Shown piece after piece: positions 1-64,000 of a stretch of DNA of 64,000 bases. The notes beneath the pieces are model-generated. The model was given only the letters and a program-made list of their open reading frames with translations, ran no database searches and was not told where the DNA came from. Position numbers and translations under genes: made by a program. Numbering within the stretch: position 1 is the stretch's first letter; each line of letters opens with the position of its first letter. The stretch comes from an uncultured Chloroflexia bacterium (lineage in GTDB: Bacteria; Chloroflexota; Limnocylindria; Limnocylindrales; CSP1-4): assembly GCA_963748625.1 (NCBI GenBank), contig CAVVJT010000010.1, forward strand, positions 1,056,001-1,120,000, given 5' to 3'.

Positions 1-376
1 CAGCGGCGTCGCCCCCGACGAGGTGGACTGGATCGTCGCCCACGGGACGTCCACGTCGCTCAACGACGTCACCGAGACGCGGGCCATCAAGGCGGCCTAC
101 GGGTCGGCGGCGGCGACGCGGGCGATCTCGTCGCCCAAGTCGATGATCGGCCACCTCGTGGGCGCGGCCGGCATCGCGTCGGCGCTGGCGGCCATCGGCG
201 GCATCCGGGACCAGGTGATCTCCCCCACCGCGAACCTGCACACGCCGGACCCCGAGTGCGACCTGGACTACGTGCCGCTCGTCGCGCGCCGGACCAAGGT
301 GGACACGGTGGCGATCAACGGGTTCGGCTTCGGCGGCCAGAACGCGGTCACGGTCTTCCGCCGCTTCGAGGCGTAA
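1..376 (+). CDS. fabF: 3-oxoacyl-ACP synthase II, 3' part (truncated by window edge)
   Basis: AHGTST, KSMIGHLVGAAG and NGFGFGGQNA ketosynthase motifs. Confidence 0.9.
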   Translation, partial: SGVAPDEVDWIVAHGTSTSLNDVTETRAIKAAYGSAAATRAISSPKSMIGHLVGAAGIASALAAIGGIRDQVISPTANLHTPDPECDLDYVPLVARRTKVDTVAINGFGFGGQNAVTVFRRFEA

Positions 377-384
377 CCGGCCCG

Positions 385-591
385 TCAGGAGGGCAGCCGG
401 GTCCCGCAGCCGCAGAGCACGAGATTGAGGAAGACGGCGATCGCGGTGATTCCGATTGCCAGGATCGCCCCGATCCAGATCGCTGCCCGGACCCAGTCCC
501 GCGTCGAGGCGGTTCCCGGTTCGGCGGCGCCGCCCGGTTCGGCGGCGCCGCCCGGTTCGCTGATGATCTCCGTCACCGGTGACCCCTCCAT
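385..591 (-). CDS. Small single-TM protein with CGCG tail
   Basis: 68-aa ORF; hydrophobic AAIWIGAILAIGITAIAVFLNLVL; EPGGAA repeat encoded by an 18-bp tandem repeat. Confidence 0.55.
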   Translation of the reverse strand: MEGSPVTEIISEPGGAAEPGGAAEPGTASTRDWVRAAIWIGAILAIGITAIAVFLNLVLCGCGTRLPS

Positions 592-648
592 GTGTCGGTC
601 GCGGACCCCCGTACGACGCCTGCAATCCCCGCCCTGCTGCGCGGCCCG

Positions 649-1152
649 TCAGCGGAGCGGCCGACCCTCGTAGGCCTCGAGCTTCGCAAGCGTGGCGTCC
701 GGGATCGCCATCGGGCGCTCCGTCGCGTAGTCATACAGGACCAGCACGTCCTCCGCGGTGGCGACCAGGCGCGCGTGACCCCGTGCGTTCTCCTGCGCCG
801 TGACCCGGTGCTCCATCGTGAACGACGTCCGGCCCAGCCGCCCGATCCGCGATTCCACCGTCAACGGTTCCCCGAAGTACGACGGTGAGCGGTACGTCAC
901 CCGGATCTCGGCCAGGATCAGCGACTCCACCGCCCCGTGCGTGACCAGCGCGAACGGCACGCCAGTTGCCGCCTCCCAGTAGTCGAGGCGCGCGGACTCG
1001 CAGAACGTGAGGAACCGGGAGTTGTTGGTGTGACCCATCGCGTCGGTGTCGCCGAACCGGATGACCACGGGAAACCGGTGAGGAAAGTCTCCCGCCAGGT
1101 CGCGCGGGTCGTCGGGGACAGCAAGGCGGGAGTGGGCGGACAACTCGGTCAC
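649..1152 (-). CDS. Acyl-CoA thioesterase (4HBT/YbgC-like hotdog fold)
   Basis: IRFGDTDAMGHTNN motif; GTG start 7 nt after TAGACT. Confidence 0.85.
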   Translation of the reverse strand: MTELSAHSRLAVPDDPRDLAGDFPHRFPVVIRFGDTDAMGHTNNSRFLTFCESARLDYWEAATGVPFALVTHGAVESLILAEIRVTYRSPSYFGEPLTVESRIGRLGRTSFTMEHRVTAQENARGHARLVATAEDVLVLYDYATERPMAIPDATLAKLEAYEGRPLR

Positions 1153-1215
1153 AGGCGTGAGTCTACGACGCCGCCGACGGGTGGATACAGGACTAGACTC
1201 GAGCGCGGAGGACCC

Positions 1216-1656
1216 ATGCGCCGAACCGTCACCGTCGTCATCACCCTGGCGGTTGCAGCCCTGTGCACCGGATGCGGTCAAGTCCAGGGCCTGCTCGCCC
1301 AGCCGTTCGTCGGCGAGCTGTCGGACTGCAGCCCGCAAATCGAGGCGACGCTGTGTCGCCGCATCGCCGAGGCAGCCGTCTTTTCGATCAAGGGCCCGGC
1401 AGTCGCAGCTGACGGCCTCAGCGTGAGCCAGTGGGACTCGTGCCAGAACGAGCAGGTCGTCGGCTTCGCGTCCGGTGCCGCCCAGGGAAAGGTCTGCTAC
1501 TCCGTCATGGGCTCCGGGTACGCCGGCGGCGAGCGCCTGGCCCCGAACACCTATCGAGGCGGCACGCCGGTCGAGATCGAGGCCGTCGTGTGGTCGGACA
1601 AGGACGGCACCCTCCAAGCCGCGGTCAAGGCAACGCCGGTCGAGATGGTGCCGTAG
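1216..1656 (+). CDS. Putative lipoprotein
   Basis: GGAGG RBS; MRR + hydrophobic stretch + CTGC lipobox-like site. Confidence 0.7.
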   Translation: MRRTVTVVITLAVAALCTGCGQVQGLLAQPFVGELSDCSPQIEATLCRRIAEAAVFSIKGPAVAADGLSVSQWDSCQNEQVVGFASGAAQGKVCYSVMGSGYAGGERLAPNTYRGGTPVEIEAVVWSDKDGTLQAAVKATPVEMVP

Positions 1657-1711
1657 CTCTGCCCGGGTGCCGGGGCCGACACGAAGCACGACACCCGGCA
1701 CCTCCGAGACG

Positions 1712-1806
1712 TCAGCGAGCCGCGCCCGCCGCCGTCGCCTCCTCGACCTCGACCAGGCGGCCCGTCGTCACGTCGTAGACGTAGCCGTAGACCGGGATCG
1801 ACGGGG
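1712..1806 (-). pseudogene. C-terminal remnant of a beta-carbonic anhydrase-like gene
   Basis: Manual translation PSIPVYGYVYDVTTGRLVEVEEATAAGAAR*, matching the beta-CA C-terminal G(Y/F)VYDVxTGRL motif; upstream part replaced by repeats. Confidence 0.65.
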
Positions 1807-1821
1807 CCTCGCGGCCTCGGT

Positions 1822-2007
1822 GGGGCTTCGGAAGCCGGCCTCGCGGCCTCGGTGGGGCTTCGGAAGCCCCGGTTTCCGCCATCAATGGTCGTCATGGGGC
1901 CTCCGGAGCCCCGAAACAACCACGAGGGCCACGTCTCGGCGTCGAAGTGGGGCACCAGGAGCCCCGAAACGGCGCCCGAGGGTCGCAGGTGGGGCTTCGG
2001 AAGCCCC
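1822..2007. repeat. Cluster of five REP-like palindromes GGGGC(TTCGGA/CTCCGG/ACCAGG)AGCCCC
   Basis: Units at about 1822, 1854, 1896, 1949 and 1991 with variable spacers. Confidence 0.75.
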
Positions 2008-2057
2008 GGCGCGGGCACAGGCCCGCCACAGGGCGCGGGGCCCGCCTGCGCCGTCAC

Positions 2058-4760
2058 CTACTTCGCGGCGACCACCTCGAGCATGCCGATCTCGGCCTCC
2101 TCGGGGAGCATGCCCATCACCATGTAGCTGCCGGGCTCCGAGAGCTGGAACCGCAGCGACACCGTCTGGCCGGGCCGAGCCACCACGTCCATGTTGGGGA
2201 TGCCCTCGACGGCCCAGTCGCGGACGACGGTGTCCGCGTTGAGGAACGTGAGGACGTGCCACTCGCCGGCGGTGACCATGACCTCCTCGGGGAAGATCCC
2301 GTCGGCGGTGGCGGTCACGGTGATCGTCGGCAGGGACGCGTTCACTGCGCGGTCCGCCGCGAGCACGCCGCCCGCCAGCGCCAGGCCGACCAGCCCGATC
2401 ACGAGCAGGAACGCGCCGTCGCGGAGCACGCCCACCGGGCCGCGCCGCAGCTGCTGCACGTGGCCGGGTCGCACATCCACCTTGCGCAAGCGCAGCGAGT
2501 TCGTCACGACCGACACGCTCGACAGCGCCATCGCGGCCGCCGCGAGGGCCGGATTGAGCGTGATCCCGAATGCCGGGTAGAGCACGCCCATCGCCACCGG
2601 GATCAGCAGCACGTTGTAGGCGAACGCCCAGAACAGGTTCTGGCGGATCACACGGATCGTCGCCTTCGAGAGCCCGATGGCAGATGCGACCAGGCGCGGA
2701 TCCCCGCCGATCAGCGTGATGTCGGACGCCTCGATCGCCACGTCGGCGCCGGTGCCGATCGCCACGCCCAGGTCCGCACGAGCCAGCGCGGGCGCGTCGT
2801 TGATGCCGTCGCCGACCATCGCGACCTTGCGGCCCTCGGCCTGGAGGCGCTCGATCATCGCGTCCTTGTCGCCCGGCAGCACCTCGGCGATCACGCGGTC
2901 AGCGGGGATGCCAACCTGGCGCGCGACGGCCTCCGCGGTTGCCCGCTGGTCGCCGGTGAGGAGCCAGACGGCCAGGCCGGCGTCGTGGAGCTGGCGGACT
3001 GCCTCGGCGGACTCGGCCTTGACCGGATCCGTGATCCCGACCATGCCGGCGGCGGTCGTGTCGACTGCGACGTAGACGACGGTCCCGCCGTCGGCCGCGA
3101 TGGCGTTTGCCGCCTCCGCGAGGGTGGAGAGGTCGATGCCACGCTCCTCGAGCATGCGCCGGCTGCCCACGATGACCTCGGCCCCGTCGATGAGGCCGCG
3201 GACGCCGCGCCCGACGATCGCCTCGAAGCCGTCGGCCTTCGCGAAGCCGAGCTCTGTCTCGCGCGCCTTGCGCACGATCGCCTCGCCCAGCGGGTGCTCG
3301 GAGCCGGTCTCCAGGGAGGCGGCCAGGTCGAGCACGCGGGCCTCGTCGAACCCGCCGGTGGCGACGACCGCCGTGACCGCGGGCCGCCCCAGCGTGAGCG
3401 TGCCGGTCTTGTCCATGACGACGGTGTCGATGCGGCCGGCCGCCTCGAGCGCCTCGCCACCGCGGACCAGGATGCCCACCTCGGCGCCCTTGCCGGTGCC
3501 GACCATGATCGCGGTTGGCGTCGCGAGACCCATGGCGCACGGGCACGCGATGATCACCACGCCGATGAAGGCGGTGAGCGCCAGCGTGAACCGCGGCTCC
3601 GGCCCAAGGACGAACCAGATCAGGAAGGTGGCTGCGGCGACCAGGAGGACGGCCGGCACGAAGATCTCGGAGATGCGGTCGGCCATGCGCTGGATCGGGG
3701 CCTTGGAGCCCTGCGCGCGCTGGACCAGTTCCACGATGCGGGCGAGCGCGGTCTCGCTGCCGACGCGCGTGGCGCGCATCACGAAGGAGCCCGTGGTGTT
3801 GATGGTGGCGCCGATGACCTCGTCGCCCGGGTTCTTGGTCGCCGGGATCGGCTCGCCGGTGAGCATCGACTCGTCGATGGCGCTCATGCCCTCGACGACC
3901 ACGCCGTCGACCGGCACCTTGTCGCCGGGGCGGACGCGCAGGAGGTCGCCCGGGACGACGACCGCGAGATCGACGTCCTCCTCGACGCCGTTGGCGATGC
4001 GGCGGGCGGTCGTGGCCTGGAGGCCGACGAGGCGGCGGATGGCGCCGGTGGTGCGGCCCTTCGCGCGCGCCTCGAGCCACTTCCCGAGCAGGATCAGGCC
4101 CAGGATGATCGTGGCCGAGTCGAAGTAGGTCTCCGCGTGCAGGCCGGCCGCGTGGATGACCTCCGGCCACATTGTCACGAAGACGGAGTAGCCCCAGGCG
4201 GCGCTCGTGCCGACGGCGACGAGCGTGTCCATCGTCGCGCCGCCGTGCTTGCCGGCCCGCCAGGCGTGCTGGTAGAAGCGGCCGCCCGCCCAGAACTGGA
4301 TGAACGTGGCGGGCCACAGGATGAACTTGTTGATCTCCACCATGCCGATGACGGTCTGGGGGACGAACATCAGGAGCATGAACACGACGGCGGCGCCGAT
4401 CGACACGAGCGCCATCCGCAGCGTCTCGCGCTGGGCCTTCTCGCGCTCGAGGTCCTCCTCGGTCATCTCCAGCTCGAGGGCGGCGGTGCCGGTGGGGGCG
4501 TCGGCGGCGGCGGGGGCGGCCTCGGCCTTGACCTCGTAGCCCGCGGCCTCGACGGCCTTGACCAGCTCCTCGCGCCCGGCAGCCGCGGGGTTGATGCGGA
4601 CCGTCGCCTTCTCGGTGGCGAGGTTGACCGCGGCCTCCTCCACGCCCGGCGTCTTCTTGAGGAATCGCTCGATGCGGTTCACGCAGGACGCGCAGGTCAT
4701 GCCCTCGATGGGCAGGATGATCTCGATGGTGGGGAGGTCGGCGGGGACGCTGGTATTCAT
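2058..4760 (-). CDS. copA: Cu(I)-translocating P1B-1 ATPase with C-terminal TM + cupredoxin-like domain
   Basis: GMTCASC, TGE, CPC, DKTGT, SEHPL, GDGIND, YN and MALSS motifs. Confidence 0.95.
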
Positions 4761-4775
4761 ACTATGGGGGAGTAT
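4759..4775 (-). promoter_or_regulatory. CsoR/RcnR-type operator overlapping copA -10 and start codon
   Basis: Minus strand ATACT-CCCCCAT-AGTAT(G): inverted repeat around a C/G tract. Confidence 0.7.
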
Positions 4776-5015
4776 AGAGGCGAGCATGCGCGGGCGATCC
4801 TCAAGACTGGCTCAACGTGCTCGCCCTGGGCCCGGGCCGCTGGTTCGGTGGCACCGAACGGTTTCGCGCGCTCAGCGCCGGATGCTCGGCCCCACCGATC
4901 AATTCGACGGGTTCCGCGTGGTCGCGATCCCCCCAGACCCTCCGAGACGTACCGACCGATCGGCCACACCCGCTCGGCCGTTGCCGCTTCGACAGCATGC
5001 CGTTATGCTGGCCTC

Positions 5016-5264
5016 ATGGCCGACAAGAAGAAGGTGACCCTCTACGTCGATGCGGAGGTGATGCGTGCCGCGCGCGTCCGGGCGGCGCGGACGGACCGGC
5101 GCGACTCCGAGGTCGTCGAGGAGGCACTGCGCGCGTACCTGGGGTTCGACGTGCTCGCGAGCGTCTGGGCCAGGAGCGTCCTGACGGAGGACGAGGCGAT
5201 GGCGCTCGCTGTCGAGGCCACGCACGAGGTGCGGGCGGAGCGGCGTGACGCGCGCGGTTCTTGA
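5016..5264 (+). CDS. Ribbon-helix-helix antitoxin
   Basis: KKKVTLYVD..SEVVEEALRAYL; overlaps the PIN gene; TATGCT 6 nt upstream. Confidence 0.8.
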   Translation: MADKKKVTLYVDAEVMRAARVRAARTDRRDSEVVEEALRAYLGFDVLASVWARSVLTEDEAMALAVEATHEVRAERRDARGS

Positions 5265-5658
5265 CACCGATGTCCTCGTCTCGGCGCTGATCAGCCCGGG
5301 CGGTCCCAGCGCGGCACTCCTCCTCGAGCTGCGGGCCGGCGCCTTCGAGCTGGTCGTCTCGCCGCTGCTGCTCGAGGAGCTCGAGGACGTCCTCGCGCGG
5401 CCCAAGCTCCGCACCTGGGTCACGCCGGCCGAGGCGGCCGCCTACCTCGCCGTGATCCGCGAGGAGTCGATCCTCTACGCCGATCCCCCACCGAGCGGAG
5501 CCGCTCTGTGCGCAGATCCCGACGACGAGTTCCTCATCGATCTCGCCCGATCCGCGGGCGCGGACGCGATCGTGTCGGGTGACAGGCATCTCCTCGACTT
5601 GCGACCGATGCTGCCGGTGCTGTCACCAGCCGAGTTCCTTGCAACGCTGACCGCGTGA
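5245..5658 (+). CDS. PIN-domain toxin
   Basis: AVLDTDVLVSAL...DPDDEFLI...IVSGDRHLL. Confidence 0.9.
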   Translation: MTRAVLDTDVLVSALISPGGPSAALLLELRAGAFELVVSPLLLEELEDVLARPKLRTWVTPAEAAAYLAVIREESILYADPPPSGAALCADPDDEFLIDLARSAGADAIVSGDRHLLDLRPMLPVLSPAEFLATLTA

Positions 5659-5684
5659 GGTCAGGCCCTCCGCACATTCTCGCG

Positions 5685-5843
5685 GTGCACGCCAGGCAAT
5701 TCTCTCGAGCCCTGATGCCGCGCCGTTGGTTCGCGTGCATGGTCTCGACCAGTTCGGACCTGTTTCGGGCCGAATCGCGTCGTCGTGTTGCACCGCGTGC
5801 ACACCGACGGCTCACGATGCCCGAACTATTGCTTGGCGTGCAC
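5685..5843. mobile_element. MITE/REP-like element with 16-bp imperfect terminal inverted repeats
   Basis: GTGCACGCCAGGCAAT ... ATTGCTTGGCGTGCAC (15/16 match). Confidence 0.5.
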
Positions 5844-5860
5844 GCCGGCGGGCAGGGCGA

Positions 5861-6439
5861 TCACCGACCGCCGATGACCATCAAGCCCATTCGTCGCGCA
5901 GGTCGTCGAGCTCCCTGGGCGGGTAGGCACCAGCGAGGACGCCCAGGAACTTGTCGAGCGGATCCTCTGCGCGGATCAGCACGGCCTCGCCCGGGCCGCG
6001 GATATCGGCGCCGAGTGACTCGTGTCGGGGAGCCTGGGGCCGTGACGGCCCGCACCACCAGGCCCTCGATCCCCGTGAAGTCGTCCGGGTTCGCGGTGTA
6101 CAGCGGCAAGCCGGTCGCGAGTGCGGTGGCGGCGATCATGGCATCGAACGAGCGGGCGGCAGGCTTCCGGCCCGATCGCCGGAACGAGGCTGCCACCAGG
6201 CCGAAGGCTCGCGCGGCGGCAGCATCGAACGGGAGTGGATCGAAGTCGGCTTCCGCCTGCTGGACGGTGGCGAGACGGCGGGCGCGCTCCGCGTCATCGG
6301 TGGCGACCAGCGGGCCGACGGAGAGCTCAGCCAGGGTCACCGCCGAGATCAGGGCGATGTCCGGGAGGGCCGAGGCGTCGGCCAAGGCGTGCAGCGCCAG
6401 CACGACGCTCGTGTCGAGCAGGCCCTGCGGATCGCTCAC
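5861..6439 (-). CDS. vapC: VapC PIN toxin with C-terminal read-through extension
   Basis: LLDTSVV, ISAVTLAEL, FDAMIAATA and LYTANPDDF motifs. Confidence 0.85.
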   Translation of the reverse strand: MSDPQGLLDTSVVLALHALADASALPDIALISAVTLAELSVGPLVATDDAERARRLATVQQAEADFDPLPFDAAAARAFGLVAASFRRSGRKPAARSFDAMIAATALATGLPLYTANPDDFTGIEGLVVRAVTAPGSPTRVTRRRYPRPGRGRADPRRGSARQVPGRPRWCLPAQGARRPARRMGLMVIGGR

Positions 6440-6672
6440 AGCGATTGGTCGATGACGTCGTCGATGTCGCGACGGAAGGCCTCGGCATCGATCGCCGGTA
6501 GGCGACGCCAGCGCTCCAGCAGCACTGCGGCCGTGATCCCCCGAGAGCGCAGGGGGCGCAACTCAGCGACCGGCCGGCCGTCCCGGGTCACGGTCACGTG
6601 CTCGCCCGCCTCGACGCGACCAACGACCTCACCGCCGTGATTGCGCAGGTCCCGGATCGTCACGGTCTCCAT
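6436..6672 (-). CDS. Phd/YefM-family antitoxin
   Basis: METVTIRDLRNHGGEVVGRVEAGEHVTVTRDGRPVAEL; GTGA overlap with vapC. Confidence 0.9.
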   Translation of the reverse strand: METVTIRDLRNHGGEVVGRVEAGEHVTVTRDGRPVAELRPLRSRGITAAVLLERWRRLPAIDAEAFRRDIDDVIDQSL

Positions 6673-6898
6673 GCGCGGCAGCGTATCACCGGTGAGACTC
6701 GCGTCAACCATGACGCAAGACCAGCGTGGAGCGGAGGGGAAGGGTGCGGCGGTTCCCCCCTTGCAGCGTGTCCCCCATCGGGCTGCTGCTGGCTGCCGCT
6801 CCCCACCCGGCGGTCGACCCCGCCCCTCCGTTCGCACGTTGGCCACCGGCGCGCGGCGGCCTACCCCGACGGTAGCCGCCCGAGCCCGGCTTGGGCAG

Positions 6899-6935
6899 TG
6901 GGGAGATCCCTATGCGCGAATAGGGAAAACCCTAT
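6899..6935. promoter_or_regulatory. Paired TAGGG-N4-CCCTA palindromes (copy 1)
   Basis: TGGGGAGATCCCTA and TAGGGAAAACCCTA, 22 bp apart. Confidence 0.65.
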
Positions 6936-7489
6936 GCGCCGGCTTGCTCGGCGGCCTCGCGGCAGCCGGGCCCGAGGTCGAACAGGGGAACCTTCTCGGT
7001 GGACGCGGGCAGCAGGACCAAGGTGTCGCACGGCACTTGGAGCCAGCCGCGGCCAGAGCCCCACGGGTCCTTCGTCGAGTCCTCGAGCAGTTCGACCGAC
7101 CCGGCCCCCAGGACCCGCCAGTAGTCCGTGACCGGGTCGCCCTCCACCGTCAGATGGGTGACGACGAATTCGGCGGGCTCCCCGGCGAGGTAGGCCTCCC
7201 AGAGACAGCGCCAACCCTCGGCGTTGACCGGTCCCATCTGGCCCGTCCCGCGCTCCTGCCCACACGAGGGGAGCTCGTCGCGATCGAGGATCACGGCGGG
7301 CGTGGTGGGCTGCAGTGTGGCCGTCGCCGATGCGGCCTGGTCGCCCGGCAGGGGACCGCACCCTGAAGCAAAGGCGACAAGACCCGTGGCCAGGCACGCT
7401 GCCAGGGCTGCAGAGCCGTGGAGGATTGCTCCACTTCCAGGTGACTTGGATTCCACTGGGCTGACCCTTCCCCGGGTGCACCCGGCCAT
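6932..7489 (-). CDS. Putative Cys-containing lipoprotein (start uncertain)
   Basis: Hydrophobic stretch ending FASGC; TVEGDPV..YWRV..DSTKDPWGS motif. Confidence 0.65.
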   Translation of the reverse strand: MAGCTRGRVSPVESKSPGSGAILHGSAALAACLATGLVAFASGCGPLPGDQAASATATLQPTTPAVILDRDELPSCGQERGTGQMGPVNAEGWRCLWEAYLAGEPAEFVVTHLTVEGDPVTDYWRVLGAGSVELLEDSTKDPWGSGRGWLQVPCDTLVLLPASTEKVPLFDLGPGCREAAEQAGA

Positions 7490-7499
7490 CGGGCAGAGA

Positions 7500-7922
7500 C
7501 TACGGTTCGACGGTATTCACCATGAAGACCTCGTCGCGCAGGCAGCCAGCCGGGATTGGACGTGCGAGATCGACAACGCCAGATGGAGGCACGAACCCCC
7601 CACCCAACGCGACTTCCCCGTCCAGAACCACGGCGAACCTGCCGTCCGCCGAACGCAGGGTCCGTCCACTCGTCGTGTCCTGGAGGCTGAAACCCGCCGG
7701 CCAGACGGCGAGGTGGTCCTGCCCCTGGGCGTCCCGAACGACGAGGCAACCATCGGCGACCACCACATGGCCGTCGAGCCGTGCACCGAGACCGCCGCCC
7801 GCCACGGCGGCATTCGTCGAAGTGGCAACGAAGACGTCGGCGACCGACATCCCCGGCGAAGGACCGGAGCAGGCGGTGGCTGCAAGCGCCAGGAGGAGGA
7901 CTGCGGAGAACACCGCGTTCAT
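7500..7922 (-). CDS. Putative lipoprotein
   Basis: MNAVFSAVLLLALAATAC lipobox; DGCL..VWPAGF..LGGG motif. Confidence 0.7.
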   Translation of the reverse strand: MNAVFSAVLLLALAATACSGPSPGMSVADVFVATSTNAAVAGGGLGARLDGHVVVADGCLVVRDAQGQDHLAVWPAGFSLQDTTSGRTLRSADGRFAVVLDGEVALGGGFVPPSGVVDLARPIPAGCLRDEVFMVNTVEP

Positions 7923-8167
7923 TGCGTGAGTATGGTGATCATCGATGTCTCCTCCGGCCGGTGTCTTCCGCCCACCTCGTAGGTCCAAGTGCCGTTCGAG
8001 TAAGCGCGGATCTTGAGGTACGGGTAGCTCATGCTGAGGCAGCCACCGACTGGCACGCAGTTCTCCATCTGAGCTTGGCGGATTGAGTAGTGGCCCCCGT
8101 GAGAGTTGCCACTCCAGCTGAAGTCCCACTGATCGGAACTGAGCAGCCCGCAGTAGTGGGTCTACAT
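7919..8167 (-). pseudogene. Remnant of an aromatic/Cys-rich, probably secreted protein
   Basis: GGGGAG-N7-ATG TAG followed by open frame THYCGLLSSDQWDFSWSGNSHGGHYSIRQAQMENCVPVGGCLSMSYPYLKIRAYSNGTWTYEVGG; visibly lower GC. Confidence 0.5.
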
Positions 8168-8229
8168 GTTTTGACTCCCCTCACTGCTGTCGGACGCCAC
8201 CAGACAACCGTCGCACGATGAATCGCTGG

Positions 8230-8294
8230 CTGCAATTGGGTGGATCCCTGCCGACAAATAGGGGAATCCCTACGTCCGGATAGGGACACCCCTA
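8230..8294 (-). promoter_or_regulatory. Paired TAGGG-N4-CCCTA palindromes (copy 2) plus GGGATCCACCCAATTGCAG element
   Basis: Boxes at 8259 and 8281, 22 bp apart. Confidence 0.7.
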
Positions 8295-8310
8295 TGCCCT
8301 ATCCGCCTAC

Positions 8311-8919
8311 CTACAGCTCGAGCCAGCCCTCGCGTTCTCCCAGGAGCGCGAGCTCGGTGCGGGACCCGACGTGCCACTGGTCGAACAGCCGCGTGAGGTA
8401 AGCCTCGACGGTCTTGGGGGACACCGAGAGGCGGCGGGCGATCTCCTCGTTGGACTTCCCGGCCGCCAGGAGGCGGACGACCTCGAGCTCGCGGGGCGTC
8501 GGCACCGAGGCGGCGTCGAGCGCCCCGAGGTGGGCCGCCGTGTAGGCCGTGCCACCCGAGGCCGCAGCGCGGATGGCGGCGACCACCTCGTCGGTCGACG
8601 CCGTCTTGAGCAGGAAGCCCGACGCGCCGCGCTCGAGGGCGGTCCGCGCGTAGAGCGGGCGGTCCCACGACGACAGCACGACGAACGCCGGCGGCCCGGA
8701 CCGCTGCACGAGGTCGAGGCCCGAGCCGTCAGGCAGCCGGACGTCCACCACGACGACGTCGCAGGGCGTGGCAGCCAGCCCCCGTCGGGCCTCGGCGAGG
8801 CTCGCCGCGGTCCATGCCACCTCCAGGCCCTCATGCTGGGCCAGCGACGAGGCCAGGCCGTCCAGGACGAGCGGATGGTCATCGACGACGCCGATGCGGA
8901 TCACGCTTGGGCCTCCCAC
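8311..8919 (-). CDS. NarL/LuxR-family response regulator (ComA-like)
   Basis: VVDDHPLV, VDVRLPDGSG, GFLLK and HTH TPRELEV..SNEEIA..SPKTVEAY. Confidence 0.92.
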   Translation of the reverse strand: MGGPSVIRIGVVDDHPLVLDGLASSLAQHEGLEVAWTAASLAEARRGLAATPCDVVVVDVRLPDGSGLDLVQRSGPPAFVVLSSWDRPLYARTALERGASGFLLKTASTDEVVAAIRAAASGGTAYTAAHLGALDAASVPTPRELEVVRLLAAGKSNEEIARRLSVSPKTVEAYLTRLFDQWHVGSRTELALLGEREGWLEL

Positions 8920-10416
8920 CTGAACCTGACGGTGTATGCATCTGCGGTGCGCTCGATGGCAACGGTGCCGCCGACGGACGCCGCGCGCTCGCGCATGGAG
9001 TCGAGACCGAAGTGCCCGAGTTGGCCGGCCGGGGCAGACGGCGACGGGCCGCTGCCCTGGCCATCATCGTTGATGACGAGGTCGATGGCCTTCGAGGCGA
9101 CGGATCCCTCCACTCGGAGGGTGCGTCCGCTGCTGTGCTGGATCGAATTGGCGCATGCCTGCTGGACGATCCGGAAGACCGCCGTCTCCAGGTCGGCATC
9201 GAGCCGTTTGCCGGGAGCGAGGAGGTCGTCCACCTGTACCGTGACCGCCCAGGCCGGGTTGGCCTCGCGCAGGGCGTCACCGAGGTCCTCGAACGCGGCG
9301 ACGAGCCCCAGGTCCTCGAGGACCGGGGGCCGCAGCGCCGTCACCACGTCGCGCAGCTGCGCGGCCACCTGCCGCAGGGCCGCCGTCTCCGTGGGCGTGT
9401 CCGGCCGGGCGTCGAGCGTGCCGGATGACCGCGGCCAGCTCCTGCAGCGGCGCGTCGTGGATCTCGCGCGCGAGCCGGCCGCGCTCCTGCTCGATCGCTC
9501 GCAGCTCTGCCTGGCGGCGTACGTCGCCGATGAGGGCTCGCTCGACCACCCGGGCGGTGGTCCGTCGTGCTGCCGGGTAGACCAGGACGAGCACGGCGGC
9601 GACCGCCAGCACGGGAACAGGCGGCAGGTCAAGCACCTGGAGGCCGACGAGCGCGAGCGCGAAGACGCCCGGGAGGTAGACGAGGTCGAGGGGGTTCGGG
9701 CCGGACGCCTCGGAGAGACGGCGGAGGAGCCGGCGGCGGTCAATCGCGACGATCGTGGCGAGCAGCGTCAGCGCGGCGAGGAGCGGCAGCCGAAGCACAT
9801 CGAGCACGTCGAAGGCGACTGGCACGACGCGGATGGCCAGCACCCAGGCGGCGGCAAGCGCGACGGCCAGCGCCACGAGGAGCCCGATCCCGGCGCGGCT
9901 CGTGGTCCGTGCCGCCACGGCGACGATGCTGGCTCCGGCCACCAGAAAGGCGCCCGACCCCGCGAGCAGGAGATCGCCGAGGTTGCCCGTCCGAAGCAGC
10001 GGCACGGCTGCGAGCCCGACGGCGATCGGAATGAGCGCGGCCCCCCAGGGCGATCGCCGCAGCAGGAGGACGGACGCGGCGAACACGAGGATGGCACCCA
10101 CGAGCGCGATGTCGACGGTCCCCCGAAGCTGCGCGAGATGGCTGGACCAGTTGCTCAGGTGAAGGCCGCCGGAGCCTTCCGCCACGAGCTCCCAACCGCC
10201 GGCCGACGCCCCGTCCTGCAACGAGACGACGACGTCGCCTGCGCGAACGCCGTCGCGCCACACCGGTCCACCTGGCAGCACGTAGGCCACAGCGGTGCCC
10301 TCGCTTGTGAAGCCCATTGCGGAATCCGGGTACGCGGTGGCAGCCGTGACCAGGCTGTAGATCGCGACAGCCGTCGCCACGGCGATGAGTGCGAAACGGA
10401 ACCCCCGCATGAGCAT
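8901..10416 (-). CDS. ComP-like membrane histidine kinase (TM, PDZ-like loop, multi-TM, HisKA_3, HATPase), frameshifted near 9420
   Basis: VLPGGPVWRDGVRAGDVVV PDZ-like segment; ERGRLAREIHD in one frame; LRPPVLEDLGL, ANSIQHS, DDGQG and FGLDSMRER in another. Confidence 0.85.
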
Positions 10417-10441
10417 GCCTGCATTGTCGCAGCGAGCCCGA

Positions 10442-10530
10442 TAGGGGAATCCCTATTCGCGCCTAGGGAACCTCCCGATTGCGTTCCGGTATCGGCCCGA
10501 TGACGCTGGGGATCAACCCAATTTGCAGGG
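10442..10530 (+). promoter_or_regulatory. Paired TAGGG-N4-CCCTA palindromes (copy 3) plus GGGATCAACCCAATTTGCAG element
   Basis: Boxes at 10442 and 10464, 22 bp apart. Confidence 0.7.
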
Positions 10531-10538
10531 GGGAACGC

Positions 10539-11045
10539 ATGTCACGGTGGAACTCGGCCCGACTGCTCGGGCTTGCAGTCGCCTTGGTGGTCACGCTCCA
10601 GGGGGCCCCGGACGCACGCGCGGACAGCATGAGCGCCACGCTGGATGGGCGGCCAATCAGCATGGAGGAGGCCGAGACCCTCTCCTGTCACGACTTCGAC
10701 TACCCGGTCCTCACGTGCTTCAAGGAGTCGGCGGTGATGGAGCGGGTTGCTGCCGCACGCTTCGCGGCACGGGCGGCGATGTCAGCAGCCTCGTCGGGGT
10801 ACGTGGTGGCCTTCGAGAACGGCAGCTACGTGAGCCCGGCGCGGACGATCTCCCAGAGCTACTCGTATCTGGGCGACATCGGTTTCAACGACAAGATCAG
10901 CTCGTTCAAGTCGTACGGCGCAACGGGCCGATTCCTGGAGCATGCACCGCCGGGCGGCCTCCTCTACCCGTTCTCGGGCTCTACCTGGGTCTCGTACGCC
11001 GGGGACACCTATAACGACAAGTTCAGCTCGGTGACGTTGTACTGA
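10539..11045 (+). CDS. Secreted protein with beta/gamma-crystallin-like (peptidase inhibitor I36-like) domain
   Basis: Signal peptide ending ARA; duplicated FNDKISSF / YNDKFSSV motifs. Confidence 0.75.
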   Translation: MSRWNSARLLGLAVALVVTLQGAPDARADSMSATLDGRPISMEEAETLSCHDFDYPVLTCFKESAVMERVAAARFAARAAMSAASSGYVVAFENGSYVSPARTISQSYSYLGDIGFNDKISSFKSYGATGRFLEHAPPGGLLYPFSGSTWVSYAGDTYNDKFSSVTLY

Positions 11046-11047
11046 GC

Positions 11048-11281
11048 CAAATCCTGCAGACCTCTGGAAGCCTTGAGTACGACATCTCTCACGCGAATGC
11101 CTACGACACGCAGTCGGAGCGACGGAAGATCGCGTGCCACGAGATGGGCCACACCTTCGGCCTTCGACACAGCACGGGCGACGGTACGAGCACCTGTATG
11201 ACCGCAACCGCGACCGACGCAACCGTGGTGGGGATCTCGGCGCACGACGAGAACCACCTCATCAACTACTACCCGCACTGA
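11048..11281 (+). pseudogene. Orphan C-terminal fragment of a matrixin/metzincin protease
   Basis: Manual translation: IACHEMGHTFGLRH (HExxHxxGxxH) + STCMT Met-turn; frame closed upstream by TAA at 11012-11014, no usable start. Confidence 0.75.
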
Positions 11282-11288
11282 CGAGGAG

Positions 11289-11954
11289 ATGACGATGCAG
11301 CAGATTGCCCGCGTTCTCGTTCTTGCGGCGGTGGTCCTGTCCGTCCTCACCGTCGGCCTGTCGATAGCCCATAGCCGGGAGGCCACGGACGTCGCCGCTC
11401 GCTCGGATCGCTTCTGGGAACTCCTTGCTGTCAACGGGTCACCCATGGCCCATTTCAACACGCTCGACGCGATGGCCGACGAGTCCGACCTCGTGGTGGT
11501 CGGCCGGATCGTCAGTGTCGCACCGGGGCGTGAGGTCCGCGACCTCGACGCCGAGGCGGAGGGGTATGCGCGCGAGGAGGCCTCCGTGTACTTCGCGGAT
11601 GCGACGCTGGTCGTGGATGAGGCGCTCAAGGGCGATCCCGGCAAGGACGTGAAGCTGCAACTGCTCCTGCCGCAGCCCGGGGTGCTCGAACAGGTCCAGG
11701 CTGACCTGCCCACCGAGCGCGGCATCTACTTCCTGCGCGACATGGGCGCCTACTTTGCGAAGGAGAACCCGGAGTCCGGCCTGGCGACGACCCTCCAGGG
11801 CACGTACGACTTCGTCAGCCCCCAGGGGCTCATCCGGGATCTCAACGGGGCCGTGGGCGTCACCGCGGACGAGGGCGACACTTGGCTGCACGAGCTGGCC
11901 CGTCGCACGTTCACAGAGGTGCTCGCCGACGCGCGGCAAACGGCGGCTGACTGA
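11289..11954 (+). CDS. Membrane-anchored/secreted protein, possible TIMP/NTR-like OB-fold
   Basis: GAGGAG RBS; N-terminal TM; LDAMADESDLVVVGRIVSV motif. Confidence 0.7.
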   Translation: MTMQQIARVLVLAAVVLSVLTVGLSIAHSREATDVAARSDRFWELLAVNGSPMAHFNTLDAMADESDLVVVGRIVSVAPGREVRDLDAEAEGYAREEASVYFADATLVVDEALKGDPGKDVKLQLLLPQPGVLEQVQADLPTERGIYFLRDMGAYFAKENPESGLATTLQGTYDFVSPQGLIRDLNGAVGVTADEGDTWLHELARRTFTEVLADARQTAAD

Positions 11955-11972
11955 GCGGCGCGGAAGACGCGC

Positions 11973-13297
11973 TCAGGAGGTCGGCGGCTCCGCCCTCTGC
12001 CACTCCAGCCACGTGTCGGGATCGACGCGCGGGCGAGCCACCCAGGCCTCACCGTCCCGGACCGCGATCTCGGGCGGGAGTGCGTGCGAGAGGAAGAACG
12101 GCATCGACTCGGTGGCCCCGTAGGCGCCCACGTCCAGCACGGCGACCAGGTCCCCCACCGATGGCGCGGTCGGCACGGTGTCGCCTGACGCGAGGACGTC
12201 GAGGCCGGTGCACAGCGGGCCGGCCAACGTGACGGGACGGTCCGAGGCGACGGATGCCGGCGACGAGGCCGGACCCGTCAGCACGCGGACGCGGTGTGCC
12301 TGGCCGACCAGCGTGGGCCGCAGGACGTGATGGATGCCGCCGTCCAGGATGGCGACCTCGCGGCCGCCGACGCGCTTGCGGTCCACGACGCGGGTGAGGT
12401 AGGCGCCCGACGCGCCGACCAGGAAGCGGCCTGGCTCCAGGAGCAGGCGGGTGTCGAGCCGTCGCGGGGTCGGCGACGAGGCGGTCGGCCAGCGCGGCGA
12501 GGCGCGTTCGCAGGAGGTCAAGGTCGAGTTCGCGCTCGTCGTCGGCATACGGGATGCCCAGTCCCCCACCGCAGTCCACCAGGCGAAGCGCGAACCCGGC
12601 GTCGGCAGCCAGGCGGGCGCCCGTCGCTGACCGTCGCCTCGATGTGGTCGGCCAGGGCGTCCGCGTCGAGCAGGTTCGACGCACCGAACGCGTGCACGCC
12701 CCACGGCTCCAGCCAGGGCGATGCGACCGCAAACAGGGCGGCGGCTCGGAGGTCTTCGGCGCTCATGCCGAACTTGCCGGCGCCCGCGTCGCCGATGATC
12801 CGGATCCGCTCGTGGCGGGCAGCGTCCGGGGCATTCGCACGCAGGACCACCGGCTGGCGACGCCCGAGCGACTCCGCGATCCGCGCGAGGCGGCGCAGCT
12901 CGTTCACCGACTCCACGGTGATCACCCGGATCCCGGCCTCGACGGCTGCGACGAGCTCCTCGTCACGCTTGCCGGGACCCGTCATCACCACGCGAGCAGG
13001 ATCGATCCCCGCCCGCAGCGCGTGGCGCAGCTCCCCGCCCGACGCCACGTCCGCGCCCAGCCCAAGCCCGCCCAGGTGCCGTAGCACCGCGAGGTTCGGG
13101 TTCGCCTTGACGGCGTACGCGAGGTCGAAGACAGGCGGGAGCGCGGCCCGGAGCGCCGCCACCTGCGCGGTCACGACGTCGAGGTCGTACACGAACGACG
13201 GCGTCCCGAAGCGCTCGGCGAGCTCGGCAGGGTCGAGCCCGGCGAGGCGGCCCTCGCGCAGCACCTCGTTCCGGACCATCTCGCGTACCTCCGTCAT
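11973..13297 (-). CDS. lysA: Diaminopimelate decarboxylase-like PLP enzyme (two frameshifts near 12628 and 12456)
   Basis: YAVKAN, DVASGGE, GKFG, DCGGGLG, LEPGRFLV, GPLCTGLD and GAYG spread over three frames; last gene of the dap operon. Confidence 0.85.
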
Positions 13298-14106
13298 CGA
13301 AGGGCATCCTCGAGCGCCACCCGGGCGTCCGTCCCGGCATCGCGATCCTTGACCAGCAGTGCCACCGACGCCGACAGCCCGTGCTCGGCGGCGAACTGGC
13401 CCGGCAGCGCCCGCGTGCCCGGCACCACGACGGCGCACGGCGGCACCGCCAGCGGCGCGTCGAGCGTACCGGTGATCACCCGCTCGCGGACCATGTCGTA
13501 GAGGCGCGACGTGCCGGTGAGCGTGACCCCGGCTCCGATGACGGCCCCGTAGCCCACGAGCACGCCTTCTAGCAGCGCGGAGCCCGCACCCACGAAGGCG
13601 TCGTCCTCCACGATGACCGGCCGCGCGCCCGCGGGTTCCAGGACCCCGCCGATCGACACGCCCGCCGACAGGTGCACCCGTGCGCCGATCTGCGCGCAGG
13701 AGCCCACGAGCACGTGCGAGTCGACCATGGTGTCCTCGCCGATCCACGCGCCGACGTTCACGAACGACGGCGGCATCACGACGACACCGGGTCCGAGGTA
13801 GACGCCTCCCCGGATGGAGGTGCCGCCCGGGACGATGCGCCACGGCCGGCCGGCGTCGAACGCCGCGACCGCCTCGGGGGACGAGAGGAGGTCGCGGAGG
13901 GGGAGGCCGACGCGATCGCGGAACTGGAATGTGCCGTCGAGGTTCCAGGTGGTGGTGGCCCGGTCGCGGAAGCAGGCAAGGATCGCGGCCTTGACGTCGG
14001 GGTCGGCACACCAGCCACCAGGCGCGTCCGCGTCGGGGACCGCGGCGCGCCGGCGGCCGGCATCGAGGTCTTCGAGGATGGAGCTTGTCGAGGCCTCCGC
14101 GGTCAC
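13294..14106 (-). CDS. dapD: Tetrahydrodipicolinate N-succinyltransferase
   Basis: RIVPGG..MPPSFVNVGAWI..GSCAQIG..IGGVLEP. Confidence 0.92.
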   Translation of the reverse strand: MTAEASTSSILEDLDAGRRRAAVPDADAPGGWCADPDVKAAILACFRDRATTTWNLDGTFQFRDRVGLPLRDLLSSPEAVAAFDAGRPWRIVPGGTSIRGGVYLGPGVVVMPPSFVNVGAWIGEDTMVDSHVLVGSCAQIGARVHLSAGVSIGGVLEPAGARPVIVEDDAFVGAGSALLEGVLVGYGAVIGAGVTLTGTSRLYDMVRERVITGTLDAPLAVPPCAVVVPGTRALPGQFAAEHGLSASVALLVKDRDAGTDARVALEDALR

Positions 14107-15083
14107 GCGGCCACCTCGTCGGCCACGTCGGCCTCGATCACCGTCGTGGGCAGGAGGTCGAGCTCGCGCAGGATGCCCGTGAGTCGCTCGCGCGGCGCAT
14201 CGGTCAGCGTGAGCAGCGGCTGGCGCAGCGTGTCGGTCTCGAGCAGGCCCATCGCCAGCATGCCGGCCTTCACCGGCACCGGGTTCGGAGCGCCCTGGAA
14301 GTTGGCGCGCAGCAGCGGCAGCAGGCGGTGGTGGATGCGCTGGGCCTCGGCGACATCGCCCGTGTGCCAGGCGCGCACGAGCGCGCTCATCTCGCCCGGG
14401 ACCTGGTTCGACGCCACGGAGATCACGCCGTCGCCACCCATCGCGAGGATCGCCAGGGTCGCGGCGTCGTCGCCCGAGAGCACGGCCACGTCGCGCGGGC
14501 GGTCGCGGCAGATGACCGCCAGTTGCTCGATGTTGGCGCTCGCCTCCTTGACGGCGATGACGTTGGGATGCTCGGCCAGGTGCAGGAAGGTATCGGCCTC
14601 GACATTGGCGCCGGTCCGGCCGGGGACGTTGTAGACGATGATCGGCAGGCCGCCCTCGTCGGCGACGGCGCGGAAGTGGGCCTCGAGCATGCGCTGGTCG
14701 GGCTTGTTGTAGTAGGGCGTGACGATGAGTGCCGCGTCCGCGCCGATGGCCGCCGCACGCTGCGTGGCCTCGATGGAGCTGCGCGTGTCGTTTGACCCCG
14801 TGCCCGCGATGACCGGGATCCGATGGCGGAAGGGTCGGGCCGCCACGGTCTCGACTGCGATGCGGATGCAGGTGTCGCGTTCCTCGACCGACAGCGTAGG
14901 CGACTCGCCGGTGGTGCCCACCGGGACGAGGCCGTCGATGCCGGCGATCACCTGCCATGCGGCGAGCCGTCGATAGGCGGCCTCGTCGAGGGCGCCGTCG
15001 GGCGTGAAGGGGGTCACAAGGGCCGTGAAGGCGCCGCGGAGGAGGGGGAACTGGCCGTGGGCGGTGTATCGGACGGGGGTCAT
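14103..15083 (-). CDS. dapA: 4-hydroxy-tetrahydrodipicolinate synthase
   Basis: GTTGE, PYYNKP, YNVPGRT, KEAS and SGDD motifs. Confidence 0.95.
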   Translation of the reverse strand: MTPVRYTAHGQFPLLRGAFTALVTPFTPDGALDEAAYRRLAAWQVIAGIDGLVPVGTTGESPTLSVEERDTCIRIAVETVAARPFRHRIPVIAGTGSNDTRSSIEATQRAAAIGADAALIVTPYYNKPDQRMLEAHFRAVADEGGLPIIVYNVPGRTGANVEADTFLHLAEHPNVIAVKEASANIEQLAVICRDRPRDVAVLSGDDAATLAILAMGGDGVISVASNQVPGEMSALVRAWHTGDVAEAQRIHHRLLPLLRANFQGAPNPVPVKAGMLAMGLLETDTLRQPLLTLTDAPRERLTGILRELDLLPTTVIEADVADEVAA

Positions 15084-15164
15084 GGCAGTGGGTCTCCCTG
15101 GATGTCGATGCGGTCGGAGTGAATAGAGCTCGTCGGTTATGCAGTCATCGGATGCATAGGCTGA

Positions 15165-15923
15165 TCAGGCCGGCACGGCCACCGTCGCGGCGGCCAGGAG
15201 GTCGTCCACGACGGCATCGAAGGGGTGGAGGCCGGGCTCCTGGGTCTCGGCCATGAGCCAGCGGGCGGCCGCAAGGGCGCCGTCGGCGTAAGCGGTCCGG
15301 TCCCTGGCGGTGAGCCGCAGCTCCACCGACTCGCCCGGTCCGTCGAAGGTCACGAGGTGGGTGCCCGGGGCGACGCCGGCACGGATGCCGACGACCTCGA
15401 GGGCGGGGCGGGTGTCGGTCTCGTCCGCATCCGGGCCGGCCCAGCGCGGATCCGCCGTGACGATGCGGCGGGCCATCGTGCGCGCGGTGCCAGACGGGCG
15501 GTCGGCCTTGCCACGGCGGTGCCACTCGACGATGGACGGCTCGAAGCCGCCGGCGGCGCCGTACCAGGCGGCAGCCGTCTCGACGAGGCGGAGGAACAGC
15601 GCAGCACCGAGGGCGAGATTAGGGGCGACGACCGCCGCGGCATCGTGCTCGAGGAGGAGCGAGCGGACACGCGGCAGGTCGCCGTCCCAGGCGGATGTGC
15701 CGATGATGAAGCGCCGGTTCCCGGCGGCGAGGGCATGGGCGATGTTCACGGCGACGGACTCGCCGTATGAGGTCTCGATGACGACATCGGCGAGGGGGGC
15801 GACGCCGCGGGCGCCGGTCGCCGGAGGGCGGCCGACGAGGGTGGGCGCGGGCAGGCCGGCGGTCAGCGCGGCAGAGGCGATGGCGCCGCCGAGGCGGCCC
15901 GGTCCGTAGATGAGGAGGTGCAT
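15165..15923 (-). CDS. dapB: 4-hydroxy-tetrahydrodipicolinate reductase
   Basis: GPGRLG; IVEWHRRGKADRPSGTA; RTAYADGAL. Confidence 0.9.
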   Translation of the reverse strand: MHLLIYGPGRLGGAIASAALTAGLPAPTLVGRPPATGARGVAPLADVVIETSYGESVAVNIAHALAAGNRRFIIGTSAWDGDLPRVRSLLLEHDAAAVVAPNLALGAALFLRLVETAAAWYGAAGGFEPSIVEWHRRGKADRPSGTARTMARRIVTADPRWAGPDADETDTRPALEVVGIRAGVAPGTHLVTFDGPGESVELRLTARDRTAYADGALAAARWLMAETQEPGLHPFDAVVDDLLAAATVAVPA

Positions 15924-15972
15924 ATCGGACGTCCTTTCGTGAGGGATGCCCCACGGTTCCGGAGGTCCGAAG

Positions 15973-16014
15973 AATCACAAAGGCCGCGATCACCGTCGTG
16001 GTGTTCGCGGCCCC
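15973..16014 (-). terminator. Attenuator-type terminator in the dap leader
   Basis: Minus strand GGCCGCGA-ACACC-ACGAC-GGTG-ATCGCGGCC followed by TTTGTGATT. Confidence 0.7.
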
Positions 16015-16062
16015 TTCATCGCCTCCGGTCCCGGAGGCTCGGGTGTCGTCGCTCGCGCGCCG

Positions 16063-16143
16063 TCAGAGCCCCAGGGCCCGAGTCTTCCGACTGGGCCGCC
16101 AAGGCTTCCGCTTGGAATCGGCGACGAGGTGGATGTGCGTCAT
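16063..16143 (-). CDS. Putative Lys-containing leader peptide MTHIHLVADSKRKPWRPSRKTRALGL
   Basis: 26 codons with three AAG; CATACT -10-like hexamer upstream; precedes the terminator and dapB. Confidence 0.6.
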   Translation of the reverse strand: MTHIHLVADSKRKPWRPSRKTRALGL

Positions 16144-16191
16144 TGCGGGCGCAGTATGCCGTCGTCGCCTGAGATGTGCAAACATTTCATC

Positions 16192-16755
16192 GTGAGTAGG
16201 TTCTATGCATACGCGGTGACGGGCTCGATCCCGTCCGACTTCGGTCCGGTGCGGGTGGCCGCGACGAGTGCCGGGGTGGCGGCGGTTGAGCTGCTCGGTT
16301 CCGACGAGGGGTTCCCAGTCTGGCTTGCGCGACGGGGCGTGATCGTGGATCCCGGGGAAGCTGGCGAGCAGGCGGCAGCGCACCTTGAGGCGGTGGCGGA
16401 TGCCGTCGGGGAGCTGCTGGCGGGCGGGGATCCCGCGATGGATGCGATCCCCGTGGACGTCGGCGACCGCTCCGAGTGGGACCGGCTGGTCCTGGGTGCC
16501 GTGCGCGCGATCGCGCGCGGGACGACGGCGTCGTACGGGGAGGTGGCGCGATGGATCGGGCGACCTGGGGCGGCGCGGGCGGTGGGTGGCGCCGTGGGCC
16601 GGAACCCGGTGGGCCTGCTGATCCCCTGCCACCGCGTGATCGCGGGCGACGGGTCGCTGGGCGGGTACGGGGCCGCCTCGTGGGGCGGCATCGAGGCTGC
16701 GCTCGACCTCAAGCGGGCCCTCCTGGCACTCGAGGGTGTCGCGATCCGGCGCTGA
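16192..16755 (+). CDS. ogt: Methylated-DNA-protein-cysteine methyltransferase
   Basis: SYGEVA..AARAVG..NPV..IPCHRV. Confidence 0.9.
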   Translation: MSRFYAYAVTGSIPSDFGPVRVAATSAGVAAVELLGSDEGFPVWLARRGVIVDPGEAGEQAAAHLEAVADAVGELLAGGDPAMDAIPVDVGDRSEWDRLVLGAVRAIARGTTASYGEVARWIGRPGAARAVGGAVGRNPVGLLIPCHRVIAGDGSLGGYGAASWGGIEAALDLKRALLALEGVAIRR

Positions 16756-16883
16756 CGCGATGCCGGGTGTCGCCCAGCCGACACGCACCCTGTGCGAACG
16801 GGCATGCCGCACCCGGACAGCGCGACCGTACAGTCCGAGGCACATCGGATGGATGTGCAAGCGGCAGCGGCGGGAGGCCGGAG

Positions 16884-17372
16884 ATGGCGCAGAACGACCA
16901 GGATCAGGGTTTCGCGACCCGTCTGCCGGGGACCGGCGGGGACTTCATCGACAGCCAGGACGTCGAGGGGCACGGCCTCCGCCGGGATGACGAGGCCGAG
17001 GGCGCGGCCCGCCGCGACGCCGACGGTGACGGTGCGATCCGCCGCGACGACGACGTCGAGGGGCACGGCCTCCGCCGGGATGACGAGGCCGAGGGCGCGG
17101 CCCGCCGCGACGCCGACGGTGACGGCGCGATCCGCCGCGACGACGACGTCGAGGGGCACGGCCTCCGCCGGGATGACGAGGCCGAGGGCGCGGCCCGCCG
17201 CGACGCCGACGGTGACGGCGCGATCCGCCGCGACGACGACGTCGAGGGGCACGGCGCTCGAACGCCGTTCGCAGACGAAGGGGGTCCCGACGACCTCTAC
17301 ACCAGCCGTCCCGCCGGCCAGGGCGAGATCATCATGCGCGGCCCCAACGACAACCCGCACGGCGAGCGCTGA
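16884..17372 (+). CDS. DVEGH-repeat acidic polyprotein (candidate peptide precursor)
   Basis: GGGAGG RBS; three 31-aa units DVEGHGLRRDDEAEGAARRDADGDGAIRRDD plus a fourth DVEGHG. Confidence 0.8.
   Translation: MAQNDQDQGFATRLPGTGGDFIDSQDVEGHGLRRDDEAEGAARRDADGDGAIRRDDDVEGHGLRRDDEAEGAARRDADGDGAIRRDDDVEGHGLRRDDEAEGAARRDADGDGAIRRDDDVEGHGARTPFADEGGPDDLYTSRPAGQGEIIMRGPNDNPHGER
16959..17255 (+). repeat. 93-bp tandem repeat x3 plus partial copy
   Basis: Units start at 16959, 17052, 17145 and 17238. Confidence 0.95.
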
Positions 17373-17390
17373 TCCTCCTCCGCGCTCGAA

Positions 17391-17414
17391 CGGCCGGCCC
17401 GCAAGGGCCGGCCG
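17391..17414 (+). terminator. GCAA-loop hairpin after the DVEGH gene
   Basis: CGGCCGGCCC-GCAA-GGGCCGGCCG. Confidence 0.6.
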
Positions 17415-17622
17415 TCGTGCTGTCCGGCGCGACCCCGGCCCCCGCCTGTCACTGGTCGACAAGCCCACCGGGTACCGGACACCGGTGATCCCCCAGCCGG
17501 GGGGCGTTCGTGGCTCATGCATGCAGGACTCAACCCCCCGTTTGTCGATTCGGGGGTTGATCCACGAAAGCGAGCACCGGATTCGCCCCACGGCTGGGGC
17601 GCTGGGCTGGGGCGCCGGGATG

Positions 17623-18435
17623 CTAGCGGGCGTTGTCCGCGGTCGCCGCGAGGATGGCCTTCACCTCGAATGGCGAGATCCCGGGATGCGCCGCCCGGAT
17701 CAGGGCCGCGTACCCCGCGATGTGGGGCGCCGCGAAGCTGTTCCCCGTGACCACCATCCGGGTCCCCCCGCGCCATGCGACATCGACGTTGAGCCCGAAC
17801 GCCCCGAACTCCACGGGTGGCTGCGGGTTGTAGAGCCAGGCGTCGTGCGAGGCCATGTCATGAGCCGCCACCGACACGACCGACGAGAACAGCGACGGAT
17901 AGCTCGCGATCGCCACGTTGTTGGCCGCGGACACCAGGAGCAGGTTGCGGAAGTACGCCTCGTCGGCGAGCTCGTGGAGGACCGCGAAGAACGCGTCCGA
18001 CCGGGAGGAGAGCGACAGGTTCGCCACCGACGCCCCGGACGCCTCGATCGCCCACTGGATGCCTGTGGCGAACGCTCCCCCATTGCCCCGGTTGTCCGCA
18101 CCCAGGACCCGGATCGACACGATCTCCGCCTCAGGCGCGAGCGCGTGGATGATCCCTGCGCATGCCGTCCCATGACCGACGACGTCCACCGGAGCGGTCG
18201 GCACGACATCCCAGTCCTCGCCCCGCCGCTCCACGGCCACGGATTCCACCAGCCGGCCCCCCACGGCGGGATGAGCGGCCTCGACACCCGAGTCGATGAT
18301 CGCCACCCGTGCGCCGCGTCCACTGCCATCCCCGAAGGCCCACGCGCGGTCGATCCGGCCCCACGGCCCGTGCCGGCCGAGGGCCTCGCGGCGTCCGGCG
18401 CTGAACGGCTCGCTCCACGCGGGAAGGTCAGTCAC
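17623..18435 (-). CDS. S8 subtilase without signal peptide
   Basis: IIDSG, GHGTACAG and GNSFAAPH catalytic triad motifs. Confidence 0.92.
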   Translation of the reverse strand: MTDLPAWSEPFSAGRREALGRHGPWGRIDRAWAFGDGSGRGARVAIIDSGVEAAHPAVGGRLVESVAVERRGEDWDVVPTAPVDVVGHGTACAGIIHALAPEAEIVSIRVLGADNRGNGGAFATGIQWAIEASGASVANLSLSSRSDAFFAVLHELADEAYFRNLLLVSAANNVAIASYPSLFSSVVSVAAHDMASHDAWLYNPQPPVEFGAFGLNVDVAWRGGTRMVVTGNSFAAPHIAGYAALIRAAHPGISPFEVKAILAATADNAR

Positions 18436-19217
18436 CGGCGGAACGAGCGTGTCGCGGGCCGCGCCCCGCGCCGGGCGAGCGCGTCGAGGATGTCGATGAC
18501 CAGGGCGACCTGGTCCGGGGCGGCGGTGCGTGCCCGGGCGACGGCGTCCGCGAGCGCCCACAAGCGGGATCCCTCCTCGCCGTCGAGCGCTCCCGCAAGC
18601 TCCGCCACGGCCGCCTCGAGCGCTGCGGCGTCGGCATCCGGGTCGTCCGCCAGCTGGATCAGCGTCCGCCGCAGCAGCTCGGTCACGTCACGCTCCACGC
18701 GGCCGGCCCGGACGGCGACGGCAGCCTGGCGCGCGAACACCGACGCGACATCGAGCTCGCGGAGCCCGAAGCCCCCGTCGCCGCGGCGGTCGAGCACCTC
18801 GAGCACGCCGATGGAACCCGCGTCATCGAGGACGGGGACGGCCAGGATGGTGCGTGGGACGTAGCCCGTGCTCTCGGCCGTGGCCCGGTCGAACCGCGGA
18901 TCGGCCGTGACATCGCTCACCGCGAGCGGCTGGCCGGTGGTGAAGACGTAGCCCGCGATGCCCTCCGACGAGGCAAACGACAGGCCGACGGCCCCGGGAC
19001 CTGCCACGCCTGCGGCGACGCGGATGACCAGGCGATCGCTGGCGGGATCGTGGAGCGCGATCGACGCGGCCTCGGCGTCGAACAGCGTGACCGCCGCCTC
19101 CACCACCGAGGACAGCACGGCATCGCCTTGGGGCGGCTCAAGGCGGCCGACCGCGGCGGCCCGGGCCGCCACGGCCTCCATGGCGGCGACGATCGCCGGG
19201 TCACGCGGTGCGGTCAT
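18432..19217 (-). CDS. Stand-alone GAF-domain protein with helical C-terminus
   Basis: EGIAGYVFTTGQPL..DPRFD..TGYVPRTILAVP..GVLEVLDR. Confidence 0.88.
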   Translation of the reverse strand: MTAPRDPAIVAAMEAVAARAAAVGRLEPPQGDAVLSSVVEAAVTLFDAEAASIALHDPASDRLVIRVAAGVAGPGAVGLSFASSEGIAGYVFTTGQPLAVSDVTADPRFDRATAESTGYVPRTILAVPVLDDAGSIGVLEVLDRRGDGGFGLRELDVASVFARQAAVAVRAGRVERDVTELLRRTLIQLADDPDADAAALEAAVAELAGALDGEEGSRLWALADAVARARTAAPDQVALVIDILDALARRGARPATRSFRR

Positions 19218-19906
19218 CGGCCTGCCTCCAGGGTGAGCCGGCCCAGGTCCGGCACAACGAGACACTCGCGGTCGTAGCGGACCAGCCCCCGGGCGACGAA
19301 CTCCGCGAGGATCCGGTTGACCGACTCGCGCGAGCCGCCGACCATCCCGGCAAGCTCGGACTGGGTGTAACGGCGATCGAGCCGCGCACCGCCGTCCGCA
19401 TCCGCCGGGCCCGCGAGCGAGGCGATCTGCATAGCCAGGCGCTCGCGCATGTCGAGGAAGTGCATCGCCTCCACGTGACCCGTCAGCCGGCGCAGCTCGC
19501 GGGCGAGGGAGGCGACCAGCGCCCGCCAGAGGCCGGGCTCCCGCTCGAACAGGACCTCGAAGTCCACGCGTCCCAGGACCAGCGTCTCGACCGGCTCGAG
19601 CGTGATCACCGTGGCCGAGTGCGGCTCGCCATCGAGCATGGCCAGCTCGCCGAAGAAGTCCCCCGGCCCAAGCGTGGCCAGGATCGCCGGCTCGCCGGCG
19701 TCGGGCGAGGGCAGCACCACCTTGACCATCCCCGAGGCGATGACGAACAGTGCGTCGCCGGGGTCGCCCTGGTGGAAGATCGTCTGGTCACGCCGGAACC
19801 GGCGCAGGCGCATGCGCTCAACGCAGGCCGCAAGCGCGTCGTCACCCAGTCGCTCGAACAGCACGCACCGTGCAAGCGCGTCCCGTGCCAACCCCAAATC
19901 GACCAA
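19214..19906 (-). CDS. Crp/Fnr-family regulator
   Basis: IFHQGDPG, FFGELAMLDGEPHSAT, TQSELAGMVGGSRESVNR; TTG start after GGGGAG. Confidence 0.92.
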   Translation of the reverse strand: MVDLGLARDALARCVLFERLGDDALAACVERMRLRRFRRDQTIFHQGDPGDALFVIASGMVKVVLPSPDAGEPAILATLGPGDFFGELAMLDGEPHSATVITLEPVETLVLGRVDFEVLFEREPGLWRALVASLARELRRLTGHVEAMHFLDMRERLAMQIASLAGPADADGGARLDRRYTQSELAGMVGGSRESVNRILAEFVARGLVRYDRECLVVPDLGRLTLEAGR

Positions 19907-20069
19907 TCCGGTCTCCCCTGCGCGACAAGGCTGCCATCGTACCGATCCGCTCTCGTACACTCACGCCCAGTCCCGCTCCCCGGACCCGGTCCGGCGCATG
20001 CGCGGGACGCCCGAGGGATGGGGAGACGATGGACGACCGGCTGGCCACGATGTGGCGTCTGGAGATGGC

Positions 20070-21887
20070 GTGAGCACGGCTGCACCTCCGGCCAAGATCT
20101 CGTCGATGGCGGTGTTCCACCGGCGGGACTTCGTCCTGTTGTGGCTCGCTCAGCTGGTCTCCACCGCGGGGTCGGCGCTCACCGATCTCGCGGCCGGCAT
20201 CTTCGTCTACCAGATGACGGGCTCGGTGCTCGCGGTCGGCCTGACGCTCATGGCCACGGCGGTCCCGAGCCTGGTCGTGGGCCTCATCGCCGGTGTCTTC
20301 GTGGACCGCTACGACCGGCGCAAGGTCATGATCGCCAGCAACATCGGCCAGATGATCGTGGTCGCCACGATCCCGTTCATCATCGGCCCCACGCTCTGGC
20401 CGCTCTACGTCGCGATCCTGATCAATGCCGGCGTGAAGCAGTTCTTCGACCCGGCCTATGACGCGCTCATCCCGGACATCGCGTCCGACGAGGAACTGAC
20501 CGCCGCCAACGCGTTCCTCCAGATCGCCTCGTTCGGATCGACGGCCATCGGCTTCGCCGGCGCCGGCCTGCTGGCGTCGATCGACATCCGGCTCGCGTTC
20601 TTCATCGACGCACTCACCTTCGCGTTCTCGGCCCTCTGCATCTTCCTGATGAAGACCAAGGGCAGTGTCCCGGCACCCGAGGAGCCCACGTCGGTCGGGC
20701 TGGTCGTCCGGAACCTCAAGGAAGGCGTCAGGACGATCTTCCACACGCCGGTGATCCGCTCGCTGTTCCTGCTGGGCGCGCCAGTCTTCTTCTCCTTCGG
20801 CCTATGGAACGTCCTGCTCCTGCCGATGGCGATCGAGGTCCTCGGCGGCACCGAGTTCCAGTACGGGATCCAGGAGGGCCTCACCTCCATCGGCTTCGTC
20901 GCAGGCTCGCTGTTCATGGCCAAGTACGCCCCCAGGCTGCCCCTCGGCACGTGGATCTTCGTTGGCTCGGTGGGCATGGGCATCGCCGGGATCCTGTACG
21001 GCATGGCGACCAGCATCTGGGTGGGCATCATCTGGGTCACGCTGAGCGGGTTCTTCAACTCGCCCTCGGCCGTCGCCCGCTCGACGCTGCTCCAGCGCGC
21101 GACACCGCGCGAGATGCGCGGCCGCGTGTTCTCCGCGCTGTATGTCATGCGCGATGTGATCTTCCTGCTCGGCATGGCGGGCGCGGGCCTCGCGGAATAC
21201 CTCGATGTGCGGATGATGATCATCTTCGCCTCGGCGATCCTGGTGGTGGTGGGCCTGGTCGCCTTGGTCGCCCCCGGTATCGGCCGGCCGGCTGCCCAGT
21301 GGCGGCGCGGCCTCGTCGCGCTGCGGGCGTCGCGGGCAGGCGCCCTGGGCGAGGTCCGGCCGGCAACCATGGCGGACTTCGAGGTCCTCACCGGACGCCT
21401 CGCAACCTTCACCCGGCTCAGCCCGACCCAGCGGTCCGCATTCCTCAAGGACGCGATCGTCCGCGACGTGCCCGAGGGCGGCCGGATCGTGATGATCGGC
21501 GAGAAGGCGACCTCGGCGTACTTCATCCTCGAGGGCGAGGCTGTGGCCGGTGTGCCCGACGAGGCTGGCGGCTACCGAGTCCTGCGGACGATGCCCGCAG
21601 GCGACTTCTTCGGGGAGATCGCGGCGCTCACAGGGAGCCCCCGCACGGCGGATGTCGTGTCGGTCGTGCCGTCGTCCCTGCTGGAGGTGCCGGCCACGGC
21701 GCTGCGCGCCGTGATGGAGAACCCGGACGTCAACAAGCTCCTGCTCGACACGCTCAGCGAGCGCCTGAGCCGGACGAACTCCCCCGACCTGCCGCGGCTT
21801 GCCACGATGGACCAGGCGGCCCTGCGGGATCTGCGGACCGCGGCGCCCAGCGTCGAGCCGCTCCCGCGTGCCTATGACGCGGGCTAG
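20070..21887 (+). CDS. MFS transporter (DHA3/macrolide-efflux-like) fused to C-terminal cNMP-binding domain
   Basis: GVFVDRYDRRKVM MFS motif A, many TMs; GDFFGEIAALTGSPRTADV. Confidence 0.9.
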   Translation: MSTAAPPAKISSMAVFHRRDFVLLWLAQLVSTAGSALTDLAAGIFVYQMTGSVLAVGLTLMATAVPSLVVGLIAGVFVDRYDRRKVMIASNIGQMIVVATIPFIIGPTLWPLYVAILINAGVKQFFDPAYDALIPDIASDEELTAANAFLQIASFGSTAIGFAGAGLLASIDIRLAFFIDALTFAFSALCIFLMKTKGSVPAPEEPTSVGLVVRNLKEGVRTIFHTPVIRSLFLLGAPVFFSFGLWNVLLLPMAIEVLGGTEFQYGIQEGLTSIGFVAGSLFMAKYAPRLPLGTWIFVGSVGMGIAGILYGMATSIWVGIIWVTLSGFFNSPSAVARSTLLQRATPREMRGRVFSALYVMRDVIFLLGMAGAGLAEYLDVRMMIIFASAILVVVGLVALVAPGIGRPAAQWRRGLVALRASRAGALGEVRPATMADFEVLTGRLATFTRLSPTQRSAFLKDAIVRDVPEGGRIVMIGEKATSAYFILEGEAVAGVPDEAGGYRVLRTMPAGDFFGEIAALTGSPRTADVVSVVPSSLLEVPATALRAVMENPDVNKLLLDTLSERLSRTNSPDLPRLATMDQAALRDLRTAAPSVEPLPRAYDAG

Positions 21888-21893
21888 AGGAGG

Positions 21894-22563
21894 TCAGCCC
21901 CGCGGAACGGGCCGCATCGGGTAGACGCCCACCACCACGGGCGTCACCGGGTCGAGCGAGAGCTCGTAGCCCACGTCACCGCTGGCGAGCAGCTCGCCCA
22001 TGAGGCGGCCCTCCACCGGCGGCAGGCCGATGAACAGGGTGTGGGCGCCCACGCGGATCGGGGCGACCTCGTCGTCATCACCGACGATCCCGAACCGCCT
22101 GCGCAGCTCGTGCATGGGGATCCACGGCCGACTCTTGATGAAGCGGCGGAGCTGGGCGGTGGTGCAGGTCGGCCGGGACTCCGCTGCGGCGTCCGGCCGC
22201 TCGGCCTGCGCGGGACGGTCCGCGGGGCCGTCCGCGGGGCGGTCGCGGGCCGTCCGCGGGGCGGTCGATGGGGCGGCCTGACGCACGGTCCCCACGCTCC
22301 GGGGCGGCGCCCGCCGGCGACGGGGCGGCCGCCGGCGACGGTGCGGCCGGCCACGGCGCGGAGGTGACGGCAACCGGTGCCTGCACCGGCTCGTATGGGA
22401 TGACGCGTGCCGGCTGTTCCCCACCGAACGGTGCTCCGGGCAGCGACGCTCCGGTCATGCCCTCGGGCGGCGCATCGTTCGCGCCTGCCATCCCCTGGTC
22501 GCCGGCCGCGCCGGACTGCGGCCGCGGCCCATGGTGCCGGGGGTGCCGACTGCGCCTGCTCAT
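21894..22563 (-). CDS. Hypothetical protein: disordered N-terminus plus globular C-terminal domain; frameshift near 22250
   Basis: ORFs 22078..22563 and 21894..22424 join across a GACxGCCCCGCG repeat; TAQLRRFIKSRPWIPMHELRRRF. Confidence 0.6.
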
Positions 22564-22695
22564 CGGCGGGGGAAGCGCGAACGGGAGGTCCGCGCGGGGT
22601 GGAACGTCATCGTGAATCCCGTGGTGGATCGGCGGATTGTGCCTGGGCAGCGCCGATCGGCGGATGATACCCCTGCCACCCGGGGGGTGCCGCCG

Positions 22696-23865
22696 TCAGC
22701 CTCGGACGACCAGCAGGTCGCGCGGCACCTCGTTGAGCACCACTGGGCCGTCGTCACCACAGACAACGATGTCCTCGATCCGCGCCCCGTAGCGGCCCTC
22801 GAGGTAGATGCCGGGCTCCACGCTGAACGCCATGCCCTCGGCCATGCGCTCCCGGTTCCCGGCAACCATGTAGGGCTCCTCGTGCCCCTCCAGGCCGATG
22901 CCATGGCCCGTCCGGTGGAAGAACGCCTCGCCATACCCCGCATCGTCGATGAACGAGCGGGCCACCTGGTCCACGCGCTCGCAGGTGATGCCGGGCCGGA
23001 CGACGGCACTGGCCGCCGCCTGGGCGTGCTGGAGCACGCTGTAGAGGCGCAGGAACCCGGTGTCCGGGCCGGCCTCCGGATCGCCCCCGGTGACCCACAC
23101 GGTGCGGGTGATGTCCGAGCCGTAGCCGCCCAGCTGCCCGCCGATGTCGATCACGATCGGCTCACCCGCTGCGATCACGCGCTCGCCGGGGTCGTGGTGC
23201 GGCGAGGCGCTGTGGGGGCCGGACGCCACGATCCAGAACTCCGCGTGGTCATGGCCCTCGGCGACGAGGCGCTCGCGGACCTCGCGGGCGACGTCGGCTT
23301 CAGTGCGACCCACCAGCGGCCCGCCGGCGATCGCGAGGACCACCCGGTCGGCCGCCTGGGCTGCCGCCCGCAGCAGGGCGACCTCATCGGGGTCCTTGCG
23401 CATGCGCAGCGTCCGCAGCACCGTTGAGGCGACGGTAAACCGGGCAGCCGGCAGCACGCGCTGGAGCCCCAGGACGAATGCCGCGCGCATGCCGTCCGAG
23501 ACGGCGACAGCGCCCATGTCCCCTGCCGGCCGACCCACCGCCGCCTCCAGCAGCGAGGCCACCAGCAGCATCGGATCCTCGGTCTCCTCCCAGGTCGCAA
23601 CCGTCACGGCGCCGGCGACGGCTGCCGGGCATCCGCGCGCTGGCGCGGCCTCGAGCCTGGGGGCGACCAGCGTGACGGCCGTGGCGTCTCGCGCCGGGAC
23701 CACGAGGAGCGTCAGGCGCTCCAGGGGCGATGCCTCGTAACCGGACAGGTAGCGGAGGTCCGCGCCGACGCCAACCAGCAGCGCGTCCAGACCGGCCGCT
23801 GCGGCAGCCTGGCGGGCCGCGGCGAGCCGGGCCGCATAGCGCTCCTGCGGGATTCCGAGGGTCAT
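22696..23865 (-). CDS. Xaa-Pro aminopeptidase (M24)
   Basis: SDITRT, HRTGHGIG, FSVEPGIY and ARIED motifs. Confidence 0.92.
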   Translation of the reverse strand: MTLGIPQERYAARLAAARQAAAAAGLDALLVGVGADLRYLSGYEASPLERLTLLVVPARDATAVTLVAPRLEAAPARGCPAAVAGAVTVATWEETEDPMLLVASLLEAAVGRPAGDMGAVAVSDGMRAAFVLGLQRVLPAARFTVASTVLRTLRMRKDPDEVALLRAAAQAADRVVLAIAGGPLVGRTEADVAREVRERLVAEGHDHAEFWIVASGPHSASPHHDPGERVIAAGEPIVIDIGGQLGGYGSDITRTVWVTGGDPEAGPDTGFLRLYSVLQHAQAAASAVVRPGITCERVDQVARSFIDDAGYGEAFFHRTGHGIGLEGHEEPYMVAGNRERMAEGMAFSVEPGIYLEGRYGARIEDIVVCGDDGPVVLNEVPRDLLVVRG

Positions 23866-24257
23866 CGTGTCTCCTCCGTGGCAGGGACGAGGGTGGCGAT
23901 CCAGGCGCCGAGGTCACGGTCACCGTGCTCGAACAGCGCTCGATAGGCGAAGACCTGGGCGGCTCCGGCAGCCTTCGCAGCGCGACGGACCTCGATGTCG
24001 TCGTGCTGGCCGACCGCGATGACGGGCACGCCGGACGCTGCCGCCACGCCGAGCGCGGTCACGCCGTCGTAGGCCCGCGCCGTCAGGTCCACGATGCACC
24101 CGGCGGCCCCCTCGAGCGAGGCGAGGAGCGCGGCGGCCGAACGCACGGGCACGGGCACCCCACCCGTGCGCCGGACCGTATCGGCCAGGCGGGTGGCCCA
24201 GATCAGGTCGTCGGCCAGGATGGCGATCCGCGGAGCGGCGTCTGGCTCCGCCGTCAC
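23862..24257 (-). CDS. Atypical single-domain receiver-like protein
   Basis: ILADDL..IVDL..AAKAAGA fold pattern. Confidence 0.65.
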   Translation of the reverse strand: MTAEPDAAPRIAILADDLIWATRLADTVRRTGGVPVPVRSAAALLASLEGAAGCIVDLTARAYDGVTALGVAAASGVPVIAVGQHDDIEVRRAAKAAGAAQVFAYRALFEHGDRDLGAWIATLVPATEETR

Positions 24258-24754
24258 CCGAGCCCGGCGACGAGGTGGCGGAAGACGTCCGCCGCGGCCA
24301 CCACGCCGATGGGCTTGCCATCCTCCACGATCGGGATGTGGCGGAACCCGCCGACGGCCATCTTGTGGATCGCCACCGCGAGCGTGTCGTCGTGGCGCAG
24401 GACCACTGGGTCGGGGGTCATGAAGTCCTCCACCCGGTAGAGCTGGAGGCGCTTGTCGGCAGCCTTCACCACGGCGTCGCGGTCGGTGAAGATGCCCACC
24501 AGGTGGCCCTCCTCCACCACGAGCAGGCAGTCCGAGCCGTCCTCGTGCATGCGGCGGATGGCATCCGCGACGGGAAGGTCCCGTTCCACGGCCTTGGGCG
24601 ATCCGATCCCGAGCGCGTCGATGTGGTCACCCAGGAGGGCGTCGTTGTAGTCGATCGCCGAGCGGGTGGTATCCGAGGTGGCGAGGTCCGCGCCGCAGTT
24701 CTCGCAGGTGTCCTCGCCCTCGAAGTTGTCGGTGTGGCAGACGGGGCACAGCAT
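24254..24754 (-). CDS. Zinc-ribbon + CBS-pair protein
   Basis: CPVC..CENC; GIFTDRD; FMTPDP; GFRHIPIV. Confidence 0.88.
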   Translation of the reverse strand: MLCPVCHTDNFEGEDTCENCGADLATSDTTRSAIDYNDALLGDHIDALGIGSPKAVERDLPVADAIRRMHEDGSDCLLVVEEGHLVGIFTDRDAVVKAADKRLQLYRVEDFMTPDPVVLRHDDTLAVAIHKMAVGGFRHIPIVEDGKPIGVVAAADVFRHLVAGLG

Positions 24755-24758
24755 GTGT

Positions 24759-25790
24759 CTACTCCACCGTCCAGGTCTCGCCGGCCAGCAGGAGCTTCGC
24801 GAGGTCGCCCTCGCCATGCAGCTCCCGGGCCTGCTCGATCTGGGCGTCAACGAGGTCGTTGTGGGTGGGCCGCTGCACCTGGCGCAGGACGCCCACGGGG
24901 ACGGGGTACTCCGGCCAGAACATCCGCGAGAGGATCAGCGCGTAGTACGGGTCCTCGGCGTGCTGGTCATGGACCAGCAGGTCGTCCTCGGTGATCCCGT
25001 TCTCGCCGATCGTGACGACCTCCGGGTGGAGGCCGTTGAGGCGGATGCCCTTGTCGCGGTTCTTGCCGAAGACAAGCGGCTTGCCGTGCTCCAGGACCAG
25101 CATCCGGTCATCGCGGACATCACGCTCGGTGAACTCCCGCCACGCGCCGTCGTTGAAGATGTTGCAGTTCTGGAGGATCTCGACGAAGGCGGCGCCGCGG
25201 TGGTGGCCGGCGGCCTCGAGGGTGTGCTGCATGTGCTCGGTGTGGGTGTCCACGGTCCGGGCGACGAACGTGGCCTCTGCGGCGATCGCCATCGTCAGGG
25301 GCAGGATCGGCCGGTCCACGGAGCCCATAGGGGTGGACTTCGTCCGCTTGCCGAACTCCGAGGTGGGCGACGTCTGGCCCTTGGTGAGGCCATAGATCCG
25401 GTTGTTGTGCATGAGCATGGTGAAGTCCACGTTCCGGCGCATCGAGTGCAGGAAGTGGTTGCCACCGATGGACAGCGCGTCGCCGTCACCGGTGATCACC
25501 CAGACCATGAGGTCCGGCCGGGCCAGCTTGAGCCCGGTCGCGAGCGTGGGCGCGCGGCCGTGGATCGAGTGGAAGCCGTAGGTGTTCATGTAGTACGGCA
25601 GGCGCCCGGAGCAGCCGATGCCGGAGATGAAGACGATGTTCTCCTTCGGCACGCCGAAGTCGGGCATCACCTTCTGCGTCTGGGCCAGGATCGAGTAGTC
25701 CCCGCAGCCGGGGCACCACCGGACCTCCTGCTCCGCGACGAAGTCCTTGCGGGTCAGCTTGATGGGGGCGGTGTCGAGCGTCTCGGTCAT
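24759..25790 (-). CDS. korB: 2-oxoacid:ferredoxin oxidoreductase beta subunit
   Basis: WCPGCGD, GIGCS, GDGDALSIGGNH and YGLTKGQ motifs. Confidence 0.93.
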   Translation of the reverse strand: MTETLDTAPIKLTRKDFVAEQEVRWCPGCGDYSILAQTQKVMPDFGVPKENIVFISGIGCSGRLPYYMNTYGFHSIHGRAPTLATGLKLARPDLMVWVITGDGDALSIGGNHFLHSMRRNVDFTMLMHNNRIYGLTKGQTSPTSEFGKRTKSTPMGSVDRPILPLTMAIAAEATFVARTVDTHTEHMQHTLEAAGHHRGAAFVEILQNCNIFNDGAWREFTERDVRDDRMLVLEHGKPLVFGKNRDKGIRLNGLHPEVVTIGENGITEDDLLVHDQHAEDPYYALILSRMFWPEYPVPVGVLRQVQRPTHNDLVDAQIEQARELHGEGDLAKLLLAGETWTVE

Positions 25791-25795
25791 CGGTG

Positions 25796-27655
25796 TCAGC
25801 TCCGCTCGGCCAGGAGGCGGTTGGCCTCGTCGACGATCTCGGCGATCCGGAACGGCTTGCCCCGGACGCGCCCATAGCTGATGGCATCCACGAGGTACGT
25901 GCCGCGGAGCACGAACCACAGCTGGCCGAGGTTGAGCTCGGGGACCAGCACGGTCTTGTAGCTGCGGAGCACGTCGCCCGTGTTCTTCGGGAACGGGAAC
26001 AGGTGGCGCAGGTGCGCGTGGGCCACGGACTTGCCCTCGGCCTGGAGCCGCTCCGCCGCGCTGCGCAGCGCACCGTAGGTGGAACCCCAGCCCAGGATCA
26101 GCAGCTCGCCCCGCTCGGGCCCGAAGACCTCAAGGTCCGCGATGTCGTTGGCGATGCCTGCGACCTTGTCGCGGCGCAAGATCGACATCCTGTGGTGGTT
26201 CTCGGTGTCGTAGCTCACCGTTCCCAGGCCATCGAGCTTCTCGAGGCCACCGATGCGGTGCTCGAGGCCCGGGGTGCCCGGCACGGCCCACGGCCGGCTC
26301 AGGGTCTCCGGATCGCGCCCGTACGGGAGGAAGCGCCCCTCGCCCTTGACAGCGTTGGGGACGGAGATGTCCGGCAGCACATCGAGCGCCGGGACCTTCC
26401 ACGGCTCGGCGCCGTTGCCCACGAAGGCATCGGAGAGGTACATGACCGGGGTCATGTACTTGAGCGCGATGCGCGAGGCCTCGATCGCAAGCGTGAAGCA
26501 CTCGCCGGGCGTGGCCGGAGCCAGGACCGGCATCGGTGCCTCGCCATTCCGGCCGAAGATCGCCTGGAACAGGTCGGCCTGCTCCACCTTGGTCGGGAGA
26601 CCGGTGGACGGGCCTGCGCGCTGCACGTTGACGATGACCATCGGCAGCTCGGTCATGACCGCCAGGCCCATGGCCTCCGTCTTGAGCGCGACGCCCGGGC
26701 CGGACGTGCCGGTGAGGGCGAGCGCGCCGCCGTAGGCCGCACCGATCGTGGAGCCCATGGCCGCGATCTCGTCCTCAGCCTGGAACGTCCGCACGCCGAA
26801 CGACTTGTACGTCGCGAGGTACTGCAGGATGTCCGTGGCCGGCGTGATCGGGTAGGAGCCGTAGAACAGGTCGCGCTTGGCGCACTGCGCCGCGGCCAGG
26901 AAGCCGAGTGCGGTCGCCTCGTTGCCGGTGATGTTCCGGTAGGTCCCCGGGGCCAGCTTGGCCTTGGGCACCCGGTAGGTCTGGTGGAACATCTCCGTGG
27001 TCTCGCCGAAGGCGTAACCGGCCTTGAGGGCCCGCTTGTTCGCCTCCGCCACGACCGGCCGGCTGGAGAACTTCTGGTCGATCCACTCGACGGTGGGGAC
27101 CATCGAGCGCTCGTAGAGCCAGAACATCAGGCCCAGGGCGAAGAAGTTCTTCGTCAGGTCCACCTGCTTGCTGGTCATCTCCAGCCCCTCGAGCGCTGCC
27201 GCGTTGAGGGTGCTGATCGGCACCGGGAAGACCTTGTACTGCTTGAGCGAGTCGTCCATCAGGGGACTCGCCGCGTAGGCGGCCTTCGAGAGGTTGGCAG
27301 GCGTGAAGGCGTCGCTGTTGACGATGATCGCGCCGCCGGCCGGCAGGTCCGCGACGTTCGTCTTGAGCGCAGCCGGGTTCATGGCGACCAGCACGTCCGG
27401 CGCGTCACCCGGGGTGTGGATGTCCGACGCGGAGAAGCTGATCTGGAACCCCGAGACGCCGGGGAGCGAGCCCGCAGGGGCGCGGATCTCGGCCGGGTAG
27501 TCCGGGAAGGTGGAGATGTCGTTGCCGAAGACGGCCGCCGTCCGGGTGAACTGGGTTCCCGTGAGCTGCATGCCGTCGCCGGAGTCGCCGGCGAACCGGA
27601 TGGTGACGCGGTCGAGCTCCTGGACGGTGTGCTCGACACTCTCGGAGGTGGTCAT
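25796..27655 (-). CDS. korA: 2-oxoacid:ferredoxin oxidoreductase alpha subunit
   Basis: AGDSGDG, YPITP, QAEDE and QRAGPSTGLPT motifs. Confidence 0.93.
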   Translation of the reverse strand: MTTSESVEHTVQELDRVTIRFAGDSGDGMQLTGTQFTRTAAVFGNDISTFPDYPAEIRAPAGSLPGVSGFQISFSASDIHTPGDAPDVLVAMNPAALKTNVADLPAGGAIIVNSDAFTPANLSKAAYAASPLMDDSLKQYKVFPVPISTLNAAALEGLEMTSKQVDLTKNFFALGLMFWLYERSMVPTVEWIDQKFSSRPVVAEANKRALKAGYAFGETTEMFHQTYRVPKAKLAPGTYRNITGNEATALGFLAAAQCAKRDLFYGSYPITPATDILQYLATYKSFGVRTFQAEDEIAAMGSTIGAAYGGALALTGTSGPGVALKTEAMGLAVMTELPMVIVNVQRAGPSTGLPTKVEQADLFQAIFGRNGEAPMPVLAPATPGECFTLAIEASRIALKYMTPVMYLSDAFVGNGAEPWKVPALDVLPDISVPNAVKGEGRFLPYGRDPETLSRPWAVPGTPGLEHRIGGLEKLDGLGTVSYDTENHHRMSILRRDKVAGIANDIADLEVFGPERGELLILGWGSTYGALRSAAERLQAEGKSVAHAHLRHLFPFPKNTGDVLRSYKTVLVPELNLGQLWFVLRGTYLVDAISYGRVRGKPFRIAEIVDEANRLLAERS

Positions 27656-28164
27656 CCGCCTTCGGCCTGCTCCATGCGCTGGTGGGGACGGGGAGGAAGG
27701 TTGAGGAGCTCCTCCGGGAAGGACTCCGCGAAGAACTTGAGGATGTCGACCTGCCGGACCACGCCCACCAGCCTGTGGTCCTCATCGACGACGGGAACGT
27801 TGCGGTAGAGGCCCTGCTGCATCAGCTCGAGGGCGTCGCGCACCGTCTGCTCGAGGCGGAGGGTGTGCGGGTTCGTGGTCATGTAGGTCTCGACCATGGC
27901 GTCCACGTCGACGCCCGCGGCCACGTCCGGGCCGACCAGGCGCCCGAAGATGTCGCGCTCGGTGAGCACGCCCAGGAGTCGGCCGTCCTCGTCCGTGACG
28001 AACACGGAGTCGCCGGTGCCGGTCTTCTGGATCGCGCGGATGCAGTCGCCGATGGACGTGCCCGGCGGCACTGCCACCGGTTGCCGCCGCCCGACGACCA
28101 TGAGGGGTTCCGATGCCAGTGCAGGGACGCGCGCAACTACGGCGCGCTCGGAAAGCTCAGCCAC
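27652..28164 (-). CDS. CBS-pair protein
   Basis: GVLTERD, YMTTNP, YRNVPVVD; TACACT 6 nt upstream of GTG. Confidence 0.85.
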   Translation of the reverse strand: MAELSERAVVARVPALASEPLMVVGRRQPVAVPPGTSIGDCIRAIQKTGTGDSVFVTDEDGRLLGVLTERDIFGRLVGPDVAAGVDVDAMVETYMTTNPHTLRLEQTVRDALELMQQGLYRNVPVVDEDHRLVGVVRQVDILKFFAESFPEELLNLPPRPHQRMEQAEGG

Positions 28165-28293
28165 GGGGAGAGTGTACGCCCGAGGGCCGGGAGCGGCGTT
28201 CCGTTGCGGACCGGTTGCGAGGGTCCATCCGGCCCTCCGGCGCCCGGCCATCCGACGTGCGCCCGAGGCCGCCGAGTGCGTACCCTCGGACTG

Positions 28294-29316
28294 GTGGATC
28301 GAGCCCGCCTGTTCGGCATCGCCCTCGTCGTCATCGCCGCCGTCGGCTACGGCTCCGGCGGGCTCTTCGCACGCCCCGCGTACGAGGCCGGCGTCAACTG
28401 GCTGACCGTGATGGTCTGGCGGTTCGGCATCGCCGTGGCACTGTCGTGGGCGCTCGTCGCGTTCCGTCCGCCCGCGCGTGCGGCGGTGCGTGCCATGGCC
28501 CCGCGGACCATGGCGGTGACGCTCGTGCTCGGCGCGATGCTCGTCCTGCAGAGCGGCACCTACTACGCAGCGCTCGAGACGGTGCCGGTGTCGCTCGCGG
28601 GGCTCCTCACGGCCATCTATCCGCCGGTGGTGGCCGTGCTGGCCGTGCGGTTCGGCATGCCGCTCGACGGGCGGCGCGCCTGGCTGGCGCTGCTGATCAC
28701 CGTCGCCGGGATGGTGCTCGCGGTGGGTGGCATCAAGACGGACGTGATGCCGCCCGTGGCGGGCCTGGTGCTTGCGATCTCCGCACCCCTGTTCTACGCG
28801 GTGTGGATCATCCTGACCGCACGCCACTCCGGCGAGACCCGCGACGGCACGGGCGCCGAGTCCCGGCGGCCGACGGACGTGCTCGCAACGGGCGCGGTCC
28901 TGCTGACGGGAACGGCGGCGACGTACCTGGTCATGGCGGTCGCGGCCGGGAACCCGTTCCTGCCGTCCCAGATCCCCGCGGACGCCTGGCAGTGGCTGCT
29001 GGGTGTTGCGGTGGTGGCCGGGTTCCTCGCGCCGCAGGCGTTCTACGCGGGAGCTCGGCGCGTGGGTGCGGCACAGGCGGCCCTGATCTCCACGGTGGAG
29101 CCGCTCTGGACAATCCTTGCCGCGGGGTTCTTCCTGGGCGAGGTGCTGACGCCGGTGCAGTGGGCCGGTGCCGGGCTGATCCTCAGTGGCGTGGTCCTGT
29201 CGCAGACGCGCGGGCGAGGCCGGTCAGCCGGGGCCAACGCCCAGCTCGTCGTGGTCCCGGCCGCCGATGACGAGCCGGTGCTGCCCCAGCCGCTGGCGCG
29301 GGTGGGAGACGACTGA
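28294..29316 (+). CDS. DMT/EamA transporter
   Basis: About 10 TMs; ISTVEPLW motif. Confidence 0.88.
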   Translation: MDRARLFGIALVVIAAVGYGSGGLFARPAYEAGVNWLTVMVWRFGIAVALSWALVAFRPPARAAVRAMAPRTMAVTLVLGAMLVLQSGTYYAALETVPVSLAGLLTAIYPPVVAVLAVRFGMPLDGRRAWLALLITVAGMVLAVGGIKTDVMPPVAGLVLAISAPLFYAVWIILTARHSGETRDGTGAESRRPTDVLATGAVLLTGTAATYLVMAVAAGNPFLPSQIPADAWQWLLGVAVVAGFLAPQAFYAGARRVGAAQAALISTVEPLWTILAAGFFLGEVLTPVQWAGAGLILSGVVLSQTRGRGRSAGANAQLVVVPAADDEPVLPQPLARVGDD

Positions 29317-29321
29317 CGGCC

Positions 29322-30335
29322 ATGCGGACCATGAGCCGCACGTACCTCTTCGGGGTCGCCCTGGTGGTCATGTCCGCCATCTCGTTCGGATCGGGCGGCC
29401 TGTTCGCGCGCCCGGCGTATGCGGCGGGGATCGACTGGCTCACGCTGATGGCGTGGCGGTTCGCGATCGCGGGAGCGCTCGCCTGGGTGCTGGTGCTCCT
29501 GAGCCCATCCGCACGACGGGACCTGCGCCGGATCCGGCGGCCTGCCGTCCTGGCGGCCATCGGGCTGGGCATCGTCTACATCGGCAACACGGCCACCTAC
29601 TACGCCGGCATCACCACGACGCCGCTGTCCCTTGCCGCGCTCATCGTCTACATCTATCCGCCGGTGGTCGCGGTGCTGGCGCTGCGCCTTGGCCGACCGC
29701 TCGAGGGACGGCGGGCATGGTCGGCGCTGGGCATCGCGGTGGCGGGCGTGGTGCTGGCCGTGGGCGGGATCGACACCACCACGATGCCGCCGATCCCCGG
29801 GCTCGTTGCGGTGATCGTCGCGCCGCTGATCTACAGCGTGTGGATCATCCTGGCCGCGCGCTACTCCGGCGAGCGGCGTGAACACACGGGAGCGGACTCG
29901 GAGGGGGCGTCCAACGCGCTGGTGGCGGGCGCGATCATGCTCAGCGCCACCGGGACCGCGTACTGGATCGCCTGCCTGGGGATCGGGCACCCGGTGCTTC
30001 CCGCGGACATCCCGGCGGACGCCTGGCCTGGGATCCTGGGCGTGGCGGTGGTCGCCGGGTTCCTCGCGACGCAGGGGTTCTACGCCGGGGCCAAGCACGT
30101 GGGCGCGGCGCAGGCATCGCTGATCTCCACCGTGGAGCCGCTGTGGACGATCGTCGCGGCGGGCGTGCTCCTCGGGGAGACGCTGACGCCGGTCCAGTGG
30201 ATCGGCGGCGGGCTGATCCTCGCGGGCGTCCTGCTGTCGCAGACCCGGTCCCGCGGGGCGCGCGGTGGTGCGGGTACCGGGCCGGACGACGAGCCCGTGC
30301 TGCCGCAGCCGGTCGTCCACTTCGCGGAGGAGTAG
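29322..30335 (+). CDS. DMT/EamA transporter (tandem paralog)
   Basis: Colinear similarity to the upstream gene, including DDEPVLPQP tail. Confidence 0.88.
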   Translation: MRTMSRTYLFGVALVVMSAISFGSGGLFARPAYAAGIDWLTLMAWRFAIAGALAWVLVLLSPSARRDLRRIRRPAVLAAIGLGIVYIGNTATYYAGITTTPLSLAALIVYIYPPVVAVLALRLGRPLEGRRAWSALGIAVAGVVLAVGGIDTTTMPPIPGLVAVIVAPLIYSVWIILAARYSGERREHTGADSEGASNALVAGAIMLSATGTAYWIACLGIGHPVLPADIPADAWPGILGVAVVAGFLATQGFYAGAKHVGAAQASLISTVEPLWTIVAAGVLLGETLTPVQWIGGGLILAGVLLSQTRSRGARGGAGTGPDDEPVLPQPVVHFAEE

Positions 30336-30610
30336 GGACGAGCCCGGCTGCAGTGCCAGCGGTCCGGCTGCGGCGTCCCGGCTGCAAGCGTCCCGGGTTC
30401 CATCCGCACAGGGATGGAACGGCGCTCTTGTCCCCGTGGGGATGATCCGGGGCCTTCGCGTGCAGGGGTCAGACCGCGAAGTCGGGGTTCAGTGCCTGAC
30501 CCACGCTCGCCGGAGGCGGATTTCAATCGCAGGGGGATTGTTGGCCGATTCAATCCCCGTGGGAATAGATCCCGGGCGGCAGCCCGTGGGGTCAGGCCGG
30601 CGCCAGCGCG

Positions 30611-31369
30611 TCAGCTCTCCTGTTCCCAGAGCGCGCGGTAGTAGCGGATCCGCTCCTCGTCGGGCTCGATCCCGTACGCCTCGAACAGCTCGTGCTGGTG
30701 GCCCTCGCCGAAGTTCCAGTCGAGGCTCAGCGACGCCACCGCGAGGTCCGCCCAGCGGTCCCCCACCCCCAGGTCGCCCAGGTCCACGTGGCCGGTCCAA
30801 CGGCCGGCATCGTCCACCAGGGTGTTCGGCGCGCACGCGTCGCCGTGGACCAGGATGGCCGTATCCAGCAACGGCGGGCGCGGACCCAGGTTCGCTGGCT
30901 CGCGCCCCACCCAGCTGTCCGTCGCCAACGCCGCCGGAACGGCATCGACGGGGACCGCATGGATCGCGCGCAGGCCGGCGGCGATTGCCGCGATGGCCTC
31001 GGGCCGCCGAGCCCGCCAGGCATCGCCCACGGCGTGCGAACCCGGAAGCGCCGCGGTGACGAGCCATTGCGCCGCCCTGTCCGAGCCGTGCTCGAGGACC
31101 CGCGGAGCCGGATGGCGCACGGCCAGCCACTCGAGCCGGACCCGCTCGCGCTCGAGGTCGATCCCGGTCCCACGCGGGTTCCACTTCACGAACCGGTCGC
31201 GCAGGCGGAAGGTCAGCCCGCCAAGGTCGTTGCGCCAGACCAGCTCGGGCGCGACGCCGTCCGCAGCCGCCAGCCGCAGGACGACGTCCGGGACCGCCTC
31301 GCTGCCCATGGTGTGGAGCGCGGCAAGGTGCGCGAACGCGTCGTCGGGCGCCGCGTGCTCGTCTGTCAC
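30611..31369 (-). CDS. Aminoglycoside phosphotransferase (APH(3')-like)
   Basis: LVHGDACAPNTLV, VDLGDLGVGDRWADLA. Confidence 0.85.
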   Translation of the reverse strand: MTDEHAAPDDAFAHLAALHTMGSEAVPDVVLRLAAADGVAPELVWRNDLGGLTFRLRDRFVKWNPRGTGIDLERERVRLEWLAVRHPAPRVLEHGSDRAAQWLVTAALPGSHAVGDAWRARRPEAIAAIAAGLRAIHAVPVDAVPAALATDSWVGREPANLGPRPPLLDTAILVHGDACAPNTLVDDAGRWTGHVDLGDLGVGDRWADLAVASLSLDWNFGEGHQHELFEAYGIEPDEERIRYYRALWEQES

Positions 31370-32181
31370 AGGGCCGCGCGCGCCGCCGCCAGCTGAGACC
31401 GGGCGCCATTGGCCACGAGCCCCAGGTCCGCCCCGATTCCCAGGAACGTGAAGCCGCGCGCGAGGTACCCGGGCACCTCGTCGGCGCCACGCACCAGCAT
31501 GCCCGGGGCCTTGCCGGCCGACCGCGCCACCGCGGCCACGTGGTCGAGCGCCTCCACGAAGCGCGGGTTCGTGAACTCGCCCGGGATCCCCATCGCGTGG
31601 GACAGGTCCGCCGGGCCCACGAACAGCACGTCGACGCCGTCGATCGAGGCGACCTCCTCGGCGATGTCGACCGCCGCCGGCGACTCCACCTGGAACACGC
31701 CCAGCACGCGTTCGTTGATGGCCGCGACGTCGGGGTGGGCCACCGTGAAATAGCCCGCACCGCGCGTCGCCTGGGCCAGTCCCCGGATCCCAACCGGCGG
31801 GTAGCGCATCCAGGACAGCGTCTCGCGGATGTCCTCCACGGACTCCAGGCGCGGGATCATCACGCCGTCGGCACCAAGGTCGAGCACCCGCCCGACCCGC
31901 ATCCGCTCCGCCGAGACCACGCGCACCAAGGCGGCGGTGTCCGTGCCCTGGATCGTCGTGAGCAGCCCCAGGACCTGCGACTCCTCGAACATGCCGTGCT
32001 CGAGGTCCACCATCAGCCAGTCGTAGCCGGCGCGGGCCATCACGTCGGTGGCGGCGATCGACCCGAGCATCACCCACAGCCCGATCGTGGGTTCACCGGC
32101 CAGCACGCGGCGCCGGAGGTCGGGGCGGGGAGGGATCGGGGCCGGGATCGGGCCAGGGGCGGAGGCGGTCGGGGTCGTCAT
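31366..32181 (-). CDS. HpcH/HpaI class II aldolase
   Basis: YDWLMVDLEHG, FVGPADLS. Confidence 0.9.
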   Translation of the reverse strand: MTTPTASAPGPIPAPIPPRPDLRRRVLAGEPTIGLWVMLGSIAATDVMARAGYDWLMVDLEHGMFEESQVLGLLTTIQGTDTAALVRVVSAERMRVGRVLDLGADGVMIPRLESVEDIRETLSWMRYPPVGIRGLAQATRGAGYFTVAHPDVAAINERVLGVFQVESPAAVDIAEEVASIDGVDVLFVGPADLSHAMGIPGEFTNPRFVEALDHVAAVARSAGKAPGMLVRGADEVPGYLARGFTFLGIGADLGLVANGARSQLAAARAAL

Positions 32182-32282
32182 GGCGCCGATGATGCCCCAG
32201 CCCGGTCCTGTCGGGAAGCCGACGCAGCAACGGGACATAGCGGACTTGCGGCCCCCGCACGGGTCGGGCATCGTGTGCCCCC

Positions 32283-32687
32283 ATGAGTGAACGGGAGGGT
32301 CGATTGGCTGGCACGGTCCTGATCGTGGACGACGAGCAGCACATCCGGCTGCTGATCGAGCAGACGCTCGAGGATCTGCTCGACGAGGGCGTCGAGCTCT
32401 ACACCGCGTCCGACGGCGAGGAGGCGCTTGCGGCCATCGAGGCGCAGCGCCCGGACCTCGTGTTCCTCGACGTCATGATGCCCAAGCGCAACGGCATCGA
32501 GGTCTGTCGGGCCGTTCGCGAGGAGCTCGGCCTCGGCTCCGACGCCGTGCACATCGTGCTGCTCACGGCGAAGGGCCAGGCCACCGATCGCGAGGCCGGC
32601 CTCGCCGCCGGCGCCAACCGCTACCTGACCAAGCCCTTCGACCCCGACGAGCTGCTGGCGCTCGCGCGCGAGGTCTTGGGCGCATGA
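32283..32687 (+). CDS. Single-domain response regulator
   Basis: IVDDE, LDVMMP, LTAK and YLTKPF motifs. Confidence 0.92.
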   Translation: MSEREGRLAGTVLIVDDEQHIRLLIEQTLEDLLDEGVELYTASDGEEALAAIEAQRPDLVFLDVMMPKRNGIEVCRAVREELGLGSDAVHIVLLTAKGQATDREAGLAAGANRYLTKPFDPDELLALAREVLGA

Positions 32688-33490
32688 GCGAGCTCGGCAG
32701 GCTCATCGTCCGCCACCGGCACGTCGGCCCGATGGTGTCCGCGCTGCTGGCCGGCGTCGATGCTGCGATCACGATCCGCGACGCGGACGGCGAGGCGATC
32801 ATCGAGCGCGGCGCGCCCGACGGCTCCCACGCCGGTGACGGCACCGCGGCCGGCGGGCGCCACGACATCACGGTTGATGGCGAGGTCCTCGGCTGGGTCG
32901 AGGGCGGCCGCCCGGCCCGCGGGGTTGCGGCGGTCCTCGCCTACGCGGCCGCGCGCGAGCGGGACAAGCGCTCGCTGGCCAACGAGGCGCTCGAGCGCTA
33001 CCGCGAGCTGTCCCTGATCTACGACCTGGCGGCGGTGATCGGCGGTCACGACGACCTTGAGCCGATCGTGGAGACCGCCGTGACCGAGCTGTCACGTCTC
33101 CCCCATGGCGCCCGGGGCTTCCTGCTCCTGGCCGATGGTGACGCACTCCGGCCGGCGCCGGGCGGGGATGGCGAGGGCGGTCCGCTGGTGGCGGCCACGG
33201 TCGGCGTGGGAATCGTGGGTGCGGTGGTCGCGTCCGGCGTGTCCGAGCTGCTCGAAGACGCGGGTGCGGACCCTCGGGCGACCGACGACGAGCGCGCCGG
33301 CGGCTCGCTGGTGGCCGTGCCGCTGCGGGCCGGCGACCGGACGATCGGCGTGCTGGGCGCCACGGCGACCGGCGGCGTGTTCCGGGCGGCCGACCTCAAG
33401 GTGGTGACGGCGATCGCCGCGCTGGCGGGTCCGGCCATCGGGCGGGCCCTGGGCATCGGGCAGGCATCGGCCGACGGAGGCGAGCACTGA
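32684..33490 (+). CDS. GAF-domain protein
   Basis: LANEALERYRELSLIY coiled coil followed by GAF (GIVGAVV..LVAVPL). Confidence 0.8.
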   Translation: MSELGRLIVRHRHVGPMVSALLAGVDAAITIRDADGEAIIERGAPDGSHAGDGTAAGGRHDITVDGEVLGWVEGGRPARGVAAVLAYAAARERDKRSLANEALERYRELSLIYDLAAVIGGHDDLEPIVETAVTELSRLPHGARGFLLLADGDALRPAPGGDGEGGPLVAATVGVGIVGAVVASGVSELLEDAGADPRATDDERAGGSLVAVPLRAGDRTIGVLGATATGGVFRAADLKVVTAIAALAGPAIGRALGIGQASADGGEH

Positions 33491-33558
33491 GCTTCCGGTC
33501 CGGCTTCTCCGCGCCCGTTCCGCGGGGCGACCGGGGCGGCACCGATCCCGCGGAGCAG

Positions 33559-34992
33559 GTGGAGCTCGCCCTGAAGCGCCGCCTGGCGGAGCTGGCGGGC
33601 ATCAACGCGATCGGCATCGTGCTGGCCAGCATCCGGGACCCGGACCGCCTGGTCGAGCGGGGCCTGGAGGAGATCGTCGGGCGCCTCGGTTTCACACACG
33701 GCCTGATGGCCCTGGTGGACCCGGAGGACGACTCGATCGGCGACTGCCGGCTGGCAGGTCCGCCGCCCGCGCCGGGCACACCCGCCCCGGGCACGCTCGA
33801 TCCCGCCGCATATGTACGCGCCCTGCGCGTGGACGGCGACGACCCGGTGGCGGCGCTCGCCCGGCTCGCCCGCGCCGAAGGCCCGCTCCACTTCCGCGAC
33901 GCGGACCGCGATCCCGACGAGGGCAACCGCCGCCTTGCGGCCATCCTGGGATCGACCGGGTTCGTGGGCACGCCGCTGGCCAACCAGGGCCGGGTGGTCG
34001 GCGTCCTGGTCGTGAACGACACGCGTGACCGGCGCCCGCTCGAACCCGCTGACGGTCCCCTGCTCTACACGGTCGGCTCGCTGTTCGCGGGCGCGCTCGG
34101 CTCAGCCCGCCTCCAGGCGGAGCTCGAGGCCCAGAACCGGGCCCTGGAGGCTCGCGTGCAGGAGCGGACCAAGGACCTGCTCGACGCGATGGTGGAAGCC
34201 CGCGAGGCACGCGAGGCGGCCGAGGACGCGAACGAGGCCAAGAGCCGGTTCTTGGCCAACGTCTCGCACGAGCTGCGCACGCCGCTGACGTCGGTGGTCG
34301 GCTTCGCCAAGCTCAACCGCAAGCGGCTCGACGAGGTCGTCTTCCCCGAAGTCCCCCGCGACAACCCCAAGGTGGACCGCGCGATCCGCCAGGTGGGCGA
34401 CAACTTGGGGATCATCGTGGCCGAGGGGGAGCGGCTGACCTCGCTGATCAACGACCTGCTCGACCTGGCCAAGATCGAGTCTGGCCGCTTCGAGTTCCAC
34501 ATGGCACCCGTCCACCTCGAGGACATCGTGGCACGCGGGGTCGCCGCAACGGCGTCGCTGTTCGAGGCGGTGGACCTGCCCCTGCGCACGGACATCGAGC
34601 CTGGCCTGCCCGCCATCACCGGCGACCTGGACCGCCTCGTGCAGGTCGTGATCAACCTGCTGTCGAACGCGGTCAAGTTCACGTCGGCAGGCGGCGTGGA
34701 CGTGATCGTCCGCCACGACGGGGAGTCGCTGCGGGTGGAGGTGCGCGACACCGGCAAGGGCATCCCCGCGACCGACCTCGAGCAGATCTTCGAGCCCTTC
34801 CGCCAGGCCTCCGACACGCTGCCCGACGGGCCCAAGGGGACGGGGCTGGGCCTGCCCATCTCGCGCCAGATCGTGCACGCGCACGGCGGGCGGATGGGCG
34901 TGGTCTCCAGGGTCGGCACAGGTTCGACCTTCTGGTTCACCGTGCCGGGCGGCGGTCCCGTGCCGGCGCCCGGGGGATCGGTCGGCGGCTGA
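33559..34992 (+). CDS. Cytoplasmic GAF sensor histidine kinase (start may lie upstream near 33487)
   Basis: SHELRTPL, NLLSNAVKFT, DTGKGI and GTGLGL boxes. Confidence 0.9.
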   Translation: MELALKRRLAELAGINAIGIVLASIRDPDRLVERGLEEIVGRLGFTHGLMALVDPEDDSIGDCRLAGPPPAPGTPAPGTLDPAAYVRALRVDGDDPVAALARLARAEGPLHFRDADRDPDEGNRRLAAILGSTGFVGTPLANQGRVVGVLVVNDTRDRRPLEPADGPLLYTVGSLFAGALGSARLQAELEAQNRALEARVQERTKDLLDAMVEAREAREAAEDANEAKSRFLANVSHELRTPLTSVVGFAKLNRKRLDEVVFPEVPRDNPKVDRAIRQVGDNLGIIVAEGERLTSLINDLLDLAKIESGRFEFHMAPVHLEDIVARGVAATASLFEAVDLPLRTDIEPGLPAITGDLDRLVQVVINLLSNAVKFTSAGGVDVIVRHDGESLRVEVRDTGKGIPATDLEQIFEPFRQASDTLPDGPKGTGLGLPISRQIVHAHGGRMGVVSRVGTGSTFWFTVPGGGPVPAPGGSVGG

Positions 34993-35166
34993 CGGCCGGA
35001 CGCACGCCGGGGCCGGCCGATCCGCGCGGCTCCGGGGTCCCGAAAGTCAGGGGGTACCAGTACCTGTGGGCCATGCCGACTGCCCGATCGCGCAGGATAC
35101 GGTCAAGGTCCTCTTCCGGGGGAAGGAGGCAGGATCAACCCGTCAGGCCATGAAGGAAGAACCCGA

Positions 35167-35262
35167 ATGGACAAGGTCAAGTACGCAGCCCAGCGCGCCA
35201 TGTTCCTCCTCGGATCCCTCGCGGCGTTCGCCATCGTGATCGATGGCGCGAAGCGCTGGTAG
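35167..35262 (+). CDS. Small hydrophobic peptide MDKVKYAAQRAMFLLGSLAAFAIVIDGAKRW
   Basis: AAGGAAG RBS; GC-biased third positions; downstream terminator; paralog at 42915..43022. Confidence 0.7.
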   Translation: MDKVKYAAQRAMFLLGSLAAFAIVIDGAKRW

Positions 35263-35311
35263 AGGTCCCGCCACACGCAAACCGCCTCCAACGTGCCCAC
35301 CGCCGAGGCCT

Positions 35312-35343
35312 GAGCCGCCGGGAACCTACCCCGGCGGCTCTTC
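35312..35343 (+). terminator. Hairpin terminator after the peptide gene
   Basis: GAGCCGCCGGG-AACCTAC-CCCGGCGGCTC-TT. Confidence 0.6.
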
Positions 35344-35432
35344 GATTCCCGGGTGGCCGGGCCGTGGCCCGAGGCGGGCCTGCTGAGCCACCCGCGCAGC
35401 ACGCGCCCGGCACTCCCGCTACCGTCTGTGGC

Positions 35433-36407
35433 GTGACCACGCCCGACCTCCAGCCGATACCGGAGCGCCCCGCGAAGACGCCGCGGCCCACCGACCCCGA
35501 GGCCATCTTCGTCGTCGGTGTCAGCCGCAGCGGCACCACCCTGATGAGCCGGGTCCTGGACCATCATCCGCGGATCGCCATCGCGCCCGAGAACCACTAC
35601 ATGCGCCACCTCCTGCCGTGGATGGGCGTGCGCCACGATGTGCGCCGGCTGGGCGACCTGCGCGATGACGCCGTCGTGGGCCGCCTGGCCACCATGCTCT
35701 CCGACGGCAGCCTCCAGAGCGGGACATGGGCCCGCGAGAACAGCCCGTTCTTCCGCTGGCTGCCCCGGAACTACACGCGCGAGCAGCTCGAGACCCGTCT
35801 GCTCGAAGGCGAGCGCACCGAGCGCGGGGTGTTCACAACGCTGCTGCGTGCCTACGCCGAGGCGCGGGGCAAGACCATCATCGGCGAGAAGACACCGGCC
35901 CACGTCGCCTGCGTGGACGAGCTGCTCGACTGGTATCCCGGCGGCAGGGTCATCCACATCATCCGCGACCCACGGGGCATCTACGTGTCCGAGCTGCGAC
36001 GCCGATCGGAGCACGCAGTGACGCTCCCATACCGGGTCATCGTCCATGTGCCACCGCTGATGCGCTGGTTCATCGTGCTCGAGGTGGCCTGGGCCTGGCG
36101 CCAGGCGGTCGGCCGCCACCGCCAGCTCGCCCGGGCCTTCCCCGACGCGTACACGCTCGTGCGCTTCGAGGATCTCGTGACCGATCCGGACACGACGATC
36201 CCGGCACTCTGCGCGCGGCTGGGCGTGGAGACCCGCCAGCGCATGCTGCGCCAGAAGGTCGTATCCAAGGGCGAGAACCTGGGCGACTCCGGCTTCGATG
36301 CCGACGCGGCGGTCCGCTGGCGCCGAACGATCGGCCTGCGCCCCAAGCGCGTGCTCCAACTGCTCCTGCGGGGCGGCCTCGAGGAGATGGGCTACCCGAA
36401 GCGCTAG
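35433..36407 (+). CDS. Sulfotransferase family protein
   Basis: GVSRSGTTL (5'-PSB), GEKTPAH, IIRDPRG and RFEDLV motifs. Confidence 0.9.
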   Translation: MTTPDLQPIPERPAKTPRPTDPEAIFVVGVSRSGTTLMSRVLDHHPRIAIAPENHYMRHLLPWMGVRHDVRRLGDLRDDAVVGRLATMLSDGSLQSGTWARENSPFFRWLPRNYTREQLETRLLEGERTERGVFTTLLRAYAEARGKTIIGEKTPAHVACVDELLDWYPGGRVIHIIRDPRGIYVSELRRRSEHAVTLPYRVIVHVPPLMRWFIVLEVAWAWRQAVGRHRQLARAFPDAYTLVRFEDLVTDPDTTIPALCARLGVETRQRMLRQKVVSKGENLGDSGFDADAAVRWRRTIGLRPKRVLQLLLRGGLEEMGYPKR

Positions 36408-36656
36408 CGTCTCGTGCCGCCAATGGCTGGCGGATACCGCTCCGTGCCCGTGCCGCTGATCGGAAGCGGCATCACGGGGCGTCGCCCACGACGGCTGCTG
36501 CCGTATGCGCACACGGCGCGCACACGGAGCGGTGACGTCGCGGGATGTGCGCCCGGTGCGCCGACCGTGCGCTCCGGCAGGGTCCCGACGGCACGACCTG
36601 CGCACCAGCCGCGCATCGAGCGCTGCCGCCGCACCGTGTGGCCGTCCGGCGCGCAG

Positions 36657-36746
36657 CCGGACGGAGACAGGACCCGGACGGAGACAGGACCCGGACGGAG
36701 ACAGGACCCGGACGGAGACAGGACCCGGACGGAGACAGGACCCGGA
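36657..36746. repeat. 17-bp tandem repeat CCGGACGGAGACAGGAC x5
   Basis: Direct reading. Confidence 0.95.
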
Positions 36747-36800
36747 GCGGCGGTCCGCGCGCCGCCAGCGACCAGCGGATCGGGACACTCGGGGGTGCGG

Positions 36801-37781
36801 TCAGTCCCGCCCGCGCTCCCGCCACAGGTTGCGCAGGATGAACGACACGTTCGCCGGGCGCTCCGCGAGGCGGCGCATGAAGTACGGGTACCACTGCTGC
36901 CCGAAGGGCACGTAGGTGCGCACCCGGTAGCCGGCCCCCACCAGCTGCTCCTGGATGTCGCGGCGGATGCCGAACAGCATCTGGAACTCGAAGCTGTCGC
37001 GGGCGATGCCCTCGGCCTTGGCGACCTGGACCGCGCGCTGGATGAGCTTCACGTCGTGGGTGGCGAGACCCGGGTAGTTGCCCTCGCGCATGAGCTTGAG
37101 CATCAGGCGCTCGTAGGCCGCGTCCACGTCGGCCTTGTCCTGGTAGGCGGCGGACGCCGGCTCCTTGTAGGCGCCCTTGCACAGGCGAACCCGGCCGCGC
37201 TCGGCGATGACCTGCTCGACATCGACCTCGGCGCGCTTGATGGCTGCCTGGAGCACGATGCCCACGTCGCCCTTGTCGAGATCGCCCGCGCCTGCAGGCC
37301 GGATGGCCCGCCACACCTCGAGCGTGTCATCGATGGTCGTGTGGTCCTCCATGTCGATGCGGAGGAAGCCGTCGAGCTCGACCACCTTTGCGACGATCCC
37401 GCCGATCGTCTCCTTCGCCAGGTCCTTGGAGATCCCGAGGCCCATCTGTGTGGGCTTGAGCGAGACGTTCCGGTCGAGCCCCACCGCCGCAAGGGCGTCG
37501 AGCACGATCGGATAGCGGGCTGCCGCGGCGCGCGCATCCTCCTCGTGGCTCACCGACTCGCCCAGGATGTCGACCGTGGTGCCCATCCCCTGCTCGTGCA
37601 GGGCCGTGATGGCGGGCAGCGCCTCCTCGAAGCTCTCGCCGGAGATGAACCGCCGGACCATCGGGCGTGTCACCGGCACCCTGGTCGCGAGATCGCCCAA
37701 GGACTTGCGATGGGACAGCGTGAGGAGCGTGGAGCGCATCGCGCGCTCGGCGACATCGCTCACGGCGGAGTTGACGGGCAT
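36801..37781 (-). CDS. Monofunctional proline dehydrogenase
   Basis: RIDMED, RLCKGAY, ATHD, FQMLFG and YFMRRLAERPAN motifs. Confidence 0.93.
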   Translation of the reverse strand: MPVNSAVSDVAERAMRSTLLTLSHRKSLGDLATRVPVTRPMVRRFISGESFEEALPAITALHEQGMGTTVDILGESVSHEEDARAAAARYPIVLDALAAVGLDRNVSLKPTQMGLGISKDLAKETIGGIVAKVVELDGFLRIDMEDHTTIDDTLEVWRAIRPAGAGDLDKGDVGIVLQAAIKRAEVDVEQVIAERGRVRLCKGAYKEPASAAYQDKADVDAAYERLMLKLMREGNYPGLATHDVKLIQRAVQVAKAEGIARDSFEFQMLFGIRRDIQEQLVGAGYRVRTYVPFGQQWYPYFMRRLAERPANVSFILRNLWRERGRD

Positions 37782-37799
37782 GGGTGCCTCAGTGGCTGG

Positions 37800-38478
37800 T
37801 CAGGGCTTGGTGGCGGGCGGCGCGCCATAGGTGGCGTCCAGCTCGGCGATGAGCGGCTTCTCGTCACGCCGGGTGAGGAACGAGAACATGAGGTGGCCGG
37901 CGATCGCCAGCGTCCAGACAAGCTGGACCGGCAGCAGGAGCGTCGAGATGGGCGCCGGTCCGGCCTGGCTCGCGCCGACGAGGTTGATCGTCGCCCAGCA
38001 CCCCGGCCAGCCACAGGAGGGCAGCGCCCGCGGCGTAGCCGAAGGTCATCGCCGACATCATGCCCAGCGGGTTGCCCATGGAGATCCCGGCGACCTTGGG
38101 GGCATCGGGCGGGTAGAAGTAGGCGGCCTCGAGGCGGTGGGCGACCAGCACGTCGCGGCCCAGGCGCTGGTTGATCGCGCGCTCGAGGTACTCGGCGTGG
38201 CGCCGCGCGAAGACCGTGTAGAAGAACAGGTATCCGGTCTCCAGGAACGCGAACGGCACCAGGAACGGCACCGCGATCACCACCGACGGGAAGATCCCGG
38301 AGCCGCCGATCACGAGCAGGGCCAGCACGATCAGCAGGTAGGTCCTGATCCGCTCGAAGAAGCGCTCGGAATACCCGAACAGCATGCCGCGCATGCGCGC
38401 GAGCTGGTCCTCGAGGATGCGGAGGTCGTCGGTGGTGGGCGCCGCGGGACGGCCGGCGCCGGCCGGAATCGTGTCCAT
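37800..38478 (-). CDS. Hypothetical membrane protein, frameshift near 37995
   Basis: TM segments continue in a second frame to ...YGAPPATKP*; TATCCT 7 nt upstream. Confidence 0.7.
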
Positions 38479-38609
38479 CGGCGCGAGGATAGCGCCCGCT
38501 GGTCGGCGCGGATGGGTGCACGGTCCCCTAGTTGGCGGGTCCGTCGGTCACGTCCGCGACGGGACTCCCGGCAGTCCACGTGCCAGGCGCTGCCGTCGGG
38601 ACAGTCGCG

Positions 38610-39479
38610 TCAGTCCCCGGCCGCGTCCTTGGCGGGGGCCTTCACGAGCTCTGCATCCATCTGGTCGCCCAGCTCGACGGTGCGCCGGTAGGCTGCCCAG
38701 ACGGCCTCGGAGAGGACGGTGCGCAAGCGGCCCGACTCCAGCTCATGAAGGGCGGCGGCGCTCGTGCCGGCCGGTGACGTCACCGCGTTGCGCAGGACCG
38801 CCGGGTGGTCGCCCGAGTGCTTCGCAAAGCTGGTCGAACCCTCCAGCGTCTCGATCACGAGGTCGTGGGCGATGTGGCGCGGGAAGCCCAGGTGGACGGC
38901 CGCGTCGATCAGGGCCTCCATCACGAGGAAGACGTACGCGGGGCCGGTGCCGGACACGGCCGTGGCCATCGCGACGAACTTCTCGTCGTCCACCTCGAGC
39001 TCCGCGCCGAGCACCCCGAGGAATGCCTTCGCCTGGGCGCGCTGCTCGGCGGTGCAGGCCGGGGTTGCGTACCACACGGTCATGCCCTTGCCAATGCGGG
39101 CGGGCGTGTTGGGCATCGCCCGCACGACCTGCGGGTGGTCCAGCGTGGCCACCAGGGCGTTGGTGGTGGGACCCGCAAGCACGGACAGGACGACCTGGCC
39201 CGCGCGCAGCTTCGGCCCGATCTCCTTGCCGACCTTCGCGAGCATCTGCGGCTTGACCGCGAGCAGGATGACGTCGGCGCCCTCGATCGCGTCGGTGTTC
39301 GACGCGACCACGCGGATGCCGAGCCCGGCCTCGAGCGCGGCGCGGCGCTCTGCGCGTGGATGGCTCGCGACCACCTGGTCCGGGGTGACAAGGCCGCTGC
39401 GCAGCAGGCCCGCGAGCATGGCCTCGGCCATGACGCCGGATCCGACGCAGGCGATGGAGCGACTGGCGAGGGGTGACAT
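38610..39479 (-). CDS. proC: Pyrroline-5-carboxylate reductase
   Basis: GSGVMA, LAVKPQ, RAMPNTP, SGTGPAY and VTSPAGT motifs. Confidence 0.94.
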   Translation of the reverse strand: MSPLASRSIACVGSGVMAEAMLAGLLRSGLVTPDQVVASHPRAERRAALEAGLGIRVVASNTDAIEGADVILLAVKPQMLAKVGKEIGPKLRAGQVVLSVLAGPTTNALVATLDHPQVVRAMPNTPARIGKGMTVWYATPACTAEQRAQAKAFLGVLGAELEVDDEKFVAMATAVSGTGPAYVFLVMEALIDAAVHLGFPRHIAHDLVIETLEGSTSFAKHSGDHPAVLRNAVTSPAGTSAAALHELESGRLRTVLSEAVWAAYRRTVELGDQMDAELVKAPAKDAAGD

Positions 39480-39512
39480 GGCCCCGGAGGATACACCCGG
39501 CGAGGCGTGCCT

Positions 39513-39598
39513 CAGCGTGCGCGGCCCAGCGTGCGAGGGTCTCGGCGTGCGCGGCCCAGCGTGCGCGGCCCAGCGTGCGACGGTCTCAGCGTGCGACG
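39513..39598. repeat. Degenerate tandem repeat CAGCGTGCG(CGGCC/AGGGTCT)
   Basis: About six imperfect units. Confidence 0.75.
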
Positions 39599-40440
39599 GC
39601 CGACGCGACGATGAAGAAGCGGCCGGTGGTGCCCAACGTGACCTCCGCGAAGCCGCCCCGCACCATGGCCACCTCCAGGATCTCCGGAGGGTGGTAGCTC
39701 CAGGTCGTGCCCGCAGGCGGTCCGCCCGCGATATCGGCGCGCAGGTCGATGACTGCGAGGCGTCCGCCGTCAGCGAGCCGGTCACGGAGGAGCTGGGTGG
39801 CGGTGTCGAGGCCGGCGCCCCGCACGCGGCCCAGCAGGAATGCCGCCACGAGGGCATTGGCGCGGGGCGCGTCGGGCGCCGTTCGCGCCCAAGGGTCGCG
39901 CGGGTGGAGGTGGGCCCGGAGCCGATGGGCGAGCAGCCGGTCGCGGGCGATGTCCAGGGCGGCGGCGTCGGGATCGGATGCGTGCAGCTCGCCCTTCTCG
40001 GCGAGCAGCGGCGAGAAGAAGCCGACCCCTGCGGCAGGCTCTGCGATCACGCCCCCGAGCGGCTGGGCATCGAGCCAGCGGGTGACCATGTCGAGCTCGG
40101 CGTGCCAGGCCGCATCGTGGATGGCGCCCTTCTCGAACGACCCGCGGCGGAGGAACCAGTCGTCGGGGAAGGCGGATGCCGTCCCCGCAGCCGGTTGCCG
40201 GGGCGGGCGGGGTGTCGTCGGCGGGGGCAGCTGCGCCGAGGCGGGCGCCGCCTCGTGGACGGCCCGGCCGACGCCACGGGCATCGAGCCCGGCCCGCAGG
40301 CGGCCACGCAGGAAGGGGTTCGTGCCCGCCAGACCCAGGCACTCCGGGCACAGGTGCGCCCAGCCCTCGAGATCGTCGGGCCCGCGGGTCCGCCAGTCCG
40401 TGCCGCACCAGAGGCAGGCGAATGTCGCCCGGTAGGCCAC
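39586..40440 (-). CDS. Zinc-ribbon + class I SAM-methyltransferase-like protein
   Basis: CLWC..CPEC; IAEPAAGVGFF motif I variant. Confidence 0.7.
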   Translation of the reverse strand: MAYRATFACLWCGTDWRTRGPDDLEGWAHLCPECLGLAGTNPFLRGRLRAGLDARGVGRAVHEAAPASAQLPPPTTPRPPRQPAAGTASAFPDDWFLRRGSFEKGAIHDAAWHAELDMVTRWLDAQPLGGVIAEPAAGVGFFSPLLAEKGELHASDPDAAALDIARDRLLAHRLRAHLHPRDPWARTAPDAPRANALVAAFLLGRVRGAGLDTATQLLRDRLADGGRLAVIDLRADIAGGPPAGTTWSYHPPEILEVAMVRGGFAEVTLGTTGRFFIVASAVAR

Positions 40441-40441
40441 C

Positions 40442-41284
40442 CTAGGGCACCCGTGCCCAGGACGCGGGCGGCGCCATGCCGTCGCAGGCCACCGGATCCA
40501 CGATCTCCGCCAGGGTCTCGATCCCATCGACGATGCGCGGACCGAGGCGGCTGAACAGCTCCGCATCGACGGCGAACACGCGTCCCTCCCGCACCGCTCG
40601 CAGCGCGTGCCAGCCCGCGGGCTTCGGGGTCACCGACCATAGCGAGACCGCCTCATCGAGCGTGAGGTCCTCCGGCAACAGCACGATCGCGTCCGGGTCC
40701 ATCTCGGCGACCGACGCCCAAGCGACGCGGGCCGACGCGGCACCTTCGCGTCCCAGGAGATCCCAGCCGCCGGCGAGCCGGACCTGGTCCGGGATCCATC
40801 GCCCCACCGACCGCGGGGGATCAAGGCCTTCGAGGAGGGCGAGGCGCGGCGGCGGAAAGCCGCCGTCGCGTCGGGCGATGACGATCTCCTCGACAGCCTT
40901 GAGCCGCTCGCGCAGCTCCTCGACGAGGTCCAGCGCGTCGTCCTCGGCCTCCGTCATCGCGCCGACCGTCGAGATGGCGTTGAGCACACCCTCGACCGAC
41001 GTCGGCGCGAGCTCGAGGATCTCGGCGTCCAGCCCGGCTTCGTCGAGCAGCGCGCGCAGGGACCGCGGATCCGGGCAGGAATCCTCGGCCGCGCCAGTGA
41101 TCACCAGGTCGGGATCGGCCTCGCGCAGGCGGTCCGAGGCGATGCCGTGGGGGCCGGTGACACGCGGGACATCGAGCGCATCGGGCGGGAAGTCGCACCG
41201 GTGGGACACGCCGACCATCTCGTCGCCCAGCCCGAGGGCGAACACGATCTCGGTGGCAGCAGGGAAGAGCGAGACGATACGCAC
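40442..41284 (-). CDS. BtuF/TroA-like substrate-binding protein without signal peptide
   Basis: MRIVSLFPAATEIVFALG..VSHRCDFP..FSRLGPRIVDG. Confidence 0.85.
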   Translation of the reverse strand: MRIVSLFPAATEIVFALGLGDEMVGVSHRCDFPPDALDVPRVTGPHGIASDRLREADPDLVITGAAEDSCPDPRSLRALLDEAGLDAEILELAPTSVEGVLNAISTVGAMTEAEDDALDLVEELRERLKAVEEIVIARRDGGFPPPRLALLEGLDPPRSVGRWIPDQVRLAGGWDLLGREGAASARVAWASVAEMDPDAIVLLPEDLTLDEAVSLWSVTPKPAGWHALRAVREGRVFAVDAELFSRLGPRIVDGIETLAEIVDPVACDGMAPPASWARVP

Positions 41285-41409
41285 CCCGCCAGTCTACGGG
41301 TCGTGCCGCCGAGCACCGGTCGCACCGGGAATCGAAACGGCCCCGCTGGCGCGGGGCCGCACGGAGCGTGTTGGGGGCGGGTCACCCGCCCCGGGACGCG
41401 AGGCCTTGC

Positions 41410-41697
41410 TCAGGCCGGCTTGAGAACCTCGAGGGCGGCGCGGGCCCCTGCCTTGTCGCCGAACCACTGCGCGTTGATCGGCGAGTAGCCCGCCCACTCG
41501 GCCGGGACGCTCTCCTCGGGGAAGATGGCGTTCACCGGGCACTCGGGCTCGCAAGCGCCGCAGTCGATGCACTCATTGGGATCGATGTAGAGCATCCGGT
41601 CCGTGCCCTCGTCCTGGTGGATGCAGTCCACCGGACACACGGACACGCACGCCGTGTCCATCACATCGACGCAAGGCTCGGCGATGACGTACGTCAT
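41410..41697 (-). CDS. fdxA: 7Fe-type ferredoxin
   Basis: MTYVIAEPC..CVSVCPVDCI..CIDCGACEPECP. Confidence 0.93.
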   Translation of the reverse strand: MTYVIAEPCVDVMDTACVSVCPVDCIHQDEGTDRMLYIDPNECIDCGACEPECPVNAIFPEESVPAEWAGYSPINAQWFGDKAGARAALEVLKPA

Positions 41698-41879
41698 GTT
41701 GGGAAGCTCTCCTGAGTGTGGTTGCGCGTCCTCGGGCGCACGGGCGACCCATGCACCACGGGGAACCTTACCACCGGCCGGGCACGCTCCGGTGGACCGA
41801 AGGGCACGTCAAGCGGTGGCGGATGGTCCCGTCCCACAGGCGGACCGGACGGTGGCTCGCCCAAGGTGCGCGTGTGCGG

Positions 41880-41965
41880 CGTGGTCCGTGCGCTCCGGTC
41901 CGTGCGTGGTCGTCCGTGGCGTGGTCGTCCGTGCGCTCCGGTCCATGCGTGGTGGTCCGTGCGCG
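41880..41965. repeat. Imperfect tandem repeat CGTGGTCCGTGCGCTCCGGTCC
   Basis: Two full copies plus partial copies. Confidence 0.6.
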
Positions 41966-42193
41966 GCGTGGCGCGTACATCCGCCCGCCGGGCGGGCACT
42001 GTGCGCGGAATCCTGCGCAGGCTGACCGCCCCGCGGCAGGAATGGGCCGTCCAGGGCCAGTTCATGCGACTCCTGCCCGGAACGCGGCAAGACTGCGCAG
42101 TTCTCTGCACGCAAGGCCCGCTGGGCGGGAGGCGGCGATGGCGCGCACTCCCGTTCGGGAGGCGACGGCTCCGACGGCGGAGCGACCGGGCCG

Positions 42194-42793
42194 TCAGGGC
42201 GTGATGGCGGACGCTGAAGGCGACGCAGACGCAGCGGGCTTGGGGATCGGGTTGCCGGCCTCGTCCACAAACCGGACCGGGACCACCATGCCCTTCGCCC
42301 AGTGACCCGGAATGTGGCACCCCACGAACCACCCCGTCGGATCCGACGCGGCATCCGCCGGAACCGTCCAGGTCACGTCGAGCAGCTCTCCGGAACCCGC
42401 GACCACCCGTACGCCGTCGAAACCCGTGGGGTCGGGCACGAAGGGCGTGGGTCCGGGCGGGGCGTCGATGGTCACGAGCTCCGCCTCCTCCCATGCGAGC
42501 TGGCTGTCCATGTCACCGAAGATCGCCTCGTGGATCACCAGGCCGCCGTTGATCACGTTGAGCTTGACCGTCTCGCCGGGAACCAGGTCCACCGTGAGGG
42601 GCACGTAGGCGTAGTCCCGCATGATCAGGTTGAGCTCGCGCGGGGCGCCGCTGGTCCCCGGCTCGATCGGCGGGGTCGGGGTGGCGCTGCCCGCACCGCA
42701 GCCGGCCACCACCAGGCCTGCGAGCACGACCAGGCCGGCAGGTCGCCAGGCGGTGGACCCGGGCAGGCGGCGGGGACGGGACACGATGTGCAT
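42194..42793 (-). CDS. Cupredoxin lipoprotein
   Basis: VAGC lipobox; IHE and CHIPGHWAKGM type-1 Cu ligands. Confidence 0.88.
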   Translation of the reverse strand: MHIVSRPRRLPGSTAWRPAGLVVLAGLVVAGCGAGSATPTPPIEPGTSGAPRELNLIMRDYAYVPLTVDLVPGETVKLNVINGGLVIHEAIFGDMDSQLAWEEAELVTIDAPPGPTPFVPDPTGFDGVRVVAGSGELLDVTWTVPADAASDPTGWFVGCHIPGHWAKGMVVPVRFVDEAGNPIPKPAASASPSASAITP

Positions 42794-42914
42794 CGCCCAA
42801 TGATGCGGGAGGTGCGCGGATCAGGCCGGCGGCGACCCCTGCTCGTCAGGTGAGGTGGCCCTCAGCAGGGGTTGAGCGGCCACCGGCGCGCATGCGGGCG
42901 CCCGCGCCGCTCGT

Positions 42915-43022
42915 TCAGTGCGGCCATCGCTTCGCTCCGTCGACCACCACGGCCAGCGCCGGCAGGGCCAGCATCATCCAGGCTGCGGCCGCCCCGAGGG
43001 CGCGCCGGTACCTCGTGCGCAT
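42915..43022 (-). CDS. Small hydrophobic peptide MRTRYRRALGAAAAWMMLALPALAVVVDGAKRWPH
   Basis: AAGGAG RBS; shares AxVxDGAKRW with 35167..35262. Confidence 0.7.
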   Translation of the reverse strand: MRTRYRRALGAAAAWMMLALPALAVVVDGAKRWPH

Positions 43023-43188
43023 TCGTCCGTCTCCTTGTGCCCGCTCGCGCGGGCGATCCGCCCCACCCGATCCCTTCCATGTGCGCCCGGACCGGTCGTG
43101 GGGAGATGCAGCATGAGAGGGGCGGCTTATGCGCGGCTTATGCAGCACACGCCGGTGCTGTGGACAGCGCCGGAGTACGATCCCGCCC

Positions 43189-43533
43189 ATGGACCAGCCG
43201 ACCCCTTCGCCCGATCCCCGGACCGCCCTCCTCGCCGAGCGGGAACACGTCCTGGCCGAGCTGGCCGAGAACGAGATCGAAGCGCCGGGCCAGATGACCT
43301 ACGGTTCGCAGGCCGCAGCCGCCTCCCACGTCTTCGAGCAGCAGCGCGACCTCGCGCTTCGCGACCACAACCGCGCCCACCTTGCCGACGTGGACGCAGC
43401 CCTCGCCCGGCTCGACGCCGGCACCTACGGCCGGTGCACCTCGTGCGGCAACGCGGTGGCACCCGAGCGCCTCGAGGCGCTGCCGTGGGCGGCCCTCTGC
43501 ATCGACTGCAAGAGCGCGAAGGGCCGCCGGTGA
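43189..43533 (+). CDS. TraR/DksA C4 zinc-finger protein
   Basis: GTYGRCTSCG..ERLEALPWAALCIDC; TACGAT 7 nt upstream. Confidence 0.9.
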   Translation: MDQPTPSPDPRTALLAEREHVLAELAENEIEAPGQMTYGSQAAAASHVFEQQRDLALRDHNRAHLADVDAALARLDAGTYGRCTSCGNAVAPERLEALPWAALCIDCKSAKGRR

Positions 43534-44571
43534 CCGAGCCCGGACCGGAACCCGCCGCGGCCGGACCCAACACCTTCCCCGAGACCCGCCTCGTCAGCAT
43601 CGACGACATCCGGGCCGCCGCCGCGATCCTGCGCGGCATCGCCCTGCGCACGCCGCTTGTCCCGTTCGGCCGCCCCGAGCGCCGGCAGTGGCTGAAGGCT
43701 GAATCGCTCCAGCCCATCGGCGCGTTCAAGCTGCGCGGCGCCTACCACGCAGCCGCCACGATGACGCCCGACGCGCGCGCCAACGGCCTCATCACCTACT
43801 CGTCGGGCAATCACGCCCAAGGCGTCGCCCGGGCCGCGCGCCTGCTGGGCGTTCCGGCTGTCATCGTCATGCCGTCGGACAGCCCCCGGCTCAAGCGCGA
43901 CCGGGTCGCCGAGGACGGAGCGGAGATCGTGATCGTGGGCACGGCGTCCGAGGAGCGCAAGCGCGTGGCGGAGGAGATCGCCGCCGCCCGCGGGCTCGCC
44001 ATCATTCCCCCCTACGACGACCCGCGGATCGTCGCGGGCCAGGGCACGTGCGGCCTGGAGATCGCCGAGGACATGCCCGATGTCGCCGCCGTCCTCGTCC
44101 CCATCGGTGGGGGCGGGCTGGCTGCCGGGGTGGCCGCCGCCATCACGGCGCTCGTGCCGGACGCGCGCCTGGTCGGCGTGGAGCCGGAGCTGGCCGCGGA
44201 TGCTCGCGAGAGCCTGGCGACCGGGCGGATCGTGCGCTGGGAGGCCGACCTCGTGAGCCGCACCATCGCCGACGGAACGCGGACACAGTCGATCGGTGTG
44301 CTGAACTTCGCCCACCTGTCCCGCCAGCTCGACGCGGTGGTGACCGTGTCCGAGGAGGAGATCGCGGCAGCCGTGCGGCTCGCGGCGGAGGAGGCGCGGC
44401 TGGTCGTCGAGCCATCGGGCGCACTCACGGCAGCGGCAATGCGGTTCCGGGCGGCCGAGGCGGGGCTGGACGGGCTCGAACGGGCCGATCGTGGGCGTGG
44501 TCTCGGGCGGGAACGTCGATCCGGACGCGTACCTCCGGTATCTCGAGGCGCCGATCCCGGCCGAGCGGTAG
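43530..44571 (+). CDS. Serine/threonine dehydratase (serine racemase-like), frameshift near 44480
   Basis: GAFKLRG, SSGNHAQG, PIGGGGL; VVSGGNVD lies in the shifted frame. Confidence 0.88.
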
Positions 44572-44613
44572 GCCGCGGCGCGCCAGGACCACGGCACCAC
44601 GCGTGGTCCATAC

Positions 44614-44743
44614 GTCAACGAAACCCCGCAAACGCGCCCCGGTTCGGCCCTCCAACCCGCCAGTTCTGCGCTTCCGTTGACTGCAGGTCCGCAGTTGCCC
44701 TGTTCGGGACGCTGGGCACCGCCTGAGGCGGGACTTCGTTGAC
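44614..44743. mobile_element. MITE/REP-like element with imperfect 16-bp terminal inverted repeats
   Basis: GTCAACGAAACCCCGC ... GCGGGACTTCGTTGAC (14/16 match). Confidence 0.45.
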
Positions 44744-44762
44744 CTGGAGTCCGCGACCCGAG

Positions 44763-44888
44763 CGTCGGGCCGGTCCCGGGCGTCGGGCCGGTCCCGGGCG
44801 TCGGGCCGGTCCCGGGCGTCGGGCCGGTCCCGGGCGTCGGGCCGGTCCCGGGCGTCGGGCCGGTCCCGGGCGTCGGGCCGGTCCCGGG
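44763..44888. repeat. 18-bp tandem repeat CGTCGGGCCGGTCCCGGG x7
   Basis: Direct reading. Confidence 0.95.
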
Positions 44889-44912
44889 CGGCCTGCGCAG
44901 TCGTGGACTACG

Positions 44913-45518
44913 ATGGCCACCTTCCACCGTCGCGGGCCCGGCACCCCGCTGCCCGATCCACCCGGAGACACCACCATCCGCGCCACCCGCTCCCGGTCCC
45001 GCCTCCCCACCCTCCTCGCCCTCCGCGCCGCCGTCGCCCTCCTCGCCGTCGCCACGCTCGTCGCCGCGTGCGGCACGGGCAGCGACGACCCAAGGGCCAA
45101 GATCGGTCAGCCGGCCCCTGCCATCACCGCCACCACGTTCGACGGCACGAAGGTCGACCTCGCCGACTACCGGGGCAGGCCCGTCATCGTCAACTTCTGG
45201 GCCTCGTGGTGCGTCCCCTGCCGCGAGGAGTTCCCGTTGCTCGCGGAGCGACTCGCGGAGCTTGGCGCCGCAGATGACCTCGCCATCCTGGGCGTGCTGT
45301 ACAAGGACGAGCCGGAGATGGCCCAGCGCTTCCTCGACGACTTCGGGGAGGCATGGCCGACCCTGGCCGACCCTGACGGCGTGATCGCGGATGCCTATCG
45401 CGTGGTCGCCCCGCCGCAGACCTACTTCATCGACAAGGACGGCATCCTCCAGGCGATCCAGATCGGGCAGATCGACGCCGAGGACTTCGAGACGCAGTAC
45501 GCCAAGATCAAGCCGTGA
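44913..45518 (+). CDS. TlpA/ResA-like thiol-disulfide oxidoreductase lipoprotein
   Basis: LVAAC lipobox; NFWASWCVPC; PQTYFID. Confidence 0.9.
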   Translation: MATFHRRGPGTPLPDPPGDTTIRATRSRSRLPTLLALRAAVALLAVATLVAACGTGSDDPRAKIGQPAPAITATTFDGTKVDLADYRGRPVIVNFWASWCVPCREEFPLLAERLAELGAADDLAILGVLYKDEPEMAQRFLDDFGEAWPTLADPDGVIADAYRVVAPPQTYFIDKDGILQAIQIGQIDAEDFETQYAKIKP

Positions 45519-46588
45519 CCCCCGCCGCGGCCGGTGCCGCCGCAGCTGGTGCGGGCCTGTTGGACAGCGGGACCGTCGCCATCGAAGTCGAGGGCCTGCG
45601 CAAGTCGTACGGCCGGCGCGAGATCCTGGCCGGCGTCTCCTTCCAGGTCCGCCGGGGCGAGCTGCTCGCCCTCCTCGGGCCCAACGGCGCGGGCAAGACG
45701 AGCACCGTCGAGATCATCGAGGGCTACCGCCGCGCGGATGCCGGCACCGTCCGCGTGCTCGGCCTGGACCCGGCGAGAGACGCCCGTACTCTCCACGCCA
45801 GGATCGGGTTCATGCTCCAGGAAGGGGGCGTGGACAACAAGATCTCGCCCCGGGAGGCGCTGCACCTCTACGCACGGTTCTACGCTGACCCCGAGGATCC
45901 CGAGGAGCTGCTCGAGCTGGTGGACCTCGGGCGCGCGGCCGACACCCGGTACCGACGGCTGTCCGGCGGGGAGAAGCAGCGGCTCGGCCTGGCGCTGGCA
46001 CTGCTCGGCCGCCCGGAGCTCCTGGTGCTCGACGAGCCGACTGCGGGCATGGACCCCGCGGCCAAGCAGGCAACCCGCGAGCGGATCGCCGCCCTGCGTG
46101 CCGCCGGCACGACGATCCTGCTCACCACCCACGAGCTGGGCGACGTCGAGCGCCTCGCCGACCGGGTGGCCGTCCTCGACCGGGGGCGCCTGGTCGCCTA
46201 CGGGTCACCCGCCGAGCTCACCGGCGCCGCCGCGCCACGGGTCCGTTTCCGCCTGTCGGCACCCCTCGCGCCCGATGACCTGACGGCCCTCCCAGCAGCG
46301 CTCGGCGTGCCGGATGCCGCCGTGGTCGAAGCCGGCGCCGGGGCCCACTACGAGCTCACCGGACTGCCCGGCGTCCCGGACCCGCGGCTGGTCGCCGCGC
46401 TGGCCGCATGGTGCGCGGACCAGGGACAGCTGCTCATGGAGCTGCGCCTCGGCGGGGCCAGCCTGGAGGAGCGGTACCTGGAGCTGGTCGGGGCCGATGT
46501 CGCCGGTGAGGCCGTCGGCACGACGGAGACCGGAGCCCCGCGACCGGCGGAGGCCGACATGTCCGGTGAAGCGGGCGGTGCTGCATGA
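45515..46588 (+). CDS. ABC exporter ATP-binding protein
   Basis: GPNGAGKT, LSGGEK, LDEPT motifs. Confidence 0.93.
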   Translation: MTPAAAGAAAAGAGLLDSGTVAIEVEGLRKSYGRREILAGVSFQVRRGELLALLGPNGAGKTSTVEIIEGYRRADAGTVRVLGLDPARDARTLHARIGFMLQEGGVDNKISPREALHLYARFYADPEDPEELLELVDLGRAADTRYRRLSGGEKQRLGLALALLGRPELLVLDEPTAGMDPAAKQATRERIAALRAAGTTILLTTHELGDVERLADRVAVLDRGRLVAYGSPAELTGAAAPRVRFRLSAPLAPDDLTALPAALGVPDAAVVEAGAGAHYELTGLPGVPDPRLVAALAAWCADQGQLLMELRLGGASLEERYLELVGADVAGEAVGTTETGAPRPAEADMSGEAGGAA

Positions 46589-47382
46589 GCGAGCGCACGA
46601 TCGGCGCGGGCGTACCGGCCCGTCCGGCCTCCTGGGTGACCATGGCCGCGGCACTGACCCGCCACGAGCTGCGCGTGGCCCTGCGCCGCGGCGAGAGCCT
46701 CCTCGTCACGTTCGTGATCCCGGTTGGCGTGCTCCTCGTGTTCTCCACCTTCGACATGGGCGGCGGGGCAGAGGCGCCGACCGGCGTGCCCACTGGTGTC
46801 CAGCGCCTGCTCCCGGGGTCGATCGCGCTCGCGATCATCGCGGCCTCGCTCGTGTCGCTCTCCATCTCCACCGCCTTCGAGCGCCAGTACGGCGTCCTCA
46901 AGCGGCTCGGCGGGAGCCCGGCGGGCGCATCGGTCGTGGTGGCCGCCAAGACCGCCGCCGTCATCATCGTGGAGACGGCGCAGGTCCTGGTGCTCGTGGG
47001 TCTCGCCGTGGGGGCGCTCGGGTTCGTGGCCGGACCGGGGGCATCCGCGCCGCTCGTGGCAGCGGGGCTGGTGGCGGGCACGGTCGCATTCGCCGGGCTC
47101 GGGCTGCTCATGGCGGGGACGCTGCGCGCCGATGCCACCCTCGCCCTCGCGAACCTGCTCTTCCTGCTGGCGCTGGTGCTGGGCGGGATCGTGGTGCCGC
47201 TCGAGCGGCTGCCCGGCGCCGTCGCATCGCTCGCCGAGGTGCTCCCGGCGGCTGCGCTGGTCAAAGTGCTGGCGGTGGGGCTCGGCGCGATCGAGGCCGA
47301 TGCGACCGAGGCGCTCGTGATCCTCGCTGGCTGGGCCGTGGTCCTGGCCGTCCTCGCCGCCCGCAGGTTCTCCTGGGACTGA
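46585..47382 (+). CDS. ABC-2 type permease
   Basis: About 6 TMs; FERQYGVLKRLG; RRFSWD end. Confidence 0.9.
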   Translation: MSERTIGAGVPARPASWVTMAAALTRHELRVALRRGESLLVTFVIPVGVLLVFSTFDMGGGAEAPTGVPTGVQRLLPGSIALAIIAASLVSLSISTAFERQYGVLKRLGGSPAGASVVVAAKTAAVIIVETAQVLVLVGLAVGALGFVAGPGASAPLVAAGLVAGTVAFAGLGLLMAGTLRADATLALANLLFLLALVLGGIVVPLERLPGAVASLAEVLPAAALVKVLAVGLGAIEADATEALVILAGWAVVLAVLAARRFSWD

Positions 47383-47404
47383 GCCCGCGGACACGACGCA
47401 ACCT

Positions 47405-47570
47405 GCAGAAACGACGGACCCCCTGGCCGTCAGGGAGAGGACGGCACAGGGGGTCATGCACCTCGTCCCCCCTCGCCCCGACCGGGGACTCGGGAGCGCT
47501 GGGCACTCGGTGGTCCGGGCTTGCGCCCGTCGCCATCCTCCCCGGATCTCCCGGTCGGGACGGACACCAT
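47405..47570 (-). ncRNA. Candidate structured RNA (long stem with GCAA-capped hairpin, then terminator-like hairpin)
   Basis: Minus strand CCCGACCGGG..GGGAG..CGGGC-GCAA-GCCCG..CTCCC..CCCGGTCGGG, then CCCCTG..GCCGTC..GACGGC..CAGGGG. Confidence 0.35.
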
Positions 47571-47735
47571 CATCGGAGGGCGGGTCCCGGGTTCCATCGG
47601 CACCTGACGGCAGATCGCGCAGCATCCGGTTGCACGAAGGCGGCATCCGAAGCGCGCCGTCGCATGCGTGCCATCCGAAGCAGGTCCGGCTGCGAACCAG
47701 AGGGCACGTACCCATCCCGAGAGGTTCTGCCCGAC

Positions 47736-48536
47736 ATGCCCGCAACCAAGCGATCCGACATCACGCGCCAGGCCGTCACCGTCCTGGCCTTCCTGCTGAC
47801 GATGGCCGTCAACGTGGCCGCCAATGCCGTGCCGTTCAACGGCCAGACGACCCGGGCCATCAGCGACGGGTTCAACGTGTTCATCATCCCGGCCGGCTAC
47901 GTGTTCGCCATCTGGGGCCTGATCTACGTGCTCCTCGGCGCGTTCACCACGTGGCAGGCGCTGCCGCGCAACCGTGAGGACGCGACGCTGCGCCGGCTCG
48001 GCTACCTGCCCGCACTGTCGGGCCTGATCAACAGCGTCTGGCTCCTGCTCTTCCACTACAACGCCTTCATTGTCGCCCTTGGTGTGATCGTGGCACTCCT
48101 CGTGACCCTGATCGCCATCCACCTGCGCCTCTGGGAGCACCGCGCCCAGCTGCGCGGCACGCCGTTCTGGACCGTCCGCGTGCCCTGGTCCGTCTACCTG
48201 GGCTGGGTCACCGTCGCAACCATCACCAACGTCGCGCAGACCCTGTCATCCGTTGGGTTCGACGGCTTCGGCATTGAGCCAGCCCTGATCGCGGCCGTGG
48301 TGCTGGCCGTCGGCATCGCCATCGCGTCCACGTTCGTGCTCAGGTTCCGCGACGCCGCCTACGGCCTGGTGATCGTGTGGGCCTACGTGGGCATCGCGGT
48401 CAAGGAGGCCGACACCATGCTCGTCGCGGGCATGGCCATCCTCGGAGCCCTGATCGTGGGCGCGCTCGTGGTGGCGGCCATCGTCAGCAACCGCGCCTCG
48501 CGCGCGCGGCGTGTGGAGGCCCCCGCCGCCGCCTGA
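47736..48536 (+). CDS. TspO/MBR-related tryptophan-rich membrane protein
   Basis: PAGYVFAIWGLIY; SVYLGWVTVATITN; DAAYGLVIVWAYVGI. Confidence 0.82.
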   Translation: MPATKRSDITRQAVTVLAFLLTMAVNVAANAVPFNGQTTRAISDGFNVFIIPAGYVFAIWGLIYVLLGAFTTWQALPRNREDATLRRLGYLPALSGLINSVWLLLFHYNAFIVALGVIVALLVTLIAIHLRLWEHRAQLRGTPFWTVRVPWSVYLGWVTVATITNVAQTLSSVGFDGFGIEPALIAAVVLAVGIAIASTFVLRFRDAAYGLVIVWAYVGIAVKEADTMLVAGMAILGALIVGALVVAAIVSNRASRARRVEAPAAA

Positions 48537-48615
48537 GCAGGCCGCCGGCGCAGGCACGGCAGAGGAGTGACCGCCGTCAGGGCACGTGGACGGCCGGATG
48601 GCCTATCCTCGGCCC

Positions 48616-49302
48616 GTGACCCGCGCCCACGCCGCCACTCTCGCGCGTCCCCACCTGGGCTCGCTCCGGTTCCTCGCCCTCGCGAGCCTCGGTGTCCTGG
48701 CCGCGCATGACGCGGTCTTCGTGGCCCAGTACGGCCTCGGGGCGGGCTACGACGCCGCGATGGCGCGGACCGCCCACGGCTACTGGCCGGCCTTCATCCT
48801 GCTCACGCTGCTCGTGGGTGCGGCGAGCGCGGTAACGGCCCTGCGCGCGATCACCCACCTTGCGCGGCTGGTGCGGGGGCTCCCTCCGGACAACCCCACC
48901 GTCGGAAGGCCTGCGTACTGGAGCGAGGTCCGCCATCTCTGGCCGCGGCTCTTCGCCGTGGTGGTCGTGGGCTTCCTCGTCCAGGAGAACATCGAGCACG
49001 TCACCAGCGGGAATGGCCTGCCCGGCCTCTGGGCGCTCTCCGCACCCGACTATCCGCTCGCCATCCCCGCCATCCTCGTGGTCACGGGCCTGCTTGCCGC
49101 CGCCGGCGCCTGGATCCAGTGGCGCCGCGAGGTCCTGATCGAGCGCTTGCGTGCCGCCCATGCCGCGGTCCTGCGCCAGCGCCACCACGCGGCCCGCGCC
49201 CCGCATGACCGGTGGGCCCTGCTCGCCGCGCTGCTCGTCCACCGCTGGACCCTCCTCCGTCGAGACGCCGAGCGGGCTCCACCGCTCACCGGCGCCGCCT
49301 GA
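48616..49302 (+). CDS. His-containing multi-TM protein with C-terminal RAPP motif (candidate arrest peptide)
   Basis: AAHD, AHGYW, QENIEH; ends RRDAERAPPLTGAA*; TATCCT 6 nt upstream. Confidence 0.75.
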   Translation: MTRAHAATLARPHLGSLRFLALASLGVLAAHDAVFVAQYGLGAGYDAAMARTAHGYWPAFILLTLLVGAASAVTALRAITHLARLVRGLPPDNPTVGRPAYWSEVRHLWPRLFAVVVVGFLVQENIEHVTSGNGLPGLWALSAPDYPLAIPAILVVTGLLAAAGAWIQWRREVLIERLRAAHAAVLRQRHHAARAPHDRWALLAALLVHRWTLLRRDAERAPPLTGAA

Positions 49303-49392
49303 GCCCACGGTCGCCCCATGGGGTCCGACCGTCTCCCTCGAGCGCACGTCCGGCATTCCGCCGCGTCGTACCGTCCACACCGGAGCAACCGC

Positions 49393-50049
49393 ATGTCCAG
49401 TCCCTTCCCCAAGGCGGGTCGCGCCGCCCGCATCGTCGCCTCGGCCGCCGTGGCGGCGAGCATGCTCGCCGCCTGTGCCGGGTCGTCCGGGACACCCATG
49501 CCGTCGGTGGTGATGGTCGAGACCGTGACGGTCCCCCCGATCGGCTCGCGCGAGACGGCCGTTGACCCGCCGGTGGCGGCACCGCCCCTGGTCCTGATCG
49601 ACCAGGACGGCAAGCCGTTCGACCTCGCCTCCCTCAAGGGTGACGAGCCCGTGTTCGTCTACTTCGGCTACACGCACTGCCCCGACGTCTGCCCCACGAC
49701 CCTCGCGGACATCCGCGCCGGGATCAAGGAGGCGGGCGTGCCGGCCAAGGTGGTCTTCGTGACCATCGACCCGGCCCGCGACGATGCGCCGGCCATGAAG
49801 CAGTACACGGGCTACTACGGCGACGGGTACATCGGGCTCACCGGCACGGCCGTGCAGATCGCTCGAGCGGCTGCGGACTGGGGCGCCAGCTACCGCCAGC
49901 TGCCGTCCGAGTCCGAGAACGGCTACGCCATGGCGCACTCCACTGAAGCCTTCCTGCTCGACGCCGACCTGATGCTGCGGCATCGCATCTTCTTCGGCGC
50001 CGGGCCCGACCTGATCGCAGAGAAGCTGCTCGAGGTCGCCAATCCCTGA
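49393..50049 (+). CDS. SCO1/SenC copper chaperone lipoprotein
   Basis: FGYTHCPDVCP, DPARD and YAMAHS motifs. Confidence 0.93.
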   Translation: MSSPFPKAGRAARIVASAAVAASMLAACAGSSGTPMPSVVMVETVTVPPIGSRETAVDPPVAAPPLVLIDQDGKPFDLASLKGDEPVFVYFGYTHCPDVCPTTLADIRAGIKEAGVPAKVVFVTIDPARDDAPAMKQYTGYYGDGYIGLTGTAVQIARAAADWGASYRQLPSESENGYAMAHSTEAFLLDADLMLRHRIFFGAGPDLIAEKLLEVANP

Positions 50050-50087
50050 CCGCCGTCGCGCGGTCCCTGCCCGAGGAACACGTTCCG

Positions 50088-50624
50088 ATGAAGCTCTCCC
50101 TTCCTGCCCGGCTGGCCGCCCTGCTCGCCGTGGTCGTCATCGCGGGCGCCTGCTCATCCGGGTCCGCCGGTGTCGCCGGCTCCGGGTCGATCGAGGTCAG
50201 CGACGCCTGGGCCCGCACGTCGCCGATGATCGAGGGCGCCGGTGCGGCGTACCTGGTCATCAAGAACACCGGCAGCGAGGCCGACGCGCTGATCGGCGCC
50301 TCGAGCCCGGCCGCCAAGACCACCGAGGTCCACGAGACCTACGTGGTGGAGGCGTCGCCCGCCGCCTCGATGGACGGCGGCATGGCGTCGCCGGCCGCGT
50401 CCACGGAGGCCGGCATGGGCTCCGGCGGCACGATGATGGGCATGCGCCCGATCCCCCGGCTGGACATCCCCGCAGGCGGTACGGTCGAGCTCAAGCCCGG
50501 CAGCTACCACATCATGCTGATCGAGCTCGTCGCGCCGCTCAAGGTGGGCGACAAGATCGACATCACGCTCACGTTCGAGAAGGCCGGCGAGATCAAGGTC
50601 ACCGCCGAAGTCAAGGACATGTGA
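50088..50624 (+). CDS. PCu(A)C copper chaperone
   Basis: DAWAR, EVHET, MGMR and PGSYHIML motifs. Confidence 0.92.
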   Translation: MKLSLPARLAALLAVVVIAGACSSGSAGVAGSGSIEVSDAWARTSPMIEGAGAAYLVIKNTGSEADALIGASSPAAKTTEVHETYVVEASPAASMDGGMASPAASTEAGMGSGGTMMGMRPIPRLDIPAGGTVELKPGSYHIMLIELVAPLKVGDKIDITLTFEKAGEIKVTAEVKDM

Positions 50625-50737
50625 TCAGGCGCAGGACCCATCGGGGTCCTACGTCCCTGCAAAGCTCGCAGTCGTCGTCGCCGCCGTCGGGTCGTCCCGC
50701 GGCGGCGACGCCGCGTCCGGTGGTGCGCCGCCCAAGT

Positions 50738-51904
50738 TCAGTCGAAGGCGAGTCCCTGCAGGATCGTCGCGAGACCCTCGAGCCGCAGGTCGTAGAGATC
50801 ACCCGGCTTCCCGATCGCCTCGAGCACCAGGCTGCCCGGGTCGCCCAGGTCGACGATGACCACCGTCTGGCGCACGCCCTTCTCGAAGTAGCCGGTCCCG
50901 TTGTTCTTGAGCTCAAGGGCCGTCGCATCACGGTCCCCGAGGGTCCCTGACTCGGCCTGGAGCACCGACGTCGACGGCGATCCCTTGTAGTCCTTGACGA
51001 GGCGCGCGTAGGGTGTCGACTCGACCCGCACGATCACCGCCACATCGGGCAGCTCCGTTGCCTCCCCCACGAAGACCGGGCTGGGATCGAACAGCATGCA
51101 CGACCATTCCGATCCGTCCGAGAGCGTGCTCCACCCCACCGGGTACGACACCGTGAAGAACCCGACGTCGGAGTGGCAGCTCGGGAGGGCGCCCGACGGA
51201 TCATCGGTCGGACGAGGCTCGGCGGTGGGAAGGGGTCCAGCGGTGGGCGGTGGCTCGGTGCTGACGAGTGGCGCGAGCGTCCGGGCTGCGGTGGTCGACG
51301 CCGCTGTGGGCGATGCGTCTGGAACGATGGCGGGACCGACCGTCGGGATCAGCGTCAGCTGCGGCACGCCGCCACTGGCCAGGGCGACCGGGCCCGGCGA
51401 CGGGCTGCCGAACGGCTTGAGGACCACGATGCCGATGACCGCCACCGCGGCCGCCACCAGGAGCAGCCCGATGACGAGCTTTCCGGCACCCGACCCACCC
51501 GATCGCGGTCCGCCAGGCGGCTGCCCGTGGGGCATGGATCCACTCGGCGGATGCGCACCGGATCCTGGCGGCGTTCCCCAGCGGGGCAGGGCGGCAGGTG
51601 GGGCGACGTCGGGGGGCAGAGGGGACGGAGGCACGTGCGGCTGGCCCCAGGCGGGCGGGGCTGGCGATGGGGTGGCGGTTGGCGGCGCGGGTGCGGGCTG
51701 GCCCCAGGTGGGCGGGGCTGGCACATTCGCTGGAGCGGGCGGGGCTGGCACACCCGCTGGAGCGGGCAGCGGTGCCATGGCCGAAGCAGCCTGGCCTTGG
51801 ACCTGCGCCGGAGCGTCCGCCGCGACAATGGTCGCCCCGCACACGCCACAGAAGTGCTGGTCCGCCACCATGGCGGGGTGGCCGTTGACGCAGGCCAAGG
51901 TCAT
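50738..51904 (-). CDS. Zinc-ribbon, Pro-rich linker, TM and extracellular PsbP-like domain protein
   Basis: CVNGH..FCGVCG; TM LVIGLLLVAAAVAVIGIVV; FTVSYPVGW. Confidence 0.75.
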   Translation of the reverse strand: MTLACVNGHPAMVADQHFCGVCGATIVAADAPAQVQGQAASAMAPLPAPAGVPAPPAPANVPAPPTWGQPAPAPPTATPSPAPPAWGQPHVPPSPLPPDVAPPAALPRWGTPPGSGAHPPSGSMPHGQPPGGPRSGGSGAGKLVIGLLLVAAAVAVIGIVVLKPFGSPSPGPVALASGGVPQLTLIPTVGPAIVPDASPTAASTTAARTLAPLVSTEPPPTAGPLPTAEPRPTDDPSGALPSCHSDVGFFTVSYPVGWSTLSDGSEWSCMLFDPSPVFVGEATELPDVAVIVRVESTPYARLVKDYKGSPSTSVLQAESGTLGDRDATALELKNNGTGYFEKGVRQTVVIVDLGDPGSLVLEAIGKPGDLYDLRLEGLATILQGLAFD

Positions 51905-51941
51905 GCCGTCTCCCTGTCGATGGTCACGCCGGTCAGCTGCC

Positions 51942-54488
51942 TCACGCCTGAAACGTGAGCCCGTACGGTCCGATCCCGACGACATCGCCGGGCCGCAGCC
52001 ATGTCGGACCCGTGATCTGGACGCCGTTGACCCACGTCCCGCCGGCGCTGCCGACGTCGGCGATGACGAATGCCTGGCCTGTCGCGTACACCTGGGCGTG
52101 GCGCGGGCTCACGCGGGGATCGGCGAGCACGATCGTGCAGTCCGGCGCGCTCCCGAGCACCTGGCTCGCAGCCAGCGGGAAGCGAGGGGCCGCCGGGTCC
52201 CCAGGCGCGCCGAACACCAGGACCGGCGCCTGCGGAGACGATGGCCCAACCCCACTGCCGATGGCAGGCGCGGCGGCGCCCCAAGACGACGGCTGCTGGG
52301 CAGGCCAGCCGGACCCCCCGCCCCATGCCGTCGGCTGCTGGGCAGCCCAGCCGGACGCCTGCTGGCCATTCCAGGCCTGCGCGGCAGCGACGGCTGCCTG
52401 CCGCCGGCGACGTGAGCGGCGCATCGCCAGCAGGAGCACCAGCACCAGGAGGGCGGTCACGACGCCGCCGACCACGAGCGGCCGGAGATCCGGGCCGAGC
52501 GGCTGGATCGCCGCGATCGTGCTCTCGAGTGCCTCGACCACCCTGTCCGCGTCCTCGGCGCGGAACATGGAGCCCTTCGTCCGGTCCGCGAGGTCCTGGA
52601 ACGCGACCTCGGCCTCGGGGCTGAAGTCCCCCTCGTTGCCGACCAGCACAGCGTGGATGACGACCGGGTCCGCGTCCTCCGCTGCCTTGGCCACGATCGC
52701 CGGCGTGAAGCCCTCGCGACTCGGCGAGTGCGGGGGTGCGTCGCCCATGAGGATGATGTTCTTGCTCACGTTCGGCCGCCAGCCGCCGATCGCCTTGGAG
52801 TCGATCGCCCGCATGAGCGCTTCGAACACGGCCTCCGGCTCGTCACCGCCGCCAGCGACGGACAAGCCGTTGATGTTGCCCACGATCGTGGACTGGTCGG
52901 ACGAGAACGCGTAGTCCTGGAACGTCTCCAGGCCCTCCTCCTCGTCCCAGTCACGGAACGCGACCACCGCCACCCGGTACCCCGGGTCCTTGGCGGCAAG
53001 CCGCCCGACGATGGCAGAGGCAGCCGACTTCACGCTCGCGATGTCGTCGTCCATGCTGGAGGTGACGTCGATGCAGAGCACGAGGTCGATCAGACCTGCG
53101 GGTGTCCCGAGCGGCTTCGTCACCTTCGCATACCCGAGGTCGGGAGTCGTGGTGAACGAGCCGATGGTCTCAAGTGTGAGCGAGCACGCGTCCGGCTTCT
53201 CGGCCTTGACCTTCCAGCTGATCGACTCGTCGTGCGTGACGGCACCTGCGATCGGCTGCTGCTCCGGCCCCTCCACCGAGCAGCCCGATGCCCGGAGGCG
53301 CACCTGGACACCCGTCGCCGCCTCGGCTGCCTTGTTGTCGATGACCGCGGTGACCTTGTAGACCTGCGGTTCGGTGTCGCTCTCGACCCGGAGGCTCGGG
53401 CGGAGCGCCGAGAATGAGGCCCGCCAGATCGTCGCCACCGACGAGATCGCGTGGTTGAGGGCGTCCTTCTCCTCGAGCGCCCGTGCTGCGAGGTTGTCGC
53501 TCGTCTCGGTGGCGGCGGCGATCGCGAGCGCCTCGACCTGCGCATCCTGCCCGGCTCCCGGGCTGTCGAAGCGCGGGACCGCGTTGCGCCAGCGGCTGTC
53601 GTACCCGGCCACCGTGCCCGCGTCGTGCCCGACGGCGCCTTCCCAGGCGATGTGGCTCGACGTCTTGATTGTGGCCGGCCAGGTCCCGTTGTAGTACCAG
53701 GGGTCGAACCAGTCGAGATAGGTCTTCCCGCCGCCGACCGTTGGGACCTCGGATGCGCCGGCCGCGGGCGTCGGCGCGGGCGTCGGGAGCTCGCCCGACG
53801 GCGTGGCAATGCTCAGGTACCGCCAGACCTCGGTCTTGAAGTTCTCCGAGCCAAGCCAGCTCCAGTCCTTGACCTGGCAGCCATAGCAGAGCTCGATCGG
53901 ACCAAACGCCTCGGGAGGGAGCGTGATGTTCCACGCCCACCAGGAGCCGCCCTGGTCCTTGTACAGCTGGGCTATCTGTGCGCGGGGCATGCCGACGACA
54001 TGGAACGGCACGTACATGTCGGCCATGAAGTGGCCGGCCCAGGCCGCCCCCTGGCCGGCCCCTGCGACATCGCCCTTCGCCTGCGCCCCCACGAGCGAGT
54101 TGAACATCGTTGCCGAGGCCCGCGGGCCATTGCCCTTGTCGGCGCCGGGGAGCTTGGGGTTGTAGTAGTGCCAGGAGTAGGGCGTCGCGCCGTCGCTGTC
54201 CGGGCCCGGACCCACCATGAAGTCGAACCACGCCTCGGACGTGCCCGACCAGTTGACGCCCTCGTTCGCATCGACCTGCGCCTTGGTCGGGAACAGGTCG
54301 GCGGAGAACGCCGGGTCCGCGCTGAGCACGGCCATCGCCTGCTCGTCGATCCACTGGTGGGTCGTGGCCGGCGCCACGGCGCCCCACGCAGCGACGTCCG
54401 CGGGCGCCACCGCCGGGCCTGCGAGCAGCCCAACCGCAATCGGCAGCAAGAGGTATGGCACCACCCGACGACGATCGGCCGAACGCAC
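51942..54488 (-). CDS. Signal peptide, Zn-phospholipase C/P1-nuclease fold, beta-sandwich, vWA, TM and FHA multidomain protein
   Basis: AA|WG..THQ, PD, HYYNP, GHFMADMYVPFH, HIAWE; DVTSSM MIDAS, GGGDEPE, GDAPPH; VSPRHA..GTWVNG. Confidence 0.8.
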   Translation of the reverse strand: MRSADRRRVVPYLLLPIAVGLLAGPAVAPADVAAWGAVAPATTHQWIDEQAMAVLSADPAFSADLFPTKAQVDANEGVNWSGTSEAWFDFMVGPGPDSDGATPYSWHYYNPKLPGADKGNGPRASATMFNSLVGAQAKGDVAGAGQGAAWAGHFMADMYVPFHVVGMPRAQIAQLYKDQGGSWWAWNITLPPEAFGPIELCYGCQVKDWSWLGSENFKTEVWRYLSIATPSGELPTPAPTPAAGASEVPTVGGGKTYLDWFDPWYYNGTWPATIKTSSHIAWEGAVGHDAGTVAGYDSRWRNAVPRFDSPGAGQDAQVEALAIAAATETSDNLAARALEEKDALNHAISSVATIWRASFSALRPSLRVESDTEPQVYKVTAVIDNKAAEAATGVQVRLRASGCSVEGPEQQPIAGAVTHDESISWKVKAEKPDACSLTLETIGSFTTTPDLGYAKVTKPLGTPAGLIDLVLCIDVTSSMDDDIASVKSAASAIVGRLAAKDPGYRVAVVAFRDWDEEEGLETFQDYAFSSDQSTIVGNINGLSVAGGGDEPEAVFEALMRAIDSKAIGGWRPNVSKNIILMGDAPPHSPSREGFTPAIVAKAAEDADPVVIHAVLVGNEGDFSPEAEVAFQDLADRTKGSMFRAEDADRVVEALESTIAAIQPLGPDLRPLVVGGVVTALLVLVLLLAMRRSRRRRQAAVAAAQAWNGQQASGWAAQQPTAWGGGSGWPAQQPSSWGAAAPAIGSGVGPSSPQAPVLVFGAPGDPAAPRFPLAASQVLGSAPDCTIVLADPRVSPRHAQVYATGQAFVIADVGSAGGTWVNGVQITGPTWLRPGDVVGIGPYGLTFQA

Positions 54489-54745
54489 GACCGGACCTCC
54501 TCGCTCCCTCCCGGACAGAGCACGCGGCAGATCGCGCTCGATCCGTCCGACGCTGCGAAGTCAACGCCGGGCCCCGGGCGGAGGCAAGTGCCCAATCGGG
54601 TGTATCGGGCGGGTCACACGATCGTCGCCGCTCCAGGGCGCCTGTGCCAGCCCTGCCGCCGGAGGACCCCACCTGCGTCGGCGGCGGGGCAGGACCGCGG
54701 AAGCGTCCGGGCTCGACCGGCCGGAACCTGGCCCCGGACAAGCAG

Positions 54746-54777
54746 AAACCCCGGGGTGGTCGGGTCCCGGGGTTTCA
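54746..54777 (-). terminator. Terminator downstream of the tRNA
   Basis: GAAACCCCGGG..CCCGGGGTTTC inverted repeat. Confidence 0.75.
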
Positions 54778-54790
54778 GAGGAAGATGCGA

Positions 54791-54866
<76 letters not shown>

Positions 54867-54877
54867 TGGGACTGCGG

Positions 54878-54906
54878 AGTCTACCGGAGGTCGACCTAGG
54901 CGTCAA
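54878..54906 (-). promoter_or_regulatory. Sigma70-type promoter of the tRNA
   Basis: TTGACG-N17-TAGACT. Confidence 0.8.
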
Positions 54907-54944
54907 AGAAGGCCCCCGGCCCTAGCCCAGACTCGGGTGCAGTT

Positions 54945-55033
54945 GGTGCGCGGTCCGCCCCGGCTCCCGGTGCGCGGTCCGCCCCGGCTCCCGGTGCGCG
55001 GTCCGCCCCGGCTCCCGGTGCGCGGTCCGCCCC
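54945..55033. repeat. 24-bp tandem repeat GGTGCGCGGTCCGCCCCGGCTCCC x3.7
   Basis: Direct reading; variant copy near 55157. Confidence 0.9.
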
Positions 55034-55186
55034 ACGTGGGGGCCAAATCCGCGGGTCGTGAGCGTGGTCCGGGCGCGAAAGTCGGGGTTTGCGACGCAGA
55101 CCGTGCGTGAAGGAGTGCGCGATGCCCCACAGGTGGGGCAAGTGTGGGAGACCGTGCCCGGTGCGCAGTCCGCCCCACGCTCTCGG

Positions 55187-56038
55187 TCACGCGTCGAGTG
55201 CCGCCACCCGGGCCGCAAGCGCGCCCTGCCACGTGGCGATCGCCTCCGGCCACCAGGCATCCAGGAAGCGCTCTGAGCCGTACCACTCGGTGCCGATGGC
55301 CTGGCCGTGGTCGGCGTCATCGAACACGATGGAGCGTGCGCCCGGCAGCAGCGCGCACTCCACTGGGATCAGCCCGTCCCCGGCGATCTCAGCGGCGGCG
55401 TCCGCCGCCACAGGGTCCGGCACCAGGGCCCGGTAGAAGCCCCACGCCCGACGCTCCCCCGCCGTGCCGTGCGGCCGCCCGGTCGTCCGGCGAGAGGCGA
55501 TCGCCAGGTAGCCGGTGCCCGGTTCGAATGCAGGACCCGGGACCACGCGGTTCGCAAAGGATGCTGCCTCGACGGCGGCGCGCTGCCGGGAGTCCGCGAG
55601 CGAGACCACGTGCGGCGTGCCCAGGGTGACAAGCGCCCCGATCCGCCCGGATGCGTTGAGGTACCGGCCGGCGAAGGGTTCGGGCGACGTGAGCAGGCGC
55701 GCGGACATCCCGCCCGCGGAGTGGCCGATGACCAGCACCGGCGCGCCAAGGGCGACGATCTCGGAACTCGCCGAGGCCGCCAGCAGCCCCCGGCCCGAAC
55801 GGGTCGCGATCGGCCCCAGCCCACGCCGCGCCGCCAGGAGCCAGTCCATGGTCCACACGTTGCCGACGACCACGTCGGCCGCGCCGCGGGCACGGAGCCG
55901 CGCCGCGAACCGCCGGTAGACGGGCGGCGAGGTGAGGAAGCCGCCGAGGACCAGGACGACTGGCGCGGGCGGGCGGCCGTCGCGCACGGCGGCGACCCAC
56001 GGGCGCTCGGGACGGGCCGAAGGGCGCTCGGCGTTCAT
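55187..56038 (-). CDS. Alpha/beta hydrolase (lipase/PGAP1-like)
   Basis: IGHSAGG, TLGTPH and GDGLIP motifs. Confidence 0.85.
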   Translation of the reverse strand: MNAERPSARPERPWVAAVRDGRPPAPVVLVLGGFLTSPPVYRRFAARLRARGAADVVVGNVWTMDWLLAARRGLGPIATRSGRGLLAASASSEIVALGAPVLVIGHSAGGMSARLLTSPEPFAGRYLNASGRIGALVTLGTPHVVSLADSRQRAAVEAASFANRVVPGPAFEPGTGYLAIASRRTTGRPHGTAGERRAWGFYRALVPDPVAADAAAEIAGDGLIPVECALLPGARSIVFDDADHGQAIGTEWYGSERFLDAWWPEAIATWQGALAARVAALDA

Positions 56039-57342
56039 CCGGCGGCCTCGACCACTGCCCTGCTGTCGTCCAAGTCGACCTCGACGGCGGGCTCCGTGTC
56101 ACCGGCCACCGCCTGTGCGATCACCGGGTGCGGCTGCAGCGCGTCGTACAGCCGCCGCCCGCCGAGCGCCAGGCCAACCACCAGCGCGCCGATCATCGCG
56201 ACCGTGGTGGCCACGAACGGGATCCGCAGGTCAACGGCAGCGGCGAACCCGGAGAACAGCGACGCGATGATCGTGCCGAGCGTGCCGGCCGCACCGAAGA
56301 TGCCCTGGGCCGTCGAGGCCTTGCCCGCGGGCGCAGAGCGGGCGATCAGCAGGTAGAGCGCGGGCGAGGCGGCCGCGAAGGCCAGGCCTTCGACCAGGCC
56401 CACCAGCATGATGAACCACACCTGCCCGACCGCCACGTAGAGCGTGCCGCAGACCGCCGCCACCAGCAGGCCCACCACGATCTGCCAGAAGCCGCCGCGC
56501 CGGTCGGCGAACCGGCCGAACCAGCCGGACACGAGCAGGATCGGGAGGGCGAACGAGAAGAAGGTCAGGCCGATTGCCTGCAGGCCCGCGCCAAGCGACG
56601 TGAGGTACAGGCTCCACGCGACCTCGTACGAGCCGCTGGCGAAATAGGCGCTCACGTTGAGCGCCACACCGGCGATCAGCAGCCGGTTGAAGAGGCGCGT
56701 CGGGCGGGTCGCGAGGTCCGCGGCGCCGGGAACATCTGGAGCGGGGGTCTCGTGGGCACGCACGTGGCGCTCGGGCACGAACACGATCACGAGCACGGCC
56801 GACGCGAGAAGCGCGAGTCCCGCCACCCAGAAGACGACCGTGGGCTGCCCCGCGATCGCCGCTGCCATGCCGCCCACGACCGGCCCCAGCATCAGGCCGC
56901 CCATCTGCGCCGCGCCGTACAGGCCGAACGCCTCGCCACGCTGCTCTGGCGGGTTCGCGTCCACGATATAGCCGCGGGCGGCGGGATCGTAGATCGACGC
57001 GGCCAGACCCGCGAGGGCGCGCATGCCGATGAACGCGAGTGGGACGACCGCGAACAGCGGCAGGACCGCGAACACCGCGGCCAGCAGGAGGCCGATGACC
57101 ATCATCAGCTTGCGCGAGACACGGTCGGCGACCCAGCCGAACACCGGCTCGCCCAGCAGCCGGGCCGCGGGCCATGCCGCGACGATCACGCCCAGCGTGG
57201 GCAGGTCCACCCCGTGCTCGGTGAAGTAGATCGGCAGGATCGGCAGCAGCGCCCCGAAGCCGAGCCAGATCACGGCTTCGGCGATCAGGAGCGGGAGCAT
57301 GCGGCCCCACGCGGAGAGCCAGGCGGTGACGCGGTTGTGCAC
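56035..57342 (-). CDS. MFS transporter (DHA1-like)
   Basis: GWVADRVSRK motif A; about 12 TMs. Confidence 0.9.
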   Translation of the reverse strand: MHNRVTAWLSAWGRMLPLLIAEAVIWLGFGALLPILPIYFTEHGVDLPTLGVIVAAWPAARLLGEPVFGWVADRVSRKLMMVIGLLLAAVFAVLPLFAVVPLAFIGMRALAGLAASIYDPAARGYIVDANPPEQRGEAFGLYGAAQMGGLMLGPVVGGMAAAIAGQPTVVFWVAGLALLASAVLVIVFVPERHVRAHETPAPDVPGAADLATRPTRLFNRLLIAGVALNVSAYFASGSYEVAWSLYLTSLGAGLQAIGLTFFSFALPILLVSGWFGRFADRRGGFWQIVVGLLVAAVCGTLYVAVGQVWFIMLVGLVEGLAFAAASPALYLLIARSAPAGKASTAQGIFGAAGTLGTIIASLFSGFAAAVDLRIPFVATTVAMIGALVVGLALGGRRLYDALQPHPVIAQAVAGDTEPAVEVDLDDSRAVVEAAG

Positions 57343-57439
57343 GGAGTCCTGCCGGTACGTCCCGGCATGCTAGCCGACCTGGGGTCTCGCACCCCGACGT
57401 GGACCACGGCCCGGAACCGCGGGCGCCTATGATCGGGAG

Positions 57440-57817
57440 GTGAATCCCGCCCTCATCGCCCTGTTCCTCGTGGCGGCCCTTCTGGCGCTGCTGCCCGTGT
57501 GGCGGCTGCGCACCGCCGGCTGGTCGCGCGGCGCGCTGGTCACCGCCTGGCTCCTGTACGGGCTGGGAATCTTCATGGCAGTGCGTTTTGCGGCCCCGTT
57601 CCGCTTCCTGCTGCCGATCCTCGTCATCGCGTACGTGGCGCCGTTCATCGTGGGGCCGGAGCGGCTGGGTCGGGTGCTGAGGAGGCGGGGGCGGGCAGTT
57701 CCACCCCCGGTGAAGGACGTCACGCCGCCACCACCACCCGCCCTGACCGGCGGCCGCGGCGGGGATGCAGGCGAGGGCGAGGCCGATGACCCCGCCGGGG
57801 ACGAGCCGGGCGGATGA
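57440..57817 (+). CDS. Small membrane protein
   Basis: Three hydrophobic segments; TATGAT 6 nt upstream. Confidence 0.7.
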   Translation: MNPALIALFLVAALLALLPVWRLRTAGWSRGALVTAWLLYGLGIFMAVRFAAPFRFLLPILVIAYVAPFIVGPERLGRVLRRRGRAVPPPVKDVTPPPPPALTGGRGGDAGEGEADDPAGDEPGG

Positions 57818-58527
57818 CCGGCCCCATCGCGCTCCACGGGGGTGGTGAGTACGTCGCGGGCGACGAGGCGGCGATGGACGCGCTGCTCGGGGCCGGCCTC
57901 GTGGCGTCAGGCGGAGGACCCATACGGGTCGTCCTGGTGCCCACCGCGGTGGCGCGCCACCGTCCCGACCTTGCTGCCGCGCACGGCGAGCGCGCGTTCC
58001 TCGCGGCCGGCGCGCGTGCAGGCGTCCGCGTGGAGGTCGTCGTCGCCCTGGTCCTGGATCGTGCAGCGGCGGCGGACCCGGCGGTCATCGCGCCGTTCGA
58101 GGGCGCACACGTGATCCACCTTCCCGGCGGCGACCCGGACCTGCCGCCCACGGTCCTGCGGGCCACGCCCGCGTGGAGCGCGATCCTGCGGGCCCACGAG
58201 GCGGGCGCCTGTCTCGCGGGTGCGAGCGCGGGAGCGATGGCCCTCGGCTCGCGTCTCTGGACACCGTCGGGTCCGATGGACGGCCTGGGCCTGGTGCCCG
58301 GAGTGGCTGTGGTCCCCCACTTCGAACCCGGGCGGCTCGCCGCCTGGCGGAGGATCGTGGACGCGGCCGGGCGCCTCGTCTGGGTCGGCCTCGACGAGCA
58401 GACGCTGGTCATCGGCCGACCGGGTGCCCCGTGGCGCGTGGCCGGGCGGGGGCGGGCACACGTCTGGACGGATGCCTCGAGGCCCCTGGTGTCAGCAGGC
58501 CACGGGGAGTCGCTCGGCATCATCTGA
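57814..58527 (+). CDS. Peptidase S51 / cyanophycinase-like protein
   Basis: LHGGGE, PGGDP, GASAGA, VVPHF and GLDEQT motifs. Confidence 0.85.
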   Translation: MTGPIALHGGGEYVAGDEAAMDALLGAGLVASGGGPIRVVLVPTAVARHRPDLAAAHGERAFLAAGARAGVRVEVVVALVLDRAAAADPAVIAPFEGAHVIHLPGGDPDLPPTVLRATPAWSAILRAHEAGACLAGASAGAMALGSRLWTPSGPMDGLGLVPGVAVVPHFEPGRLAAWRRIVDAAGRLVWVGLDEQTLVIGRPGAPWRVAGRGRAHVWTDASRPLVSAGHGESLGII

Positions 58528-58578
58528 GCAGCGCACCCGACCCTCCCCGGCGGCAGCGGCGTGGGCTATCGTCCGTCC

Positions 58579-59829
58579 ATGGTCCTGCGCGCGTTCGACC
58601 GGTCCCCCTGGCGCCTCGAGCCCGGCGTCTCGTTCCTCAACCACGGCTCCTTCGGCGCCTGCCCGGAACCGGTCCTCGAGGCGCAGCGGGTCTGGCGCGA
58701 CCGCCTCGAAGGCGAGCCCGTCCGCTTCCTCGCCCGTGAGCTCGAGGGCCATCTCGACGCCGTCCGCGCCGAGCTCGGCGCCTTCCTCCACGCGGACCCC
58801 GAGGGCCTCGCGTTCGTGCCCAATGCGACCACCGGCATCTCCACCGTGCTCGGCTCGCTGCGGTTCGCCCCGGGCGACGAGCTGCTGGTCAACGACCACG
58901 AGTACAACGCCACGATCCTCGCGCTGCGTGCCGCCGCCGAGCGGGACGGGGCCAGGGTGGTGGTCGTGCGCATCCCGTTCCCGATCGATGATCCCTCGCA
59001 AGTGGTGGAGGCCTACCTCGAGTCGGTCACGCCCCGCACGCGCCTTGCCCTCGTGAGCCACGTCACGTCCCCCACCGCGGTGGTGATGCCCGTGGTGGCG
59101 CTCGTGCGCGAGCTGGACCGGCGCGGCGTGGACACCCTGATCGACGGGGCGCACGCGCCGGGCATGATCCCGGTGGACCTCGACGCGCTCGACGCCGCCT
59201 ACTGGACGGGCAACGCCCACAAGTGGCTGTGCGCGCCGAAGGGTGCTGCCATCCTGTGGGTTCGCAAGGACCGCCGCTGGAGCATGCGGCCGCTCGTGGT
59301 GTCCCATGGCGTGAACGACCCCCGCACGGATCGCTCGCGCTACCAGCTGCTGTTCGACTGGACCGGGACCGACGACCCCACGCCGTACCTGGCGATCCCG
59401 GCGGCCCTGCGCTTCGTGGGCGGCGTGCACGAGGACGGCTGGACGGGGCTCATGGCCGCCAACACGGCGAAGGCGCGGGCTGCACGGGACGTGATCTGCT
59501 CCGCGCTCGGGGTGCCCGCGCCGGCACCGGACGCGATGCTGGGTGCGATGGCCGCGATCCCGCTGCCGCACATCGCACCCTCCGAGGCTGCGGCGGAACG
59601 GCTGCAGGCGGCCCTGTACGACGAGGACCGGATTGAGGTCCCCGTGTACGCGTTCCCGGTGCCCGCCGCGCTCGAGCCCGGCTCGACACTCGCCAGCGTC
59701 GTCCTGCGGGTCTCGGCCCAGGCGTACAACCGCCCGGACGAGTTCACGTTCCTCGCAGAACGCCTGGCGGCGCGGCTGCAGGCACCCTCGTCGCCGCGCT
59801 CCCTGCTCGGTCGCCTGCGCCGCCACTGA
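58579..59829 (+). CDS. Class V PLP enzyme (isopenicillin N epimerase / C-S lyase-like)
   Basis: FLNHGSFGACP, IDGAHAPG and GNAHKWLCAPKG motifs. Confidence 0.9.
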   Translation: MVLRAFDRSPWRLEPGVSFLNHGSFGACPEPVLEAQRVWRDRLEGEPVRFLARELEGHLDAVRAELGAFLHADPEGLAFVPNATTGISTVLGSLRFAPGDELLVNDHEYNATILALRAAAERDGARVVVVRIPFPIDDPSQVVEAYLESVTPRTRLALVSHVTSPTAVVMPVVALVRELDRRGVDTLIDGAHAPGMIPVDLDALDAAYWTGNAHKWLCAPKGAAILWVRKDRRWSMRPLVVSHGVNDPRTDRSRYQLLFDWTGTDDPTPYLAIPAALRFVGGVHEDGWTGLMAANTAKARAARDVICSALGVPAPAPDAMLGAMAAIPLPHIAPSEAAAERLQAALYDEDRIEVPVYAFPVPAALEPGSTLASVVLRVSAQAYNRPDEFTFLAERLAARLQAPSSPRSLLGRLRRH

Positions 59830-59844
59830 GCGTGGAGTCCCGCC

Positions 59845-60561
59845 CTAGCGCCCGTCGAGCGGGATCCGCGCCCCGTTGACCGCCGCGGCCGCCGGGGAGG
59901 CCAGCCAGGCGAGCGCCTCGGCAACCTCCTCGGGAGTGACCCACGATGCGTTCCCCTTCGACGGCGCCGTTTCACGCTCGTGCGCGGCATCGACCGCCTT
60001 CACGATCAGCAGGTTCGCCGTGATCCCGTCGCCCGCATGCTCGCGTGCCACGGACCGCACAAGAACCTCCTCGGCCGCCTTCGCCATGGCATAGCTCGCG
60101 CCCTTCGGCCCTGGGGCGGAGGCGAACGGCGACGACACCGCCACCACCCTCCCGAAGCCGCGGGCCACCATGCCGGGCACCACCGCCTGGAGCACGTTGA
60201 GCGTCGTCCACAGGTGCTGGTCGAGCATCCAGCGCACCTCGGCCGGATCGAGATCGGCCACGCCGGTGCCGCCGGTCCAGCCGCCGACCAGGTGGAGCAG
60301 CACGTCCACCCGCCCGAAGCGGGCATCGACCGCCGCCACGACCGCCCGCGCCGCATCGGCGTCCTTGAGGTCCCCGGGTGCCGCGACCACGGAGGATGGC
60401 TCGAGCGCAAGCTCCGAGATGAGCGCATCGAGCCTGGCCGCGTCGGACCCGTTGAGCGCAAGCAGCGCCCCGTCCGCAGCGAACCGCCGCGCCGCAGCCC
60501 GGCCCACGGGCCCGGTCGCCCCCGTGACGAGCACAACCGGACGATCAGCCAAGGAACTCAT
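59845..60561 (-). CDS. SDR oxidoreductase
   Basis: TGATGPVG; YAMAK. Confidence 0.88.
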   Translation of the reverse strand: MSSLADRPVVLVTGATGPVGRAAARRFAADGALLALNGSDAARLDALISELALEPSSVVAAPGDLKDADAARAVVAAVDARFGRVDVLLHLVGGWTGGTGVADLDPAEVRWMLDQHLWTTLNVLQAVVPGMVARGFGRVVAVSSPFASAPGPKGASYAMAKAAEEVLVRSVAREHAGDGITANLLIVKAVDAAHERETAPSKGNASWVTPEEVAEALAWLASPAAAAVNGARIPLDGR

Positions 60562-61190
60562 GATCGACCTCCAGCCTCCGGTCCGCCCGGGCCCGCAACC
60601 CGACGCCCGCGCCGCGGATAGATCACGAGCATCGTCCCAGCCTCATCGCCAACGTTCTCGACATCGTGCGGCACCGCCGGATCCCATGCCAGGTAGTCGC
60701 CGGGCCCCAGCTCGGTCACGTGCGCACCCTGCGTCAGCCGCCATCTGCCGGTCAGCACCACGTGGTGCTCGTCGCCCTGGTGCGCGTGGACGCCGGTCGC
60801 CTGTCCCGGCGGCACCGACACCTCCAGGACGCACACGTCGCGCGACGTGCCGCCATCGACCTCGGTCATGACGGCGCCGCCAGGCCCGTCCACCCGCGGC
60901 CGGTCGGCGAGCCGCACCACGCGGGGCGGCGTCGTCGAGTCCAGCAGCAGCCAGGCGGGCGGCACGTCAAGCCCCCCCGCGATCGCGGCCAGCGCCTCCA
61001 GCGAGGGCACGGCCTTGTCATTCTCGATCTGCGAGAGGTAGCCGATGTTGAGGCCGCTCCGCTCGCCGACCTGGGCGAGGGTGAGCCCGCGGGCCTGGCG
61101 CCAGCGTCGGATCTCCCGCCCGACGGCGATGCGGGGCAGAGCCGATGCGCTGGACGGGGCCTGGGCGCCGCCGATGTTTTCCTCTGTCAA
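60558..61190 (-). CDS. XRE HTH + cupin regulator
   Basis: LTLAQVGERSGLNIGYLSQIEN; HAHQGDEH..PHDVEN. Confidence 0.9.
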   Translation of the reverse strand: MTEENIGGAQAPSSASALPRIAVGREIRRWRQARGLTLAQVGERSGLNIGYLSQIENDKAVPSLEALAAIAGGLDVPPAWLLLDSTTPPRVVRLADRPRVDGPGGAVMTEVDGGTSRDVCVLEVSVPPGQATGVHAHQGDEHHVVLTGRWRLTQGAHVTELGPGDYLAWDPAVPHDVENVGDEAGTMLVIYPRRGRRVAGPGGPEAGGRS

Positions 61191-61224
61191 ACCCAATTGA
61201 CCTCCGCACAAGTCCGTGCCATAG

Positions 61225-61261
61225 TTGCATCTGCAAACAATTCTCGTTTGCCAACAGCAAA
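61225..61261. promoter_or_regulatory. Two palindromic operators in a divergent promoter
   Basis: TTGCATCTGCAA and TTTGC-CAACA-GCAAA in an AT-rich patch. Confidence 0.55.
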
Positions 61262-61303
61262 CCGTCAAGGGACGCCGGTCGCGCCCCACCGGAGGAGCAC
61301 CCC

Positions 61304-61960
61304 GTGACCACCATCGCCATCATCGGCACCGGCAACGTCGGCAACGCCATCGGGTCGAGTGCCGCCAAGGCGGGCTACGACGTCGTCTTCGCCGGCCAGG
61401 ATGCCGCCAAGGCCCAGGCCGTCGCGGCGGCCGCCGGCGCCACCGCCGCCGCCACCCCGCGCGACGCCGTCGCCGGCGCGGACATCGTCGTCCTCGCCGT
61501 TCCCTACGGCGCCCTCGCGGCCGTCGCCGCCGAGATCGCCCCGGTTGCCGCGGGCAAGATCGTGATCGACCCCACCAACCCGCTCAAGCCCGACTACTCC
61601 GGCCTCGCCAACGTCGGCGCTGCGTCGGGCGCCGAGGAGCTCGCCCGCCTCCTGCCCGAGTCGAAGATCGTGAAGGCCTTCAACACGGTCTTCGCCGGCA
61701 ACGCGGCCAACCCGCAGGCGCTCGGATTCCAGCTCGACTCCCTCTTCGCCACCGACGACGAAGCCGCGAAGGACGCCGTCTGCGGTCTGTCGGGCTCCAT
61801 CGGCTTCCGCCCGATCCACGTGGGCCCGCTGGCGGCCGCCCGCGAGCTCGAGGCCTTGGCCTGGCTCAACATCCGCCTCCAGCTGATCAGCAATGGCAAC
61901 TGGAACACCGCCTACGCGCTGGTCTCCCCGCCCGAGGCCGCGCTCACCTACGGCAAGTAG
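61304..61960 (+). CDS. NADPH-dependent F420 reductase-like oxidoreductase
   Basis: GTGNVG, LAVP, IDPTNP and VKAFNT motifs. Confidence 0.88.
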   Translation: MTTIAIIGTGNVGNAIGSSAAKAGYDVVFAGQDAAKAQAVAAAAGATAAATPRDAVAGADIVVLAVPYGALAAVAAEIAPVAAGKIVIDPTNPLKPDYSGLANVGAASGAEELARLLPESKIVKAFNTVFAGNAANPQALGFQLDSLFATDDEAAKDAVCGLSGSIGFRPIHVGPLAAARELEALAWLNIRLQLISNGNWNTAYALVSPPEAALTYGK

Positions 61961-62067
61961 GCCCAATTCCCGCTGAGGGCACGCCGGACGCCGCGACCGT
62001 TCCCGGTTGCGACGTCCGGCGCCACCGACTACGGTTCCCGCACCTGCACCACTCCAATGAGCGTCCC

Positions 62068-62874
62068 ATGACCCAGCCCGCCTCCCCCGCGCCCACCGAC
62101 ACCCGCCTCCCCGCCGTGTACCTCGGCCACGGCGCGCCGCCCCTCCTCGACGACCCGCTCTGGATGGCCCAGCTCGCCGGCTGGTCGGCCGCCCTCCCGC
62201 GGCCCAAGCAGATCCTCATCGTGTCGGCCCACTGGCAGACCGCGCCAATGGCGATCGGGGCGACCGAGACCGTGCCGCTCGTCTACGACTTCTACGGCTT
62301 CCCCGAGCACTACTACCGGCTCCAGTACCGCGCTCCCGGCGCGCCGGACCTCGCGGCTGACGTCAAGGCTCTGATGCCCGCGAGCGAGCCCGTCCTCGAC
62401 CGCCCGACGCGCGGCCTGGACCACGGCGCCTGGGTGCCGCTGCTCGCGATGTACCCCGACGCCGACATCCCCGTCCTCCAGATGTCGATGCCGGACCTCG
62501 ATCCCGAACACCTCTTCGCGATCGGCAAGCGGCTGGCGCCCCTGCGCGACGAGGGCACGCTGATCATCGGGTCCGGCTTCCTGACCCACGGCCTCCCCTT
62601 CATCGGGGAGTACTGGGACGGCCGCCCGGGCGCCCCCACCTGGTCGATGGAGTTCGACCGCTGGGCCGCCGAGGCCCTCGACCGCGGCGACATCGACGAG
62701 CTGTTCGCCTTCCGCGAGAAGGCGCCGGGCATGCCCTTCGCGCACCCGACGGTGGAGCACTTCGCGCCGCTGTTCGTGACGCTGGGCGCGTCGGCGAAGC
62801 CCGATGACACCCCGACCACGGCGATCGAGGGCTACTTCCTGGGCCTCTCCAAGCGGTCGATCCAGACGCAGTAG
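62068..62874 (+). CDS. DODA-type (LigB/YgiD-like) extradiol dioxygenase
   Basis: YLGHGAP, SAHW, YDFYGFP, GLDHGAWVP, GSGFLTH and HPTVEHF motifs. Confidence 0.9.
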   Translation: MTQPASPAPTDTRLPAVYLGHGAPPLLDDPLWMAQLAGWSAALPRPKQILIVSAHWQTAPMAIGATETVPLVYDFYGFPEHYYRLQYRAPGAPDLAADVKALMPASEPVLDRPTRGLDHGAWVPLLAMYPDADIPVLQMSMPDLDPEHLFAIGKRLAPLRDEGTLIIGSGFLTHGLPFIGEYWDGRPGAPTWSMEFDRWAAEALDRGDIDELFAFREKAPGMPFAHPTVEHFAPLFVTLGASAKPDDTPTTAIEGYFLGLSKRSIQTQ

Positions 62875-62956
62875 ATGCGAAGGGGCGCCGGTCCGGTCGC
62901 GACAGCATGCCGCGAACGCAGACCGGCGCCGTGCATGGCGCGTGAGCCCCGGGGTC

Positions 62957-63457
62957 CTACTTGCCGAGCTTGACCACCACCCAGCCCGTGGAGGCACGGC
63001 GGCTGCCACTGTCCGAGTAGCAGTTCCAGTCGTCACACCACTCGCGGTAGTAGCTGACGTAGCCGGAGACGCCGACGGCGGCCTGGCCGCTCTTGAAGGG
63101 GACGCTCTCCGCGGGGATCGTCGCCGTGAGCGAGTGCACCGAGCCATCGCACAGCTGGCCCGGATCGCCCGTCCACCAGTCGACCCACCCGGTTGCGATG
63201 GATCGCCCGCTGGCCTGCTTGACGTAGGCTGAGAAGTAGTTCTCCTCCCAGTTCACACCGTCGGGTGCCGCGTCGCACGTGAGGTTGAATCGGACTTCGA
63301 CGAGAACCTTCGCCACCACCTTGGCCGACGTGATCGTGATGGTCATGCCGTCGCTGTACGCCGCACCCGGACCGCCACCCGTCGTGTCGGCTGCCGCCGG
63401 CGACGCGAGGGCGAGGGCGAGCACCCCTGCCATGACCAGGCTTGCACCCTTGCGCAT
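62957..63457 (-). CDS. Secreted hypothetical protein
   Basis: AAGGAGG RBS; signal peptide ending PAAA; paired Cys. Confidence 0.75.
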   Translation of the reverse strand: MRKGASLVMAGVLALALASPAAADTTGGGPGAAYSDGMTITITSAKVVAKVLVEVRFNLTCDAAPDGVNWEENYFSAYVKQASGRSIATGWVDWWTGDPGQLCDGSVHSLTATIPAESVPFKSGQAAVGVSGYVSYYREWCDDWNCYSDSGSRRASTGWVVVKLGK

Positions 63458-63647
63458 CGGTCCCTCCTTGGAGGACCACGCGGGTCGGTCTCGCCAGTGG
63501 CTCGATGCGGTCGGGGCGGCCGTGGCTGTGACCGCACTTCATCGCCTCCCGTTGGGGGCGAGGATGGCGTCCCACGAGCGACGATCCAAGAGCCGTGTGG
63601 CCCGCGCGGCCGTGGCGCGCTGGCGCCGGATACCCCACTATCCCAGC

Positions 63648-64000
63648 ATGCCCGTGCCCTCCATCTGGACCACTGCGCTGGCCGACCGCCTGGATGCGGA
63701 GCTGGCCGGCGGGTCACTCGACAACCCCTTCCGCCCCGCCGTCCTGCGCTGGGCCGCGGCGACCGGTCGCCCGGCCGATCCGCTGCCCCTCCTGGAGCAC
63801 CTTGAGGGCAACCGTGTCGGCGGACGCTCCGGAGCGCGGCGATACCGCTGGGACCTCCCGCTGGCCGCCTGGGTGGACAACGGCGGCGTTTCCCGATGGC
63901 GGCCGGCCGAGGCCGAGTGGGCCCGCCGCCACCCCGAGGAGTACGCCGAGCGCCTCTGGACCCCGCCGATCCTCGCCGAGCACATCGAGTGGCTGGAGCG
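63648..64000 (+). CDS. Hypothetical protein, 5' part (runs off window)
   Basis: Open frame MPVPSIWTTALADRLDAEL...; GC-biased codon usage. Confidence 0.5.
   Translation, partial: MPVPSIWTTALADRLDAELAGGSLDNPFRPAVLRWAAATGRPADPLPLLEHLEGNRVGGRSGARRYRWDLPLAAWVDNGGVSRWRPAEAEWARRHPEEYAERLWTPPILAEHIEWLE

Follow-up and report, generated by a model that had tools for sequence, protein, structure and literature searches.

Gene arrangement at the locus

The window, the whole stretch of 64,000 nucleotides that was analyzed, belongs to a Chloroflexota bacterium from soil or freshwater. It contains a gene for a 162-aa repeat-peptide precursor (16884..17372, forward strand; translated uninterrupted by any stop), followed on the reverse strand by genes for a 270-aa cytoplasmic S8 subtilase (17623..18435; PF00082, 92.6 bits), a 261-aa GAF-domain protein (18432..19217; PF01590 and PF13185) and a Crp/FNR-family regulator with Pfam cNMP_binding and HTH_Crp_2 domains (19214..19960), whose gene comes first in the coupled operon. 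Beyond these lies a forward-strand gene (20034..21887) for an exporter-type transporter with Pfam MFS_1/MFS_3 and a C-terminal cNMP_binding domain. The arrangement described in the initial annotation, a signal-less ORF with three 93-bp repeats converging on a translationally coupled crp-GAF-S8 operon, with the MFS-cNMP gene divergent from crp, was thereby confirmed. The open frames of S8 and GAF initially spanned 17623-18561 and 18432-19265. The S8 start was refined to GTG at 18435, which shares GTGA with the GAF stop in an overlap, and the GAF start to ATG at 19217, which likewise shares ATGA with the crp stop; public gene calls give close relatives an S8 of 270-271 aa.

Between the convergent repeat gene and S8, folding of 17370-17440 gave a G+C-rich hairpin with a 10-bp stem and GCAA loop (17391..17414; -38 kcal/mol, z -2.56), possibly a terminator without a T tract; a scan with the consensus terminator gave no hit. 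No modifying enzyme gene was found at this locus by Pfam scan of the ORFs, and the products would therefore be unmodified linear peptides.

The repeat protein and its conserved motif

Tandem Repeats Finder resolved a 93-bp period in the repeat gene (16959..17255, forward strand; 3.2 copies, 99% matches) and a 30-bp sub-period (71%), which suggests that the 93-bp unit in turn consists of a decayed 30-bp sub-unit. Any difference between the three full copies is limited to 0-1 base, and each encodes, as the initial annotation had it, three short acidic stretches with Arg-Arg on either side. The nine Arg-Arg sites lie at residues 33, 43, 53, 64, 74, 84, 95, 105 and 115, and DVEGH occurs four times (26-30, 57-61, 88-92 and 119-123). 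The ORF was read as coding because its GC by codon position (0.87/0.51/0.90, as in neighboring genes; 0.71/0.68/0.83 in the overlapping antisense ORF) is typical of coding sequence, and a Shine-Dalgarno-like GGGAGG precedes its ATG. Inspection of the sequence showed no N-terminal hydrophobic stretch, no Pfam or NCBIfam family matched above cut-off, and the protein is probably disordered, with no confident fold predicted (partner pLDDT <50). No other ORF of the 4.6-Mb genome contains D[VT]EGH more than once.

A protein search recovered 63 relatives, and 104 representative clusters were found. In 20 aligned relatives, PGTGGD, both aligned DVEGH motifs and a C-terminal NPHG.R are invariant; within the genus, the C-terminal 39-mer is the best-conserved part of the protein. 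Fifty ORFs supplied 156 distinct motif contexts. D stands at position 0 in 93% of these, followed at +1 by V (62%) or T (37%), and there is an acidic lead-in (D at -1, -2 and -3 in 68%, 58% and 43%). E, G and H were set by the search pattern in this count; they are nonetheless invariant in the independent 20-relative alignment. Relatives carry 2 to 7 motif copies, spaced 12-57 aa apart in short repeat proteins (outliers 70 and 214 aa), and the spacers are unrelated in sequence, hypervariable and partly low-complexity. Some relatives in family f18 (L101, L116 and L121) have His-rich spacers. The motif also turns up in a membrane protein encoded close to S8 in family f4.

The initial annotation had taken Arg-Arg pairs as the peptide boundaries, as in Kex2/furin processing. 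Among 57 distinct multi-motif relatives, Arg-Arg occurs in every spacer of 5 and in any spacer of 10, whereas some dibasic pair occurs in every spacer of 21; close family members such as P0002 have no Arg-Arg. The claim did not hold up, the initial annotation itself having named a lack of conservation of these sites as grounds for refutation. The element kept across relatives is [DE]-[VT]-[EQS]-G-H rather than Arg-Arg.

The subtilase and its GAF partner

The catalytic triad of the S8, reported earlier as intact, is invariant in 41 aligned orthologues (D48, H88 and S233), as is N173. Among proteins of known structure, mature subtilisins are its closest relatives (E 4e-23), and because the alignment to them begins at about residue 20 of the 270-aa form, the enzyme lacks an I9 propeptide. 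It consists of the S8 domain alone, with no P-domain and no secretory signal; the earlier statement that it has no signal peptide agrees with the lack of an N-terminal hydrophobic stretch on inspection. Orthologues are patchily distributed (45/401 genomes of the phylum at E<=1e-30).

GAF adjoins S8 in 28 of 29 loci and in 20 of 20 wide loci. The GAF protein comprises the GAF domain and about 90 aa of C-terminal helices. The ten best Foldseek matches of its AlphaFold2 model (pLDDT 79.8) include Lcd1 with cAMP, PDE2A, CyaB2 and PDE10A, a likeness to cAMP- and cGMP-type GAF domains in predicted fold only.

Putative regulatory box and exporter-type transporter

A CRP/FNR-type palindrome, TGTCG-N6-CGACA (16768..16783), was located by pattern match 116 nt 5′ of the ATG of the repeat gene and is the sole TGTS-N8-SACA match in the window. 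The form TGTC[GA]-N6-[CT]GACA has 4 sites in the 4.6-Mb genome, against about 8 expected from composition, and lies 5′ of 33 of 40 distinct DVEGH-type ORFs, the window's gene included, at 47-214 nt (mostly about 90-145); it is missing upstream of the 5 out-of-class repeat genes and of 2 in-class ORFs. Only 1 of 8 syntenic loci of the genus has crp at the locus, yet the box 5′ of the repeat gene is kept all the same. A crp paralogue, 52% identical, lies elsewhere in the same genome, and relatives have paralogues of about 50% identity.

The MFS-cNMP gene, whose start is uncertain (ATG 20034 or Met at 20142), is present in 8/8 syntenic loci, and its product matches TIGR00900 at 197 bits, with weaker EntS and ryptide-exporter matches. 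In other families, an MFS protein or an ABC exporter fused to a cNMP domain stands in its place beside GAF-S8. The repeat protein, GAF, S8, a Crp-type regulator and an exporter with a cNMP domain thus make up a conserved module with an order of genes that varies by lineage, although crp itself is mostly absent from the genus loci.

Linkage across genomes

The expected co-occurrence of DVEGH ORFs with S8/GAF homologs was borne out: the repeat-protein profile picked out 20 class-level loci, every one of which has crp, GAF or S8, or more than one of them, within 1.5 kb of the small D-[VT]-E-G-H ORF, and GAF and/or S8 is visible in 19. Gene orders vary, from crp-repeat-GAF-S8 on one strand through hyp-repeat-crp-GAF to the convergent form of the window. 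Within the genus, the repeat gene accompanies the S8 orthologue in all 12 loci that have the latter, which is no independent evidence since the whole neighborhood is syntenic (dapA-dapB-ogt-repeat-S8-GAF-MFS-hyp-M24).

An ORF meeting the strict definition (25-260 aa with [DE][VT][EQS]G[HYF]) was found in 27 of 40 wide GAF-S8 loci, compared with 2 of 300 random 12.8-kb windows of the window's genome; because loci of one genus or family are related by descent, such counts overstate independence. Of the 13 loci in which no strict ORF was found, four (L092, L095, L097 and L098) hold looser or missed forms, five (L096 and L117-L120) are contigs of at most 7.4 kb, and in L029, L105, L108 and L112 no motif ORF was found.

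Leader–core junctions at distant loci

At distant GAF-S8 loci in other Chloroflexota families, where S8 is 45-55% identical, the neighboring precursors have a single core, and the motif coincides with their leader–core junction, in general DV(E/Q)G(Y/H); Y or F can stand at the position of H. In L100 the precursor is NHLP-like, its junction reads DVEGY and its core is rich in Cys, Ser and Thr; its gene lies directly 5′ of that for a lanthionine synthetase of class IV (LanL, 707.6 bits; cut-off 650), and this pair converges on MFS-GAF-S8. The junction is EVSGY in the precursor of L095 and L098, after which come a gene resembling LanL (474.6 bits, short of the cut-off of 650), GAF, S8 and MFS, the four genes from LanL through MFS lying on one strand in L095; in L092, a precursor with junction EVAGY is followed by ABC-cNMP, GAF and S8. 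Five further loci (L090, L091, L093, L099 and L107) have precursors with a conserved leader and a variable, aromatic-rich core, and V-Q-G at the junction is invariant in 8 aligned precursors of this aromatic-rich kind. The L094 precursor (junction DVQGY) passes the NCBIfam 'aroma-sacti' RiPP leader model NF045560 (61.3 bits vs 30). NF038399 and TIGR03793 are matched by the precursors of L100, L095 and L092, the NHLP-clan scores being below cut-offs. The window's protein matches none of these leader models and lacks a Cys/Ser/Thr-rich or aromatic-rich core. Taken as sequence patterns, these junctions place the motif at the boundary between leader and core.

Comparison with known S8 peptidases

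The DVEGH-type motif fits the recognition known for S8 leader peptidases. According to PMC10885120, the cytoplasmic LanP-type S8 ElxP recognizes D/E at -5, L/V at -4 and, beyond two variable residues, Q at -1; AmyP of class III lanthipeptides uses a (T/S/A)EVE motif, and the site of PatA-like enzymes lies just behind G(L/V)E(A/P)S. Like the LanP enzymes ElxP and AmyP, the S8 here has no secretion signal and its gene neighbors those of precursors. The recognition motif shares an acidic P5 and L/V at P4, and distant orthologues adjoin LanL-type synthetases. It differs in that the window's locus has no lanthionine synthetase, the motif has G at P2 and H/Y/F at P1, four sites lie in one substrate chain, the S8 is nearest by sequence to true subtilisins and not to solved LanP structures, and a GAF partner gene always accompanies it, GAF being a term with 0 occurrences in the review PMC10885120. 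In the cyanobactin PatA/PatE system, as proposed here, an S8 acts on a precursor with several cassettes and cuts it behind a short recognition sequence, with L/V-E at P4-P3 in the motif quoted above; these sequences are conserved and the cassettes between them hypervariable. Nevertheless, the S8 falls far below the PatA/PatG model TIGR03895 (17.6 bits vs a cut-off of 421), and the locus, from another phylum and under other regulation, lacks a heterocyclase, a macrocyclase of the PatG type and a second site like AYDG.

The S8 also matches NF049966 (E 5e-28), although its score of 97.9 is below the cut-off of 165. This model points to QhpE, a small cytoplasmic subtilisin-like protease that takes off a leader in the maturation of quinohemoprotein amine dehydrogenase (QhpE/QhpC); no QhpC, QhpD or dehydrogenase gene was found among the scanned ORFs at the locus.

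Alternative explanations and proposed processing

Kex2/furin-like cutting at Arg-Arg, freeing acidic peptides of 8-9 residues, would resemble yeast and animal polyproteins, where repeated cassettes in one chain yield many peptide copies through an S8 enzyme, and in the window the nine Arg-Arg sites flank every such acidic stretch. It is very unlikely, given the poor conservation of dibasic sites beside a motif of acidic-V-E-G-H type, an S8 with neither a P-domain nor a route through a secretory pathway, and the 30-bp sub-period, which suggests that the stretches flanked by Arg-Arg are decayed copies of one unit. Mere neighborhood by descent, with S8 and GAF serving a housekeeping proteolysis unrelated to the repeat protein, could explain the linkage within the genus, where the dapA-to-M24 stretch may simply be inherited order; the survival of the linkage in no fewer than four distinct gene orders and in several families, the enrichment of motif ORFs over background windows and the patchy occurrence of S8, unlike that of a housekeeping gene, make this reading hardly credible.

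The repeat protein might instead be a disordered multivalent regulator or decoy, in which the DVEGH motifs dock multiple copies of S8 as a pseudo-substrate or of GAF, or bind metal by way of Asp, Glu and His, and regulated proteolysis only switches it off. The variable copy number and hypervariable spacing and spacers (which would equally suit mere linkers), the lack of a modifying enzyme and of a confidently predicted fold, the His-rich f18 spacers and the motif-bearing f4 membrane protein all accord with such a role. We consider it unlikely, since single-motif relatives have the classical leader-motif-core form, one of them beside a LanL synthetase, Y or F in place of the last-position H is easier to reconcile with the P1 site of a protease than with metal ligation, V/T and G match the charged residues in degree of conservation, and exporters recur next to the GAF-S8 pair.

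S8 acting on the repeat protein is thus the best reading, and we place just on the probable side its fuller form, in which Crp controls a multi-cassette precursor and a cytoplasmic leader peptidase with a GAF partner cuts that precursor after each DVEGH. No description of such a gene set was found in the literature searched, in line with the earlier suggestion that the pathway is undescribed. A Crp-family regulator at the TGTCG-N6-CGACA box would set transcription of the precursor gene, and the propeptide-less subtilase, coupled in translation to GAF, would cut after the His of each D-V-E-G-H, with proposed subsites P5 D/E, P4 V/T, P3 E/Q/S, P2 G and P1 H (Y/F in other lineages). From the window's protein this would release a leader of 30 aa (1-30), a 31-mer in three identical copies (31-123) and a C-terminal 39-mer (124-162). 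In response to a small ligand that may be a cyclic nucleotide, GAF probably acts on the protease by gating or recruiting it, and the MFS-cNMP pump probably exports the products.

Repeat protein and its conserved motif

The open reading frame at 16884–17372 (+), preceded by a GGGAGG stretch, encodes a 162-aa repeat protein (P0001), and its codon-position G+C (0.87/0.51/0.90) follows the pattern of real genes in this genome of 73% G+C, a pattern that the long antisense ORF lacks. A 93-bp unit, containing a decayed 30-bp sub-period, is repeated 3.2 times at 99% identity, with at most one base of difference among the three full copies. The initial annotation described the product correctly, as four DVEGH motifs spaced 31 residues apart and nine Arg-Arg (RR) pairs could be recovered. 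A G+C-rich hairpin lies between this gene and the convergent S8 gene, and a promoter/terminator consensus scan of 16650–17700 gave no match. None of the Pfam and NCBIfam models matched the repeat protein above cut-off; the RDM3_C hit of Pfam (20.4 bits vs. a cut-off of 35) was taken as compositional.

Relatives of the repeat protein numbered 63 in a word-indexed search and 104 representative clusters in an exhaustive profile search (E ≤ 0.001), the latter mainly capturing the genus-type family, and a search for shorter relatives returned ten hits. The best scores in the ESM Atlas (0.86–0.87) were below the level that counts, and a search of sequencing runs returned ten DNA rows with small shares (0.05–0.14) and no RNA run among the matches listed. 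The genomes related to that of the window were deposited as uncultured Chloroflexia or Candidatus Limnocylindrales. Twenty relatives, when aligned, share an invariant N-terminal PGTGGD, first and last DVEGH and C-terminal tail ending in NPHG.R around a variable middle. The repeat gene is the sole ORF of the window genome with two or more D[VT]EGH.

When 156 distinct motif contexts from 50 ORFs were compared, acidic residues preceded the motif, D stood at position 0 in 93% and V or T at the next position in 99%, and the residue after the motif H was variable. S or Q may stand in place of the motif E. In short repeat proteins the motifs are spaced 12–57 aa apart, and outlying spacings of 70 and 214 aa also occur. 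The DVEGH-type motif is kept where all else drifts, lies at leader–core junctions, and combines a hydrophobic P4 and small P2 with an aromatic or His P1, three traits that would fit a subtilase cleavage site.

Subtilase and its GAF partner

The S8 protease gene (17623–18435, −), the GAF gene (18432–19217, −) and crp (19214–19960, −) form a run on one strand. The S8 start was moved to the GTG at 18435, since the conserved N-terminus of all orthologues begins there and public calls give 270–271 aa, and the GAF start was moved to the ATG at 19217; both starts overlap the preceding stops (GTGA and ATGA), which indicates that crp, GAF and S8 are translationally coupled. PF00082, at 92.6 bits vs. 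a gathering score of 21.8, is the only domain found in the 270-aa S8. The intact catalytic triad reported at first reading was upheld, with D48, H88, S233 and the oxyanion N173 invariant in 41 sequences and aligning to subtilisins BL and BPN′. No N-terminal hydrophobic stretch could be found, in agreement with the earlier view that the protease has no signal peptide, and the protein aligns to mature subtilisins and lacks a propeptide.

The GAF protein matched PF01590 and PF13185, both of the GAF fold, and its AlphaFold2 model (pLDDT 79.8) begins with a helix, continues with the GAF domain and ends in four or five helices. In Foldseek, an HD-GYP phosphodiesterase took the first two places, the ten best matches included the GAF domains of Lcd1 with cAMP, PDE2A, CyaB2 and PDE10A, and heme-type and other GAFs followed closely; the likeness of the modelled protein to cAMP/cGMP-type GAFs is one of fold only. 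Open frames of 529–570 aa that resembled GAF–S8 fusions were alternative-frame artefacts of G+C-rich DNA and not GAF sequence. Complex prediction for S8, GAF and the repeat protein as partner gave a score of 0.00 in two runs without controls, which is evidence neither way.

Linkage from genus to phylum

An S8 orthologue of at least 71% identity was present in 12 of 24 genus relatives, and the repeat gene adjoined it in all 12 of these loci. However, the loci of the genus are syntenic throughout, from dapA as far as the CBS gene, so the linkage there could be inherited order; crp was at the locus in only one of eight syntenic genus loci, and a reverse search of genome contigs found only eight loci, all close kin. 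The decisive data are those on linkage beyond the genus.

A class-wide search with the repeat-family profile matched 23 of 301 genomes, belonging to two families (f1 and f4). The small ORFs of the 20 class loci returned have unrelated spacers and the same motif. They occur as crp–repeat–GAF–S8 on one strand, as hyp–repeat–crp–GAF or convergent on S8, and within 1.5 kb GAF and/or S8 was found in 19 of the 20 loci and at least one of crp, GAF and S8 in all 20; these counts include one locus (L040) of an unpublished genome (G156), without which they shift by one and the conclusions are unchanged. In the phylum, orthologues of the 270-aa S8 (E ≤ 1e-30) were found in 45 of 401 genomes across many families, one unpublished genome (G453) included. 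GAF adjoined S8 in 28 of 29 loci fetched as narrow neighbourhoods, the exception being a truncated contig, and in 20 of 20 wide loci. Out-of-class multi-motif ORFs usually lie right after crp (L097, L101, L102, L103, L106, L109, L116, L121).

The association of motif ORFs with GAF–S8 that the initial annotation anticipated was found: 27 of 40 wide loci (which include two same-genome pairs, from G397 and G413, and many kin) contained an ORF of 25–260 aa with coding-like GC3 and the strict pattern [DE][VT][EQS]G[HYF], vs. two of 300 random 12.8-kb windows of the window genome. Among the 13 misses, four hold looser or missed motif forms (L092, L095, L097, L098) and five are on contigs of at most 7.4 kb (L096, L117–L120), leaving four further loci (L029, L105, L108, L112) without a strict motif ORF. 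The S8 of the module is also very common in environmental data: its relatives at E ≤ 1e-40 fill no fewer than 7,424 clusters (90% identity) in a search saturated at 8,000 candidates.

Several further features were noted at these loci. One locus (L023) shares full synteny with the Chloroflexota loci, and the title of its record, uncultured beta proteobacterium, looks wrong; MFS, M24 and dapA are among its genes that match in broken pieces, and the assembly contains frameshifts. The window ORF at 21894–22424 (−) has no Pfam or NCBIfam match. Its last ~95 aa are conserved and accompany the module in family f1 at varying position, directly upstream of the repeat gene in L035–L037 and L047 and beside crp in L110 and L122. 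Short tandem repeats (22209–22361) and a wealth of Pro and Arg mark its N-terminal half, so that translation probably begins further in. Loci of family f4 encode an additional, larger motif protein immediately downstream of S8 and on the other strand (L066 602–1363, L067 2–1303, L073 2–1414, L074 537–1427, L114 5240–5863, L115 5193–5927). Its N-terminal part has two or three DVEGH-type motifs and is followed by a hydrophobic helix and a tail rich in Q and A; the protein might be a further substrate of S8 and perhaps a membrane protein of anti-sigma-like type.

Crp regulator, upstream box and exporter

The crp product matched PF00027 at 91.1 bits, followed by the Crp-type HTH PF13545 at 51.9 bits; the CRP equivalog model was below cut-off (88 vs. 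266), so the assignment to Crp/FNR is at family level only. The palindrome TGTCGCCCAGCCGACA (16768–16783) lies 116 nt 5′ of the ATG of the repeat gene. No second TGTS-N8-SACA site occurs in the window, but 2.8 such sites are expected by chance and the count alone is meaningless; of the stricter form TGTC[GA]-N6-[CT]GACA, the genome has four sites, this one included. The weight of this CRP-type box derives instead from its conservation upstream of repeat genes: among 40 distinct repeat genes, 33 have it, with N6 free, 47–214 nt upstream and mostly at ~90–145. These 33 genes belong without exception to families f1 and f4, and the box was found at none of five out-of-class repeat genes. Genus loci without crp still keep the box, and their genomes keep a Crp paralogue, ~50% identical, elsewhere.

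The other three strict sites in the window genome (C4:241917, C7:201406, C8:125106) may belong to the same regulon as the repeat gene. One of them lies between a gene resembling Mrp/ApbC and an ABC gene resembling PotA, ~1.5 kb away from this genome's own Crp paralogue, which is 52% identical to the Crp of the locus; another is ~500 bp from two Flp-type pilin-like genes, gene names here being a reading of N-terminal sequences only. The divergent crp/MFS intergenic region contains only a 20-nt G+C-rich palindrome (19989–20008), which is not of CRP type.

The divergent gene (20034–21887, +) encodes an MFS–cNMP pump, with an MFS_1/MFS_3 membrane domain and a C-terminal cNMP_binding domain (113.6, 84.2 and 55.8 bits), and cNMP domains recur on MFS or ABC exporters around the GAF–S8 pair. 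Other genes adjoining the module include a response-regulator–cyclase fusion followed by a histidine kinase (L104 4073–5221, −) and a cyclase–NB-ARC–TPR protein (L098 8521–11199, +).

Precursors beside distant GAF–S8 pairs

A junction motif, [DE]-[VT]-[EQSA]-G-[HYF], was found in 15 single-core precursor ORFs from 11 loci, and V-Q-G is invariant at the junction in eight that were aligned. In L100, an 84-aa ORF with an NHLP-like leader, a DVEGY junction and a Cys/Ser/Thr-rich core lies directly 5′ of a class IV lanthionine synthetase gene (LanL model 707.6 bits vs. a cut-off of 650), and the two converge on MFS–GAF–S8. In L095, a precursor with an EVSGY junction lies beside a LanL-like gene (474.6 bits, below cut-off), GAF, S8 and MFS, and these last four genes share one strand; L098 has the same precursor with GAF, S8 and MFS, and L092 has the order precursor (EVAGY)–ABC exporter with cNMP domain–GAF–S8. 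Five loci (L090, L091, L093, L099, L107) contain one to three precursors each, with a conserved leader, V-Q-G then Y or F at the junction and aromatic-rich variable cores, and the L094 precursor has a DVQGY junction and passes the NCBIfam 'aroma-sacti' RiPP leader model. A LanC-like fragment is present in L108.

Two neighbours of other kinds were also observed. A YcaO–TfuA fusion protein (L105 9030–11951, −) is encoded ~2 kb from a GAF–S8–crp set in a genome of family f18, where no motif ORF was found, and a SLATT-domain protein (L099 3748–5058, −) lies beside the precursor–GAF–S8–ABC set of a genome of family f34. SLATT is a 2TM effector associated with SMODS and SLOG.

Discussion

The initial annotation had proposed that the S8 cuts the repeat protein at RR pairs, as Kex2 or furin would. 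The repeat protein of the window is rich in such pairs, yet they are not conserved: among 57 multi-motif relatives, RR occurs in any spacer of 10 and in every spacer of five, and any dibasic pair in every spacer of 21, so that the conserved dibasic sites of kexin/furin substrates are lacking. Kexin/furin convertases also have a P-domain and a secretory signal, and the module's S8 has neither. The cyanobactin proteases PatA/PatG are likewise a poor match, as the S8 scored 17.6 bits vs. 421 for their model TIGR03895. A cut between V and E of the motif, exposing an N-terminal X-X-His Cu/Ni (ATCUN) site, was also considered and dropped, because Y or F takes the place of H in the single-core relatives and a beta-branched residue suits the P1 position of subtilases poorly.

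A close parallel is with LanP-type leader peptidases, which are likewise encoded beside precursor peptide genes and whose precursors likewise have a short conserved motif at the leader–core junction. According to a 2023 review, the cytoplasmic S8 ElxP recognises D/E at −5, L/V at −4, two residues of any kind and Q at −1, PatA-like enzymes cleave after G(L/V)E(A/P)S, and a cytoplasmic leader peptidase needs tight control (PMC10885120); the word GAF does not occur in its text. Unlike in the LanP type, no co-located modifying enzyme (such as LanB/C, LanM, LanKC or LanL) was found among the ORFs scanned at 15946–24850, and such enzymes appear only at the distant orthologous loci L100 and L095 (LanL-type, only L100 above cut-off) and L108.

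We propose, as the most economical account, that the repeat gene is controlled by the Crp-type regulator, that its product would be cut after each DVEGH by the GAF-partnered cytoplasmic subtilase, and that the cleavage products would be exported by the neighbouring MFS–cNMP pump; in this view the module would pair a leader peptidase of the S8 family with a multi-cassette precursor. If the single-core relatives are a guide, the conserved C-terminal 39-mer (residues 124–162) would be the part that resembles a product, and the three 31-mers might be either additional products or spacers.

More tentatively, and with confidence short of an even chance, GAF–S8 might act in Chloroflexota as a general cytoplasmic cassette for leader cleavage, gated by a ligand that is probably cAMP, using one portable site, [DE]-[VT]-[EQS]-G-[HY], to serve many unrelated precursor classes (class IV lanthipeptides, aromatic-rich and NHLP-like peptides), and in Limnocylindria-type bacteria also dicing unmodified polyproteins into short linear peptides, each in many copies, exported via cNMP-gated pumps.

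The earlier suggestion that the gene set is undescribed agrees with our searches of literature open without journal subscription, in which no paper was found on the GAF–S8 pair or the motif, none pairing lanthipeptide leader-peptide subtilisins with a GAF domain, and none on Chloroflexi RiPP precursors with cyclic nucleotide-binding and subtilisin proteins. If the proposed reading holds, the S8 would be a leader peptidase of defined five-residue specificity, an aid to mining Chloroflexota genomes for precursors and possibly a cleavage tool, and the first such protease with an obligatory sensor-domain partner, a partner that would address how a cytoplasmic leader peptidase avoids premature cutting. 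The system would be directly testable, comprising four small soluble or membrane proteins, and would represent bacterial production of multi-copy, apparently unmodified peptides under cyclic-nucleotide-type control. The general cassette, if true, would amount to prohormone processing in a bacterial version, the protease being subject to a second-messenger checkpoint.
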